Source: Mobula hypostoma
Lineage: Eukaryota
Assembly (NCBI RefSeq): GCF_963921235.1
Contig: NC_086097.1
Location: 88,538,001 to 88,602,000 of the forward strand
Length of the DNA: 64,000 bases
Direction: 5' to 3'
Position numbers and translations under genes: made by a program. The notes under the pieces are model-generated. The model saw nothing but the letters and a program-made list of their open reading frames with translations, searched no databases and was not told where the DNA came from. Position 1 is the first letter of the stretch; the number at the start of each line of letters is the position of its first letter. This document shows, one piece after another, positions 1-64,000 of the stretch.

Positions 1-29
1 CAGAGCTTCCTGACAAGCTGCATCTCCGT

Positions 30-548
30 CTGGTGTGGGAGCAGCAGGGCATCGGACTAGAAGTCCCTACAAAGGACTGTGAGAATGGCTGGGAGGATCA
101 TGGGTTCTCCCTACCATCCATTGGGCACTTTTATGAGGACCACTGCATACACAGGGCCCTAGGTATTATCAAGGATCCCACCCATCCATCGGGTATGCTT
201 TTCGACTTTCGACTTTTGACTTTCAGGCAGGAGACTCCAGTGCATAAAAACAAGAACGGTCAGAAAGGAAAACAGCACCTTCCCTCAGGCCATTAGGCTT
301 CTGAACTCCCTGCCACAACACATTTGTCACAAATTAATTTCTTCTGTTCCCTACAATATTTAATTTATGTACTTCACTCAGTTTATATAGGTGTAAGTCA
401 TTTGTAGATTTATTTCTTACTTTCATAAGTTATTGTGTGTTATGTTTACTACTGTGCTTTACACCCTGGTCCAGAGAAATGTTGTCTCATTTGATGGTAT
501 ACATGTATATAGTTAAATGACAATAAACTTGGTTTGACTTGACTTGAT
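30..548 (+). mobile_element. Rex1/Babar-type LINE 3' fragment
   Basis: Decayed C-terminus LPSIGHFYEDHCIHRALGIIKDPTHPS...FPQAIRLLN, then 3' UTR ending acaataaact...(gactt)n. Confidence 0.7.
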
Positions 549-689
549 ATGCATAGAAAAGGAAATATTTCCTAGGTGGATGGGGAAGAGTCAGGATTAA
601 TTGCGTGCTTTTCACTGTTACAGTGATCTAAGTTTGTGGGTTCATGGCTGTTACTTGTGGAGTGCGGCAGGGCCATGTATGAAGCACGA

Positions 690-1010
690 CATTGGCACAG
701 CCGGCAGAATTGCTGTCTCACAGCTCCAGTGACCCAGCTTCAATCTTCACCTCCAGTGGAGGTGTCCGTGTGGAGTTTGCTGGTTCACCCTGTGACTGCG
801 TGGATTTCCTTCATGTGCTCTACTTTCCTCCCACATATCGAAGGAATACTGGCGCATGCCCCAAGAATGGAGGTAGATAGGTAGGGGAGTGGTGGAGATG
901 ATTGGAATGGGGGCAGAATAAAAATTGGGGTTATTACAGATGGGTGTTTGCTGGTTAGAATCGAATTGGCGGGCCTAAAGGCCTTGTTTCCGTATTATAT
1001 GACTCTATGT
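690..1010 (+). mobile_element. tRNA-derived V-domain SINE (HE1-like) with CR1-type 3' tail
   Basis: Body gctgtctcacagctccagtgaccc...gtgtggagtttgc...ctgtgactgcgtggatttcc...ttcctcccaca; tail gggcctaaaggccttgtttcc...gactctatg. Confidence 0.65.
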
Positions 1011-1324
1011 GTCTTTGATTCCTTTGGTTCATGCACAGTCCTTCAACCAGAACAGCAGAGTATATGCTGACACACACGCACATGCACTTTTGTACAACAC
1101 TGAAGAAATTCAGTGGGTCAAGCAGCATCTACGGAGAGACATGGACAGTTGTTTCAAGCCGAAATCCTTCATCGGGAATGAAAAGGATGGGGACAGAAAC
1201 CAGAATAAAAGGGTAAGTGGAGGGAGAGGGCATGAGCTGGCGGGTGACAGCTGAATCCATGTGAGAAGAAGAAGGCAGGAAGTTGGAAGGGAGGGGGAGA
1301 AAGGGAATGGTGAGTTGGATAATC

Positions 1325-3478
1325 AATGTCAGGGTCTGTTAAAAAAGAGAGCTAGCTTTCAATCAAGACAATGATTTTAAAAGCAGAGCTTCTCTGCAGT
1401 TTCTCTGAATTGAGGAGCGACCTATCAGCAAGAAGCAGTGCGTAAAAAGAGCTATCTTTCAGTCAGGTCTGTGTTCAGGGTTTAAAAAGCAAAACTTTGC
1501 AGCAATCTTCTCTGAGTTGGACGATCAGCGTCAGGGGTACATAAAAAGAGCTAGTATTCAATCAGGGTGGCGATTGAGATGTTAAAGGTAGAGCTTTGTG
1601 GCAGTTTTCTGAGTTGGGCAGTGACCAATCAACAGGAGGGATTCTTTAGAAAGGACCAATAAAAATAGAGCAGGTAGAAGCAGAGCGGCCATTGTTTTGA
1701 GTGTGTCAGTGTTTAGAGTGGCTTTAGCTCATCAAGCTTGGGTGAGGTAAAATATCTTGTAAGTTACTCTCTTTCTGTTCTTATTTGTTAATTCCTCATA
1801 CTTTAGGGCAGAGTAGTGCAGTGAGAATGGCTCCAGGGACAGCGTTTTGTACTGCACGTAGGATGTAGGAAATATGCACCAGGTGCACGGAGCTGCAGCT
1901 CCTGAGAGAATGTATTAAGGAACTGGAACTGCAGTTCGATAAACTTCAACTCAAATGGAAGAATGAGGAGGTGATAGGCAGGAGCTATAGTGAAGTAGTC
2001 ACCCCTAGACTGTAGGAGAAAAAAGACTGGGTGACTGTCAGGAGGAGACGGCAAAGCGCACAGCCAGTGCAGAGAACACATGTGGCCACTCCTCTCAATA
2101 ATAAGTATAGAAAGTTAAGTACTATTGACAGGGCTGACTTACCATGGGGGTGGGGGGGGGGTGCGGGAGGGGACCACAGCGACCAGGTCTCTGGCACTGA
2201 GTCTGGTGCTATGGCTCAGAAAAGTAGAGAGGTGAAGAGGACGGCAGTGTTGATAGGAGATTCCCTAGTCAGAGGAACAGAGTTGAGGTTCTGTAGGTGC
2301 GATAGAGACATCATGATGGTATGTTGTCTTCCTGGAGCCAGGATCAGGAATGTCTCAGATTGGATCCATGGCATTCTCAAAGGCGAAGGTGAGCAGACAG
2401 AAGTCTTGGTACAAATTGGCACCAATGAAATAAGTAGATAATGTAAGCAAGTCCTGAAGAGAGATTTTAGGGAGCTAGGTAAAAAGCTGAAAAACAGGAC
2501 CTCCAGGGTGGTGATCTCTGGATTAACGGCTGTGCAATGTGCCTGTGAGGGTAAGAATAGGATGATTTGGCAGGTTAGTGAGTGGCTGAGGAACTGGTGC
2601 AGGGGGCAGGGGTTCAGATTTATGGTTCACTGGGATCTCTTCTGGGGAATGTACGACCTGTACAAAAGAGATGTGTTATACCTGAACCAGACAGGGCCAA
2701 AATCCTTGTGAGCAGGTTGGCGAGAGTTGTTTGGGAAGGTTTAAACTAATTTGGCAGAGGTAGAGTGCTGAAGATGAGGTAGTTGGTTTACAAAGAGAGG
2801 CAACGTGTAGTCAGGAAAGGCTGTTGATAGGGCAAAATTCCAGTCAGCAGGATGAGTTGCAAGGTAAAAGGCAAACAAAATGGAGAAGTGTGAATACAGG
2901 ACTGAAGGTGTTATATTTGAATACATGCAGAATGCAGAATAAAGTAAGTGAACTTGTAGCACTTTTACAGATTGGTATGTATGATGTTCTATGTTGCAGG
3001 CATCACAAAAATGATTCCAGGATTGAATGGCTTATATCAACAGCGTTTGATGGCTCTGGGCCTCTTTCAGCTATAATTCAGAAGAATACAAGAATGAGAG
3101 ATGATTTCATTGAAACCTATTGAATGGTGAAAAGCTGTGTGTGGAGAGGCTGTTTCCTATGATAGGAGAGTCTAAGACCCAGAGGATACCGCCTCGGAAT
3201 AGATGTGTGTCCTCTTATAATAGAGATGAGGAGGGATTTCTTTAGCCAGAGAGTGGTGAATCTGTGGAATTCTTTGCCACAGGCAGCTGTGGAGGCCAGG
3301 TCTTTATGTCTATTTCAGGCAGAGGTTGATAGATTCTTGATTGGTCAAGGCATGGAGAGCTGCCAAGGGGAGGCAGTAGATTGGGCCCAAGAGGAAAATT
3401 GGATCAGCCATGATAAAATGGTGGAACAGACGCAATGGGCCTGATAACCTAATTCTGCTCCTACATCTTAAGGTCTTG
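1325..3478 (+). mobile_element. Internally deleted CR1 LINE: repeated 5' UTR, decayed ORF1 (zinc finger/leucine zipper plus SGNH esterase), start of ORF2 endonuclease joined directly to RT C-terminus and 3' tail
   Basis: ORF1 ATG at 1827; motifs VLIGDSLVRG, CCLPGAR, IGTNEI, ending EGLN* at 2749; LKVLYLN..MQNKVSEL (ORF 2824); then TKMIPG and RRDFFSQRVVNLWNSLPQ. Confidence 0.85.
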
Positions 3479-3479
3479 T

Positions 3480-4012
3480 AATGTGAGAAGCTGGGAGGTG
3501 ATAGGAGGGGAAATCAAAGAGTGAAAAAGGAAAGATCCAATAGCCGAGGGCAGGAGACCATGAAATAGATGGAAAGAGGTGGATATCTGGAAGGAGGAAA
3601 TTGAAAGTGATGGGCAGGTCATGAGGTCAGGAGAAGGGAAAGTCAAGGGCTAATGAAGCCACAGGGTTAAGGGAAAACAAAGTGGTGTGGAGGTAGGGAA
3701 AACCAGATGCAAGTGGTTACCCAAAGTTGGAGTAATTGAAGTTCATATGTCAGATTGGAAACTACAGAAATGGAGTATGAGGTGTTGCTCCTCATGTCTG
3801 CACCTGGCTTCCACATGTCAGTGAAAGAGGCTATAGACAGAACATGTCAAAGAGGAATTAAAATTGTTGGCCACCGTGAGGTCCTGGCTGCTACAGCGGG
3901 TGGAGTGAGGCTGCTCAGTGCAGCAATCCCCCGGTCTGTCGAGTCTCACCGGAAACATCAGATACAATAGGTGACCCTGAAGAATTTGCATGGGACCACA
4001 GATAATGGGCAA
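3480..4012 (-). mobile_element. Penelope-like element 3' fragment
   Basis: Minus strand EEQHLIL..S.Q resembles the GIY-YIG C-terminus; purine-rich 3' region shared with copies at 25.3 and 37.1 kb. Confidence 0.55.
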
Positions 4013-4547
4013 AGTGATCCATGTTCAATTTCCCACCGTTTTATGTAGAATGTGCCTTGAGCTTCTTTGTAAAATAGGCTCAGAAACCAGCATCAAGAAG
4101 TCCTTAATTGACCCACTTCTGCCACTGTATTCTCCGTATCAGTAACTGATGTTGACAGCCTGATCAAAGAGGTAGATGTTAGAGGAGAGAGCCTGAGGGA
4201 ACCTGGTAAGTTCAGGGAGATCATTTCAAAGTTTCGTGCCGGTACAGCAACAATAAGTAAGTAATTGTAAGTGTCTCAAATGCAGAAATTTCTCATAGTT
4301 CTAAGCAATTACTGAGAAAAGGAAGATGGGGAGTGAAAAGAATTTGAAAGCCAACATGAATGTTTTAAAAAATATATAATGTTAACATTAGCCAATGTAG
4401 ACCAGAGGTGATCGTTGAAGGGGACCTGATGCAAGTTAAGATTTTTCAGCTGATTGCTGGATAAATTTACGTTTATGCAGGTGGGATATTAGCCAGAAGT
4501 GCATTCTAATTATTATATCTGTATCATACAAAATCTGGGTTATAAAT

Positions 4548-6185
4548 AACTGCAGCACCATTGGTGAGGACCACCAAAGTATGGTCAAGGGAGATGGAAG
4601 AATGCTTACAGGACTGCTTTGAATCAGTGGACAAAACGATACTCAGGGATACATCTTCAAATCTGAATGAATTTTCCACAGTTGTCACTGACTTCATCGT
4701 CACCTGTGTGAATAACTGTGTGCCTTCGAGGACCTACCAGCCGTGCCTATATCAGAAGCCATGGAGATTTACAGTCTACTGAGGGCTAGATCTGTGGTAT
4801 TCAAGACCAGTGATCTAGAATTATACAAGAAATCTAGATACGACCTGCAGAAGGCTTTCTTATGAGCGAAAAAACAATTCCAATGGAAGTTAGGGATGGA
4901 ATCAGATGTACATCAGCTCTGGCAGGGGTTCCTACAAGGCAAAACCTGACATCATGAATAGCTGTGAAGATTCACTCTCAGATGAATTCACATGTTTTTT
5001 TTATGAGCACTTTGTAAGGGAGAATAAAACTGCACCTGTGCAAATCCCTAAAGCATCTGGTGACCCTGTGATCTCTGTCTCGGAGGCCAACGTCAGAACA
5101 TCTTCAAGTGGGTGAACCCTTGCAACGTGTCAGGTCCCGATGGTGTATCAGGTAGGACACTAAAAGAACCTGTGCCAACCAACTGGTGGGAGTGTTCAAG
5201 AACATCTTCAATCTCTCACTGCTGTGGTCAGAGGTTCCCACCTGCTGCAAAAGGGTGTCAATTATACCAGTGCCCAAGAAGAGGAGGGTGAGGTGCCTCA
5301 GTACTATCAGCCAGCTGCACTCACATCGACTTGATGAAGTGGGTTGAGATTTTGGTGATGGCCAGTATCAATTCCTGCCTAATTGAGGACCTGAACCACC
5401 TGTAATTTGCCTATCGCCACTATAGGTCTAAAGCAGATGTAGTCTCACTGGCTCTTCAGTCAGCCCTGGACCATCTCGACAAGAGCAATATGTATATCAG
5501 GTTGCTGTTTATTGATTACAGTTCGGTGTTCAACACTGTCATACCCTCAGTACAAATCAAAAAGCTTCAAAATCTGGGCCTCTGTACCTCTCTCTGCAAC
5601 TGGATCCTTGACTTCCTCAACAGGAGACCGTGGTCAGTGCAAATAGGAAATAATATCTCCTTTTTGCTGATAGTCAGCATTTGCGCACCTCAAGGATGCA
5701 TGCTTAACCTACTGCTCTACTCTGTCTATACCCATGGCCGTGAGGCTAGACACAGCTCAAATGACATATAAATTAGCCCATGACACAACTATCATTGGGA
5801 GAATCTCAGATGGTGACAAGGAGGTGAGATAGATCAGCTGGTTGAGTGGTGTCACGACAGCAACCTTGCACTCAGTGTCAGTAAGACCAAGGAATTGATT
5901 ATGGACTTCAGGAAAGGGAAATCAAGGGAACACTCACCAATCCTCATTGAGGGATCAGTAATGGAAAGGGTGAGCACTTCCAAGTTCCTGGGTGTCAGTA
6001 TCTCTGAAGATCTATCCTGAGACCAACATACTGATGCAATTCCAAAGCTGACAAGGCAGTGGCTATATTTCATCTGGAGTTTAATGAGATTTGCTATGTC
6101 ACCAAGGACCAGCAATTTCTGTACATGTACAGAGAACAGCATTCCTATTTTATTCCATCGCTGTCTGGCATGGGGGTGTTTCTGC
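4548..6185 (+). mobile_element. Rex1/Babar LINE, decayed reverse transcriptase region
   Basis: VRTTKVWSREMEECLQDCFESVD; YIRLLFIDYSSVFNTVIP..LQNLGLCTSLCNWILDFL; APQGCML; KTKELIMDFRK; multiple stops and frameshifts. Confidence 0.9.
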
Positions 6186-6289
6186 ATGGGATGAGAGTTT
6201 CTGCATCAGGTTTATGGAGAAGCAGTGGTATCGGACTACTGTTACAATGTTATGGTACAATGTTACACTGCTACAGTAGACAACCAGTA

Positions 6290-6590
6290 TTTTTTTCCTT
6301 AGGGTTGAAATGTACAGTATTTAAGGTGAGAGGTAGAAAACACAACAGAGGTGTATGAGGCAAGCTTTTTATGCAGAGACTGATGGAGATCTGGAATACT
6401 CTGCCAGGAATTGTAACAGAAGCAGATAGTACTAGAGTGTTTAAGAAAGAGGTTCTTGGTTATGCACATGAATATGCAGAGAAGGGAGCGGTATGGTCAA
6501 TGTGGGATTAGGTGAATTAAGTGTAATTGGTTTAATTAGTTTGGCAAGCTTCATGCGCTAAAGGGTATGTCTTGTTCTGTGTTCTAAGTT
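6290..6590 (+). mobile_element. Old CR1-type LINE 3' end
   Basis: tttaaggtgagaggtag...ttttatgcagagactg...tggaatactctgccagga (F.QR...WN.LP motif) plus tail. Confidence 0.5.
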
Positions 6591-6761
6591 GAGTTAGGTC
6601 TCAGTGATGAAGAGGATATGTAGTTGTGAGCTCACTGAGGAGGCAAAATGACATCAAGGTAGGGCACAGACTAATTCAGCCGTCATTGTTTGTCAGGAGG
6701 AGTGATGGTGGTGGGACAATGAAATTTGCTTTGAGGGCCAAGGATAGTGGTGTTGGATTCT

Positions 6762-6890
6762 GAACTCTTGCAATCTCTTACTAGCTCTTCTTTCAGTTAG
6801 TCCTGATGAAGGGTCTCGGCCCGAAACATCGACTTCCTAGAGATGCTGCCTGGCCTGCTGCATTCACCAGCAACTTTTATGTGTGTTGTT
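6762..6890 (+). mobile_element. Penelope-like terminal repeat (pLTR) fragment
   Basis: ctagctcttctttcagttagtcctgatgaagggtctcggcccgaaac...agatgctgcctggcctgctg...gtgtgttg; same module follows a GIY-YIG C-terminus at 37.1 kb. Confidence 0.75.
6799..6834 (+). ncRNA. Minimal type I hammerhead ribozyme motif
   Basis: Stem I AGUC/GACU, core CUGAUGA (6803-6809), stem II GGGU-cucg-GCCC, GAAA (6823-6826), NUH triplet AUC (6828-6830); helix III essentially absent. Confidence 0.7.
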
Positions 6891-8334
6891 TGGAGTCTGA
6901 AGTTTTTTTTTTCACCCCAAGGCTCTTTGGAAGTCAAAAATGAGGGCTAAAACTTGTTGCTTACTTGTGATTGTTTTTAAGTGTTACAAGGGGAAAGGAA
7001 GATAACGGTGAGCAAAAGACAAAGGGCCTAGTGGTGAGGAAAGGACAAAGGAGACAGAGTGAGACTCAACGTGGCCTGGTCCTCTAATACCACATTGCTG
7101 ATAACACATATAAAACATTAAAATTCCATTGCTTAAATTAACATTAAGATAGCCCCTATTCAAGTAATGCAATAGCTGCCACTGAAACTGAGAAGTTTCC
7201 AGAAATACACAACAAACTATATATAGGTAACGATCCAAACATACAAACAAGCATTAGACAGTTAAACCACAATAATACAGTTCAGTCCAACAGTGGCTTT
7301 AGATTTCCAGTCTTTCGATAGAGGAATTTTCTGTCAATCTAGTATTGGACATCTGCTCAGCAGTATGACAAACCAACTGAAAGGACGAATGGAGAAAGGT
7401 GTTTATGTGGAGTTATGTGGAATCCTATTTTCTGTTTTTGGACAATGGCGCTAAAATGGAGCCCATAGCTGAAATTTTTCAGGAGCCCAAAGATAAAATC
7501 TTTTGGAGAACACCAGATACAGGGGTGCAGTCATGAGAACAAAAGACTTTGAAAGCGGTGCTCTAATCATGATAAGACTGATTAGAACTGATCAGCTAAT
7601 GATAGTGCTTCTCAGCTCAGTAATGTGCAGAGGCTTTGGAGGAACCTGCTTGCTCAAGTGGGTCAGATGGCTACTTCTGGATGTATAGGTCATGAACGAT
7701 GGCTCCTACATAGGATATCATTTATGACTATTGTGACAGACTTCAATTACAATGCTTTTAGTGAATTTACTCCGAAGCCAACAAAAATTACTGAAAAATA
7801 GTCCCCAAAACTGCAGGCAGCACACTGAGTATGGCCCAACCACAGATTTGTATAGCTGCAACAGAATATTGCACTTTCATATTTCTAGCATCTGCAGTAT
7901 TTCTCCCAAAGTTAGTTTTCTTTCATTTGCTGACATGCTTTTGTATAATTTCACCTTCTCTGTCCTATGCTGTAATTTTTCAGCCTGTTATGTGAAACAG
8001 GAGCAATTATAATGTTCTCTCATGCATGAAGCATGTCGGTACTGTAATGGAAAATATCTTGCATTTGCTTTCCAGACAGTTAATAGGATAACCCAATCAG
8101 CAGCCCATCATACACTTGTTAAACCAGCAGAAATACAAAGGGAAACAAAAGACTAATCCAATCCTAGTTAACAATTATTTATCTCCATTTGAGCAGACTA
8201 GTTCAAAAGTGCTTGTAATCAGTAAGGTTACAATAAACCTACTTTAATAGCTCTTACCAGATTAGAGCGTAAACAATCATACAGGATATTGCCTATGGAA
8301 CTGCGTGCTGTAAATGAATATGAGTAATAAGTCA

Positions 8335-9325
8335 TGGAAAGATATGTACAGAGCAGACCCTTTAGCAAACGAAGTCCATGCTGGTCACTGGTCTCCCAAT
8401 CCTACCTTATTCACAATTTTTATTCTCCCACATTCTCATCATCCAACCGCAGATTCTACCTCTCATCTACAAATGAAGGGAAATTTACGGTGGACAACTA
8501 ACTTACCAAATCGCACATTTTTTTTTGAGATGATGTGTTGAGTCGGTGGTGAAGAAGGCGAATGCAATGTTGGCATTCATTTCTAGAGTTATAGAATATA
8601 AGAGCAGGGATGTGAGGTCGAGGCTCTATAAGGCACTCGTGAGACCACACTTGGAGTATCATGTGCAGTTTTGGGCTCCTTATTTTAGAAAGAATATACT
8701 GACCTTGGGAAGATTCACGAGAATGATTCTAGGAATGAAAGGGTTACTGTATGAGGAACGTCTGGCAGCTTTTGGGCTGTATTCCCTGGAATTCAGGAGA
8801 ATGAGGGGGGATCTCATAGAAACATTCCGAATGTAAAAAAACCTGAACAGATTAGATATGGCAAAGTTATTTCCCATGGTAGGGGAGTCTAGGACAAGAG
8901 GGCACAACTTCAGGATTGAAGGATGTCCATTTAGAACAGAAATGCAGAGAAATTACTTTAGTCAGAGGATGGTAGATCTGTGGAATTTGTTGCCACAAGT
9001 GGCTGTAGAGGCCAAGTCATTGGGTGCATTTAAGGTTGTTGATTAGCCAGGGTTTTAAAGGGTATGGGGAGAAGGCAGGGGAGTGGAGATGACTGGAAGA
9101 ATTGGATCAGCCCATGATTGAATTGTGGAGCAGACTCAATGGGCCAAATGGCCTACTTCTGCTCCTATATCTTACGGTCTTATGGAAACCAGAGCGTCCA
9201 GAGGAAACACATGTGGTATTGGGTAAGTATGCAAAATCTGCTCGGATAGTGTGGCTAGCCAAGATTGAACCTAGGTGTCCAGTGCTGTGTGGTAGTGACT
9301 CTACTAGCTGCAACGCTGTTTTGCC
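8335..9325 (-). mobile_element. HE1-like SINE split by a CR1 insertion (8525-9185)
   Basis: SINE halves 8335-8520 and 9185-9325 (ggaaaccagagcgtccagaggaaacacatg...attgaacctagg) flank the CR1 piece. Confidence 0.55.
8525..9185 (+). mobile_element. CR1 LINE 3' fragment (RT C-terminus plus tail)
   Basis: VKKANAMLAFISRVIEYKSRDV..LYKALVRPHLEY.VQFWAP; RRMRGDLIE; SRTRGHN; FSQRMVDLWN; tail ggcctacttctgctcctatatctta. Confidence 0.9.
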
Positions 9326-9524
9326 CCTTATAACCGTTATTGTTATTGCAGAGGCTAGAATTCATACTTCACTTTAAAAATTGACAGATAAGGCTTTATT
9401 TCCTTGGCACAAATGTCAAAATATTGCAGACCCTGTCTTGGGTGCAAACTACAAGGGCCCTTTCCTATTGGCAAACTTCAGTGTGCAGAACATGGAATAC
9501 AAACAGTACTCAACAGGATATGTA

Positions 9525-10375
9525 CGTCCCAAAGAGAAAGGAGTATTCCAAAGGCAGCATGACACAACCGTGGCTGATAGAAGAAGTCAAAGCCACCGTA
9601 AAAGGCAAAGAGAAGTCATGTAAATACAGGGCAAAAAATAGTGTGAAGTTAGAGGAATGGGACAATTTTTAAAAACGAACCAAAACAACTAAAATAAACT
9701 AAACTAAAATAAGTCATAAGGAAGGAAAAGATGGTATACAAAGGTAAGTTAGCCAGTGATATTAATGAGGATACCAAAAGTTTCTTCAGATATATGAAGT
9801 GTAAAAGAGGCAAGTGTAGATAGCAGATGACTGGAAAATGATGCTGGAGAGGTAATAATGGGGGACAAGGAAATGGCAGATGAACTGAATAAGTATTTTG
9901 CATCAGTCTTCACCATTATTTGCTTACTTTTATTGTTAGCATTTTTTTTCTCTCTGCACATTGTGTGTGTGACGGTCTTCTTTTGTTTTAATAGGTTCTA
10001 TTGTGTTTCTTTGTTTTTGTGGCTGCCTGTAAGGAGATGAATCTCAAGGTTGTATGAAGTATATATATTTTGATAATATATGTACTTTGAACTTTCAACT
10101 TTGGTTTAGAACAGAGATGAGCGGAAATTTCTTTAGCCGGAGAGTGGTGAATCTGTGGAATTTGTTGCCACAGGCGGCTGTAGAGGCGAAGCCATTGGAT
10201 ATATTAAAGGCAGAGGTTGATAGATTCTTGCTTAGTCAGGGCGTGAAGTGACGGGATATGGGAGAAGGTAGGAGACTGGGGCTGTGAGGTAAATAGATCA
10301 GCCATGATGAAATGGCGGAGCAGACTCGATGGACCAAATGACCTAATTCTGCTCCTATATCTTTTGGTCTTAAGG
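9525..10375 (+). mobile_element. CR1 ORF2 internal fragment and CR1 3' end, separated by a Rex1-type 3' UTR piece (9916-10100)
   Basis: MTQPWLIEEVKA; MGDKEMADELNKYFASVFT; then FRTEMSGNFFSRRVVNLWNLLPQ and CR1 tail. Confidence 0.75.
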
Positions 10376-12189
10376 TCTTCTGTACTCACTGAGCAGGACT
10401 TTGACCACGTACTTGATTTTGTGCTAAAACAATCACTGATAACAATAGAAGCATGACAGGTTTCAAAGCTCTGTTTGGCAGGGTGGATTACTACGTGTCT
10501 GTTGACTACTGCCATCCAGAGTTCCAAGGTGCCCCTTCCATTTCCCACCTGCCAACTGACGGCAAGTCTGCTTCAAAGAATTCCCACTACATGAAGTACT
10601 GGCTCATGTTGAGGTGCTCCTTTTCAAGCTCTTGTGATGCTGATGGATTGTGCGTTGAAATCCTTGGTTCAGACCTGATATTAGGTGGAGGTTTTGAGCA
10701 TAGTTGTGACAGTGAATGAGCTACACAGAGGCTGGACTTGTAGATGCAAAGGCACGACAAGCAGGCTTTCTCAGAGAAACTCATTGATCTCTGAAGTCCA
10801 GGAAGTCTTACTCTCTTTAAACTCAAAGATAGCTGCAGGTCAGTAAATAAATCTGTATGTAATTTCAGTTGTCACAATTACAGTTTACTTCAACATTCAT
10901 GGTGTAGATATAAATCTCTGTAGATTCATCTATTTACAGTAAGAGTATATTTCAACTGTCAAGAATATCTTTGTTGGAAACCCAGATATCCCAAACGGCA
11001 TTCTTTCACTACTGAATTGAGATATGATTCTGTTGGATTTCTGTGTTCTGCTGTGAATGTCTGAAAAAAAAATCAATCGCAGGATAGTAAATGGTGACAT
11101 AAACAAACTTTGATATAAATTTACTTGGATATTTGAACTTTGCATTACAATCCCATGGCTCCTACCATCCTTCCTCTACAATGCGATTTTGACAGATTTT
11201 CCAATGTGTAAGGCTACATAGAAAATATTTTGTCTATCACAGTTTCTGAAGGGATCATCAGCGTTAAACATACAATTCATTTCTGAGATTGCAGAGTGGG
11301 ATCCAATGGGTGTAAGACAGATATTACTGTAAAACGGTGTTTGAAACATAATTTGGTGCATCATTGAAGTGGAACTTAGAAATCTTACATGTTACAGAGT
11401 TTGAATTAATTTAATTGCTAGTTTTCACTTATAAGGAAATTATATTAGTATACATGATAGAACAGAATTCAGATTAATGAAAGATGAATTACTTTCTGTC
11501 TCCCCCGGATGGTCAATATCACTGTGGCAAGATTTGATTTCTGCCTCTGCTGTTTTGTTTTTCTGCAGAAGTTGTTTAATGAAGCAGTATTCTCAGAATA
11601 CTCTGAGGTTCATGTTGCATGCGTTCCTGGATTGCAGTTACTCTTTTTTTGCTGTTTTTGAGCGGTTTGATTGGGCCGTTCAATACAGACTGGCGAACTT
11701 CGGTGGAGAATGACTGTGTGGCCTGCATTGACTCGCATTGACTTGCGGAACTGAATACTACTGGTTTGGTGTTTGATATTCTATGTGTTGTTCCCTTATT
11801 TTAGATTAGATTAGATTATGAAGACGCTCAGTCCTCATTTATTGTCATTTAGAAATGTATGCATTAAAAAATGATACAAAGTTCCTCCAGAATGATATCA
11901 CAGGAAAACACAGGATAAACCAAGACTAAAACTGACAAAACCACATAATTATAACATATAGTTACAACAGTGCAAATTTAGTGCATATTTCTTGTGGCTT
12001 GTGCAGTTTGATCTTTGTATTCATTGTAGGGTATTTGATGTTTCCTTGAACGGGTTCCATGGTGTTTCTTTGTTTCATGGATGCCTGGCAGAATATGAAT
12101 CTCAGAGTTGTATTCTGTATACATACTTGGATAATAAATGCACTCTGACTTTTGAATCTTTGATTGTACTGCTGTTTATTGGAACCGAA

Positions 12190-13450
12190 ATTGGAATCAA
12201 TTTATTATTGTCACATGTACTGAGATACAGTGAAACGCTTTACTTGCACACTGTACATACAAATCAGATCATTAGACAGTCCATGGAGGTAAAACAAAGT
12301 AAAACAATAACAATGCAGAATAAAGTGCAACAGCGACAGAAAAAGTGCAGTGCAGGTAAGTAATAAGGTGCAAGATCGTATTGAGGTAGATTGTGGAGTC
12401 AAGTGTCCATCTTATCGTACTGGAGAGCTATTCAATAGTCTTATTACAGAGGGCTAGAAGCTGTCCTTGAAAGTGGTGCTATGTGTTTTCTGGCTTTTGT
12501 CCCAGACTCCCCTACCATGGGAAATAACTTTGCCGTATCTAATCTGTTCAGGTCTTTTTACATTCGGAATGTTTCTATGAGATCCCCCCTCATTCTCCTG
12601 AACTCCAGGGAATACAGCCTATCTGCTGTTCTATGGAAGAAGGAAGAAAAGAGAATGCCTGTGGTGGTTGAGGTCTTCAGTTATGCTGGTACTTTACTGA
12701 GGCAGTGGTGAAGTATGAAAATCAGAGTCAAAGCAAACTTACATGTATGACACCACATGCTATCTTGAGATTAATTTTCTTGCAGGCATTTTGCAGGAAA
12801 ATAAAGAAGTACAATAGGATTTATGAAAACTATACATAAACAAATTCTGACTAACAACCAATGTGCAAAAGAAGACAAATTGTGCAAATAATAGAAAGAA
12901 TATTGAGAGCATGAGTTGTAGAGTCCTTGAAAGTAAGTTTGTTAGTTGTGGAATCAGTTCAGAGTTGAGGAGAGTGGTTATTCACCTCTACTCCAACAGA
13001 GTCCTTAAGGAGGAAGTTGGTTTCCGTGATGTGCTGAGCTGTGTCAACAACTCTGCAGTTTCTTGCAGTCACATGCAGAGCAGTTGTCATACCAAGCCAC
13101 TGTGTATCCAGTTAGGGTGCTTTCTGTGGTGCATTGATAAAAATTGGTAAGTGTGAATGGGGATGTGTCAAAATTCTTTAACGTCCTGAGGAAGTAGAGG
13201 CATTGTGAGCTTTCTTGACTGTGGTATTATTGCATTTGGACCAGTTCAAGCTCTTGCTGACGTTCACTCTTAGGAACTTGAATCTTTCAACCTCACCGCA
13301 GGAACATGTGCACATCTGCCTTTCTGAAGTCAATGACTAGCTCTTTTGTCTTGCTGATATAGAGGGAAAAGTTATTGCCACAACACCATGTTATTAAACT
13401 CTCTATCCCTTTCCTATCATTATTTGAGATATGGTCCATCATGCTCTGAT
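12190..13450 (-). mobile_element. Cluster of Rex1/Babar 3' fragments with a short CR1 fragment (12495-12620)
   Basis: tttattattgtcacatgtactgag 3' ends; WCCGNNFSLYISKTKELVIDFRK (ORF 13293-13517); CR1 piece nearly identical to reverse complement of 8775-8897. Confidence 0.7.
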
Positions 13451-13467
13451 CTAGTTTTTTAATTGAA

Positions 13468-13740
13468 ATACAGTGTGGAATAGGCCCTCTGGTCCTTCGA
13501 ACGATGCCACCCAGCAAATCCCCTCATTTAAACCTAGCCTAATCACACCAGAAGTCACAACGACCAATTAACCTAACAACCAGTACATCTCTGGACTGTG
13601 GGAGGAAACTGGAGCACCTAGAGAAAACCTTTGTAGTCATGGGGAGAATGTACAAACTCTTTACAAGGCTTCAGCGGAAAATGAACGCAGGCTGCTGTTA
13701 TTTTAAATCATCATGTTAACCATTACCCTACTGTGCTGTC
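13468..13740 (-). mobile_element. HE1-like SINE
   Basis: ggactgtgggaggaaactggagcacctagagaaaacc...gtcatggggagaatgtacaaactc is the reverse complement of the SINE body. Confidence 0.6.
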
Positions 13741-16700
13741 CTAAGTTGTCCAAGATAAGTTATTTTAAGTATTCCCTTGAAACCTGGTAGTCCTACCATG
13801 CTGATAAAGAGGGATGGGTGGGATTTTTAACATAGTCAACGAAGGAATGCTGAATTATTTCTAACTCAGTATGGTACACTGCAGGAGTGAGGGTATCCAC
13901 AATACCCTTCCATTAGATTGTGTAATGATAGACTTATTGGTCATTGGTTTGTTCCTGTCACATGTACCAAGATACAGTGTAACCCCATCTGTGGATTAGC
14001 AGATTGTGACCAGTGAAATGCCATAAGGATTGATGGTGAGACCTAGCTTTAGAGCAAGTTCCATATATTTACTATTCATACAAGAAACTGAAACTGGAAA
14101 TGGAATTGTTTTATTGTCACATGTACTGAGCTAGAATGAAATATCCACATCATTTCACAACACTGGGGTAAAGCAATTACAGAATGCAGAATATAGTGTT
14201 ACAGTTAGAGAGAAAGTGCTGTGCAGTTAAACAAGGATGAGTTAGATTGTGAGGTTAGGAGTTGATATTATCATAGGTCCATGCTCTATTCACTTTCAAA
14301 AGTTTTGTGCCCATTCACCAGAGGCTAAAGATCCACCTATGATGGGCAGAAAAATGGTCTTAAAACAAAGTGATTCAGAATGGAGATAGACATCTTTACT
14401 AAAATGTGTCATGAAAAGATAATAAGTGATAATGAAGCCAAATGCAGCAGGGGTTATCAGGTTACTTGTCACAGGAGAGTGAACCTCCAAAGTTATTTGT
14501 CCTTTGGTTATTTCATGGGAAAATGCTCTGGGTGTGATGTGTGAGGACAGGGGGATATGGATTAGCCTTTGTTCTCACCAACTACAACATGTCCAGCCTC
14601 AGATTTGTAGAGTCATGGAGCACGGAAACTGTCCCTTTGCTCCACCATGACAAACGTTCTCTTGCCCTCACACATGTGGAAGACAATAGGTTTCTGGACA
14701 CTAGAGGAATCAGGGAATGCAGAGATAGGGCAAATAAATGTTTCTGAGGTAGAAGCTCGGTCAAGATCATGGTGAAAGATGCAGCAGACTTGAAGGGCCG
14801 GAAGACCCACAATTGTTCCTATTATTTATGTCCTTAAGGAAAAGTATTGATTTATCAACTAAGGGGGCATAGAAGGTAATACTTAATAGATTTCTTTATC
14901 TATGTTTGACTTGAAGACTTTATATTTCATGAGGACTAGAGTCAAAGTTGAGAACCCCCAGGGCAACTAAATTATATGGTATTCCAGCCTCTTAATTCCA
15001 TCTTCACAACACTAAGTCCAGGCCCAAGGCCAAGCTGGTTTATATTCTCAACATGTTCTTGCATTTTCACACATTTAGTTTTTATTATTTAGAACTGTCC
15101 CCGTTTAAATTAAGTTTTGCTTCCAAATTCCATCATTCTTCTTCTTCAGCTCATTCTCCATAACAAAACTAGCCAAGAGCAAGTGGAGCAGCATTGAAGC
15201 GAGCTGCAGTAAGACTTGGATAGCTCCGTGCAGTGTGGGTTTTCAATGAGCGTGGACCCCTTGCAGATTTCCAACAGTTGCTGAATGAACTGACAAAAGA
15301 ATAGAATGGTTCTATGTGAGCATTTGGATTTTGAAAAGGCTTTTGACTAGCTAGCTTTAGTTTGTATCGCTGGTTTTTGGCCTCATTGTGAATGTGAAAG
15401 TTTGTTTTTCTTTCGGCATGTTGGAACTTACTGGAACTGAAGTATTTTTTAGTTCATAAATGAAAGTAGCAAGGATCAAAAACTTTGCTGGTACACACTA
15501 TCAACAAGGTGATAAAGGACTTGGAGCTTGCCAGTGAGTGTGAACTCCTGAAGTGTAACCCTCCTGTTCCTTTGAAAATCGATTGCTTAAATGTTTGCAG
15601 CATGCAGGGAGTTAGTCTATAAATGTTTCATATGATAGTAGCTTCCAGCCACCAGTGAATGTCATGACTATCTACAACTGTTGCCTTTTATTTGTTGGAC
15701 CCACCTTCAAGTCCAGCTCAGGCTCGTGGGATGCACTAGCTCTGAAAGAAATTTCAACATCAGCCAATATACTATGGGTGAGATTCTGTGGCATAAAACA
15801 GGGCATACATGGGGACTAAATTTAATTGTCGTGGGGCGATGCAAGTTTTACACAGATTATGAGGTTGGCATTCACATATGTTGGTTAATTGTTGTAAAAA
15901 GATGCTTTAAGGATGTTCTTACAGTTCTATATCAACGACAACTCTGCTGCTATTACTCAAAGTGGAGGAGGTGTATCCAGGAAAGCACTGAATTTCACAG
16001 TGGACAAGTACCGTGAACAAACAGAAGGAAGGCACAAAGTTCCATACAACCCACTCCCTTGTGCAGCACCCACCCCATACTTGGCAGAGTCTGTAGATCC
16101 AGAATCAGCCTCATCAGGCAGGAGTCATCCCCCATGCTAGGGGACTGCCTGAGAAGAGAGTGTCCGTGGGAAGTTCAATTTACATTTTGTCCCTTTTTTT
16201 TCATTCTTTTAAGCATTTTTCTCACCTTCCCCCCAAATGCTCAGATCTGTGTGCTGACTTCGCATTTTACTCAGGCCAGGAATTAGGATGTTAAACTTCC
16301 TGGATGAACACAATGGAAAGTGAAAGAAGATTGAGATTCCATTAGTAGATAGAAGAAAACAACATGGAACAATACGAGACTACCAGCGAAGAGGCTATTA
16401 ATGGGAAGCTCAATTTACCTTTGGTCCATTCTCCCTTCCATGGGATTTTTACACACTTTCAGTACCATAATTTCCATTGAGTGCAGTCATGTTTATCATG
16501 TTTTCGAAAGCAACAGTTCTTCAAGACAGTGCTGGTTTTGCACATTATCGCATGTATGTGTTAGTGCTGGTGCCATGTTTAGATTGTGGTATCAACTGCT
16601 GTGAAGAAAACCAAGTAATATGCAGCTGCAGATACTATTGCACCTGCTGCAATGTAGTCAGAAATGTGAGTACAACACAACAAAAAGCATGCCCCCACAA

Positions 16701-17412
16701 ATGACCAGGAAGGCACTGAGTTTCACAGCGGACAAGCACAGCTTGCTGGCCTCGAATTTTACTCAGGCCACTAATTAGTAAGTTAAACTTTCAGGATGGC
16801 AGCAATGGAAAGATGAAGAAGATTGAGAGTCTATTAGTAGATAGAACAGAACAACATGGTCGTACAGTAACCACAGATGGGAGGACTGAGATTCTGATTC
16901 AATGCACACCCAGTCCAATCACTCTCTGTGTTTACAGTCAAGAAGATGTCCCAAACGTTTGGAATTTTTATGACTTTTCCCCATTCCACAACGTTTTTGA
17001 TGCCATCACGTAGACATCCTAGTATTCCCACTCAGTTTTTGAATGATCCTGGTCTCTATTAGTCCTGTGCCACCGTGGATTGCTAAAAAGAAGCAGTAAA
17101 TATTATGATTTTAAAGAAATCCAGATAAATGTTGGAAACCTGAAGCAGAACCAGAAGATGCTGGAACACTCAGCAGGGTGTGAGAATATTGGTTATGACA
17201 AAAGGTCTTCAACTTGAAATGTCACCTGTTTCTCGTCCTATCATTGCTAACTGATCTGTTGAGCTTCTCCAGCATGTTTGTTTTTATTAACCTACCAAAC
17301 ATCACTCACTACCTCTCCAGTAACCTGTCCAGTGCCAGCACTTGATTCCCTCTGCCTTCGCTTTCATTGAATATTTCAAATGATTTCCTCTCCTTTATGA
17401 AATACAAATATA

Positions 17413-17682
17413 CAGCACAGAGCAGTAGCTCTCATCTTGATGTTTTAGGCGAAAGTTTTAGGTACATACATATAGCTAGGGTGCCTAAGACTTTTGTGCA
17501 GTACTGTATATTGGTTAAAATAGGAAGGTGGTTGGGAAACAGAAATAAGAGTAGTTATCTTTGTACTAGCTCAGCAGTATTAAGTGTTATTTGGTAACTA
17601 GAAAGACATAATATACAGTACTTTATAAAAGTCTTTGGCACCCTAGCTATATATATGTGCCTAAGACTCTTGCACAGTGCTA
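17413..17682. mobile_element. Two tiny Tc1-type MITEs (17413-17506 and 17616-17682) in opposite orientation
   Basis: TA-flanked inverted termini cagtactgtgcaaaagtcttaggcac...gtgcctaagacttttgcacagtactg around a short tatatagctaggg core; same end again at 25725-25755. Confidence 0.7.
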
Positions 17683-18324
17683 TAAGTCTCTATCTACCAT
17701 TTATTTTCTTATTGTTTTCTGAACTGGCAAAACCCAGAGATCTTGAAGGCATTGGTATGTTGGCTCCCAAACTAGCCCACTGTAGGAACAAGCCTGGTGA
17801 GCTAATGTAGCTCGCTGACTGAGAATTTATTGTCACGACGATTCCTTGGAAGAAGATCCTAATTCAAGAGGTCAGGAGATAAAATGGAGAGGAAAAAGCA
17901 TGAGTCTGGCAATAGACTGTGATTTTCATTGGATATCAATGAAGATTTTTGCACCCTAATGCTCCTTATTTTTCTAATCTCTTGTTGCTATGTACATCAC
18001 TTTCTCGCTCTAAAGATCCACTGGTTTGGTTGGGGCTTTAGGTTTTTCAGCTTGTGGAAGCTAGTATTTAGAGAACCAAGCTAATATGGGATCAGATAAA
18101 TGATGACAGTGGGTGTCTGGAAGGCTGAACATCTCTGGGTGAGCTGGATCGTGAACTGGCATGAGGGGCAACAAGTGTTGGGAGACCTTTTGTTGGTTTT
18201 GTTTTTTAGAACTCTAGTCATGAGAGACAGAAATTTTGAGTTAGCAAAGTGGGCCCTCCATGTTTAGGTTTAGGAGAGAGATCACTGCAAATCTATCATC
18301 AAAGCTCTTCACCATCACGACCTT

Positions 18325-18670
18325 GTCGTCTTCTTGCAGACACCATGGGGCAGGATGTACAGAAAGCCCAAAGTTCCATACCACCAAGTTCAAGAACAGC
18401 AATTTCCCTCCAACCACCCAGTTCTAAACTACCCTGCACAACCCTAATCACTACCTTAGCATAGTGACACTATGACCACTTTGCACTATAATAGACATTT
18501 TTTGGTTGTAATTGTGTTCCTTCTATAAATTTGAATAATTTATGACTAAGTTATGTTTTTTTGAGGTATATTGTTTATCTGATGCAATACGCATGTAGTT
18601 TTTCGCTAAGGTAGTTTTTCATTGCACCTGTGCATACACAGTCAACTTTGATAATAAGTTCAACTTTGAC
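18325..18670 (+). mobile_element. Rex1/Babar 3' end
   Basis: ccatggggcaggatgtacagaaagccc...accaccaagttcaagaacagc (GR.YRS...TTKFKNS), UTR ending ataataagttcaactttgact. Confidence 0.55.
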
Positions 18671-19144
18671 TTTTAGGTGAAAGGGCCAAACCAATGAAAT
18701 CCAAATCCGTTAATCTTAAAATTCAAAGTCAATTTATTATCAAAGTATGTATATGTCACCATATGCTACCCTGAAATTAATTCTCATGCAGACATTCACG
18801 GTACAGCAAAGAACTACAATAGAACTAATGAAAAGACACACAAAGACTGACAACCAATTTGCAAAAGAAGACAAACTGTAAGTACAAGAAAAGTGAATGA
18901 TAAACATTGCTGAGAAAATGAATTATAGAGTCCGAGAAAGTGAGTCCATACTCTCAGTGACCACTCTGTTAGGTACACCTGCTCACTAATGCAAATATCT
19001 AATCAGCCAATCATGTGGCAGCAATTCGACTTGTAGTTCAGAGCAAATCAGAATGGGGAGAAATGTGATCAAAGTAACTTTGAAAGTGAATGATTGCTGG
19101 TGACAGATGGGGTTGTGTGAGTGTCTCAGGTACTGCAGATCTCC

Positions 19145-21880
19145 ATAAGATCATGATATATAGGAGCAGAATTAGGCCATTTGACCCATCGAGTTTGCTC
19201 CGTCATTTCATCACGGCTGATCCATTTCCTTCTCAGCCCCAGTCTCCTGCCTTCTCCTCATATCCCTTCATGCCTTGACTAATTAAGAATATATCAACCT
19301 CTGCTTTCAATATACCCAATGACTTGGCCTCCATAGCCGCCTGTGGCAACCAATTCCACAGCTTCCTCACTCTCTGCTCCTCATCTCTGTTCTAAAAGGA
19401 TGCCCCTCTCTTCTGAGGTTGTCTCTTCTGGTCTTAGACTCTCCCACCACTGGAAACCTCCACTCCACATCCATTCTATCGAGGCCTTTCAACACTCAAT
19501 ATGTTTCAATGAGATCCCCCCTCATTCTTCTAGATTCCTGTGAGTACAAGCCCAGAGCCATCAGGCGCTCCTCGTATAAGCCTTTCTATCAATCCCACAT
19601 TATTTTCATGAACATCTTTTGAACCCTCCAATGTCAGCACATCCTTTTTTAGATAAGGAGCCCAAGACTGCTCACTATACTCCAAGTGAGCCCTCACCAA
19701 TGCTTTATAAAGTCTCAACATTATATCCTTGCTTTTATATTCTAGTCCTCTCAAAATGAATATGAACATCACATTTGCTTTCCTCACCTGCAAATTAACC
19801 TGCACCCTGCAAATTGATCTTTAGGGAATCCTGCATGAGACCCTTTGCAACACATTTTTGAACTTTCACTCCATTTAGAAGATAGTCTACACTTTTATTT
19901 CTTCTACCAAAGTGCATGGCCATACACTTTTGGACTCTGTATTCCATCTGCCACTTCTTTGCATTCTCCGAAGCAGTCTAAGTCCTCTGTAGCCTCACTG
20001 CTTCCTCAACATTACCTGCCCCTATCTTATATTGTCCACAAACTTGGCCACAAAGCCATCAATTCCATCATCCACATCATTAGCATATAACGTAAAAAGA
20101 AGCAATCCCAACGTGGTACCTAGTGGATCACCACTAGTCACTGGCAGCCAACCAGAAAAGGCTCCCTTTACTCTCACTCTTTGCCTCCTGCCCATGAGCC
20201 AATGCTCTATCCATGTTAGTATCTTTCCTGTAATACCAAGAGCTCTTAACTTGTTAAGCAGCCTCGTATGGCACTTTGTTAAGGACCTTCTATAACATCC
20301 AGTGATTCTCCTTTGGCTATCCAGCTTGTTATTTCTTCAAAGAATTCCAACAGATTTGTCAGGCAAGATTTTCCTTTCAGGAAACCATAATGACTGTGGC
20401 CAATTTTATCATGTGCCTTCAAGTGGCCCGAAACCACATCCTTAACAATTGACTCCAACACCTACCCAACCACTGAGGTCAGACTAACTGGCCTATAGTC
20501 TCCTTCTGTCTGCCTCCCTCCCTCCTTGAAGAGTGGAGTGATAATTGCAATTTTCCAGTCCTCTGGAACCATGCCAAATTCCACCGATTCTCAAAAGATC
20601 ATTACTAATGCCTCCACAATCTCTTCAGCCACCTCTTTCAGAACCCTGGGGTATAGACCGTCTGGTCCAGTTGACACATCTACTTTCAGACCCTTCAGTT
20701 TCCCAAGTACCTTCTCCCTGGTACTGGCACATTCACACACTTCTGCCTACTGACACGCTCAAACTTCCAGCATACTGTTCGTGTTTTCCACAGTGAAGAC
20801 TGATGCAAAATACTCATTCAGTTTGTCTACCATTTCCTTGTCTCCATTACTACCTCTCCAGCATCATTTTCCAGGTGTCTGATATCTACTCTTGTTTCTC
20901 TTTTAGACTTTATATATCTGAAGAAATATTTTGTATACTCTTTAATATTATTGACTAGCTTTTCTTCATATTCCACCTTTCACTTCTCTATGACTTTTTT
21001 AGATGCCTTCTGTTGGCTTTTACGTTCTTCACAACTTCTAACTTCTCACTAATTTTTGCTCTATTATATGCTTTCTCATTGGCTTTTACGAGGGGTGATT
21101 GATAAGTTTGTAGCCTAAGGTAGAAGGAGTTAATTTTAGAAAACCTACCACTTTTATTTTTCCTACATTTACACACTTAGTCCAGCGATCGTGGAGCATA
21201 CGGATCCCTTCTTTGTAGAAGTCGGTGTCTTGGACCTCCAGAAGTGGTCCACAGCAAGGGTGATTGATAAGTTTGTGGCCTAAGGTAGAAGATGAGTTAT
21301 TAACTTCAAACTTTCTGCATTTTCACTCAGAGTTGAACTGCACGTACATGTAACAAGAGCTGTATAACTCATCTCCTTCTACCATAGGCCAAGACGCTCT
21401 CGTTACATGCACGTGCAGTTCAACTCTTTGAGTAATAACGCAAAAAGGTTGAAGTTAATAACTCATCTCCTTCTACCTTAGGCCACAAACTTATCAATCA
21501 TCACTGCTGTTGACCACTTCTACGAAGAAGGGATCCGTATGTTTCATGACCGCTGGACTAAGTATGTACATGTAGGAAAGGACTATGTTGAAAAATAAAT
21601 GTGCTAGGTTTTCTAAAATTGACTCCATCTACCTTAGGCCACGAACTTATCAATCATCCCTTGTATGTCGGCTTTTGCTTTGCTTGTCAGCTATGGTTGT
21701 GTCATTTTTCCTTTAGGCTACTTCTTCTATGGGATGTATCTATGCTGCGTCTTCCAAATTGCTCCCAGAAATTCCAGCCATTGCTGCTGCGCTGTAATCC
21801 CTGCTATTGTTCCCTTCCAATCAATTTTTGTCAGCTCCTCTTTCATTCCTCTGGAATTTCCTTTTCTGCACTGTAATACT
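19145..21880 (-). mobile_element. 5'-truncated CR1 LINE (decayed ORF2)
   Basis: VRKANVMFIFILRGLEYKSKDIMLRLYKALVRAHLEY; LESIVKD...GFLKGKSCLTNLLEFFEEIT; 3' tail at 19145-19200. Confidence 0.9.
21089..21663. mobile_element. Palindromic mariner-derived non-autonomous element
   Basis: TA TSD (21087-88, 21664-65); TIR cgaggggtgattgataagtttg.ggcctaaggtaga; mariner transposase C-terminus FYEEGIRMFHDRWTKYVHVGKDYVEK* at 21518-21598, mirrored on the other arm. Confidence 0.85.
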
Positions 21881-22706
21881 GATGAAAGGAATTACAGTGG
21901 CACAAGATTTTCACACACAACAGTCTCTAGAGCTAACAGAATTTGGTGTGCAAAACACAAAACATCCAGTGAGCGGCTGTCCTGTTGGTGAGAGAGGTCA
22001 GAGGAGTATGTGCAGACTAGTTCAATCCGACAGGAAGGCAACTCAAATAATCATATGTTACTACAGTGGTATGCAAAGAGCATCTCTGAACTTACAGCAT
22101 GTCGAGCCTTGAAATGGATGGGCTACTGCAGCAGAAGATCACGAACAGGAGGTACCTAATAAAGTAGCCACCGAGTGCAGGTTGTGGAATCAGTTCCAGA
22201 GTTGAGGTGAGTGAAGTTATCCATACTGATTCAGGAACCTGATGGTTGAAGGTTAATAACTGTTCCTGAATCTGACCCAAAGCTTCGTGCCTCCTTCCCA
22301 GTGGCAGCAGCGAGAAGGGATCATAGCCTGAATAGTGGGGTTATTGGTGATGAATGCTGCTCTCTTGCAGCATTGCTTTTTGTAGATGTGCTCAATGGTC
22401 GGGAGGGCCTTTCCTGAGTTCTGTATCCACCACTTTTTGTAGGCTTTTCTGTTCTTAGGCATTGGTGTTTCCATACCAAGCCACGATGCTACCAATCAAG
22501 ATGTTCTCCACTGTGCATCTATGGAAGTTTGTCTAAGTTACATACAAACGTCTGTACATTGTGAAGAGAAACTCTGTGCTCTTTGGTACTGGATAATTGC
22601 ATGTACATGTAGCATCCCCACTTTGCACTTATAAAAAGCCTTCCAGCCGTGTCACATGTTTGTACAACAGAGAGAAACAAAAACAAATTTTGTTATTAAA
22701 ATATAT

Positions 22707-23006
22707 AGGCATCCGTTAGTCTCATGAGACCATGGATTTGCGCCTTGGAAGGTTTCCAGGGCGCAGGCCTGGGCAAGGTTGTATGGAAGACCAGCAGTTG
22801 CCCATGCTACAAATCTCCCCTCTCCACGCCACCGATGTTGTCCAAGGGAAGGGCATTAGGACCCTTACAGCTTGACACCGGTGTCGTCACAGAGCAATGT
22901 GTGGTTAAGTGCCTTGCTCAAGGTCACAACGCGCCGCCTCAGCCAAGGCTCGAACTAGCGACCTTCAAACCACTAGACGAATGCCTTAACTGCTTGGCCA
23001 CATGCC
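22707..23006 (-). mobile_element. tRNA-derived CORE-type SINE with RTE-like tail
   Basis: Minus strand head ggcatgtggccaagcagttaaggc...agttcgagcc (A and B boxes), CORE-like ccttgagcaaggcacttaacc; several CpGs retained. Confidence 0.7.
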
Positions 23007-23339
23007 AACAAAATGTATTAAAGTATTTTAAAATGAGACCCCACAGTTTCTGAAAAGGTTGTCTGTCATTCAAGGAAGGCAAATTGCATCATTAAAATGA
23101 TAAATAGATGTCACGGAATAGTCTGCAGTAAATTTAATTGGCAATTAATGGGCAAATACTACAAGTTGATGAAAGTCACAAAGGTTAACAGGAAGACATA
23201 GGAACTGGAAGTACACTTGAAAAAAGATACTCCTTTAGAGCCATGGAAGATAGCACTAACTGGAAGACTCAATCAAAGAACTGGTAGTACTTCAATGAAC
23301 TGAGCTAGTAAAGGGCTTGGGTACTGTGAACAGTCACAG

Positions 23340-23655
23340 TATTTTTCCTCTGTGGAGAGTCCAAAACTAGAGGCCATAGTTTTAAGGTGATAGGGGAAAT
23401 CCGAGATCCGAGATAAAGGAGATCCGAGGGCCAACTTTCTCCACAGAGGATGGTGGATATGTGGAACAAGCTGCCAGAGGAAATGATAGAGGCAGGTATA
23501 ATTACAAAGTTTTCCTTTGGATAGGAATATGAATAAGAAAGGTTTAGTGGGATTTTGGTCAATTGTGGGGAACTGAGACTAACTCAGGTAGAACCACATT
23601 GACGAGTCAGGCTGAATGGTCTGTTTCTGTGCTGTACAGCTCAATGACTCTGTAT
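23340..23655 (+). mobile_element. CR1 3' fragment
   Basis: gagtccaaaactagaggccatagttttaagg (SKTRGHSFK), tggaacaagctgccagagg, tail gactctgtatgatct. Confidence 0.7.
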
Positions 23656-23866
23656 GATCTAATGATTGTATGCCTGAGGTGAACACTACTTAATTAAGTG
23701 GAGATAGATTTCTCTGCAATTTTGCTTAGGGCTGTTATTGTTGAGACTGCTTATCGTTGATACATTGACCAGGAAGCATTTGGTCAGCAAGTAATGACAT
23801 TAATTTTCCACATGTCTTAATAGTCCGCACTCTTCCATGTGTTTACAAGTGGTAGCATTACAGGTA

Positions 23867-24390
23867 CACTCGGTGGCTGCTTCATAAGGTACCTCCTTTG
23901 CCTAATAAAGTTACCGCTGAGTGTATGCCCTTGATCTTCTGCTGCTGTAGCTCAAGTTACAATGTGCATTCTGAGATACTCTTCTACGTACCTCTGTTGT
24001 AACTAGTGGTTTTTTCAGTTACTGTCGCCTTCCTCTCAGCTTGAAACAGTCTGGGTATTCTCCTCTGACCATTTTCATTAACAAAGCATTTTCACTCACT
24101 GGATTTGTTTTTAATTGTTCTGTAATCTCTAGAGACTATTATATGTGAAATTCCCAGGAGATCAGCGTTTTCTGGGATGCGCAAACCTCTCCGTCTGATG
24201 CCAACAATTATTCCACAGTCAAAGTTGTTTAGATCACAATGCTTCCCCCACTCTGATGTTTAGTCTGAACAATAAATGAACCCCTTGACCATGAATGCAT
24301 GCTTTCGTGCATTGAGATGATACCACATGATTGGTTAATTTGGTATTTGCATTAACGTGCAGGTGTACCTAATAAAATGGCCACTGCGTG
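23867..24390 (-). mobile_element. Non-autonomous Tc1-derived element (same family as 18951-22177)
   Basis: TIRs cactcggtggctgcttcataaggtacc / gtacctaataaaatggccactgcgtg; shared internal sequence. Confidence 0.8.
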
Positions 24391-24839
24391 TGTGCTCCCT
24401 CTTGAAAAGGACACAAGGTTGAAAAATTAACCATGAACAAGATGTATTGCAGCTCCAAATTAACCGCAACTAAGGATTCACAGCTTGGTATCAGAGCGCT
24501 GGTAGCTTCAAGATGGTACCCATACTTGGCAGCAGAATTTGGAGAGCTCTTGTATTCCCTGTGAATTCTCTCCATTTTATGCAATTTTAAAAGTTATTCA
24601 TTCACACCATGTGTAATCTGCTGTATTTGGATTTATTGTCCACCCTGCAGAGAAGTTGTAGATAAGTCAACCACATGAGTGCAGCTGGAGTCACTAATGG
24701 TTCAATCAAGCTAAGGATGGCAATTTCTTTCCCTGTGGGACAGATGAGGGTTAAGAGAATCTGATAGACTCTTAGTAATTGTGATGGGATTTTTAAAATT
24801 CAATATTTATTGAAGTACCTGAATTCAAAATCCTTTACA

Positions 24840-25170
24840 ACCCCACTCTTCCCACCTCAAACATTCTCTCTTTTTGACCCTCCAGTTGGACAGAAGGTAC
24901 AAAAGTCTGAAAGCACAAACCGCCAGGCTCAAGGGCAGCTTCTGTCCATTGTTATAGTATTATTAAACAATACCCTGGTATGATAAGATGGACTTTTGAC
25001 CTCACTACCTACCTCGATATGGCCTTGCACTTTATTGTCCACCTAAACTCTGCTTTCTCTGTGACAATCCTATTATTGCCTTTCCTTTCTACGTACTGAC
25101 TTGAAATGATCTGTGTGGGTGGCATACAAAAAGTTTCACTGTATCTCAGTACATGTGACAGTAAGTAACT
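24840..25170 (+). mobile_element. Rex1/Babar 3' end
   Basis: cagaaggtacaaaagtctgaaagcacaaaccgccaggctcaagggcagcttc (RRYKSLKA.TARLKGSF); end ctcagtacatgtgacagtaa. Confidence 0.65.
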
Positions 25171-25315
25171 TTTACCATTTAAAATTATGCAATTTGAACT
25201 CATTTCTCTGGATCATTTCTCTTAATCACCTGGTAACCCTGTAATCCTGTAACCCTGTAATCCCTTTGGTTGAAAGTAAAGACATATGAAATGGAAAAGA
25301 AGAGAAATTAATTTG

Positions 25316-25618
25316 AAACAAGAAAATCTGCTGATGCTGGAAATCCAAGCAACATACACAAAATGCTGGAGGAACTCAGCAGGCCAGGCGGCATCTGTGG
25401 AAAAGATTATAGCTGACGTTTCAGGCCTAGACCCTTCAGCAGGACTGGAGAAAATAAAGATGTGGAGTAGAGTTAAAAGGTGGGGAGGGGGGAGGGAGAA
25501 ACACAGGGTGTAGGTGAAACTGGGAGGGGAAGGGGTGAAGTAAAGAGCTGGGAAGTTGACTGGTGAAAGAGATACAGGGCAAGAGAAGGGGGAGTCTGAT
25601 AGGAGAGGACAGAAGGCT
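25316..25618 (-). mobile_element. Penelope-like terminal fragment with mutated hammerhead core
   Basis: Minus strand ccagtc CTGCTGA agggtctaggcct GAAA cgtc at 25411-25448, followed by agatgccgcctggcctgctgagttcctccagc. Confidence 0.75.
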
Positions 25619-26849
25619 ACGGCTATCTCACTTGCTTCTGTCTCTCCCAGTAGTCCCAGGCAGCCTCGATGATGTTGAGATCAGGGCTGTGTGGAGACCA
25701 TACCATCTGAAACCATATAAACATCTAGGGTGCCTGAGACTTTTGCACAGTACTGCATATTTCATATTGTGTTATTCCCTCTCCTTCAGCGTCTCATTGA
25801 TGCATTAACTAGAAGAATTCCAATTCCCCTACAGGGAAAATGTTTCAAAGGCAAATCAAGTATGTGAGATTCAGACATTTTTACTACAAGGGCACAGTGT
25901 CAACACAGCAACCAGAGTTGGTGTGCACAGAGGGGCAATCAAATACTAAAGAGAAGTGGAAATGGAAAATGAAGTATACAGCATTGCCGATAGGAATCTA
26001 TGGAGTAGAAATTAATTTACGTCAGCACATTTTTATGGCTGCTGCTCCCTAATTATGTGGCATGTTGCTTGCAGTTTGTTATTGCCACATTAAAACTTGC
26101 CTTATGTAGCTTGTAAGATGAAACTAACCTTTTTTTTACAAGGAAATTAAGTAGTGGGATCATTAAATCACATTACGTCATGCTTAGCTGATGACAGCCC
26201 TGCCATGTCAGGCTGCAGATAAGTAGTTTTGACTCAGTCTGAGACACACACAGCAAGTCAGGAAGAACCCTGGCACTTGGCATCTCCTCCTGTTAAGTTG
26301 ATGCGTCAACCAGGAGGTAGAAAACAATAGATGTGTAGTGACTGATGGCAAGTTGTGAACCGGAGAGCTTGCCCCCAGGAGTCTTTTGGGCATAATATTA
26401 CCATCCTGACATCCGAAAAGGGACTGGTCACTGATGATTGCACATATCCACCTGCACTGTTCCATTTGTGTGTTGCCTCTGCGCTGGGTTTGAACTGGAG
26501 TTACAGTCAGAGAAATTGTGATCTTAATATGTGGTGGAGCAGGCTTGAGAGCCTGACTAGCCTGTTACTGTCCCTTGTTAATATGTTCATATGTTTGTAG
26601 CAGAAAATAATGAACAAGCTATGAATCCCCAGAGCAACAGGTCACCTGGCTTGATTTAACAAGCTCATTGCTAACTCAGTTCCTACTGTGTTCCATTGCC
26701 CTTGTGGTCTGGCTGGTGGAGATCATTCTGTCCCACAAAAACTGACTGACTGGAGGAGAAAGTACAGCATTCAATCTCTGTCCCTGTATTCTGTCAGAAA
26801 GTAAAGATCTAGTATGCCGATTTCAAGTCAGATGGAGTTGATCTGAAAC

Positions 26850-27205
26850 AGGTTTAATGTCACTGACATACAGTATATCATGAAATTTGTTTTGTGGCAG
26901 CAGTGCAGTGCATTTTATAGTAATTCTATAAATTACAACAATAAATATATGTAAAAATTAAATTTAATCAGTAGTGCAAAACGAGAGCAAAAATAGTGAG
27001 GTAGTGTTCATGGACTGATTCGTTGTCCATTCAGAAATCTGATGGCAGAGGGAAAAAGCTATTCATAAAACATTGAGTGTGTGTCTTTAAGGCTCTCGTT
27101 CTTCTTGTCTGGTCGTAATAAGAAAAGAGCGTGTCCTGGGTGATAACGTCCTTAATGATGGATCCTGTTTTTTTTTATTTTGAGGCATCACACCTTTTGA
27201 AGATC
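26850..27205 (-). mobile_element. Rex1/Babar 3' fragment
   Basis: ggtttaatgtcactgacata...tgaaatttgttttgtggcagcag; ccattcagaaatctgatggcagagggaaaaagc (reverse of SFFPSAIRFLNG). Confidence 0.65.
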
Positions 27206-27429
27206 TCAAGAGAAAGGCTTCCTTTTGTACAGCCCACTTTACAGTCAGTGAAATGCATTTGGTTGTAAAATGGGAAATGTGTCAGCCAATTATCACACAA
27301 GCCTCCAACAAACAACAGTATGATGATTATCAGATAATTTGTTTTTGTGATATTGGTAAATGTGGAGAGAGTGGACATACATTTCCACCAGTAGGAGAGA
27401 CTAGGATCTGGGAGCACATTCAAAAGGCA

Positions 27430-27430
<1 letters not shown>

Positions 27431-27478
<48 letters not shown>

Positions 27479-27878
27479 GCCCTCCCTCCCTCCCTCTCCC
27501 TCTCCCTCCCCCTCCCCATCTCTGTCTGTCTCTCTCTCCCCCCATCTCTGTCTGTCTGTCTCTCTCTCCCCATCTGTCTGCCTCTCTCTCTCCCCATCTC
27601 TCTCTCTCGCTCTCTCTCTCTCCCCCATCTCTGTCTGTCTGTCTCTCTCTCCCCCCATCTCTGTCTGTCTCTCTCTCTCTCTCCCCATCTCTGTCTCTTT
27701 TTCTCTCTCCCCATCTCTGTGTCTCTTTCTCACCATCTCTGTCTCTTTTTCTCTCTCTCCCCATCTCTGTGTCTCTCTCTCCCCATCTCTGTCTCTTTTT
27801 CTCTCCCCATCTCTGTGTCTCTCTCTCCCCATCTCTGTCTCTCTCTCTCCCCCCATCTCTGTCTGTCTGTCTCTCTCC

Positions 27879-27923
<45 letters not shown>

Positions 27924-28022
27924 CCCATCTCTGTCTCTCTCCCCCCATCTCTGTCTGTCTGTCTCTCTCTCCCCATCTCTGTCTATCTGTCTCTCTCACC
28001 CCCCATCTCTGTCTCTCTCTCT
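27431..28022. repeat. About 590-bp CT-rich micro/minisatellite
   Basis: (CT)n runs interleaved with repeated ccccatctctgtct units. Confidence 0.95.
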
Positions 28023-28204
28023 AGATTTGAACCTGTAACTTACCAGCTCTGAAGTGAAAGAATTACGCACTGAATCTTTTCACAGAGGATACCAATTGAT
28101 GGAACATTGTATGACGATGTGGTGGGGAAGAAAAGCCTCAGAACAGTGAAGAATTTAGCAACTGAGACCATGGATTGAGTAGGAAATGTGGCTTATCATT
28201 ATAC

Positions 28205-28720
28205 ATGGAGTCACAGAATCCCACAGCACAGAAATGGGCCCAGCTCATCTATGCCAGCCTTAAAGCCTAGCAACATTAATTATATTTGCCCACTTTAGGT
28301 CCATATCACTCTGCTCCTTTCCCAGCCAGGTACTTGTACAAATATCTTTTAAATGTTGTACTAGTGTCTGCCTCCACTCCTTCATCTGACAGCTCGTTCC
28401 AGATATTTATCTTGCTCTGTATGAGGCTTAGATCGGGGATGCAGCTGGTATCTTTACTAACAGTCAAAATGTTTAATATCAGAGGGCATGCATTGAAGGT
28501 GAGAGGAGATGTGCAGGGCAAGTATTTTATACAGAGTGGTTGGTACCTCGATTGCACAGCCAGGGGTGGTGGTGCAGGCAGATATGATAGAGGTGAACAG
28601 AAAACTCTTAGATAGGCACATGAATGTGCAGAGATATGGACCTTGTGTGGGCAGAAGGGATTATTTTGTTTGGGTAGTTAATCACTAATTTAATCATTGT
28701 GGACTAAAGGAGCTGTTCCT
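28205..28720. mobile_element. Two old CR1-type 3' ends in opposite orientation (28205-28420 minus, 28450-28720 plus)
   Basis: INIWNELSDEGVEADTSTTFKRYL on minus; FNIRGHALKVRG on plus. Confidence 0.55.
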
Positions 28721-29319
28721 GATAGGCAGTTTTGCATTTCATTGTATCAGTCTGTGTTTGGAACTTAAGTACATTAGAACCATTTATCACCACGTGCTGA
28801 ATTTCTACCTGACCCTGGTATCACAAAGGATGAGCTTGGACCCATTTTTTTTTGCTGTTTGCAGAACCCTTTGTTGAAAACTTCATATCAAGAGTATCAA
28901 TTTTCCACAATTTATAAATTTCCCCATTATAAAGCAGTAGATCAAAATGGCTTGTTCGTTCCAACAGAAACAGATTGTACACAAATATGTGGGGTCCATG
29001 GCAAGAATACTGTATGCAAACTTATCAGAGTAAGTTCCCTCATTCAACTTGAACAATTGTTTCTGTAGATAAGGTCTGTGGAACCAATAATGTGCATGTT
29101 AATTGTATGGCTACCATTACATGCTACGTCTACTATGCTACGTATCAACAGCGTAGCTTTAGCCAAAAAGAAAATCAAAGTCATCCACTGTGAAAACTAT
29201 TAGCATCTCTCTCTCTTCACAAGTATTATTTGTGCGTTATATTAATACTACCAGACAATATTTAGAATCAGCTTAAGATCTGATAGGAATGTAGTTGGAC
29301 CTGGTTTTCTACTGTTACT

Positions 29320-29860
29320 TGGACTGTTACTGGGCAAAAACAGATCCAGCCTAAGGGTGTTGGTCCCATTGCCACACAACATTCTATCAATTGTATTGTT
29401 TGAGAGAAACACGATGAAACGTGGGTCCATCAGGCAATAGAGTGCATGGAACAAATTAGAAGCAGAGAAGGACAAAGACACGATGGATCCTGTGGGATAG
29501 CCTCCTGCGTAGATCTTCCATATCACCTTGCAGAATACTTCTTCACCAGAATTTGCCAAGAGTTCACTTGGCTGGTAGTAAAAGGGTCCCTCCTTATTAG
29601 GTCCTTCGTGTACAGTCTGGGAGTCACACTCGTAATGCCTGCTGCGCTTGGGGCGTTTGCAATGAGGATGTGATGAATACTGACCTCTGTGCAGACTGTG
29701 TATTGACAAAGAAGGCCTGGAGAAGGATCCAAGGTGCCATGTCAGGGTGTATCCAGAAAAGCTGTGCAATGGAGAACCCTCTGATTTACAGGCCGTTTGT
29801 AGGGATGTATACCAAGACAAACATCAATAGAGCAGATTGGAGATAATGTCTGCTCCGTGC
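29320..29860 (+). mobile_element. Decayed Tx1/L1-clade ORF2 C-terminal (zf-RVT-like) fragment
   Basis: Across frames QNTSSPEF..WLVVKGSLLIRSFVYSLGV..C...C...DCVLTKKAWRRIQ resembles the cysteine-rich C-terminus of Tx1-type ORF2. Confidence 0.55.
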
Positions 29861-30830
29861 TGACAATCAAAAATTGGTGCTCTTCAAGGATGTGTGCTTA
29901 GCCCACTGCTCTACTTTCTCTACACCCACGATCGTGTGGCTTGGCACAGCTCAAGTATCATCTATAAATTTGCTGATGACAACTATTGTTGGCTAAATTT
30001 CAGATGGTGATGAGGATGTGTGCAGGAGTGAGATAGCTCCGCTGGTCTAGAGGTGTCACACAACCTTGCACTCAGTGTCAGTTAGACCAAGGAATTGATT
30101 GTGGTATTCAGGACGAGGAAGTCAAGGGAACACACATCAGTATCATTGAGGGACTAACAGTGGAAAAGGTGAGCAGTTTCAAGTTTCTGGGTGTCAACAA
30201 GATCTATCCTGATCCCAACATGTTGATACAATTACAAAGAAGACATGGCAACGGCTATATTTCATTAGGAGTTTGAGGAGATGGTACATCACTAAAGACG
30301 TTCGCAGATTTCTGTAGATGTACTGTAGAAAGCATTCTAACTGGTTGTATCACCGTCTGGTGTGGAAGAGTCTCTGCACAGGATCAGAAACAGCTGGAGA
30401 AAATTGCAAACTCAGCCAGATCCATCATGGGGACTAGCCTCCCCAGCATCAAGGATATCGTCAGAAGATGATGTCTCAAAAAGGCGGTTTCGATCATTAA
30501 AGGCCCCCCCCCCCCGCCATCACCCAGGACATGTCCTCTTCTCTTTGTTGCCATTAAGAAGGAGGTACAGGAACCTGAAGAGAGACACTCAATGTCTTAG
30601 AAAGAGCTTCTTTCCTTCCACCATCAGATTTCTGAATGGACAATGACACTACCTCATTATTTTTGTTTCCTTTTTTGCTCTCTTTTTGCACTACTTATTT
30701 CATTTTATATGTGCAGTATATACTTACTATAATTTATAGTTTATTTTTATTATGTCCTGCAATTTACTGCTGTTGCAAAACAACAAAATTCATGACACAT
30801 GCCAGTGAAATTAAACCTGATTTTGATTCC
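29860..30830 (+). mobile_element. Rex1/Babar LINE 3' part (RT end plus 3' UTR)
   Basis: GA.QGCVLSPLL.FLYTHD, YKFADD, HPGHVLFSLLPLRRRYRNLK..TQCLRKSFFPSTIRFLNG, tail attaaacctgattttgattc. Confidence 0.85.
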
Positions 30831-31170
30831 AGAGTCATATTCTACAATACAAAACAGGCCCTTTGGCTCAATCTGTCCGTACTCACCAAACCAGTCCTAT
30901 TTGCCTGGATTTTGCCATTATCCTACTAGCTCTCTCCTGTCTATGTATTTCTACAAATGTCGTTTGAATGTGTAATAGAGTCTGCCTCAAACACCTCCTC
31001 TGGCAGCTCATTCAATATACATAGTGCCCTCTGCATGAAGAAGTTGCCGCTCAAGTCCTTTTTAAATTTTTCACCTCTCAACTTAAACCTGTACTCTCCA
31101 ATAACTAGAATCTAGTTCTAAGTTCCTCTTTTCTGGAATTAAAGATGGCATGCATTCATCCTGTCTAAGT
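30830..31170 (-). mobile_element. CR1-type 3' fragment
   Basis: acacctcctctggcagctcattc...gaagaagttgcc...ctcaacttaaacct is the reverse complement of a CR1 3' end. Confidence 0.6.
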
Positions 31171-31402
31171 TCAGAGGACAATAGGTCAAAGTGGCTCTTT
31201 CATCTGTTTGAAACTTGTTGGCTGTTCAGTACAATAAATTGTCTGTGTGGGAATGCTGCTGACTGCTGCCATCAGGGAGGAGGTACAGAAGCCTGAGGCA
31301 ATGATTCAGGAACAGCTGCCATCAGAGTAGCAAATGGACATTGAACCCATGAACACTACCTCAGTACTTTTTTTGCATTGCTAACTTAATTTAACTATTT
31401 TA

Positions 31403-32966
31403 CAGGGGTGCTAGGAAGTTTGTGAACCCTGTAAAATTTCCTTTATTTCTGCATAACTGTGACCTAAAATGTGATCAGATCTTCACATAAATCCTAAAGC
31501 TAGATAAAGCAAACTCAATTAAATAAATAACACAGAAGTGTTATACTTGTTCATTTATTTATTGTGAAAAATGATCCAATATTTCGGTAACTGGTGTGGC
31601 CCCTTTCATCTACAATAACGTCAACCAAACATTTCTGATAACTGTTGATCAGTCCTGCACACTGACTTGGAGGAATTTTAGGCCATTCCTCCTCACAAAA
31701 CTGCTTCAGCTCTGGAATGTTGGTGGGCTTCCTTGCATGAACTGCTTGTCTCAGGAGCTTCCACAACATTTCTATAGGATTAAGGTCAGGACATTGACTG
31801 GGCCATTCCAAAACATGAATTTTCTTCTTTTTAAACTATTGTGTTGTTGATTTACTCTTGTCTTTTGGATCAATGTCTTGTTGCATTATTCAGCTTCTAT
31901 TAAACTTCAGGTAACAACTACACTGACATCCTCCTGTAAAATGTCTTGATACAATCTTGAATTCATTGTTCCCTTAGTGATTGCAAGCAGTCAGGCCTTG
32001 AGGCAGTAAAGCAGCCCCAAACCATGATGCTCCTTCCACCATGCTTCACAGTTGGGATGAAGTTTGGGTGTTGATGTGCAGTGCTCTTTTCCCCCCAAAC
32101 AATGCAATGTGCTTTTCTGCCAAAAACTTCAACTTTTCTTTCATCTGTCCACAGAACATTGTCCCAGAAGTGTTGTAGAACATCCAGGTGGTCTTTTGCA
32201 AACTTGAGACTTACAGCAATGTTTTTTTTGGAGAGAAGTGGTTTCCTACATGGTGTCCTTCCATGAACACCATTCTTGTTCAGTATTTTTCTTTTAATGG
32301 ACACATGAGCAGAGAATTTAGCAAGTTCTAGAGATTTCTGCAGGTTTTGTGCTGTTACCTTGGGTTCTTTTACACCTCCTTCAGCATTGCATGTTGTGCT
32401 CCTGGTGTGATCTTTGCAGGATGCCCATTCCTAGGGAGAGTAGCAAAAGGACTGAGTTTCTTCCATTTGTAGACAATTTCTCTTACTGTGGATGGATGAT
32501 CACTCTGATATTTAGAAATAGTTTTGTGGCCTTTTCTAGCTTCATGCATCTCTACAATTCTTCTTCTAAGATCCCCTGAAAGTTGTTTTGATCGAGGCAT
32601 GGTGCACATAAATAGATCTTTCTCGAGAAGGGCAGGCTGTGTCAGTAACCTGACTTTGCCCATCGTTTTTATAGGGCAGGGCACCTCCACAACCCACACC
32701 TCCAATCTCATCTCATTGATTGAAACACCTGACTCCAAATAGCTTTTGTAGAAAGCATTACCCCGGAGGTTCACATACTTTTTCCAACAAATACTTGTAA
32801 TATTGGATCATTTTTCTCAATAGATAAATGAATAAATATAACATTTTTGGTGTTATTTATTTAATCGGGTTCTCTTTATTTAGTTTTAGGACTTGCATGA
32901 AGATTTGATCACATTTTAGGTCATACTTATGTAGAAATGGAGGAATTTCTCCCTAGTTCACAGACT
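31403..32966 (-). mobile_element. Tc1-family DNA transposon with about 180-bp TIRs and disrupted DD34E transposase
   Basis: TA then caggggtgctaggaagtttgtgaacc; inverted match at about 32797-32966; transposase from ATG 32600 MPRSKQLSGDLRRRIV, GHPAKIT, VLWTDE, KHGGRSIMVWGCF, QQDID, WPSQCPDLNPIEMLW; frameshifted; right tip overwritten by a SINE fragment. Confidence 0.92.
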
Positions 32967-33332
32967 GTTCACAACATGTGAGAGGAAACCTAAGCACCCG
33001 GAGAAACCCACATAGCCACAGGGACAACGTACAGATCATGACAGACAGTGGTAGAATTTAATGTGGGTTGATGAGGCTGTAATTGTGCTACACTACCCTA
33101 CCACCCAAAGTTATTGTTTCCATATAAGTTAACCTCACATTGAGATCTAGTTTCCACATAGGCTGTCTGCCTCTTAGCTCAATCCTCACTGGCCACCTTG
33201 TCACAAAGCTGACCTTTGCACTTTATGCTCAGACAGTAGTGCAGAGTAAGATTCACCATATCATGGCCAGGAGCAGGAGCTTGAATCAGCTCTGAAAGGC
33301 TTCTTTAAAGCTCAGAGGAGGCTAAACACTGG

Positions 33333-33490
33333 AAGACACAAGATACTGCTATCTGGAAACAAAAAAAAACTACTAGAGGAACATAGTGAGTCAAGCAGCA
33401 TCTGTGGGAGGAAATGCACCCAAAATATCAACTGTTTATTTCCCTCTACAGATGCTGTCCAACCCACTGATTTTCCTCAGTAGTTTTTCA
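33333..33490. mobile_element. Short palindromic Penelope-derived element
   Basis: aactactagaggaacatagtgagtcaagcagcatctgtgggaggaaat inverted against atttccctctacagatgctgtccaacccactgattttcctcagtagtt. Confidence 0.55.
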
Positions 33491-34819
33491 AAATAGATTA
33501 GGGAACTCCTTGCTTGCTATGAGGTACTGTAATTTTCTCTTTAAGCATTTAAATTAAACAAGTTAACACATCCATTTGAATAGAAAAATTACTGTTATCA
33601 TGACAAAGTGCAGTTTCAAGGCCTAAACATAAGAAACAGAAGCAGAATTTGTCTATTCGTCCCACTGTGACAGCAGCACCATGCAATAAGATGGTGATGA
33701 ATTTTTCACCTCAACCTCACTTTCCTGTACTAATCTTACATCTCTTGATTCTCATATCATTCAAAGATCTTGGTCTTGAGTATCTCAGCAAATCAGTCTT
33801 CACTGGTGTAGAGAATTCCAACCACTCACCCTTTATTTTGAGTCTGTGACTCATGGTTCTGAAAATCCCAATCAAGAGAACCATCATACTTCTAACCACC
33901 CTGTCTGACCCCAGGAGAATTTTGATTTTTGTTAATGGTTCACCTCGATCTTCTAAGCACAAATGTAGAGATGTAGTGTACTTCATCTCTCTCCACAGGG
34001 GTCATTCCATCCCACAATACATGGGGAAGAAATGCTGTTGAAGGTCCTTCTGCCACTAGACATTGTGTGGATGGGTCTTGTGTAGCAAACACTTGAAATC
34101 TGTACCATCCCGGCAATAGTGCTAGGTACACAAAATGTGTTAACACTACCAATGTACAGAGCTGACAACACAGTGAGTGCAAAGAGAGCCACACATTGGT
34201 TCTTCTACTTGTGTATTTTTATGAGTAAGTTCAGTTTAGAAATTAATAAATGATGTGTTTGTTCTCATTTGTTCAGAACAAACTTTGCTAAAATAGCTGC
34301 CACTCTAGCAAACGAAAGGGTTATAGCTCTGCAGTGAAGGTTATCGGAACACTGTTTACTGATGACCGTAACCCTGTTTACAGTTGGGTCATTGTTTGAA
34401 AGAAGGATCTGTATTTACTGAAAGAAAATCTGACTGAACTGCCAAAATGAATCAATAATACAAATAGAACAGTTCTTACAAATGACATGCAGGATCATAG
34501 TTAGAAGTGGTTGCAATATAAAATTGCATTAGCATGATTCATCTCACCCACCAATCTGCAATGTATGCCTTAGACTTTACTCATTGTCGTCATACCCTCG
34601 CATTCACTAGATTATCTTATCATCTGACAAGAACTATTACTGCCCATATTTGTTGCTTTTCTCAGATTTCTTTGCAGTGTGACTGATTGAAAGGAGATTT
34701 TTTCCAGTTTTGTGAAATGGTTCAACAATTACTTTGTCTAAAGTACAATTATGATGCACTGAATAATTCTCTATCTCCTTTAGTCTTTCTTACATGGGAA
34801 ATCTGCTTTTGCAAAGACA

Positions 34820-35195
34820 ATTAAACACACCCTGCTCATGGACTGTTTGTCCCACTCCCATCAGGAAGGAGGCTGCGTAACACCCGTGCTAACTCAAAAA
34901 CAGTTACCTTCCCCAAGCAGTAAGGCTGATCAGCACATCCACCACTACTTTATTACTTGCCATCAGTCATCTTATGTGCAGCCTAGCATCTCTTTATGGA
35001 CATACAATCAATCTATGTTTATAAACTTTCTTATGTATTCATACATATTGTGTTTATTATTGTTAATATTATTATTATTGTTGTGTTCTTTATCTCTTGT
35101 GGTTATTTTGTGGGGCATTGGATCTGGAGTAACAATTAGTTTGTTCTCCTTACACTTGTGTACAGGAAATGACATTAAACAAACTTGAATCTTCA
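34820..35195 (+). mobile_element. Rex1/Babar 3' end
   Basis: HPAHGLFVPLPSGRRL remnant; tail gaaatgacattaaacaaacttgaatctt. Confidence 0.65.
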
Positions 35196-36231
35196 ATCGT
35201 CAACGAAACTAAAAGACTCCTCTCCACTAGCCACTTTTATAACCACTGTTACTAAAATAAACGTTGGGAAGGCATTAAATAAGGTAATTATGGAATTATA
35301 TTGGGAATTGTTTTTTTGAAATTTCACTCTCTGGGTTCAAGTAAGCTTGAAAGTACCCTTGGCAGGAAAGTGGGTACTACTGAAATAAGTATCTCATATC
35401 ATTTTGGTGTTATTGGGAATAATGCCACAACCTGGCAGATTTCAGATCATGACTGATTTCTCTGCTACAACTAAACTGAGGCCTTGATGTCTGAAGGTGG
35501 ATTTTACTGCAGAGGCAATCTAGAGGGTTGCCAGTTCAGCAGGTGATATAGTAATCATAGCCATCTGAGGGAGAGATCTAATAAGGGGAGCATCTAAGGA
35601 GGAAAGCTGAGAGAGAAAGGTATTGAGGGAAAGAGGGAGCAAAAGAGAAAGTTAGTGGAGAGGGAATTACAGGAAAGAGAGGAATTAAAGTTGGCAGAGG
35701 GAGGAGTTGAAAAAATGGTGTGGACTAGGGGATCTGTATTTATGTAGGTATATTGTGTTTGGTGTGTGTGTGTGTGATTGCATTTATATCTGTATGCGTG
35801 CTTGTGTGTGTATAGTATGTCAGTATATGTATATATGTTTCCCCTGGGTTCTTTGGTTTCTTCCTACATCCAGAGACACGCAGGTTGGTGGGTGAATTGG
35901 CCAGTGTAAGTTACCCCTCATGTAGGTGAGTGATAGAAACTGGAGGTAATTGATGAGAAAGAGCAGCAAATACAATGTTAAGTGTATGTTTGGCTTGGAT
36001 TTGATGGGCTTGTTTCCATACTGCGTGACGCTAAGATTCAACTGTCTCCCTCAATCTCCCTCCCAGCCAGCGTGAGAAACCAATGGTACCACAAAATGCT
36101 TGACTATACCAGACCATGTGCATTTTGATCGCAGTTGGTATTGATGCCAGAATGCTCTGCTTGTTAGGGCTTATGTTTATTAAATTAACAAAAAGGAGAA
36201 TCAACCAATAGTCTTTTTCTTTCTTCAACAG

Positions 36232-36331
36232 ATAGAAAACATTATCATGCGGATGCAGGATGAAAAAGCGGGTGGAGTGCCTATTCGAACAGTGAAGAGC
36301 TTTCTGTCAAAGATTCCCAGTGTCATCACAG
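36232..36331 (+). CDS. RGS6: Internal coding exon (100 bp, phase 0 to phase 1) of regulator of G-protein signaling 6, start of the DEP domain
   Basis: Polypyrimidine tract and acceptor (gtctttttctttcttcaacag, AG at 36230-36231). Frame reads [33 protein letters not shown]+G, matching recalled RGS6 [34 protein letters not shown] better than RGS7 ([33 protein letters not shown]). Donor ACAG|GCAAGT. Too short for the ORF track. Confidence 0.9.
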
Positions 36332-36434
36332 GCAAGTCTACTTGGCCAGATTTACATAAAGCTCATGCAGCCATTCCTACACTGCACATGCGCAGTTTGA
36401 TAATCAGATAGAGCAACATGTAAATGAGAATCAA

Positions 36435-36805
36435 TGACAAGATGCTGATGCTGGAAATCAGAAGTAAAAGCAGAAGATGGTGAAAACATTCAGCAGGAGA
36501 GACAGAGTCTCTGGAAAAGAAGCTCTGGAAAGAGAAACAAAGTTATCATTTCACATTGAAGGCTCTTCCTCAGAATTGGGAAAGAGAGGAAACAAGTCAG
36601 TGATAAGTTGAAAAGAACCTGAGGAGGACTGGACAAATGGAATGTCTCTGATATTCTTGCTGGGATGAAGCAAGGGGTTGCAACCTCCTCTGCAACTTGA
36701 AGTTAACTTGTTTTCTCTCTACCCCCAAAATATTGACTCTGTTACTGTCTCCACACATGCTACCTGACCTGCTAGGTGTTTCCAGTATTTTCTGCTTTTT
36801 GTTCA
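36435..36805. mobile_element. Old Penelope-derived element with inverted ends, about 100 bp downstream of the RGS6 exon
   Basis: aagcagaagatggtgaaaacattcagcagg...agagaggaaacaagt inverted against acttgttttctctct...cctgctaggtgtttccagtattttctgctt. Confidence 0.5.
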
Positions 36806-37069
36806 CTTATGAATCTCAGTACAATTTTTGCAAGGTTATGCCTGTGTGTTTAAGTTCAAACTTGGATTTGTACAAATACTGTTACATGTGCATCATAGAA
36901 CTATAAATCTACTTTATTTATACAGAAATTATATAGCCTTTGTCTTATAAACGTTCAAACAAGGTTGGCTGTCTATCTTTTGCACATTGCTTAACCAAAA
37001 CCCTTCTGTCTGTTGGAATGCAGTTTATCATTAACAAGTATTAGATTAAATCTGATGGCCTCTCAGATA

Positions 37070-37495
37070 TCTTTTGCTGTCTGGGTAGCCTCCAACCTGA
37101 TGGCTTGAATGTCAATTTCACCTTTGGTAAAAAATATTTCAATACTGCTCCCCCCCCCCCAACTTCTTCTATTCCCCACCCTGGTCTCTTACCTCTTTTC
37201 ACCTGCCTATCACCTCCTCCTGTGTCCCCTCCTCCTTCCCCTTCTCTGATGGTCCACTCCTCTCTCCTATCAGATTCCTTCCTCTCCAGCCCTTTATGTT
37301 TCCCACCCACCTGGCTTCACCTATCACCTTCTAGTTATCTTCCTTCCCCTTCCCACCATCTTTTTATCCTGGCAGCTTCCCCCTTCCTTTCCAGCCCTGA
37401 AGAAGGAAGGTGTCTCAGCCTGAAATGTCGACTGTTTATTCATTTCCGTAGATGCTGCCTGACCTGCTGAGTTCCTCCAGCATTTTCTATCTGTT
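37070..37495 (+). mobile_element. Penelope-like element 3' end: GIY-YIG C-terminus plus pLTR with hammerhead motif
   Basis: CLGSLQPDGLNVNF (LG.L.P.GLN motif), then cagcc CTGAAGA ... GAAA tgtc gactg (37392-37434) and agatgctgcctgacctgctgagttcctccagc. Confidence 0.8.
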
Positions 37496-40400
37496 GGTGT
37501 TGCGAGAAATTCACCCCCAGTACACTTGTTAACATTTCACTAATCAAAAGGAGCTCAAATATGATATTTGTGCATTCAAAATGACTTGCACTTCCGCCAA
37601 CGTCACATCAGCAACAGCATTTCACTTTATGAGATATTGATGAGGGAAGTGACGAGCATTATGTAAATTTGAACACTTGATAGGATCTAAAACACACAGC
37701 AATGAGCAATGAAACAGAAGGTAAAACTACGCAAATGTCAGTGCTTTCAGCTGATAAGTGTAACTATCTAGATTCATGACAGTGTTTCTATGATGCTGCT
37801 TACAATGACAGCAACCTGAATATGAACATCATCCAATACCACCTCAGTTCTCTATGTCCTTTTATTTGCTTTTCAATGGCTGATTAGTGGAGCTACATTT
37901 ACAAACCAGGCTTCCATGTGCTTAAGTATTTAAGGGTAATTTTAAGTGAAACAAACCATAGAAAGTGGACAGTTTTAGCTCAGATCAATTTTGCATCACA
38001 TCCATATCTTATGTTGATAATGGATAGGAGAATTAACACCACACTCAAATATTTATTTTAATGCTGTTCTCTAATGTGAGAAGCTTGGATTCACAGTTAC
38101 TAACAAATGTGATTGCATTGCGTGGAATAATTTACACAGTAAAATTTCAGTTCCAACATCTTGGTTAAATCCAATGTACTGTCAAAAAAATGAAGACTTT
38201 CACCTCTTCTTCAGCTGAAAAGATATCATGTGATCTAAGGTTGGGCAATTTCAACTCATCTACCAGTAAGCAGAGACACAACGTGTAATTGTATCCAAAA
38301 ATTGGGTCAGTAAACTCAGCCCTAGAGGAAGTGGGAAAACAAATTATTGTCAGCTCTGGAGAAGCTGTACCATATACCCTGTCATTTGATCAAAATATTT
38401 TACATTCCATTGTTGACAATCAAGTAAATAAACATCAAATCATAAATAAAAGAAAAGAATGATTTATCAAAGCCATGCATTTAACATTGACATGGGAAAT
38501 ATCAGGAGAGTTAGACTTCCGCTGGGTCTACAAAGTAGCATCTCTCTGATATTAGTCACAAAAAAGACAGAGCTGTGTGTTCATTCATTTATTGAAGCTG
38601 CAAGTATGTGAGAAGGTGATTTAAAGAGTACAGCATGTGCAGCTTTGATATAAGGACCAGCTTCACTGGAAGAATGACTAGAACTCATTCATTTCTCTTT
38701 ATTATCTGCTTACCTTTGATTCTGCTCTTGGCAGAGTTTGCACATCAGATCCTATTGATAGACCCTTTCTCTAAATCCAATAATGGAACATTTGGGACAG
38801 AAATAGGAGAAAGTCACTCAATCCTGGTGTTTAGGTGACAAAAAATAAAATTGTATCGAACCATCTGTGTTGTTCACAAGTGTTTTGAGCATCAAGATTA
38901 CTTAACTAATTTAAAAAATCTGGATAGTGCAATTAAATGGCTGTTATACTGGAAAACTATGGTGTTATTCAAAAGGTATATCCTGAGGAAAAATTGCACT
39001 GTTTATGATTTCAGCTGTTCAGATATAAATGTACATGATATAAATCGCATGCCTATTATTTGAATGTTACATTTTAAGCTTTCTCATTGAGATACCAGAT
39101 TGTTCATTGTTAAATTGAAGTCTGCATAGGGATTTGTTGAGGTTATTTTTTTCATACAAATTCATTTGAACTACATGTGAATTTTTACTTATTCGTTGTT
39201 AAGCATGATTGGCAATTAGTTGTGCGAAGCATTTCTTTAAAAAACAGAGCAGACCCTCTGTGCAGGTGACACATATGTACATGAAGACTGCTTGCGTGAA
39301 TTAATGTCAGTTCTGTTACACATTTGATTTTTGCAGGTGGTTCAGGCCTTGATCAAGTCTACAAGCCCAAGCTGCAGGCATGTTTAATATATCAATATTA
39401 AAGGGCCACCCCTATCTATGTTACTGCTGGAGATTACGAAGTGTCGATTTCCCTTAAGTTAACTTCATACTCATCATTTGTGATCAGCCCTGCAACTCTC
39501 TCCTACCTTTGCTGATATCCCCTGCCAATGTCCCTTCTTCTTCACAGCCCATTCCAATTTCCTCCCCTGCTGCTTACCTGGCACTGGGACGTGCAAGCTT
39601 TTACCTCTGATACAGAGTTTAGACCCGGAACATCAACAATACGTGTTAAAGTTGCTCAACCTGTTGAATTCCTTCAGCAGATTGTTTGTTGCAGAATTTT
39701 AATTCTTGCTTTTGTCTGCTGCTGGCTTTAATGCTGCTCAGTATTTCTTCAGCTGATATCTGGTTTCTTTAGTTGGTTTCTCCAGTCAAAAGTTAGTTCT
39801 TCACATGTGCTGTGCTGACATCCAGCCTAGAGAAGTCTTTCCTGCATCCATGATATTATTTGTTCTTGAAATATGGACATTGCCTTTGGCATAACGACTG
39901 GATCATTTTAGGGAACAGTAACATTCAACGGGGATGTAGATAGAACTCACATGTAAGGAAGACCAGAGGTAACAAGGTCCTTTCCCTAAATGGCTTTAAT
40001 GAAACAGTGGGAGTTTCACAGTGGTCTTTCAATGTTCATGTTTGCTTTTCTGGTGTTAGTCTACATTTCACTGAATGTATTGAATTCCTTTCACTGACTC
40101 AGTAATTGGATCTAACCTGATGTAAGTGATGTGACCCAGCATAGCCATCCTTTCCATACAGATCTTATTGATTTACAGGATATGAAGACGGGGGTAACAT
40201 TAATACTAGAGACTAACAGATAGGCAGAGCGAGAGTGGGAAATGATGATGTAACTTGATTTTACACTAAGCAAGTCCTGGATGGCAGGTTTGCTAATGGA
40301 GGATTCAAAATTAAACTCATTTATATCAGGCAAAAGACGCGTGAGGAAGTCAGTAATAACTGACATTGTGAAAAATCTAAGAACTGAGGATACTGGCAAC

Positions 40401-41005
40401 CTGAAACAGAAAATACTGGAAACACTGGATAGCAATGGAAAGAGAAATAGTGTTATTCAGGTCAAATAGTGTTTCAGATCAAAGACCCTTTTTTTCCAGA
40501 AAAGGGAAAGAGAGAAACAGGTTATTTTTAAGTTCGTATGAGAGTGTAGGAGAAAAAAATGGGGTAGAGGGAATATCTCTGAGAGGGTGAGGCTAGGGTA
40601 GTGATTGATAGGTTAACAAGAGGTTTAGAGAGGGAGAATAAAAGCATTGGTGTGCAACTACCAGAACCTCCTCAGCTGTTGTTAACAAGGTTTTGCACTG
40701 GCAAATAGAAGCAAGAAGCAAGGATACAATCAAAATTTGAGGTTAGGTAATATTCAGCATCCCTCCAAAATATACCTGATTGTATCAAAGTAAATTTGAC
40801 CTCTGACTTAATGCCTTTGTTTCTTAACAATGATGTACAATACATCTTCGTATGTCCGTTCACATCCTGCGACATTCTAAAGGAATTTACGATTATTGAA
40901 GTACATTTATGACATACTTCCAGTTATACTTGCCATGACAGGAGAAAAGCAAGTAATTTGTATGCAGAAAAAACCTACAAAGAGCATTGTGATAATGACA
41001 AGATA

Positions 41006-41545
41006 CACTAAGTGGTCACTTTTTAAAGTATAGGAGGCACCTAAATAAAGTGGCCACTGTGTGTGTGTTTGTGATCTTCTGCTGCTGTAGCCCATGTACT
41101 TCAGGGTTTTATGTGTGCATTCAGAGATGCTCTTTTGCACACCACTGTTCTAATGTATGATTATCTGAGTTACTGCCACCTTCCTGTCAGCTGTCTGTCC
41201 ATTCTCTTCTGACCTCTCTTATTAACATGCCATATTTTTCCAAGAACAGCTCTTCACTGAAAGTTTTTCTTTTGATTTTCACATCATTCTCTGTAAACTC
41301 TAGAGAATTCTGAGAAATCAGCAGTTTCTGAAATACTCAAACCTCCCAGTCTGCCACAAACAATCATACCACAGTCGAAGTCACTTCATCAAATTTCTTC
41401 CCCATCCTGATGTTTGGTCTGAACAGCAGTTTAATCTTTTGACCATGTCTGCATGGTTTCATGCATTGAGTTGCTGCCATATCATTGGTTGATTAGATAT
41501 TTGCCTTAATGAACAGTTGTACCTAATATAGTGGCCACTTTGGTG
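41006..41545 (-). mobile_element. Non-autonomous Tc1-derived element (third copy)
   Basis: TA-flanked TIRs cactaagtggtcacttt / tagtggccactttggtg; same internal sequence as 23867-24390. Confidence 0.8.
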
Positions 41546-42990
41546 TATATAGTAATGGTTGTGAAGAGATAAATTTTGGTTGACTGATAAATTTTAAATG
41601 GCATAGGGATTGGACCCCTGCTTCTCTTCAGAATCATGGATTTTTCTTCTGACTTAGAGGGCAAACAGAACTTCATTTTAATACCCACCCCATCAAAAAG
41701 ACAGGGCCGATGACGGAGAAGCACTCTCTCACTAGTGCACAGTTGGCACAATTTATAAACACAAGTCTCTTTGGTGGGGGGTAGGGGGGGAGACTAGAAA
41801 CCATAAATTTTGACTCAGAGACAAAGGAGTGTTATCTCTTGAGGTATAACTAATGTTACTGATATGGGCAAACTCTGCAAATCCACTAATTCATTCACTT
41901 GGAATGGAAATTTAACTAGAGTAAGAATGCAAATTCAATTCAGGAAGGGTTATATCATAACAAAAATTATTTTCCTTAGGTTAGTGCATTTTATTGTCTA
42001 ATGTGGAATCCAATTTTACTTGCTATTTAAGTAGCCCTTTGATTTAATTAACTGTAAAAACAAGCCAGCAAGATCACTGCTTGGGGGTTCTAGCTGAAGA
42101 GGTGATAGTTGTATATTTAATATTTCAGTAATGTTTGAGTAATCTTGTGTGTATATATATTGGTTGATTAAGCATTTTTGCTCCTTTAAATAATTCATTA
42201 TGGGTTATATGTGAGTTACATATATGAATTGCATAGGTCTTCACAGTACCATGTGATGTGTGCATACCTCGCTTAAAGTAAAAACTTAAGTTAGATTCAC
42301 ATTTCAGACTCCATGTCTTCCTTTTAACCAGTTTAATGCTTTGAAGTTACAAAACATAACATTGGAGACAAGATATTTTTAAAACAAACCCAAGATGACT
42401 GCTATTCAAGTTAAAAGAAAGCAGCACAGTATGTTTTTATTTAGATGGAAAGACAAAACTGAGTTTTTTAAAAATAGGCAGAAAATGGAAGAACTCACAG
42501 GTTCATAAAGAGTGAGTACAAGATGATAATAATCATTTAAAAAAAACAGCAGACATGGCTGGCTACCTCAGAAAGATAGACATGTTCGATTGCTCAACAG
42601 GTAACAGGCTCATGTATACTGAGCAAAATGAACTGTATTTTAAAGCAAATGGAATAGCCAATGAAGCAAGTACCAATTTTGCTGAGTGCGTTGGGTTTAG
42701 AGGTGTGCAGTTTGCTTCACAGTTTAAATGCTCCAACCAAACCAGCCGAAATGAGTTATGCTAATATCATGAACGTAATGCAGGAACATTTAGGACCAAA
42801 ACCATTGTTGATTTCAGAACGTGTTAGGTTTCATAAGTGAAATTAAAAAGAAGGGGAGTCCATTTCAGCATATGTGGCTGAATAGAAGATCTGCGTGAGA
42901 ACATGGTCAAAGAGTCAGAGGGGAGCAGTAGAGGGTTTGAGCAGTGAGAGGATTTGAACTTCTTTAGGGTAGGCATTTCTGGACAAAGAG

Positions 42991-44300
42991 GAGAAAATCA
43001 GCAGATGCTGAAAATCCAAGCAACATACACAAAATGCTGGAGGAAATCAGCAGGCCAGGCAGCATCTATGGAAAAGAATAAATAGTCGATGTTTCAGGCC
43101 AAGACCCTTCATCAGGAAGAAAGATGAGAAGTTAAAGCAAGAATATCTGGTGTTCGTGATAGGATGAAAAACTGGGCTGAGAAATGGCAGATGGAGTTCA
43201 ACCCAGATAAGTGTGAGGTGGTTCATCTTGGTAGTGTGGAGGATCAGAGGGGTCTTGGGGTCTTAGTCCATAAGACACTCAAAGCTGCTGTACAGGTTGA
43301 TTTTGTGGTTAGGAAGGCATATGGTGCATTGGCCTTCATCAATCGTGGGATTGAGTTTAAGAGTTGAGAGGTAATGTTGCAGCTATATAGGACCCTGATC
43401 AGACCCCACTTGGAGTACTGTGCTCATTTCTGGTCGTCTCACTACAAGAAGGATATGGAAACCATAGAAAAGGTGCAGAGGAGATCTAGAAGGATGTTGC
43501 CTGGGTTGGGGAGCATGCCTTATGAAGACAGGTTGAGTGAACTCGGCCTTTTCTCCTTGGAGCAATGGAGGATGAGAGGTGACCTGATAGAGGTGTATAA
43601 GATAATGAGAGGTATTGCTCGTGTGGATAATCAGAGGCTTTTTCCCAAGGCTGAAATGGCTAGCATGAGAGGGCACAGTTTTAAGGTGCTTGGAAGTAGG
43701 TACAGAGGAGATATCAGGGGTAAGTTTTTTATGCAGAAAGTGGTGAGTGCATGGAATGGGCTGCCAGCGACGGTGGTGGAGTCAGATACAATAGCGTCTT
43801 TTAAGAGACTCCTGGACATGTACATAGAGCTCAGAAAAATAGAGGGCTATGAGTAACCCTAGGTAATTTCTAAGGTAAGGACATGTTCAGCACAGCTTTG
43901 TGGGCCGAAGGGCCTGTATTGTGTTGTAGGTTTTCTTTCTTTCTAATATGAGGGGAGGGGAGGAAGAAGTACAAGGTAGTAGGCGACTCTTCAACTGTGT
44001 GCTCACCCAGACCTGCTACCACAGCCAGGTCTCCTTCCTGGGAACATATCTTCACTGCCATCTTATGCCACATAGCTTCCAAGTCAATTTTCAAGTACCT
44101 ATCACCTACCACCTTGTACTTCTTCCTCCCCTCTCCCACCTTCTTTCTCTAACTTCTCATTGATTTTTCTGATCCTGATGAAGGGTCTCAGCCTGACACA
44201 TCAACTGTTTACTCTTTCCCATAGATGCTGCCTGGCCTGCTGAGTCCCTGCAGCATTTTATGTGTGTTGCTCGGATTTCCAGCATCTGCAGATTTTCTCT
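42991..44300. mobile_element. Penelope-like fragments in inverted arrangement inside Gypsy gag, themselves split by a CR1
   Basis: Minus pLTR 42991-43145 (hammerhead core 43084-43117) and plus pLTR about 44090-44300 (core 44171-44206, GAAA mutated to GACA). Confidence 0.7.
43150..43940 (+). mobile_element. CR1 3' fragment (RT C-terminus plus tail)
   Basis: WAEKWQMEFNPDKCEVVHLG; MLQLYRTLIRPHLEYC..; RMRGDLIEVYKIMRG; gggccgaagggcctgtattgtgttgtagg tail. Confidence 0.9.
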
Positions 44301-47300
44301 TCATTGTCAGTTCAATGATGGCCTTAATGGTGTACTGAGAGATCATTTGGTTGTGGAATCTTACAAGAAAGTTTTCAAAAGCATCTTCTAACTGAAGCAC
44401 AACTTACACTTAAAAGAGCAGTTGAAATCACTGTTTGAACAGAAACTGCAGACAGAGACATAATGGAGTTATAGTCAGTCAGGAATGAAAGTAAGTGTCA
44501 ACAAAATAATGTTTGTGGCAGGGGCTCACATTCACTGTGCCAAAGTAGATTTAAAGGTGAAACTTGCAGAAAAAGCAACAAAGTAGGACACATGCAAAAA
44601 GCATGTCAGGCAGACAAAAATAAATGGACTGCACAAGGAAGAGAAAAAGATTTTAAAAAGTTCAAGTTTCAAAAAGAGCACTAATCTGCATGCTGTTGAT
44701 GAAAAACCTGATAATGATGAGAGTGACACAGGACTGAGTGGCCTTGAGATTTACAATGTGAAAATTGATAATAGACAAGCTTATGTCACAAGTGAAAGGC
44801 AAATTAATTAAAATGGAATTGGAGGCTGGCTTGGCTGTTTCAGTTATTCCACAAAATGAGTCTGAACAACATTTCAAATATACTGAACTGAAGCCTCCAG
44901 ATATCCAACTAAGAACTTATACCGGAGGAAGGATAACTCCTGTGAGAATGAGTTTCTTGACAGTGAAATACAACAACTAACATGAGCTTGTATGCGGTAA
45001 AAACAGGAGGATCAACATTATGGGGTGTGACTGGCAGAGACAACTACAACTTGATTGGAGAGTCCATCCACCACTTGCATGCCACATCTCCTGTAATAAC
45101 GTCAACTGTAAGCAAATTAAGAAAGGTACTGGATGATGTCAGAGCAGCGTTCAAGGATGGCATTGGAAAACTCAAACATATCAAGGGTAAAATAGTGTTA
45201 AATGAAAATGCCACACCCAAGTATTACAATGCCCACCCAGTTCCTTATATCATTCCTGATAAAGTAGCCAGTGAGCTAGATCACATGAAGGCAGAATGAG
45301 TTCTTTCAGAGATTGAGTGGAGGTCATTGACAACACCAGTGTCCCCAGTAGCCAAGAAGAATGGGTCTGTGAGAATCTGTAGTGATTTTAATGTCACCAT
45401 GAACTCTATTGAAAGTAGGTCAATACCTTCTGCCCAGGTTAGAGGATATCTTTGCAAACCTTTCTGGGTGAGAACACTTCAGCAAAGTAGACTTAACTGA
45501 GGCCTATCTATAATTGGAAATAAAAGAGTCCAAAGTGATTCTCACCAAAAGCACTCACAAAGGGCTTTATTACTATAATAGGCTGATTTTTGGAGTAGTA
45601 TCCACACCTGCACTCCAGCAGAAACCTATGGACCAGGTGGTGCAAGGCTTCTCAGGCACTCAGTGTTACCTGGATAGCATCATTAGTACTGGTAAAGTTG
45701 ATAAGGAACATCTCCAAAATATCAAGATGATGTTGTGAATTTCTTAATCCAAGCATCGCTTACTATGGTCACCCTGTGATGCACAATGATTACACAAGTG
45801 TGCTGAGAAAATTTGAGCAGTGGTGGATACTCCAAGGATGGTTCACAGTTGTGCTCCTTTTTAGGATTTGTCAATTACTATGACAGGTTCCTACCAAACC
45901 TGGTGACTGTGCTCCATCTCTTGAAATCATGACTGCAGATTGGGAAGAAATGGCAATGGACAAAGCATTCTGAGGTGTCTTTCAAAAAGGTAAGGAAATG
46001 GTGATGTCAGATGCTTTAGTCACACCATCCGGTGAAACTTGCCTGTGATGCCTCACCTTATGGTATGGGTGCAGTCATGTCACATGTTCTGAGTGATGGA
46101 AGTGAATGCCCCAGAGCCTTTGCATCACGTTCCCTTACTGCTGCAAAGAAAAATTACACACAGATTGACAGAGAGGCTTTGACTCTAGTTTGGGGTGTAA
46201 AACTCTTTTACCAGTACTTGTGTGGGAGAGAGTTTACCCTCGTTACTGATCATAGCCACTAGTGTCCATTTTCAATCCACAGAAGTGTGTTCCACTAACA
46301 GCAGTAGCATCATTGCAGAGATGGGCTCTGTTTCTTGGATGACACAATTACAAGACTGAATTCAAGAGGATGAATTATCATGGAACTGCTGATGGATTGT
46401 CCTATTTACCCTTGGAAAAGGAAATATCAGAAATATTTACCAAAAGATATACTCCGCTTGATGTATTTTCCCTAACGCAAATTGAAAGTCCCCCTATTAC
46501 ATCATAGAAGATCCAAAAGAAAACCAGAAAAGACTCCACACTGTCTCAGGTCTACATGGCAACCCAAAATGGATGGAATGTGTTCCAGAAATTCCAGTTT
46601 CCCCATTCTTCCCATTCTTAACAGCACCGAGATAAATTTGTCCTTGATGGAAGTTGCGTAACATGGGGATTGAGAGTTGTTGTACCACCCAAGCTGAGAG
46701 CTAAAGTGTTGGAGCAGCTACATGCTGACGTGGTCAAAATGAGAGCGTTGGCTCAAAGCTTTGTCTGGTGGCCTGGGATAGATCAACAGATTGAGTAGCT
46801 TGTCACGCACCGTACAGGATGCCGGCACATCTCGAAGATGCCAAGAGTAGCGCCTCGCCATCCCTGGGAATGCCATGCATTGCCCTGGCAGAGTATTCAT
46901 GTGGCTGTTGCTGGACTGTTCATAGGCACAAATTTCTTGTTAGTAGTGGGTGCAGTTACAAAGTGGCCAGAAGTATTTCCAACAGCCTGACATGCTATTG
47001 ATGTGTTGAGAAGCCTCTTTGCATTGACTGGTGTTCCAGAACACTTAGTCAGTGACAATGGACCACAGCATGTAGTGGAACAACTTCTGTCATTCCTAAA
47101 ACTGAATGGAATAAGACATATTACATCTGCACCGTACCCCAGTTACAAATGGCTTGGTGGAAAGGTTTGTTCAAAGTCTAGGAATGCATAGTGAGCAATG
47201 TCAGCAGAATGCAGCACACTGACACCGAATCACAGTTCGCCAATATTCTGCTTGCCTATTGTAATGAGGCACACACCAAAACCAACAACTCACAAGCTGT

Positions 47301-49829
47301 GCTGTTCCTGGGCCATCCCTTGCGTTCACACTTGGATCTCCTCAATCTTTGTCTTGGAGGGAGTGTGCAGGAAAAACAGCTGAGGCAAAATTGAAGGTTC
47401 CTCAAACAAGGAGTTATCACTCTTGGATGGCACATCAATCAGTTGAGGAAAGCAAAGTCAACTGTTAGAGAAGAAAGCAGGCTACCACTGACAGAACCAC
47501 TTCCTACAGTCTCAGAATAAACTCTTACAGCCACCATGGAGGAGGCCCTAGAACCTGAGATTGTTTCACAGGCACAAATCTTACCTGCCAAGCAGAGTGA
47601 TTCCCCTTGTCAGGAAAGATGTTATCCCACAAGAGTGATTAAATCTTTAGGCTTAAATGGGACAATTTAAGATTTACTATGCTGTGGATATTTGTTTATA
47701 GTAGTTGCATCATATAATACACTGTATAGTTGAGACACATTCTCTATTGAGCTGCAGTTTGTAGCTCAATGGGGAGGAATGCTATGTAATTTAATATTTC
47801 AGTAATATTTGAGCAATCTTGTATATAGGTTGATTAAGCATTCTTCATTTAAGTAGTTCATTATGGTGTGTGTGTATATATATAATGTGTGTGTGTGTGA
47901 AGACAGAGATGGAAAAAGAGAGGGGAGAAAGAGAGGAAGAAGGGGTGAGGGAGAATATTCCTGTAAGATGCCACCAGCTTCAGTGTTAGAAAAAGAGTTG
48001 GGGAAAAAGAGAGAAGCAGATATTGCAAGGAAGAAAAAAATATCCCGGAGATCCTATTGAGCAGAATGGGATAAACCTGGTGGAATAGGTGCAAAGACAT
48101 GAGAGAAAGATCCTTTTTTCTTGATATGGTGTTCTGCTGCAGTAGCAAACACACTTCCTCTGTTTTGTTTTAGTACTGATCTTCTTTTCCCTCTTAGAAC
48201 TATTTTCCACCTTATATGTCAAAACACCAATGCCCCTCCTCTGCTCTCCTCCTTCCATCCAACTGAGGCTTCTGGTCCTCCATAGCTTGGACCTTAGCCC
48301 CGGTTCTTGGTCTGTCTCTCTCATACTTGGCAGGAACTTAAACCCTGCCTTTCTCCTCCCCGTTGCCCTTTTCAGCCGAGTACATGGTCATCTACTCAAT
48401 GGCGCCCACCTATCATAAGATGGAGACTGATTAAATCGATGTAGATAAAGGACGGGGGGGACAAGAACAATGCAGAATTTCATAGACAGAAAAGGTGAGA
48501 AATGGATTTTTAGAGAGAGAGGAGTAGAGAGAACAGTAGAAATTGTTTAAGAAACAAAGAAAAAGAGAGAGAAAATGCAAACAAGCAGAGGCACTGCTAT
48601 TGGAAGAGATGTACGTTAATTCTGACTGTGAGAAATTACACATGGGACAATTGGATGCTCTTTCTGACCTCTGCCGAACAGCTCTTTACTCTGCAGTTTA
48701 GGAAGTAAATAAATCATTTGAAGAGTTTGTTGTACTATAATCACTGATGCAATTTCTACTGCATTTATATTTAAATTCTATAATCTTAATAGGTCTGTAA
48801 TATTCAACACAAGCGACACACTGATGTATAATATGTAATAACTTGATGCCCCATTAAATCACGGCAGTTCATTGCACAATCCAAAACAACACTTGAAAGC
48901 CGTGATTAGATCAGCTCCCCCTGTTAGGTTGAAAGGCTGTTAGATAGAAGTGTGTTTTGCTCAGTGTCACTGCTGTTACAGAGCTGCCTATCAGGTTGAA
49001 ATCAAATTTGGAAAATTAACTATCCATCCAAATAGCTTTAATGGTTATTGTCTGAGCTAGTGTGATTTATGAAAGGAATAAACTGATAGTAAATCAGACA
49101 CAGAATATCCTGAGTGTTGCTTGTGTCGAGTAAACGTCTCAGCACCCGTTCGTATTGAATAACTTCTCTGAATGTGTACATGGTTAGACTGCATCCTTTT
49201 GAAGTGGAGCAGGCAACACCTAGGATTTGCAAGGCATGCTGAGTACAGAAGGCTACAGACCAATTGCTGGTAAATAGGATGAATATAGATAGTTGCTTGA
49301 TGGTCTGTATAGGTATGGTGGACTGACAGTCTGTCTCTGCCATTCATAACTTTACAACTGTAAGCCTGGATTTCGAGTTCTCATTCGTTATCATTTTTGA
49401 GTCCTGGTTCAGTACTGAAGTTTGAAAGTCACTCAGAGGTCCAGATTGAAGCCTGAAGGTCAATTAGAAGTTAAGGTCCAATGGCCAGATCCTGAGCCTG
49501 AAAATCTCTTCAGACTACTGGGGAAATGAAAGGCCAAATATCTGCGCATCCACCAGTCAAGTGGAGGCTGGAGTCCAAAGAAGGTGACCTGTCCTGGTGT
49601 TAGGGGACTGTGTATGTTCATGGATGAATGGTTGGGAGGGGGGCACAGTGCTTGTTTTGAAGTTGTTGCTTTGTCGCTTGGTCTATGCTGCTTTGTTGTG
49701 TTCTGTGCATTGTGGGCATGCTATGTTGGTGCCAGGATGTGTAGGGACCCTTGCGGGCTGCCCCCAGCACATCTTTTGGTGTGTTGGTTGTAAACCCAAA
49801 TGATACATTTCACTCTATGTTTCACTGTA

Positions 49830-50269
49830 TAAGAGCAAGAGAGAGAGCGAGCAAGAAAGCGAGAGAGAGTGCTTGAGAGCGCGCGAGCGACCACGAGAGA
49901 GAGACAGAGCGCGCGCGAGCGAGAGCACGCCATGGCAGAGTGTTCCAAAAAAATATAAAACGTACGTCACCCCAGACTACACTAAAGGGTGCCCCTGCCT
50001 AATAGGGGTCAAAATAATGACAGTGTTGCTCGCTGCACTGTTTGCAACAGTGACTTTTCTATTGCCCATGGTGGATTAAGACTGTAAAAGACATGTTGAG
50101 GTAAGTTTAACAGGTGTCATTCGTTCATTAGCATAGCTAACGTTATTTAAACTAGCTGGTCGGCTGCTAAGGAGCTACTCTATTGCAGACATCTCACCTC
50201 TCCCGGAAGTCTCCCGCAAATTGATGGTGCTACCTCCCTGAAATGAGTTTTTGCAGGGTGGGATGTCTG
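49830..50269. mobile_element. CpG-rich DNA transposon end fragment, probably hAT-like
   Basis: 13-bp inverted repeat cagacatctcacc (50186-50198) / ggtgggatgtctg (50257-50269); (GA/GC)n tract; tagcatagctaacgtta motifs. Confidence 0.45.
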
Positions 50270-50979
50270 AGAATGATTGCTTGAACTCATCAGCAGTCTT
50301 CTCAATTCAGGTTTCAAGTTCAAGATTATTGGCATGGGCATCCATGCCTGGAGTGTAAATTCCAGGAAATGTAGCTTTTTACAGCAGTAGCACAGTACAT
50401 TACAAATCTGACAAATGTAAATTTAAATTAACATCAATTATTCACAATCTCTATCAGATTGTGTGTGGAATCATTGCATTCATTGTAAGTAAATCACTCA
50501 TCAACTGAAGAATTCAGAATAAGAGTAGGCCATTCAGCCCCTTAAACCTGCTCTACCATTTAGCAAGATCATGACTGATTTTTTACCTCATACACTCTGT
50601 CTTATCCCTATATCCCTGGATCCTTCTAACATCCAAAAATCTATCAATCCCATTTCTCACTGCAATCAGTAACTGAGCTTTATTCCAGGGTGGAAAATAC
50701 GAAAGATTCAATCTGTTTTGAGTAAACGAACTTCTCCTTACTTAAATCCTGAGCAGTCTACTCATCATTTTGAAATGACTTACACTTGACTGAGCAACTC
50801 AGCCAGGAGAATCATCCTTCTCCATTGACCCAGTCAAGTTCACTGAGTATTCTGAAGATTTTCAACGGAATTACCTTTTATTCTTCCAAACTCTAGAAAA
50901 AAAGTCTTGGCCTACTCAACTTCTCTTGTGACAGATCACCACCATCCCAGAAATTGGCCAGGTCCATCTCCCTCTATAG

Positions 50980-51057
50980 CAGGAGTTCCAATCTGGGATT
51001 CATTGACCCATCAGTTAATGGTAAGGCTCCATGGCATAAAAAGGTTGGGAGCCCCTG
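50980..51057. mobile_element. 78-bp hAT (Charlie/MER5-like) MITE
   Basis: Exact 8-bp TSD CTCTATAG (50972-50979, 51058-51065); TIRs caggagttccaatct / aggttgggagcccctg. Confidence 0.85.
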
Positions 51058-51080
51058 CTCTATAGCACATATATCCTTTT

Positions 51081-51780
51081 ATTTTATTAATTTTTTAATA
51101 AGTTTTTTACAATGCAACAACAGAAAAACAGTAAAAAAAAAAGAGGTTTATACAGTGCAAAACAAACATATCAAATGTACAGTTCACAACAGTTAAGGAA
51201 AAGCATCCATAGTAGAAACATATAAAGTTAGTTACCACCCCACCCTCCCACTACCCAACTCCAAGCCAACCTTAGAATATATAGAAATGTCAATCAGAAC
51301 TTTTATCACCACAGAGCTATATTTATAAAAAGAAGGTATATTGCCTACTACCTGAGCTATAATATGTTTAGACATTAAAAAAAACTTGTCTTAACCAAAA
51401 AAAAGCTGGAAGTAAGGGATTTAAACGCAAAATTAAAAAAAGGAGGGAGAAACCCTTAATCTAAATGGGAATTATGAAAATATTCAAGAAAAGACACCCC
51501 ACTCCTTTTGGAACTTTATGTCCGAATTAAGAAATGAATAATGAATCTTCTCAAGGTCTAAGCAGGACATCATGTCTCTAAGCCAGTGAGTATGACAGGG
51601 TGGGGCAACATCTCTCCACCTAAGAAGGACTGCACATCTGGCCAAAAGAGAGGCAAAAGACAATGTACGACGCTTAGCCAGACTCAGATGCTTGTCAACT
51701 TCTGCCGAGGTGCCGAAAAGAGCAATCAGAGCGTTAGGTTCCAAATAACAATTAAGTATATGGGATAAAGTTAAAAAGAC
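51081..51780 (-). mobile_element. 5'-truncated L1-clade LINE (ORF2 C-terminus plus 3' UTR and A-rich tail)
   Basis: EPNALIALFG...FASLLAR..VLLRWRD..PP..THWL.D.MSCLDLEKI..; candidate TSD atcctttt (51073-51080, 51781-51788). Confidence 0.85.
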
Positions 51781-51880
51781 ATCCTTTTTTTAGGTAAGAA
51801 AACCAAATTTTTCACAACACATCAGGTGTAGTCTCAACAGTGTCATATATAATTATAACAAAACACCTTCATTGTTAAAT

Positions 51881-52105
51881 GCACAAAAATACCGGAGGAA
51901 CTCAGCAAGTCAAGCAGCATCTACTGTATGGAGAGGAATAAATGGTTGATGTTTCAGGCCGAGTCCTGATGAAGGGTCTTGACCTAAAATGTCAACTGTT
52001 TTTAACTCTGCATGGATGCTGCCTGGCCTGCTGAATTCTTCCAGAATTTTGTGTGTTCTGTGTGTTGCTCCAGATTTCCAGCATCTGTAAAACCTCTTGT
52101 GTTTC
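51881..52105. mobile_element. Head-to-head palindromic Penelope pLTR pair
   Basis: Left arm ...ggaggaactcagcaagtcaagcagcatc...gttgatgtttcaggccgag abuts right arm agtcCTGATGAagggtcttgacct...ggatgctgcctggcctgctgaattcttccag. Confidence 0.75.
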
Positions 52106-52721
52106 TCTTCATTCTTATGTTAAAACCCTCTTGCAATAAAAGCCTTCTTCCAGCTATGTATCTGCTTATTAGATTTTAGCAACTTGTAAATGCATGAGTT
52201 GTACACCGGTGGCAAAGTGGTTAGTGCAGAGCAAGTTTTGGCCTGCCACCACTTTGTTATGAAAGATTAAACACGGGTGACGCTGCTGGAGATAGTCTTG
52301 AGTATGAACTGCATGATATGCTCTGGTTGGACACTGAAGGAATCTGTTTTGTTTGTGGTATATGCATTAGCTGATATGTGAGTACAATTGATAGCAGCTT
52401 GCACCATGAGGGAAGTCCATACTACAAAGCCAACTCCCTGCTCTGCCTGCTCTCCTTAGGCATGGAAGAACATTCTTTTGGATCTCTTTATTCAGTGGTG
52501 AGCATCAGAGAGAGATATATGGTAGAAGTCTCTATCTCCAGCTGGAAGGATCATGAAGTGTAGAAATGCATGGTCAATGTGACCTTAGCCAACTCTGGCA
52601 AAGAGTTCTTTGTGTGTCTGTGCAGTTGTAGCCATGGGTAAGTATGTAGCATGGTTCAGTGGTGCTCTGTTACTGAAATGCCACAGAATACTAATATGTG
52701 ATCTGTATTAAAACCCCGTGA

Positions 52722-53403
52722 TTCTTAATTGTCACTTAGAACCTAACCCTCTGATTGCTCTTTTTGGCACCTTGGGTGAAGTAGACATGCACCTGAGTCC
52801 GACTAAATGTCGAACATTATCTTTTGCCTCTCTCTTGGCTAGATAGTTAGTTCCTCTTAGGTGGAAAGATGCTGCCCCACCCACTCATGCTCAATGGCTT
52901 AGTGATATTATGTCCTGTTTAGACCTTGAAAAGATTCATTATTCACTTCTTAATTTGGACATAAAGTTTCATAAGGTGTGGGGACCTTTTCTTGAATACT
53001 TTCATAACTCCTCTTTAGATTAAGTCCATCCCTTTTTTTGTACTACAATCCCTTACTTTCAGCTTTTTTCCTGCAAGTTTTACGGTTTTTTTGTTGTGAA
53101 TTACATTATAGTTTTGGTAGTTGGCATTATATTTTCTTTATATATATATATATTTACAGCTCTGTGGGGTTGAATGCTCTGATTATTTTTTTCTTTTATA
53201 CACAGAAGTGGTTGGCCTGGGTTTTTTTTTAGTGGGAGGTTGGGGAGGATACTAATCTTAAATGAGTCTATTTTGGGTGCTTTTTCTTTATTGTTATGAA
53301 TTATATGTTGGACGTGTTTGTTTTGCACTGTATAAATCTCCATTTTGTTGAAGGTTTTTTTCTGTAGCTATGCTGTAGAAACGCATAAAAAATTAATTTT
53401 TAA
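52722..53403 (+). mobile_element. 5'-truncated L1-clade LINE, same family as 51081-51780
   Basis: LEPNPLIALFG...RWKDAAPPTHAQWLSDIMSCLDLEKIHY; TSD aaaacc(c)cgtga (52710-52721, 53404-53414) at a TT|AAAA target. Confidence 0.88.
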
Positions 53404-54809
53404 AAAACCCGTGAACTATTTACTCAGCCGTGATATATAAAGAGTAGCTTATGTTTGGGAGCAGCAGGACAGAATTAGAACATTGCCTTAAATATTCTGC
53501 ATTGCATATGTACGGATTTTTATGAATAAAGTATATTTTTATAACGATTATTAAAGAGCAGATTCTTCATGCTTTCTGAGATCCAGAGAGGAAAATGCTA
53601 CTAAATATCCCAGGGTGAATTTAGAGAAAATCTATTCTGTACCTCTGTAGTCAAAATTTTCAGCTATAATTGCTCTGGTGCAACTCTATTTGACCCATTT
53701 CTACCGTACAAGTATTTACTTGATATGAAACTAAATGACAATGTACTAAGAAGCAAGGAAACTACTTCTACCAGCTGTTTCCATGTAAAGTAAAATTACA
53801 GAATTATTAGCTAAGGCAGATCAATGATCAAAACTCTGATATATTGGAACTTATGTCACTTGAGGGAGTAACTTTACTGCCAGCAGTGAGTTTCTGCCAA
53901 GAATGCAAATTGGTATATTTGAGCAGACAATTCAGACCACAAGGCCATAAGACATGGGAGCAGAATTAAGCCATGTGGTCCATTGAGTCTGCTCTGCCAT
54001 TCAATCATGGCTGATCCTTTTTTTTCCATTAGTCACTGGCAGCCAACCAGAAAAGGATCCTTTTATTCCTACTCACTGCCTCCTACCAATCAGCCACAGG
54101 GGCTAGACAGAGCTGCTAATTAACCCATCAGCCTTTGGGATGAGACTAGAGTACTCATTGGAATTCTGTATGGTCAAAGGGGAAATAAGCAAACTTCACG
54201 CAGTCAGCACCTGTGATTAAGACGGTAGTCGGGTCGCAAAAGTAGTGAGGCAGCAGCTCTGCTGGTTGAATCATTGTGCTTTGTGTCAACAGGTGATGCA
54301 ATGCTTCCTCACTGAAGGGTGATTTTTGGGTGGTGGGATTTAGGAAGGTGGCAGTGGGTTATGGGCTGGGAAATAACCGAAGTAAAAAAATTCAGTCCTG
54401 CAGCTCTCATGAGGAGGAATAAAGGATTCTAGAAAGAGTTTGTTCTGTTGTTAATCCAATACATACGCTCCAAATGAGAAAGAATTTTGAAAGATTCTCT
54501 TGCACATTGGCTTTACCAGCTACAATATTGCATGTTTCACTCATAAATTTAAGGTGAAAAGATAGGAAAACCAAGAGACTTAAACATAGCTGGCAGAGTA
54601 AAACAATTTTGACACCATATTGATTTGTTTTCTGAACAGTTGCAGCAAGCAAAGCAACCAGAACAAATTGTAAAATCTGCCTCCAATTTACAACTGGGTA
54701 CAATTGTGGCGACTGATGTGTAGAGTATATGGAAGTATAAAGTGGTAGAAATCCTCAGTGATTGAATGGTATCTGAAACAAATTAAGGTAACGTAATGGT
54801 GCAGACAAT

Positions 54810-55175
54810 TTCAATAGGTTTCAATAGGTACATTTAATGTCAGAGTAATGTATACAGTATATATCCTGAAATTCTTTTTCTTTGCAAACATCCATGAAAA
54901 CAGAGGAATGCCTCGAAGAATGAATGACTGTTAAATGTTAGAATCCCAAAGACCCTCCCACGCACAGGCAGCAGTAAAGCAACAACCCTCCCCCTCCCCC
55001 ACCAGCAAAAAGCATCGGCAACCCCCACTGAGCACTCAAGCGTGCAGCAAAGCATCAATAAAGACACAGACTTGCAGTCCCCCAAAGACTACTTGTTCAC
55101 CCGGTAATTCGACATACCACAGGCTCTCTCTCTCACTCTCTAATAAGGGAAAAAGAGCTGTCCCCAATTTGTCAG
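54810..55175 (-). mobile_element. Rex1/Babar-type 3' UTR
   Basis: ggtttcaataggtacatttaatgtcagag end; same end begins again at 63968-64000. Confidence 0.5.
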
Positions 55176-57987
55176 GAAAGTGATAAGAATGCCAACAAAA
55201 CTGGGACAGAAGTTGAAAGTGAACAAAATTATAAGAATAAAAATATTCAAGTCACAGGTGTAAGAGGGGAAAACTTCTGTAATCTACATTTTAGTAATCA
55301 GCCTGACCTGTTCCTCAGCACAAGTTATAGACAACTTGCCCTTGCTTCCTGTTTGTAAGGTTATTACTATCCCTCTGCCAGATCCATAATCACAAACTTC
55401 ACATAGTTTCAAGGATTTTGGGAGCTGATATTTTTAATCATTTGTTTTGTTGCCACCTCATTCATCATGCCCAGACTTCTAGAAATAGCAGCTCAAAAGT
55501 AAAGTCCTGCTTTCCATACAAGGTTCTGACTGCCACTGAGATAATGATGAACATAGATAATTTCAGTAGAGAATGTTTTCTCATCAGAATATTATTATTT
55601 GCTTTCACAAACTAACACATTATCCATGTTCCAGCTTGTGCAGAGAAGATTTTGAGAGAAAAGAAAACATCATTGAATTGCAACCCACTAGAATACCAGG
55701 TTGTCTGGTTTATGTAAAGACTTGGTTCAATTGAATATTCCACCTGGCTATTTGGCCTGTCAGTATATTTATCTTTCCCTGCAGGAGCTGAAAATTAGCC
55801 CCATGTTTTATGGAAAGCCCATTTACTTAAGAATACTGCTTATTGCTGAAATAAATTGATACCAGGAGCCAAGCACCTGGTGCACAGTAGATATGCAGAT
55901 TAACAGAATCAAACAATGATGGGCACTGCAAACTTTTACTGAGAGAATTATTCAATGTTTATTTTGAGTATTTTCATTTCCCAAATAGGGCCAGGTTTGA
56001 TTTTGCCAAGTGCTGTTCAGAGGTTTGAGGACTTTTACTCTGTGTGCAGCTGGCATAATAATCCAAGACTGAGGAGGTGCAATGGTTTATTCATCAGCCC
56101 CTTCACATGAGATATAACACAAAGAGGGGCAGTGGCACCAGGTGCATGAGAAGAGCAACATTTGTAGGTTCCCTAATGTATTCCACACCAACCTAACTTC
56201 AAAATTGAATTCCCTACCTGGCAGAGCAGTGGAGATTCCTCCATCAGGAGGTTGCAGTGGTTAAGACAGCTTGCTCGTCACCACCTTCTCTAGGTTAATT
56301 TGGGATGGTCAATAAATGTTGTCCTTGCTAGTAACACACTTATCCTCTAAGTGGACAAAAAAAGGGAGATCAGGGTTTTTAAAAGATGGGATGTATGAGC
56401 TTTGACCAGCGACCAATCCAGACATCGGAAGTTTTGAGAGGAGGGTACTTCAATCAGGTCCACTGCCCAAGTACAAATGGCAGCAGCAGGTCACTACAGT
56501 GAAAAAGAGAGGCTTCATTCAGTGGAGGCAAAACAAAAAAAAAAGCTCGAGGTTAAGTTATTTTTTTCTCCTTCCCTTCTTTATATCTGCTCAGCTGGAT
56601 AGTGGAATGCTGCTCTTGCAGGATGTGGGAAGGCATGGAGACCTCCAGTGTCCCTGACAACTACAATGCCAGAAGTGCATCCAGCTGCACCTTCTAACAA
56701 TCTGCGTTAAGGAGTTGGATCTGGAACTGGATGAATCCTGGATCATTCAGAAGGCTGATAGGACATATAGAGAGGTAGTTACACCCAAAGGTGCAGGACA
56801 TAGGAGATTGGGTGACAGTCAGGAAGGGGAAAGAGGTTAAGGAGCCAGTGCAGAGTACCCCTGCAGCTATCCCCCTCAACAACAGGTCTATCACTTTATA
56901 TATAGTTGGGGAGGATGATCTAACAGTGAAATGTCACAATGGTCATGTCTCTGGCACTGAATCTGCCTCTGTAACTCAGAAGGGATGGGGGGAGAAAGGG
57001 CACACTGTGGTGATAAGGGATTTGTTAGCGGAATGGACAGGAGGCTCTGTGGGCAAGAATGAGTTTGCCTGATGGTATGTACCCCCCCCCCCCGCACCGC
57101 CCCCCGCAGGTGTCCGGGATATCTTGGATCGAGTGCTCAGCATTCTTAAGTGGGAGGGTGAACAGCCAGAAGTCATGGTCCATGTAGGTACCAATGACAT
57201 GGGTAGGATGAGTGACAAGGTTCTGCACTGGTGTGAGGTTAAAGGGCAGGACCTCCAGGGTTGTGATCTCGGGACTACTACCCATGCCAGGCGCTATGAG
57301 GCCAGAACTAGGACGATAATACCATTTAAAATGTGGCTAAGCAGTTGGTGCAGGAGGGAGGGCATAAGATTTTTGGGTCATTGGGCTCTCTTCCAGAGAC
57401 AGTGGGACCTGCACAGAGGGGCGACTTGCACCTGAACTGGGGGGTGTTTAATACCCTAGCGGGAAGGTTTGTTACTGCTGCATGGTGGGGTTTAAACTAG
57501 AGTTGCGGGGGGATGGGAACCAGAGTGCAGGACAGCTTGAGGAGAGTTTGTGGTGGGAGCTGTTGCTAAGACCTCAGACAAAGTTAGGAATCAAAAGGTT
57601 GAGCATGATGCAAATAGTGTCCTGAGCTGCATATATTTCAATGCAAGAAGTATCGTAGGAAAGGTGGATAATAGTGCTGAAGATGAGGTACCTGGTTTAC
57701 AGAGGTAATGTGTAGTGAGCAGAGGCTGTTGATAGAGCAAAATTGCAGTGAACAAGATGAGTTGCAATGTAAGACGCAGACAAAATCAAAAGGGGTGAAT
57801 ACAGGACTGAAGCTGTTATGTATGAATGTGTGCAGTACACAGAATAAGATAAATGAACTTGTAGCACAGTTACAGATTGGCATACGTGATGTTTTACATG
57901 GAAACATAGAAAATAGGTGCAGGAGTAGGCCATTCGGCCCTTCGAGCCTGCACCGCCATTCAGTATGATCATGGCTGACCATCCAAC

Positions 57988-60900
57988 TCAGAACCCTGTA
58001 CCAGCCTTCCCTCCATACCCCCTGATCCCTTTAGCCACAAGGGCCATATCTAACTCCCTCTTAAATATAGCCAATGAACTGGCCTCAACTGTTTCCTGTG
58101 GCAGAGAATTCCACAGATTCACCACTCTCTGTGTGAAGAAGTTTTTCCTAATCTCGGTCCTAAAAGGCTTCCCCTTTATCCTCAAACTGTGGCCCCTCGT
58201 TCTGGACTTCCCCAACATCGGGAACAACCTTCCTGCATCTAGCCTGTCCAATCCCCTTAGGATTTTATATGTTTCAATCAGATCCCCCCTCAATCTTCTA
58301 AATTCCAATGAGTATAAACCTAGTCGATCCAGTCTTTCATCATATGAAAGTCCTGCCATCCCAGGAATCAATCTGGTGAACCTTCTTTGTACTCCCTCTA
58401 TGGCAAGGTTGTCTTTCCTCAGATTAGGGGACCAAAACTGCACACAATACTCCAGGTATGGTCTCATCAAGGCCTTGTACAACTGCAGTAGTACCTCCCT
58501 GCTCCTGTATTCGAATCCTCTTGCTATGAATGCCAGCATACCATTCGTCTTTTTCACCGCCTGCTGTATTGCATGCCTACTTTCAATCATTGGTGTATAA
58601 TGACACCCAGCTCTCGTTGCACCTCCCCTTTTCCTAATCAGCCACCATTCAGATAATAATCTGTTTTCCTGTTTTTGCCAGCAAGGTGGATAACCTCACA
58701 TTTATCCACATTAAATTGCTTCTGCATGAATTTGCCCACTCACCTAACCTATCCAAGTCACCCTGCATCCTCTTAGCATCCTCCTCACAGCTAACACTGC
58801 CGCCCAGCTTCGTGTCATCCACAAACTTGGATTTGTTGCATTTAATTCCCTCATCCAAGTCATTAATATATATTGTAAACAACTGGGTTCCCAGCACTGA
58901 GCCTTGCGGTACCCCACTAGTCACTGCCTGCCATTCTGAAAAGGTCCCGTTTATTCCCACTCTTTGCTTCCTGTCTGCCAACCAATTCTCTATCCACATC
59001 AATACCTTAACCCCAATACCGTGTGCTTTAAGTTTGCACACTAATCTCCTGTGTGGGACCTTGTCAAAAGCCTTTTGAAAATCCAAATATACCACATCCA
59101 CTGGTTCTCCCCTATCCACTCTACTAGTTACATCCTCAAAAAATTCTATGAGATTCGTCAGACATGATTTTCCTTTCACAAAACCATGCTGACTTTGTCC
59201 GATGATTTCACCGCTTTCCAAATGTGCTGTTATCACATTTTTGATAACTGACTCCAGCAGTTTCCCCACCACTGACGTTAGGCTAACCGGTCTATAATTC
59301 CCTGGTTTCTCTCTCCTCCTTTTTTGAAAAGTGGGGTTACATTAGCCACCCTCCAATCCTCAGGAACTAATCCAGAATCTAACGAGTTTTGAAAAATTAT
59401 CACTAATGCATCCACTATTTCTTGGGCTACTTCCTTAAGCACTCTGGGATGCAGACCGACTGGCCCTGAGGATTTATCTGCCTTTAATCCCTTCAATTAA
59501 CCTAACACCACTTCCCTACTAACATGTATTTCCCTCAGTTCCTCCATCTCACTGGACCCTCTGTCCCCTACTATTTCCGGAAGATTATTTATGTCCTCCT
59601 TAGTGAAGACAGAACCAAAGTAATTATTCAATTGGTCTGCCATGTCCTTGCTCCCCATAATCAATTCACCTGTTTCTGTCTGCAGGGGACCTACATTTGT
59701 CTTTACCAGTCTTTTCCTTTTTACATATCTATACAAGCTTTTACAGTCCATTTTTATGTTCCCTGCCAGTTTTCTCTCATAATCGTTTTTCCCCTTCCTA
59801 ATTAAGCCCTTTGTCCTCCTCTGCTGAACTCTGAATTTCTCCCAGTCCTCAGGTGAGCCACTTTCTCTGGCTAATTTGTATGCTTCTTCTTTGGAATTGA
59901 TACTATCCCTAATTTCTCTTGTCAGCCACGGGTGCACTACCTTCCTTGATTTATTCTTTTGCCAAACTGGGATGAACAATTGTTGTAGTTCATCCATGCG
60001 ATCTTTAAATGCTTGCCATTGCCTATCCACCGTCAACCCTTTAAGTATCATTTGCCAGTCTATCTTAGCTAATTCACGTCTCATACCTTCAAAATTATGC
60101 TTCTTTAAGTTCAGAACATTTGTTTCTAAATTAACTATGTCACTCTCCATCTTAATGAAGAATTCCACCATATTATGGTCACTCTTACCCAAGGGGCCTC
60201 TCACGACAAGATTGCTAATTAACCCTTCCTCATTGCTCAATACCCAGTCTCGGATAGCCTGCTCTCTTGTTGGTTCCTCGACATGTTGGTTCAAAAAAAC
60301 CATCCCGCATACATTCCAAGAAATCCTCTTCCTCAGCACCCTTACCAATTTGGTTCACCCAATCTATATGTAGATTGAAGTCACCCATTATAACTGCTGT
60401 TCCTTTATGCCCACATTTCTAATTTCCTGTTTAATACCATCCCCAACCTCACTACTACTGTTAGGTGGCCTGTACACAACTCCTACCAGCGTTTTCTGCC
60501 CCTTAGTGTTATGCAGCTCTATCCATATCGATTCCACATCCTCCCAGCTAATGTCCTTCCTTTCTATTGCGTTAATCTCCTCTCTAACCAGCAATGCTAC
60601 CCTACCTCCTTTTCTTTCATGTCTATCCCTCTTGAATATTGAATATCCCTGAATGTTGAGCTCCCATCCTTGGTCACCCTGGAGCCATGTCTCTGTGATC
60701 CCAACTATATCATATTCATTAACAACAATCTGCACTTTTAATTCATCCACCTTATTACGAATGCTCCTTGCATTGACACACAAAGCCTTTAGGCTTGATT
60801 TTACAACACTCTTAGCCCTTATACAATTATGTTGTAAAGTGGCCCTTTTTGATTTTTGCCCTGGATTTGCCGGCCTGCCACTTTTACTTTTCACCTTCCT

Positions 60901-61032
60901 ACTTTTTGCTTCTACCCTCATTTTACACCCCCCTGTCTCTCTGCACTGGTTCCCATCTCCCTGTTGTGAACTAACCTCCTCTTTCCTAGTCTCTTTAATT
61001 TGATTCCCACCCCACAACCATTCTAGTTTAAA
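57988..61032 (-). pseudogene. CR1 ORF2 (APE endonuclease plus reverse transcriptase), broken by several frameshifts and stops
   Basis: NARSIRNKVDEL, GITETW, VYRPP, SDHN, QHGFVKGKSCLTNL, YLDFQKAFDKVPH, GVPQGSVLG, FVDD, RRLRGDLI, spread over five ORF-track segments. Confidence 0.93.
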
Positions 61033-61955
61033 GTCACCTCAGTAGCCCTGGCTAATCTCCCTGCCAGGATATTGGTTCCCCTAGGATTCAAGTGTAACCC
61101 GTCCTTTTTGTACAGGTCACACCTGCGCCAAAAGAGGTCCCAATGATCCAAAAACTTGAATCCCTGCCCCCTGCTCCAATCCCTCAGCCACACATTTATC
61201 CTCCACCTCATTGCATTCCTACTCTCACTGTCGCGTGGCACAGGCAGTAATCCCGAGATTACTACCTTTGCGGTCCTTTTTCTCAACCTTCCTAACTCCC
61301 TATATTCTCCTTTCAGGACCTCTTCCCTTTTCCTACCTATGCCATTGGTACCCATACGTACCATGACCTCTGGCTCCTCACCCTCCCACTTCAGGATATC
61401 TTGGACACGATCAGAAATATCCCTGACTCTGGCACCAGGGAGGCAAACTACCATCTGGGTCTCTGGACTGTGTCCACAAAATCGCCTGTCTGACCCCCTT
61501 ACTATCGAGTCCCCTATTACAACTGCCCTCCTCTTCCTTCCCCTACCCTTCTGAGCTACAGGGCCGGACTCTGTGCCAGAAGCACAGCCACTGTTGCTTC
61601 CCCCAGGTAAGCTGTCCCCCCCAACAGTACTCAAACAGGAGTACCTATTGTCAAGGGGCACAGCCACTGAGTTACTCTCTATTACCTGACTCTTCCCCTT
61701 TCCCCTCCTAACCGTGACCCACTTGTCTGCCTCCCGTGGCCCCGGTGTGACCACCTGCCTGTAATTCCTCTCTGTCAACTCCTCACTCTCCCTGACCAGA
61801 CGAAGGTCATCGAGTTGCAGCTCCAGTTCCCTAACGCAGTCCCTTAGGAGCTGCATCTCGGCGCACCTGGCGCAGATGTGGACGTCCAGGAGGCTTGGAG
61901 ACTCCAGGGCCTCCCACATCCGGCACCGAGAACAACAAGCTGCCTTCACACTCAT
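61023..61955 (-). CDS. CR1 ORF1p (310 aa): zinc finger, leucine zipper, SGNH/GDSL esterase domain
   Basis: Uninterrupted frame from ATG 61955: C..C.MW..C..C, LLRDCVRELELQLDDL, VIGDSIVR, CLPGA, MGTNG, DGLHLN, ending EVTLN*. Confidence 0.9.
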   Translation of the reverse strand: MSVKAACCSRCRMWEALESPSLLDVHICARCAEMQLLRDCVRELELQLDDLRLVRESEELTERNYRQVVTPGPREADKWVTVRRGKGKSQVIESNSVAVPLDNRYSCLSTVGGDSLPGGSNSGCASGTESGPVAQKGRGRKRRAVVIGDSIVRGSDRRFCGHSPETQMVVCLPGARVRDISDRVQDILKWEGEEPEVMVRMGTNGIGRKREEVLKGEYRELGRLRKRTAKVVISGLLPVPRDSESRNAMRWRINVWLRDWSRGQGFKFLDHWDLFWRRCDLYKKDGLHLNPRGTNILAGRLARATEVTLN

Positions 61956-62111
61956 ACTGCCCCTCTCCTCAAATAACAACAAAAAATGAATACCAAACCT
62001 TCCTCGCCTCGCCCGTTTCCGCCTAAGCCCGTTGAGCCGAAGCCCTTAAGCCGTCAATCTGCTCCTGGCTCACTCCGCCGCCCGCAAACTACGCTACCCA
62101 CTATATAAGGC

Positions 62112-62433
62112 TCTGTTCCTTTTAAATCTTCCGTGCTTCACTGCCCGACGACACACGCCTGCGCAGTCCCGCCTCTCTGAACGCCAATGGAAAAAAAACC
62201 GAAAAGTTCAAAAATGGCTTCCTCTGGACTCCGCTCCGATTCTCAGACTTCCTTCTTCAAATTAAACCCGAAGCAGGATTTCTGTCCTTTTAAATCTTCC
62301 ACGCCTTACTGCCCGACGTCACACGCCTGCGCAGTCCCGCCTCTCTGAACACCGATGAAAAAAAAACCCGAAAAATCCAAAAATGGCTTCCTCCGCACTC
62401 CCGCTCCGATTCTCAGACTTCCTTCTTCGAATT
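62112..62433 (-). promoter_or_regulatory. Tandem about 169-bp CpG-rich monomers in the CR1 5' UTR (putative internal promoter)
   Basis: 62112-62263 and 62281-62433 are near-identical; contain tgcgcaggcg (NRF1-like), gacgtca (CRE-like, copy 62281-62433), aggcggg (GC box) and aaaatggc (YY1-like). Confidence 0.65.
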
Positions 62434-64000
62434 TTGGGCATCACTGAATTATGGCTGAAAGAAGATTATAGCTGGGAGCTTAATATCCAAGGAAACACAT
62501 TATATTGAAAGGATAGGCAGGAAGGGCGCGAGTGCTCTGATGGTAAAATCAAATCATTAGAAAGAGGTGACATAGGGTGAGAAGATGATGAATCATTGCG
62601 CAAAGAGCTAAGTAATTACAAGGGTAGAAAGTTGCTGATGGGAATTGTATATAGACCCCCAGACTGTAGTGAGGATGTGGCCTACAAATTGCAATGGGAG
62701 ATAGAAAATGCATTCTAAAAGGGCAATATTAGAATAGTCATGGGGGAGTTCAATATGCAAGTTGATTGGGAAAATCACGCTGGTGCTGGATTACAAGAGG
62801 GGGAGTTTCTAGATGCATACAAGATGGCTTTTTAGAACAGCTCGTGGTTGAGCCCATGAGGAGATCAGCAATTCTGGATTTGGTGCTGTGCAATAAACCA
62901 GAATTGATTAGAGAGTTTACGGTAAAAGAACCCTTAAGAGAAGTGATCATAATGTGATTACATTTATGCTGAAATTTGAGAAAGAGAAGCTAAAGTCAGA
63001 TGTATCAGTATTGCAGCGGAGTAAAGGGAATTACAGAGACATGAAAAAGGAGTTGGCCAGAATTTATTGGAAAAGAACACTGGCAGGGATGACGGCTCAG
63101 CACAATGGCTGGAATTTCTGGAAGCAATCTGGAAGGCACAGGATATAAACATTACAAAGAGGAAGAGGTATGCTAAAGGAAAGGTGACACAACCATGGCT
63201 AACAAGAGAAGTCAAAGCCAACATAAAAGCCAAAGAGAGAGCGTATAATAGATCAAAAATTAGTGGGAAGTTAGAAGATCGGGAAGCTTTTAAAAACCAA
63301 CAGAAGGCAACTAAAAAAGTAATTAAGAAGGTAAAGATGGAATATGAAAGTTAGCTAGCCAATAATATTAAAAAGGATACCAAAAGTTTCTCCAGATACA
63401 TAAAGTGTAAAAGAGAAGCGAGAGTGGATACCAGACCCCTGCAAAATGATGCTGGAAAGGCAGTAATGGGGGTCAACGAAATGGCAGATGAACTGAATAA
63501 GTATTTTGCGTTAGACTTCACTGTGGAAGACACCAGCAGTATGGTGGAAATTCCAGCAATCAGGGGTCATGAAATGTGTGCAGTTACCATAACTAGAAAG
63601 AAAGCTTTTAAGAAACTGAAAGGTCTGAAGGTAGGTATGTCACCTGGACCTTATGGTATACACCCCAAGTTTCTGAAAGAGGTGGATAAAGAGATCGCGG
63701 AGGCATTAATAATGATCTTTCAAGAAAACTAGATTCTGGAATAGTTCCAGAAGACAGGAAAATTGCAAATATCACTTCATTCTTCAGGAAGGGAGAGAGG
63801 CAGAAGAAAGGAAACTATAGACTAGTTAGTCTAACTGAAGTAGATAGGAAGATGTTGGACTTAATTATTAAGGATGTGGTCTCAAGATACTTGGAGGCAC
63901 ATGATAAAATAGGCCATAGTCAGTATGTTTTCCTGAAGGGAAAATCTTGCCTGAAAATCTGTTAGAATTCAAAGGTTTCAAAGGTACATTTAATGTCAGA

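Follow-up and report, generated by a model that had tools for sequence, protein, structure and literature searches.

Does a small ribozyme motif in an intron of a signalling-regulator gene act on the RNA of its host gene, or is it the remnant of a mobile element? The motif lies at 6799-6834 (+) of the window (the whole 64-kb stretch of DNA analysed) and has the anatomy of a minimal hammerhead. The reading that we hold with high confidence is that it comes from the terminal repeat of a Penelope-like element (PLE), that it sits in an RGS6-type intron as a 5'-truncated copy, and that, having lost its ACGT tetramer by a CpG change, it is likely inert in the pre-mRNA.

The motif and its host gene

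The sequence is as an earlier note on this DNA described it: a 36-base minimal type I hammerhead motif with stem I, core, stem II and an NUH site, in which helix III is absent. Read along the forward strand, stem I (6799-6802 with 6831-6834) encloses the core CTGATGA (6803-6809), an extra unpaired A between positions 9 and 10.1 (6810), stem II (6811-6814 with 6819-6822), and GAAA (6823-6826) followed by C-A-T-C, which places the predicted cut at 6830/6831. The copy has the core of the PLE minimal hammerheads (CUGANGA ... GAAA ... NUH with helices I and II), their unpaired nucleotide between 9 and 10.1 (the A at 6810) and their G10.1-C11.1 pair (G6811-C6822). Unlike them it has lost the palindromic tetramer from which helix III of a dimer is built, G16.2 having changed to A at 6828 and turned ACGT into ACAT (6826-6829).

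A structure descriptor for such motifs found 13 distinct sites in a 400-kb genome sample (40 stretches taken from large contigs at round coordinates) vs 0, 1, 0, 0 and 0 in five Markov controls; reversed-pattern controls had 0 matches genome-wide, and the 6799 copy was the only one in the window to pass. The hammerhead search that the earlier note proposed is positive by descriptor and negative by Rfam, in which no hammerhead model matched the motif at E<=10; the 13 weak Rfam matches, mostly miRNA-like hairpins, were taken as chance. With neither a match to an Rfam hammerhead model nor a helix III, the copy lies outside the canonical and domesticated type I hammerheads. The unmatched models are also what would speak for a chance hammerhead resemblance inside a repeat. 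We consider this extremely improbable: both core strands, both stems, the palindrome, the extra nucleotide at 9.1, the position in a PLE terminal repeat (pLTR) and compensatory changes occur together, and the descriptor background is 0-1 per 400 kb.

The host gene is identified by a coding exon of an R7-family RGS gene at 36232..36331 (+), which has a GC donor and a PDB match to RGS7 (E 1.6e-8), by six later exons 136-157 kb from the window start, and by a first coding exon 368.5 kb before the window start. The gene is putatively RGS6, judging by residues of its exons. Since the first coding exon and the exon at 36232-36331 lie on either side of it, the 6799 copy is in sense in a ~405-kb intron, and the exon positions bear out the sense-strand placement claimed for it, with the gene secure as R7 family and putatively RGS6. 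The GC donor itself (36332-36333) follows the RGS exon, and because the frame resumes in the next exon ~100 kb downstream this looks like a GC-AG intron. The likely promoter is a CpG-island-like kilobase ~403 kb ahead of the window, which puts it 35 kb upstream of the first coding exon.

The Penelope-like source and the truncated copies

Upstream of exact matches to the motif, genomic loci continue for varying distances into an ORF with a GIY-YIG domain at its end, and in six of 12 loci, chosen for long frames, same-strand hammerheads lie ~3.5 kb apart around this ORF (3512 nt in locus L083). The L083 ORF has 1016 aa counted from its first Met, and the ORF matches the Pfam domains RVT_1 (E 1.8e-5) and GIY-YIG (E 5.4e-4), both just below gathering cut-offs. 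Between reverse transcriptase (RT) and endonuclease is a CX4CxxC linker, CKRNKCYTC, of the Neptune-type CX2-5CxxC form. The order hammerhead, RT and GIY-YIG ORF, hammerhead in these long-ORF relatives locates the motif in PLE pLTRs, as the earlier note had proposed in tying it to Penelope-like minimal type I hammerheads; the single ORF with RT and C-terminal GIY-YIG, the partial pLTR tandems and the inverted truncated copies are those of endonuclease-positive PLEs. A pLTR-ORF-pLTR layout with inverted truncated companions is canonical for PLEs in the part of Craig et al. (2021, PMC8557442) available to us. Also as in the Neptune-type elements treated there, a single ORF carries RT and then GIY-YIG with a CX2-5CxxC linker, and pLTR partial tandems accompany inverted 5'-truncated copies; the same source gives this linker for Nematis too, and the likeness to the clade here is one of linker and layout.

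Minimal hammerheads in metazoan PLE pLTRs have been described by Cervera and De la Pena (2014, PMC4209133), and the 6799 family is of this already known kind. Judged against the available text of that paper, the family is likewise type I without helix III or loop 3, has a helix I of 4-5 bp, an unpaired nucleotide between 9 and 10.1 and, at the family level, a palindromic tetramer at 15.2-16.2, occurs in both pLTRs and is found mostly as solo truncated copies and opposite-strand pairs. It differs in its helix II (4-5 bp vs 7-8 in Schistosoma), in a copy number roughly ten times those of coelacanth (4,000) and Xenopus (9,000; PMC4209133), and in its youngest, long-ORF lineage (L081, L083, L085-L088), where G10.1-U11.1 replaces the conserved G-C; G-U is found in 26/44 young copies and in 76 of the first 100 listed CpG-degenerate matches (counted by eye). 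We found neither sharks nor rays listed in supplementary file 2 of PMC4209133, and searches of the open literature turned up no account of these hammerheads from either group; retrozymes have been reported in one chondrichthyan, in the part of that report available (10.64898/2026.07.22.740005).

The 6799 motif lies in a 5'-truncated 3' tip of such an element, a pLTR fragment of ~120 bp at 6772..6889 (+) that aligns end to end with the copies L018 and L002. It is bounded by 14-bp target-site duplication copies at 6753..6766 and 6890..6903 (both +), 12/14 identical; a 14-bp pair with two mismatches has a chance rate of 0.007 (2000 random window pairs). Just after stem I the insert has an 8-nt deletion, which with 5 substitutions separates it from L018 and which it has in common with L002, from which it differs by 3 substitutions. 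Because ACAT occurs only at 6799 among five matches carrying this deletion, with ACGT kept in 4/5, the change is a private CpG change that likely arose after insertion. We rejected the idea that C7T and G16.2A at 6799 are a compensating pair that keeps an inactive rod paired, since T7 is common to L002 and both are frequent CpG changes.

Two other known settings of hammerheads were compared and set aside for this copy. Like the non-LTR retrozymes (PMC7229834; 10.64898/2026.07.22.740005) it carries a type I hammerhead from PLE pLTRs, but those are, in the portions of these sources at hand, tandem units each with a hammerhead, whereas 6799 is a solo dispersed tip between target-site duplications. 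Like the domesticated intronic ribozymes (the RECK and CTCL hammerheads, PMC6155905; Cpeb3, PMC10919898) it lies in sense in a vertebrate intron, but those are complete, monomeric and conserved across species in the accessible accounts, and 6799 is one of tens of thousands of repeat copies, inserted recently, incomplete and carrying mutations.

Nine family fragments were found in the window by nhmmer. The five further copies that had been claimed (25411, 37392, 43084, 44171 and 51962) are all present, and all carry core or stem lesions. An older-subfamily tip at 25309..25485 (-; copy 25411) has kept ACGT and has the core CTGCTGA and a broken stem I. An older tip at 37080..37496 (+) comprises the last ORF codons, a pyrimidine-rich 3' region, a broken hammerhead (37392-37434, ATGT, with a 5-nt insertion and a stem I change) and a tail. 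This copy had been placed directly after a GIY-YIG C-terminus; a remnant of the ORF C-terminus is indeed near (37080-37109, 90% identical to the last codons of the long-ORF element), but it lies ~290 nt upstream, spans only ~10-15 codons and on its own has no Pfam match. The tips at 42976..43142 (-) and 44134..44317 (+) form the antisense and sense arms of an inverted pair, in which hammerhead 43084 lacks the 5' strand of stem I and copy 44171 has GAAA changed to GACA. A fold-back insertion at 51884..52107 (both strands) joins an antisense tail (51884-51966) to a sense copy (51962-52107) with G12 changed to A, giving AAAA instead of GAAA. Beyond the earlier note's list are a decayed copy at 1099..1181 (-) and a strongly decayed one at 17196..17280 (+), the sole other sense fragment of the window within the intron of 6799; the sense copies 37392, 44171 and 51962 lie past the exon at 36232-36331 and are therefore in another intron.

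Other repeats lie in the window and in the loci compared. At 3749-3937 (-) is an old PLE endonuclease C-terminus remnant (37% identity), and a long hairpin at 43938-44152, the source of the best miRNA-like Rfam matches, overlaps an N-terminal PLE ORF piece (43969-44097) within the 43.0-44.3 kb inverted insertion. A broken transposase between 117-nt inverted repeats (31417-32966, -) is presumably Tc1/mariner-like, and broken CR1/L2-type LINE copies and a long CT-rich simple repeat occupy 57.6-62.0 kb (-), 62.9-64.0 kb (+) and 27.4-28.0 kb. Elsewhere, an open frame of 1130 codons (L084:3752-7141, -) fuses a LINE RT fragment in frame to a truncated PLE ORF. A PLE hammerhead tip occurs at the same site in two copies of a DNA repeat (L139:7600-7900, -; L124:5670-6110, +) of which three further copies (L018, L103, L136) have no PLE tip; we assume the repeat to be hAT-like from its terminus. 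The tip was probably captured once by this repeat and spread by DNA transposition. The upstream sequence common to two truncated copies, considered as a spliced exon, proved to be this DNA-transposon-like repeat that captured the tip.

Copy number, decay and covariation

The 35-nt motif with C11.1 has 5,931 exact matches in the genome and 77,343 when CpG transitions are allowed, and a first-look search with an RT fragment gave 34,285 candidates. The 400-kb sample held 62 family fragments and 10 intact palindromic motifs, which extrapolate to about 540,000 fragments and about 87,000 intact motifs genome-wide.

Judged from the copies, ACGT is the ancestral tetramer: the old subfamily (n=11) holds only decay products (6 ACAT, 4 ATGT, 1 ATAT, 0 ACGT), and young copies are mostly intact, with ACGT kept in 34/44, a set that excludes the 6799 copy because of its deletion. 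The proposal of an ancestral ACGT decaying by CpG mutation is upheld by these counts. The further statement that most copies have decayed is true of the window (5/6) and of the old subfamily, and does not extend to the young copies or to copies of all ages, of which 46/85 keep ACGT; among the first 100 listed CpG-degenerate matches 88 keep it (counted by eye). Copies with the catalytically lethal G8A are common, as inert inserted copies would lead one to expect, and number 1,424 against 2,349 with the neutral C7T at the same CpG. We did not accept this comparison as a neutrality test, since older subfamilies with fixed T7 inflate C7T and so confound it; the lower number of G8A could reflect selection.

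Covariation of stems I and II, which the earlier note had named as a check on the motif, is found between subfamilies. In 23 distinct rows from four subfamilies, hand-picked and recording few events inherited by many copies, 94.5% of 183 stem cells are paired (slid controls, 9-49%), and two-sided changes occur in 3/8 stem pairs: C-G/U-A in stem I, and G-C/G-U/A-U and U-G/U-A in stem II. The 11 old-subfamily rows were drawn by a pattern that fixed part of the stems; bases flanking this pattern also pair. As read from the aligned copies, the signal points to selection in the source elements, not in the inserted copies.

Cleavage, masking and what the family may do

In the accessible parts of the published work, two minimal hammerheads pair through the palindrome and build helix III, with weak cleavage in vitro (PMC4209133, PMC6765202). 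Under this model, two pLTR hammerheads 3.5 kb apart in a source element would pair via ACGU, giving helix III and excising a unit RNA; the hammerhead structure would be selected there, and inserted copies would decay without selection. The 6799 copy likely does not cut host RNA, because the palindrome thought to be needed is lost. In read-through RNA it is moreover predicted to be masked, either by the pyrimidine tract upstream of it or by antisense copies.

Folding predictions illustrate both points. The 6799 homodimer is predicted to form 2/4 helix III pairs, and the monomer a rod that ties up the core, GAUG pairing with CAUC at a probability of about 0.9. When 30 nt of upstream flank are included, the predicted probability of the stems at 6799, about 0.9 otherwise, drops to 0.03-0.08; six other copies show the same drop, and an eighth has no stems at any flank length. 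Copies without an upstream flank can, in folding, be masked by their own tail, and an antisense duplex of 6799 with 25309..25485, in the same intron, is predicted at -126 kcal/mol. ViennaRNA omits tertiary contacts and ranks even intact ACGU dimers less stable than monomers, so these energy models cannot prove inactivity; dimer energies were abandoned as an activity test, as they did not separate active from inactive forms. A selected upstream masking switch is not borne out either, since shuffled flanks mask as well (mean stem II probability 0.19; 10/100 as low as observed).

Along 532 kb of the host gene, family fragments are nearly equal in number on the two strands (42 sense vs 40 antisense), and intact palindromic motifs number 6 sense vs 10 antisense (p 0.45); no strand bias against sense copies is detected in this small test, with which a two-fold depletion is compatible. 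Intact solo copies number 1 sense vs 4 antisense, and for five of the six intact sense copies an inverted partner lies no more than 3 kb away. The intron of 6799 tolerates three intact sense copies. An intact solo sense ACGT copy ~281 kb before the window start, also in this intron, starts at the motif front edge and has a perfect 14-bp duplication.

The earlier note had suggested that sense copies in one pre-mRNA might pair and cleave the intron. This gains no support here, the partners that it named being broken and in the next intron, no strand bias being detected and masking being predicted. In the form weighed here, 6799 would join a second sense copy of that pre-mRNA in a heterodimer, cutting it or being cut, and would thereby modulate the processing of RGS6. 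The enzyme strand of 6799 is intact, and ACAT and ATGT are exact complements, so that with the ATGT copies at 37397 or window+112848 a 4-bp helix III (4/4 Watson-Crick pairs) could form; the modelled 6799 x 112848 dimer has -14.6 kcal/mol vs -6.6 for the homodimer. A splicing-tuned intronic ribozyme is known in Cpeb3, according to the available part of PMC10919898. However, both ATGT copies belong to the next intron, at distances of 31 and 106 kb; the intron of 6799 does hold intact partners, but these are 171-288 kb off and offer 3/4 pairs. Long duplexes with antisense copies are predicted to be far more stable (-126 to -221 kcal/mol), and no strand bias is detected in the gene. In related systems, moreover, cleavage of a minimal hammerhead from Schistosoma was only weak even with two copies in tandem (PMC4209133), and 8/9 Xenopus retrozyme dimers were uncleaved (10.64898/2026.07.22.740005). 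We therefore rate a heterodimer acting on RGS6 as very unlikely, and prefer to regard 6799 as an inert passenger.

At the level of the family the genomic copies raise a different doubt. Each of the 28 copies with upstream sequence continues for 57-109 nt beyond the cut site, and the start points of copies fall at the motif front edge, 21-37 nt before the cut, in 11/48 cases and at the cut in 1/48. Such run-through copies, on the evidence of their ends, put family-level cleavage in doubt, and together with the clustered starts they would suit a motif that now serves mainly as a structured 5' end signal (a start site, splice acceptor or RT stop) and keeps the hammerhead fold. The G10.1-U11.1 of the youngest lineage, in 26/44 young copies and the long-ORF copies, would also agree with this, and the function of the hammerheads in these elements is still unclear in the portion of PMC8557442 available. 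Against it, subfamilies with different loops and stem pairs all retain every catalytic core base, the palindrome and both stems, a retention expected under selection for catalysis, and slow or partial cleavage would leave run-through copies too. On balance we think an end signal unlikely as the main role, and retain a hammerhead whose structure is probably selected in the source elements.

A further possibility, to which we likewise give only a small share of our belief, is that the pLTR hammerhead is gated. The pyrimidine tract and the AG inside stem I would form a 3' splice site that pairs with the core, holding the ribozyme off in read-through RNA and releasing it only in element RNAs whose start, or whose splice junction, lies at the front edge. 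At 6777..6800 (+), before the ribozyme, there is a branch-point-like, pyrimidine-rich, AG-ending stretch, a candidate splice acceptor that is predicted to pair with and mask the core; we presume it to be acceptor-like by comparison with the splice-signal consensus. The pyrimidine tract and the AG inside stem I occur in all subfamilies seen, the AG after the tract in 55/85 copies. The arrangement recalls Penelope of Drosophila virilis, where an intron ends at hammerhead helix I in the available text of PMC4209133. No spliced junction at the motif was found in genomic copies and shuffled flanks also mask, and we therefore treat gating as conjectural. If true, it would account for the tolerance, in a vertebrate genome, of about 10^5 intact copies, many of which lie in introns in the sense orientation, and vertebrate PLEs would join the Drosophila virilis element in having an intron-defined hammerhead.

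Taken singly, the 6799 copy matters little, being one decayed passenger among many. For tests, the pair of L083 pLTRs and the intact solo copy lying in sense in the same intron, 281 kb upstream of the window, would serve better. To the question of what PLE hammerheads do, the family as a whole brings a large test set: long-ORF elements, an estimated 87,000 intact motifs, covarying subfamilies and introns in which sense copies are tolerated.
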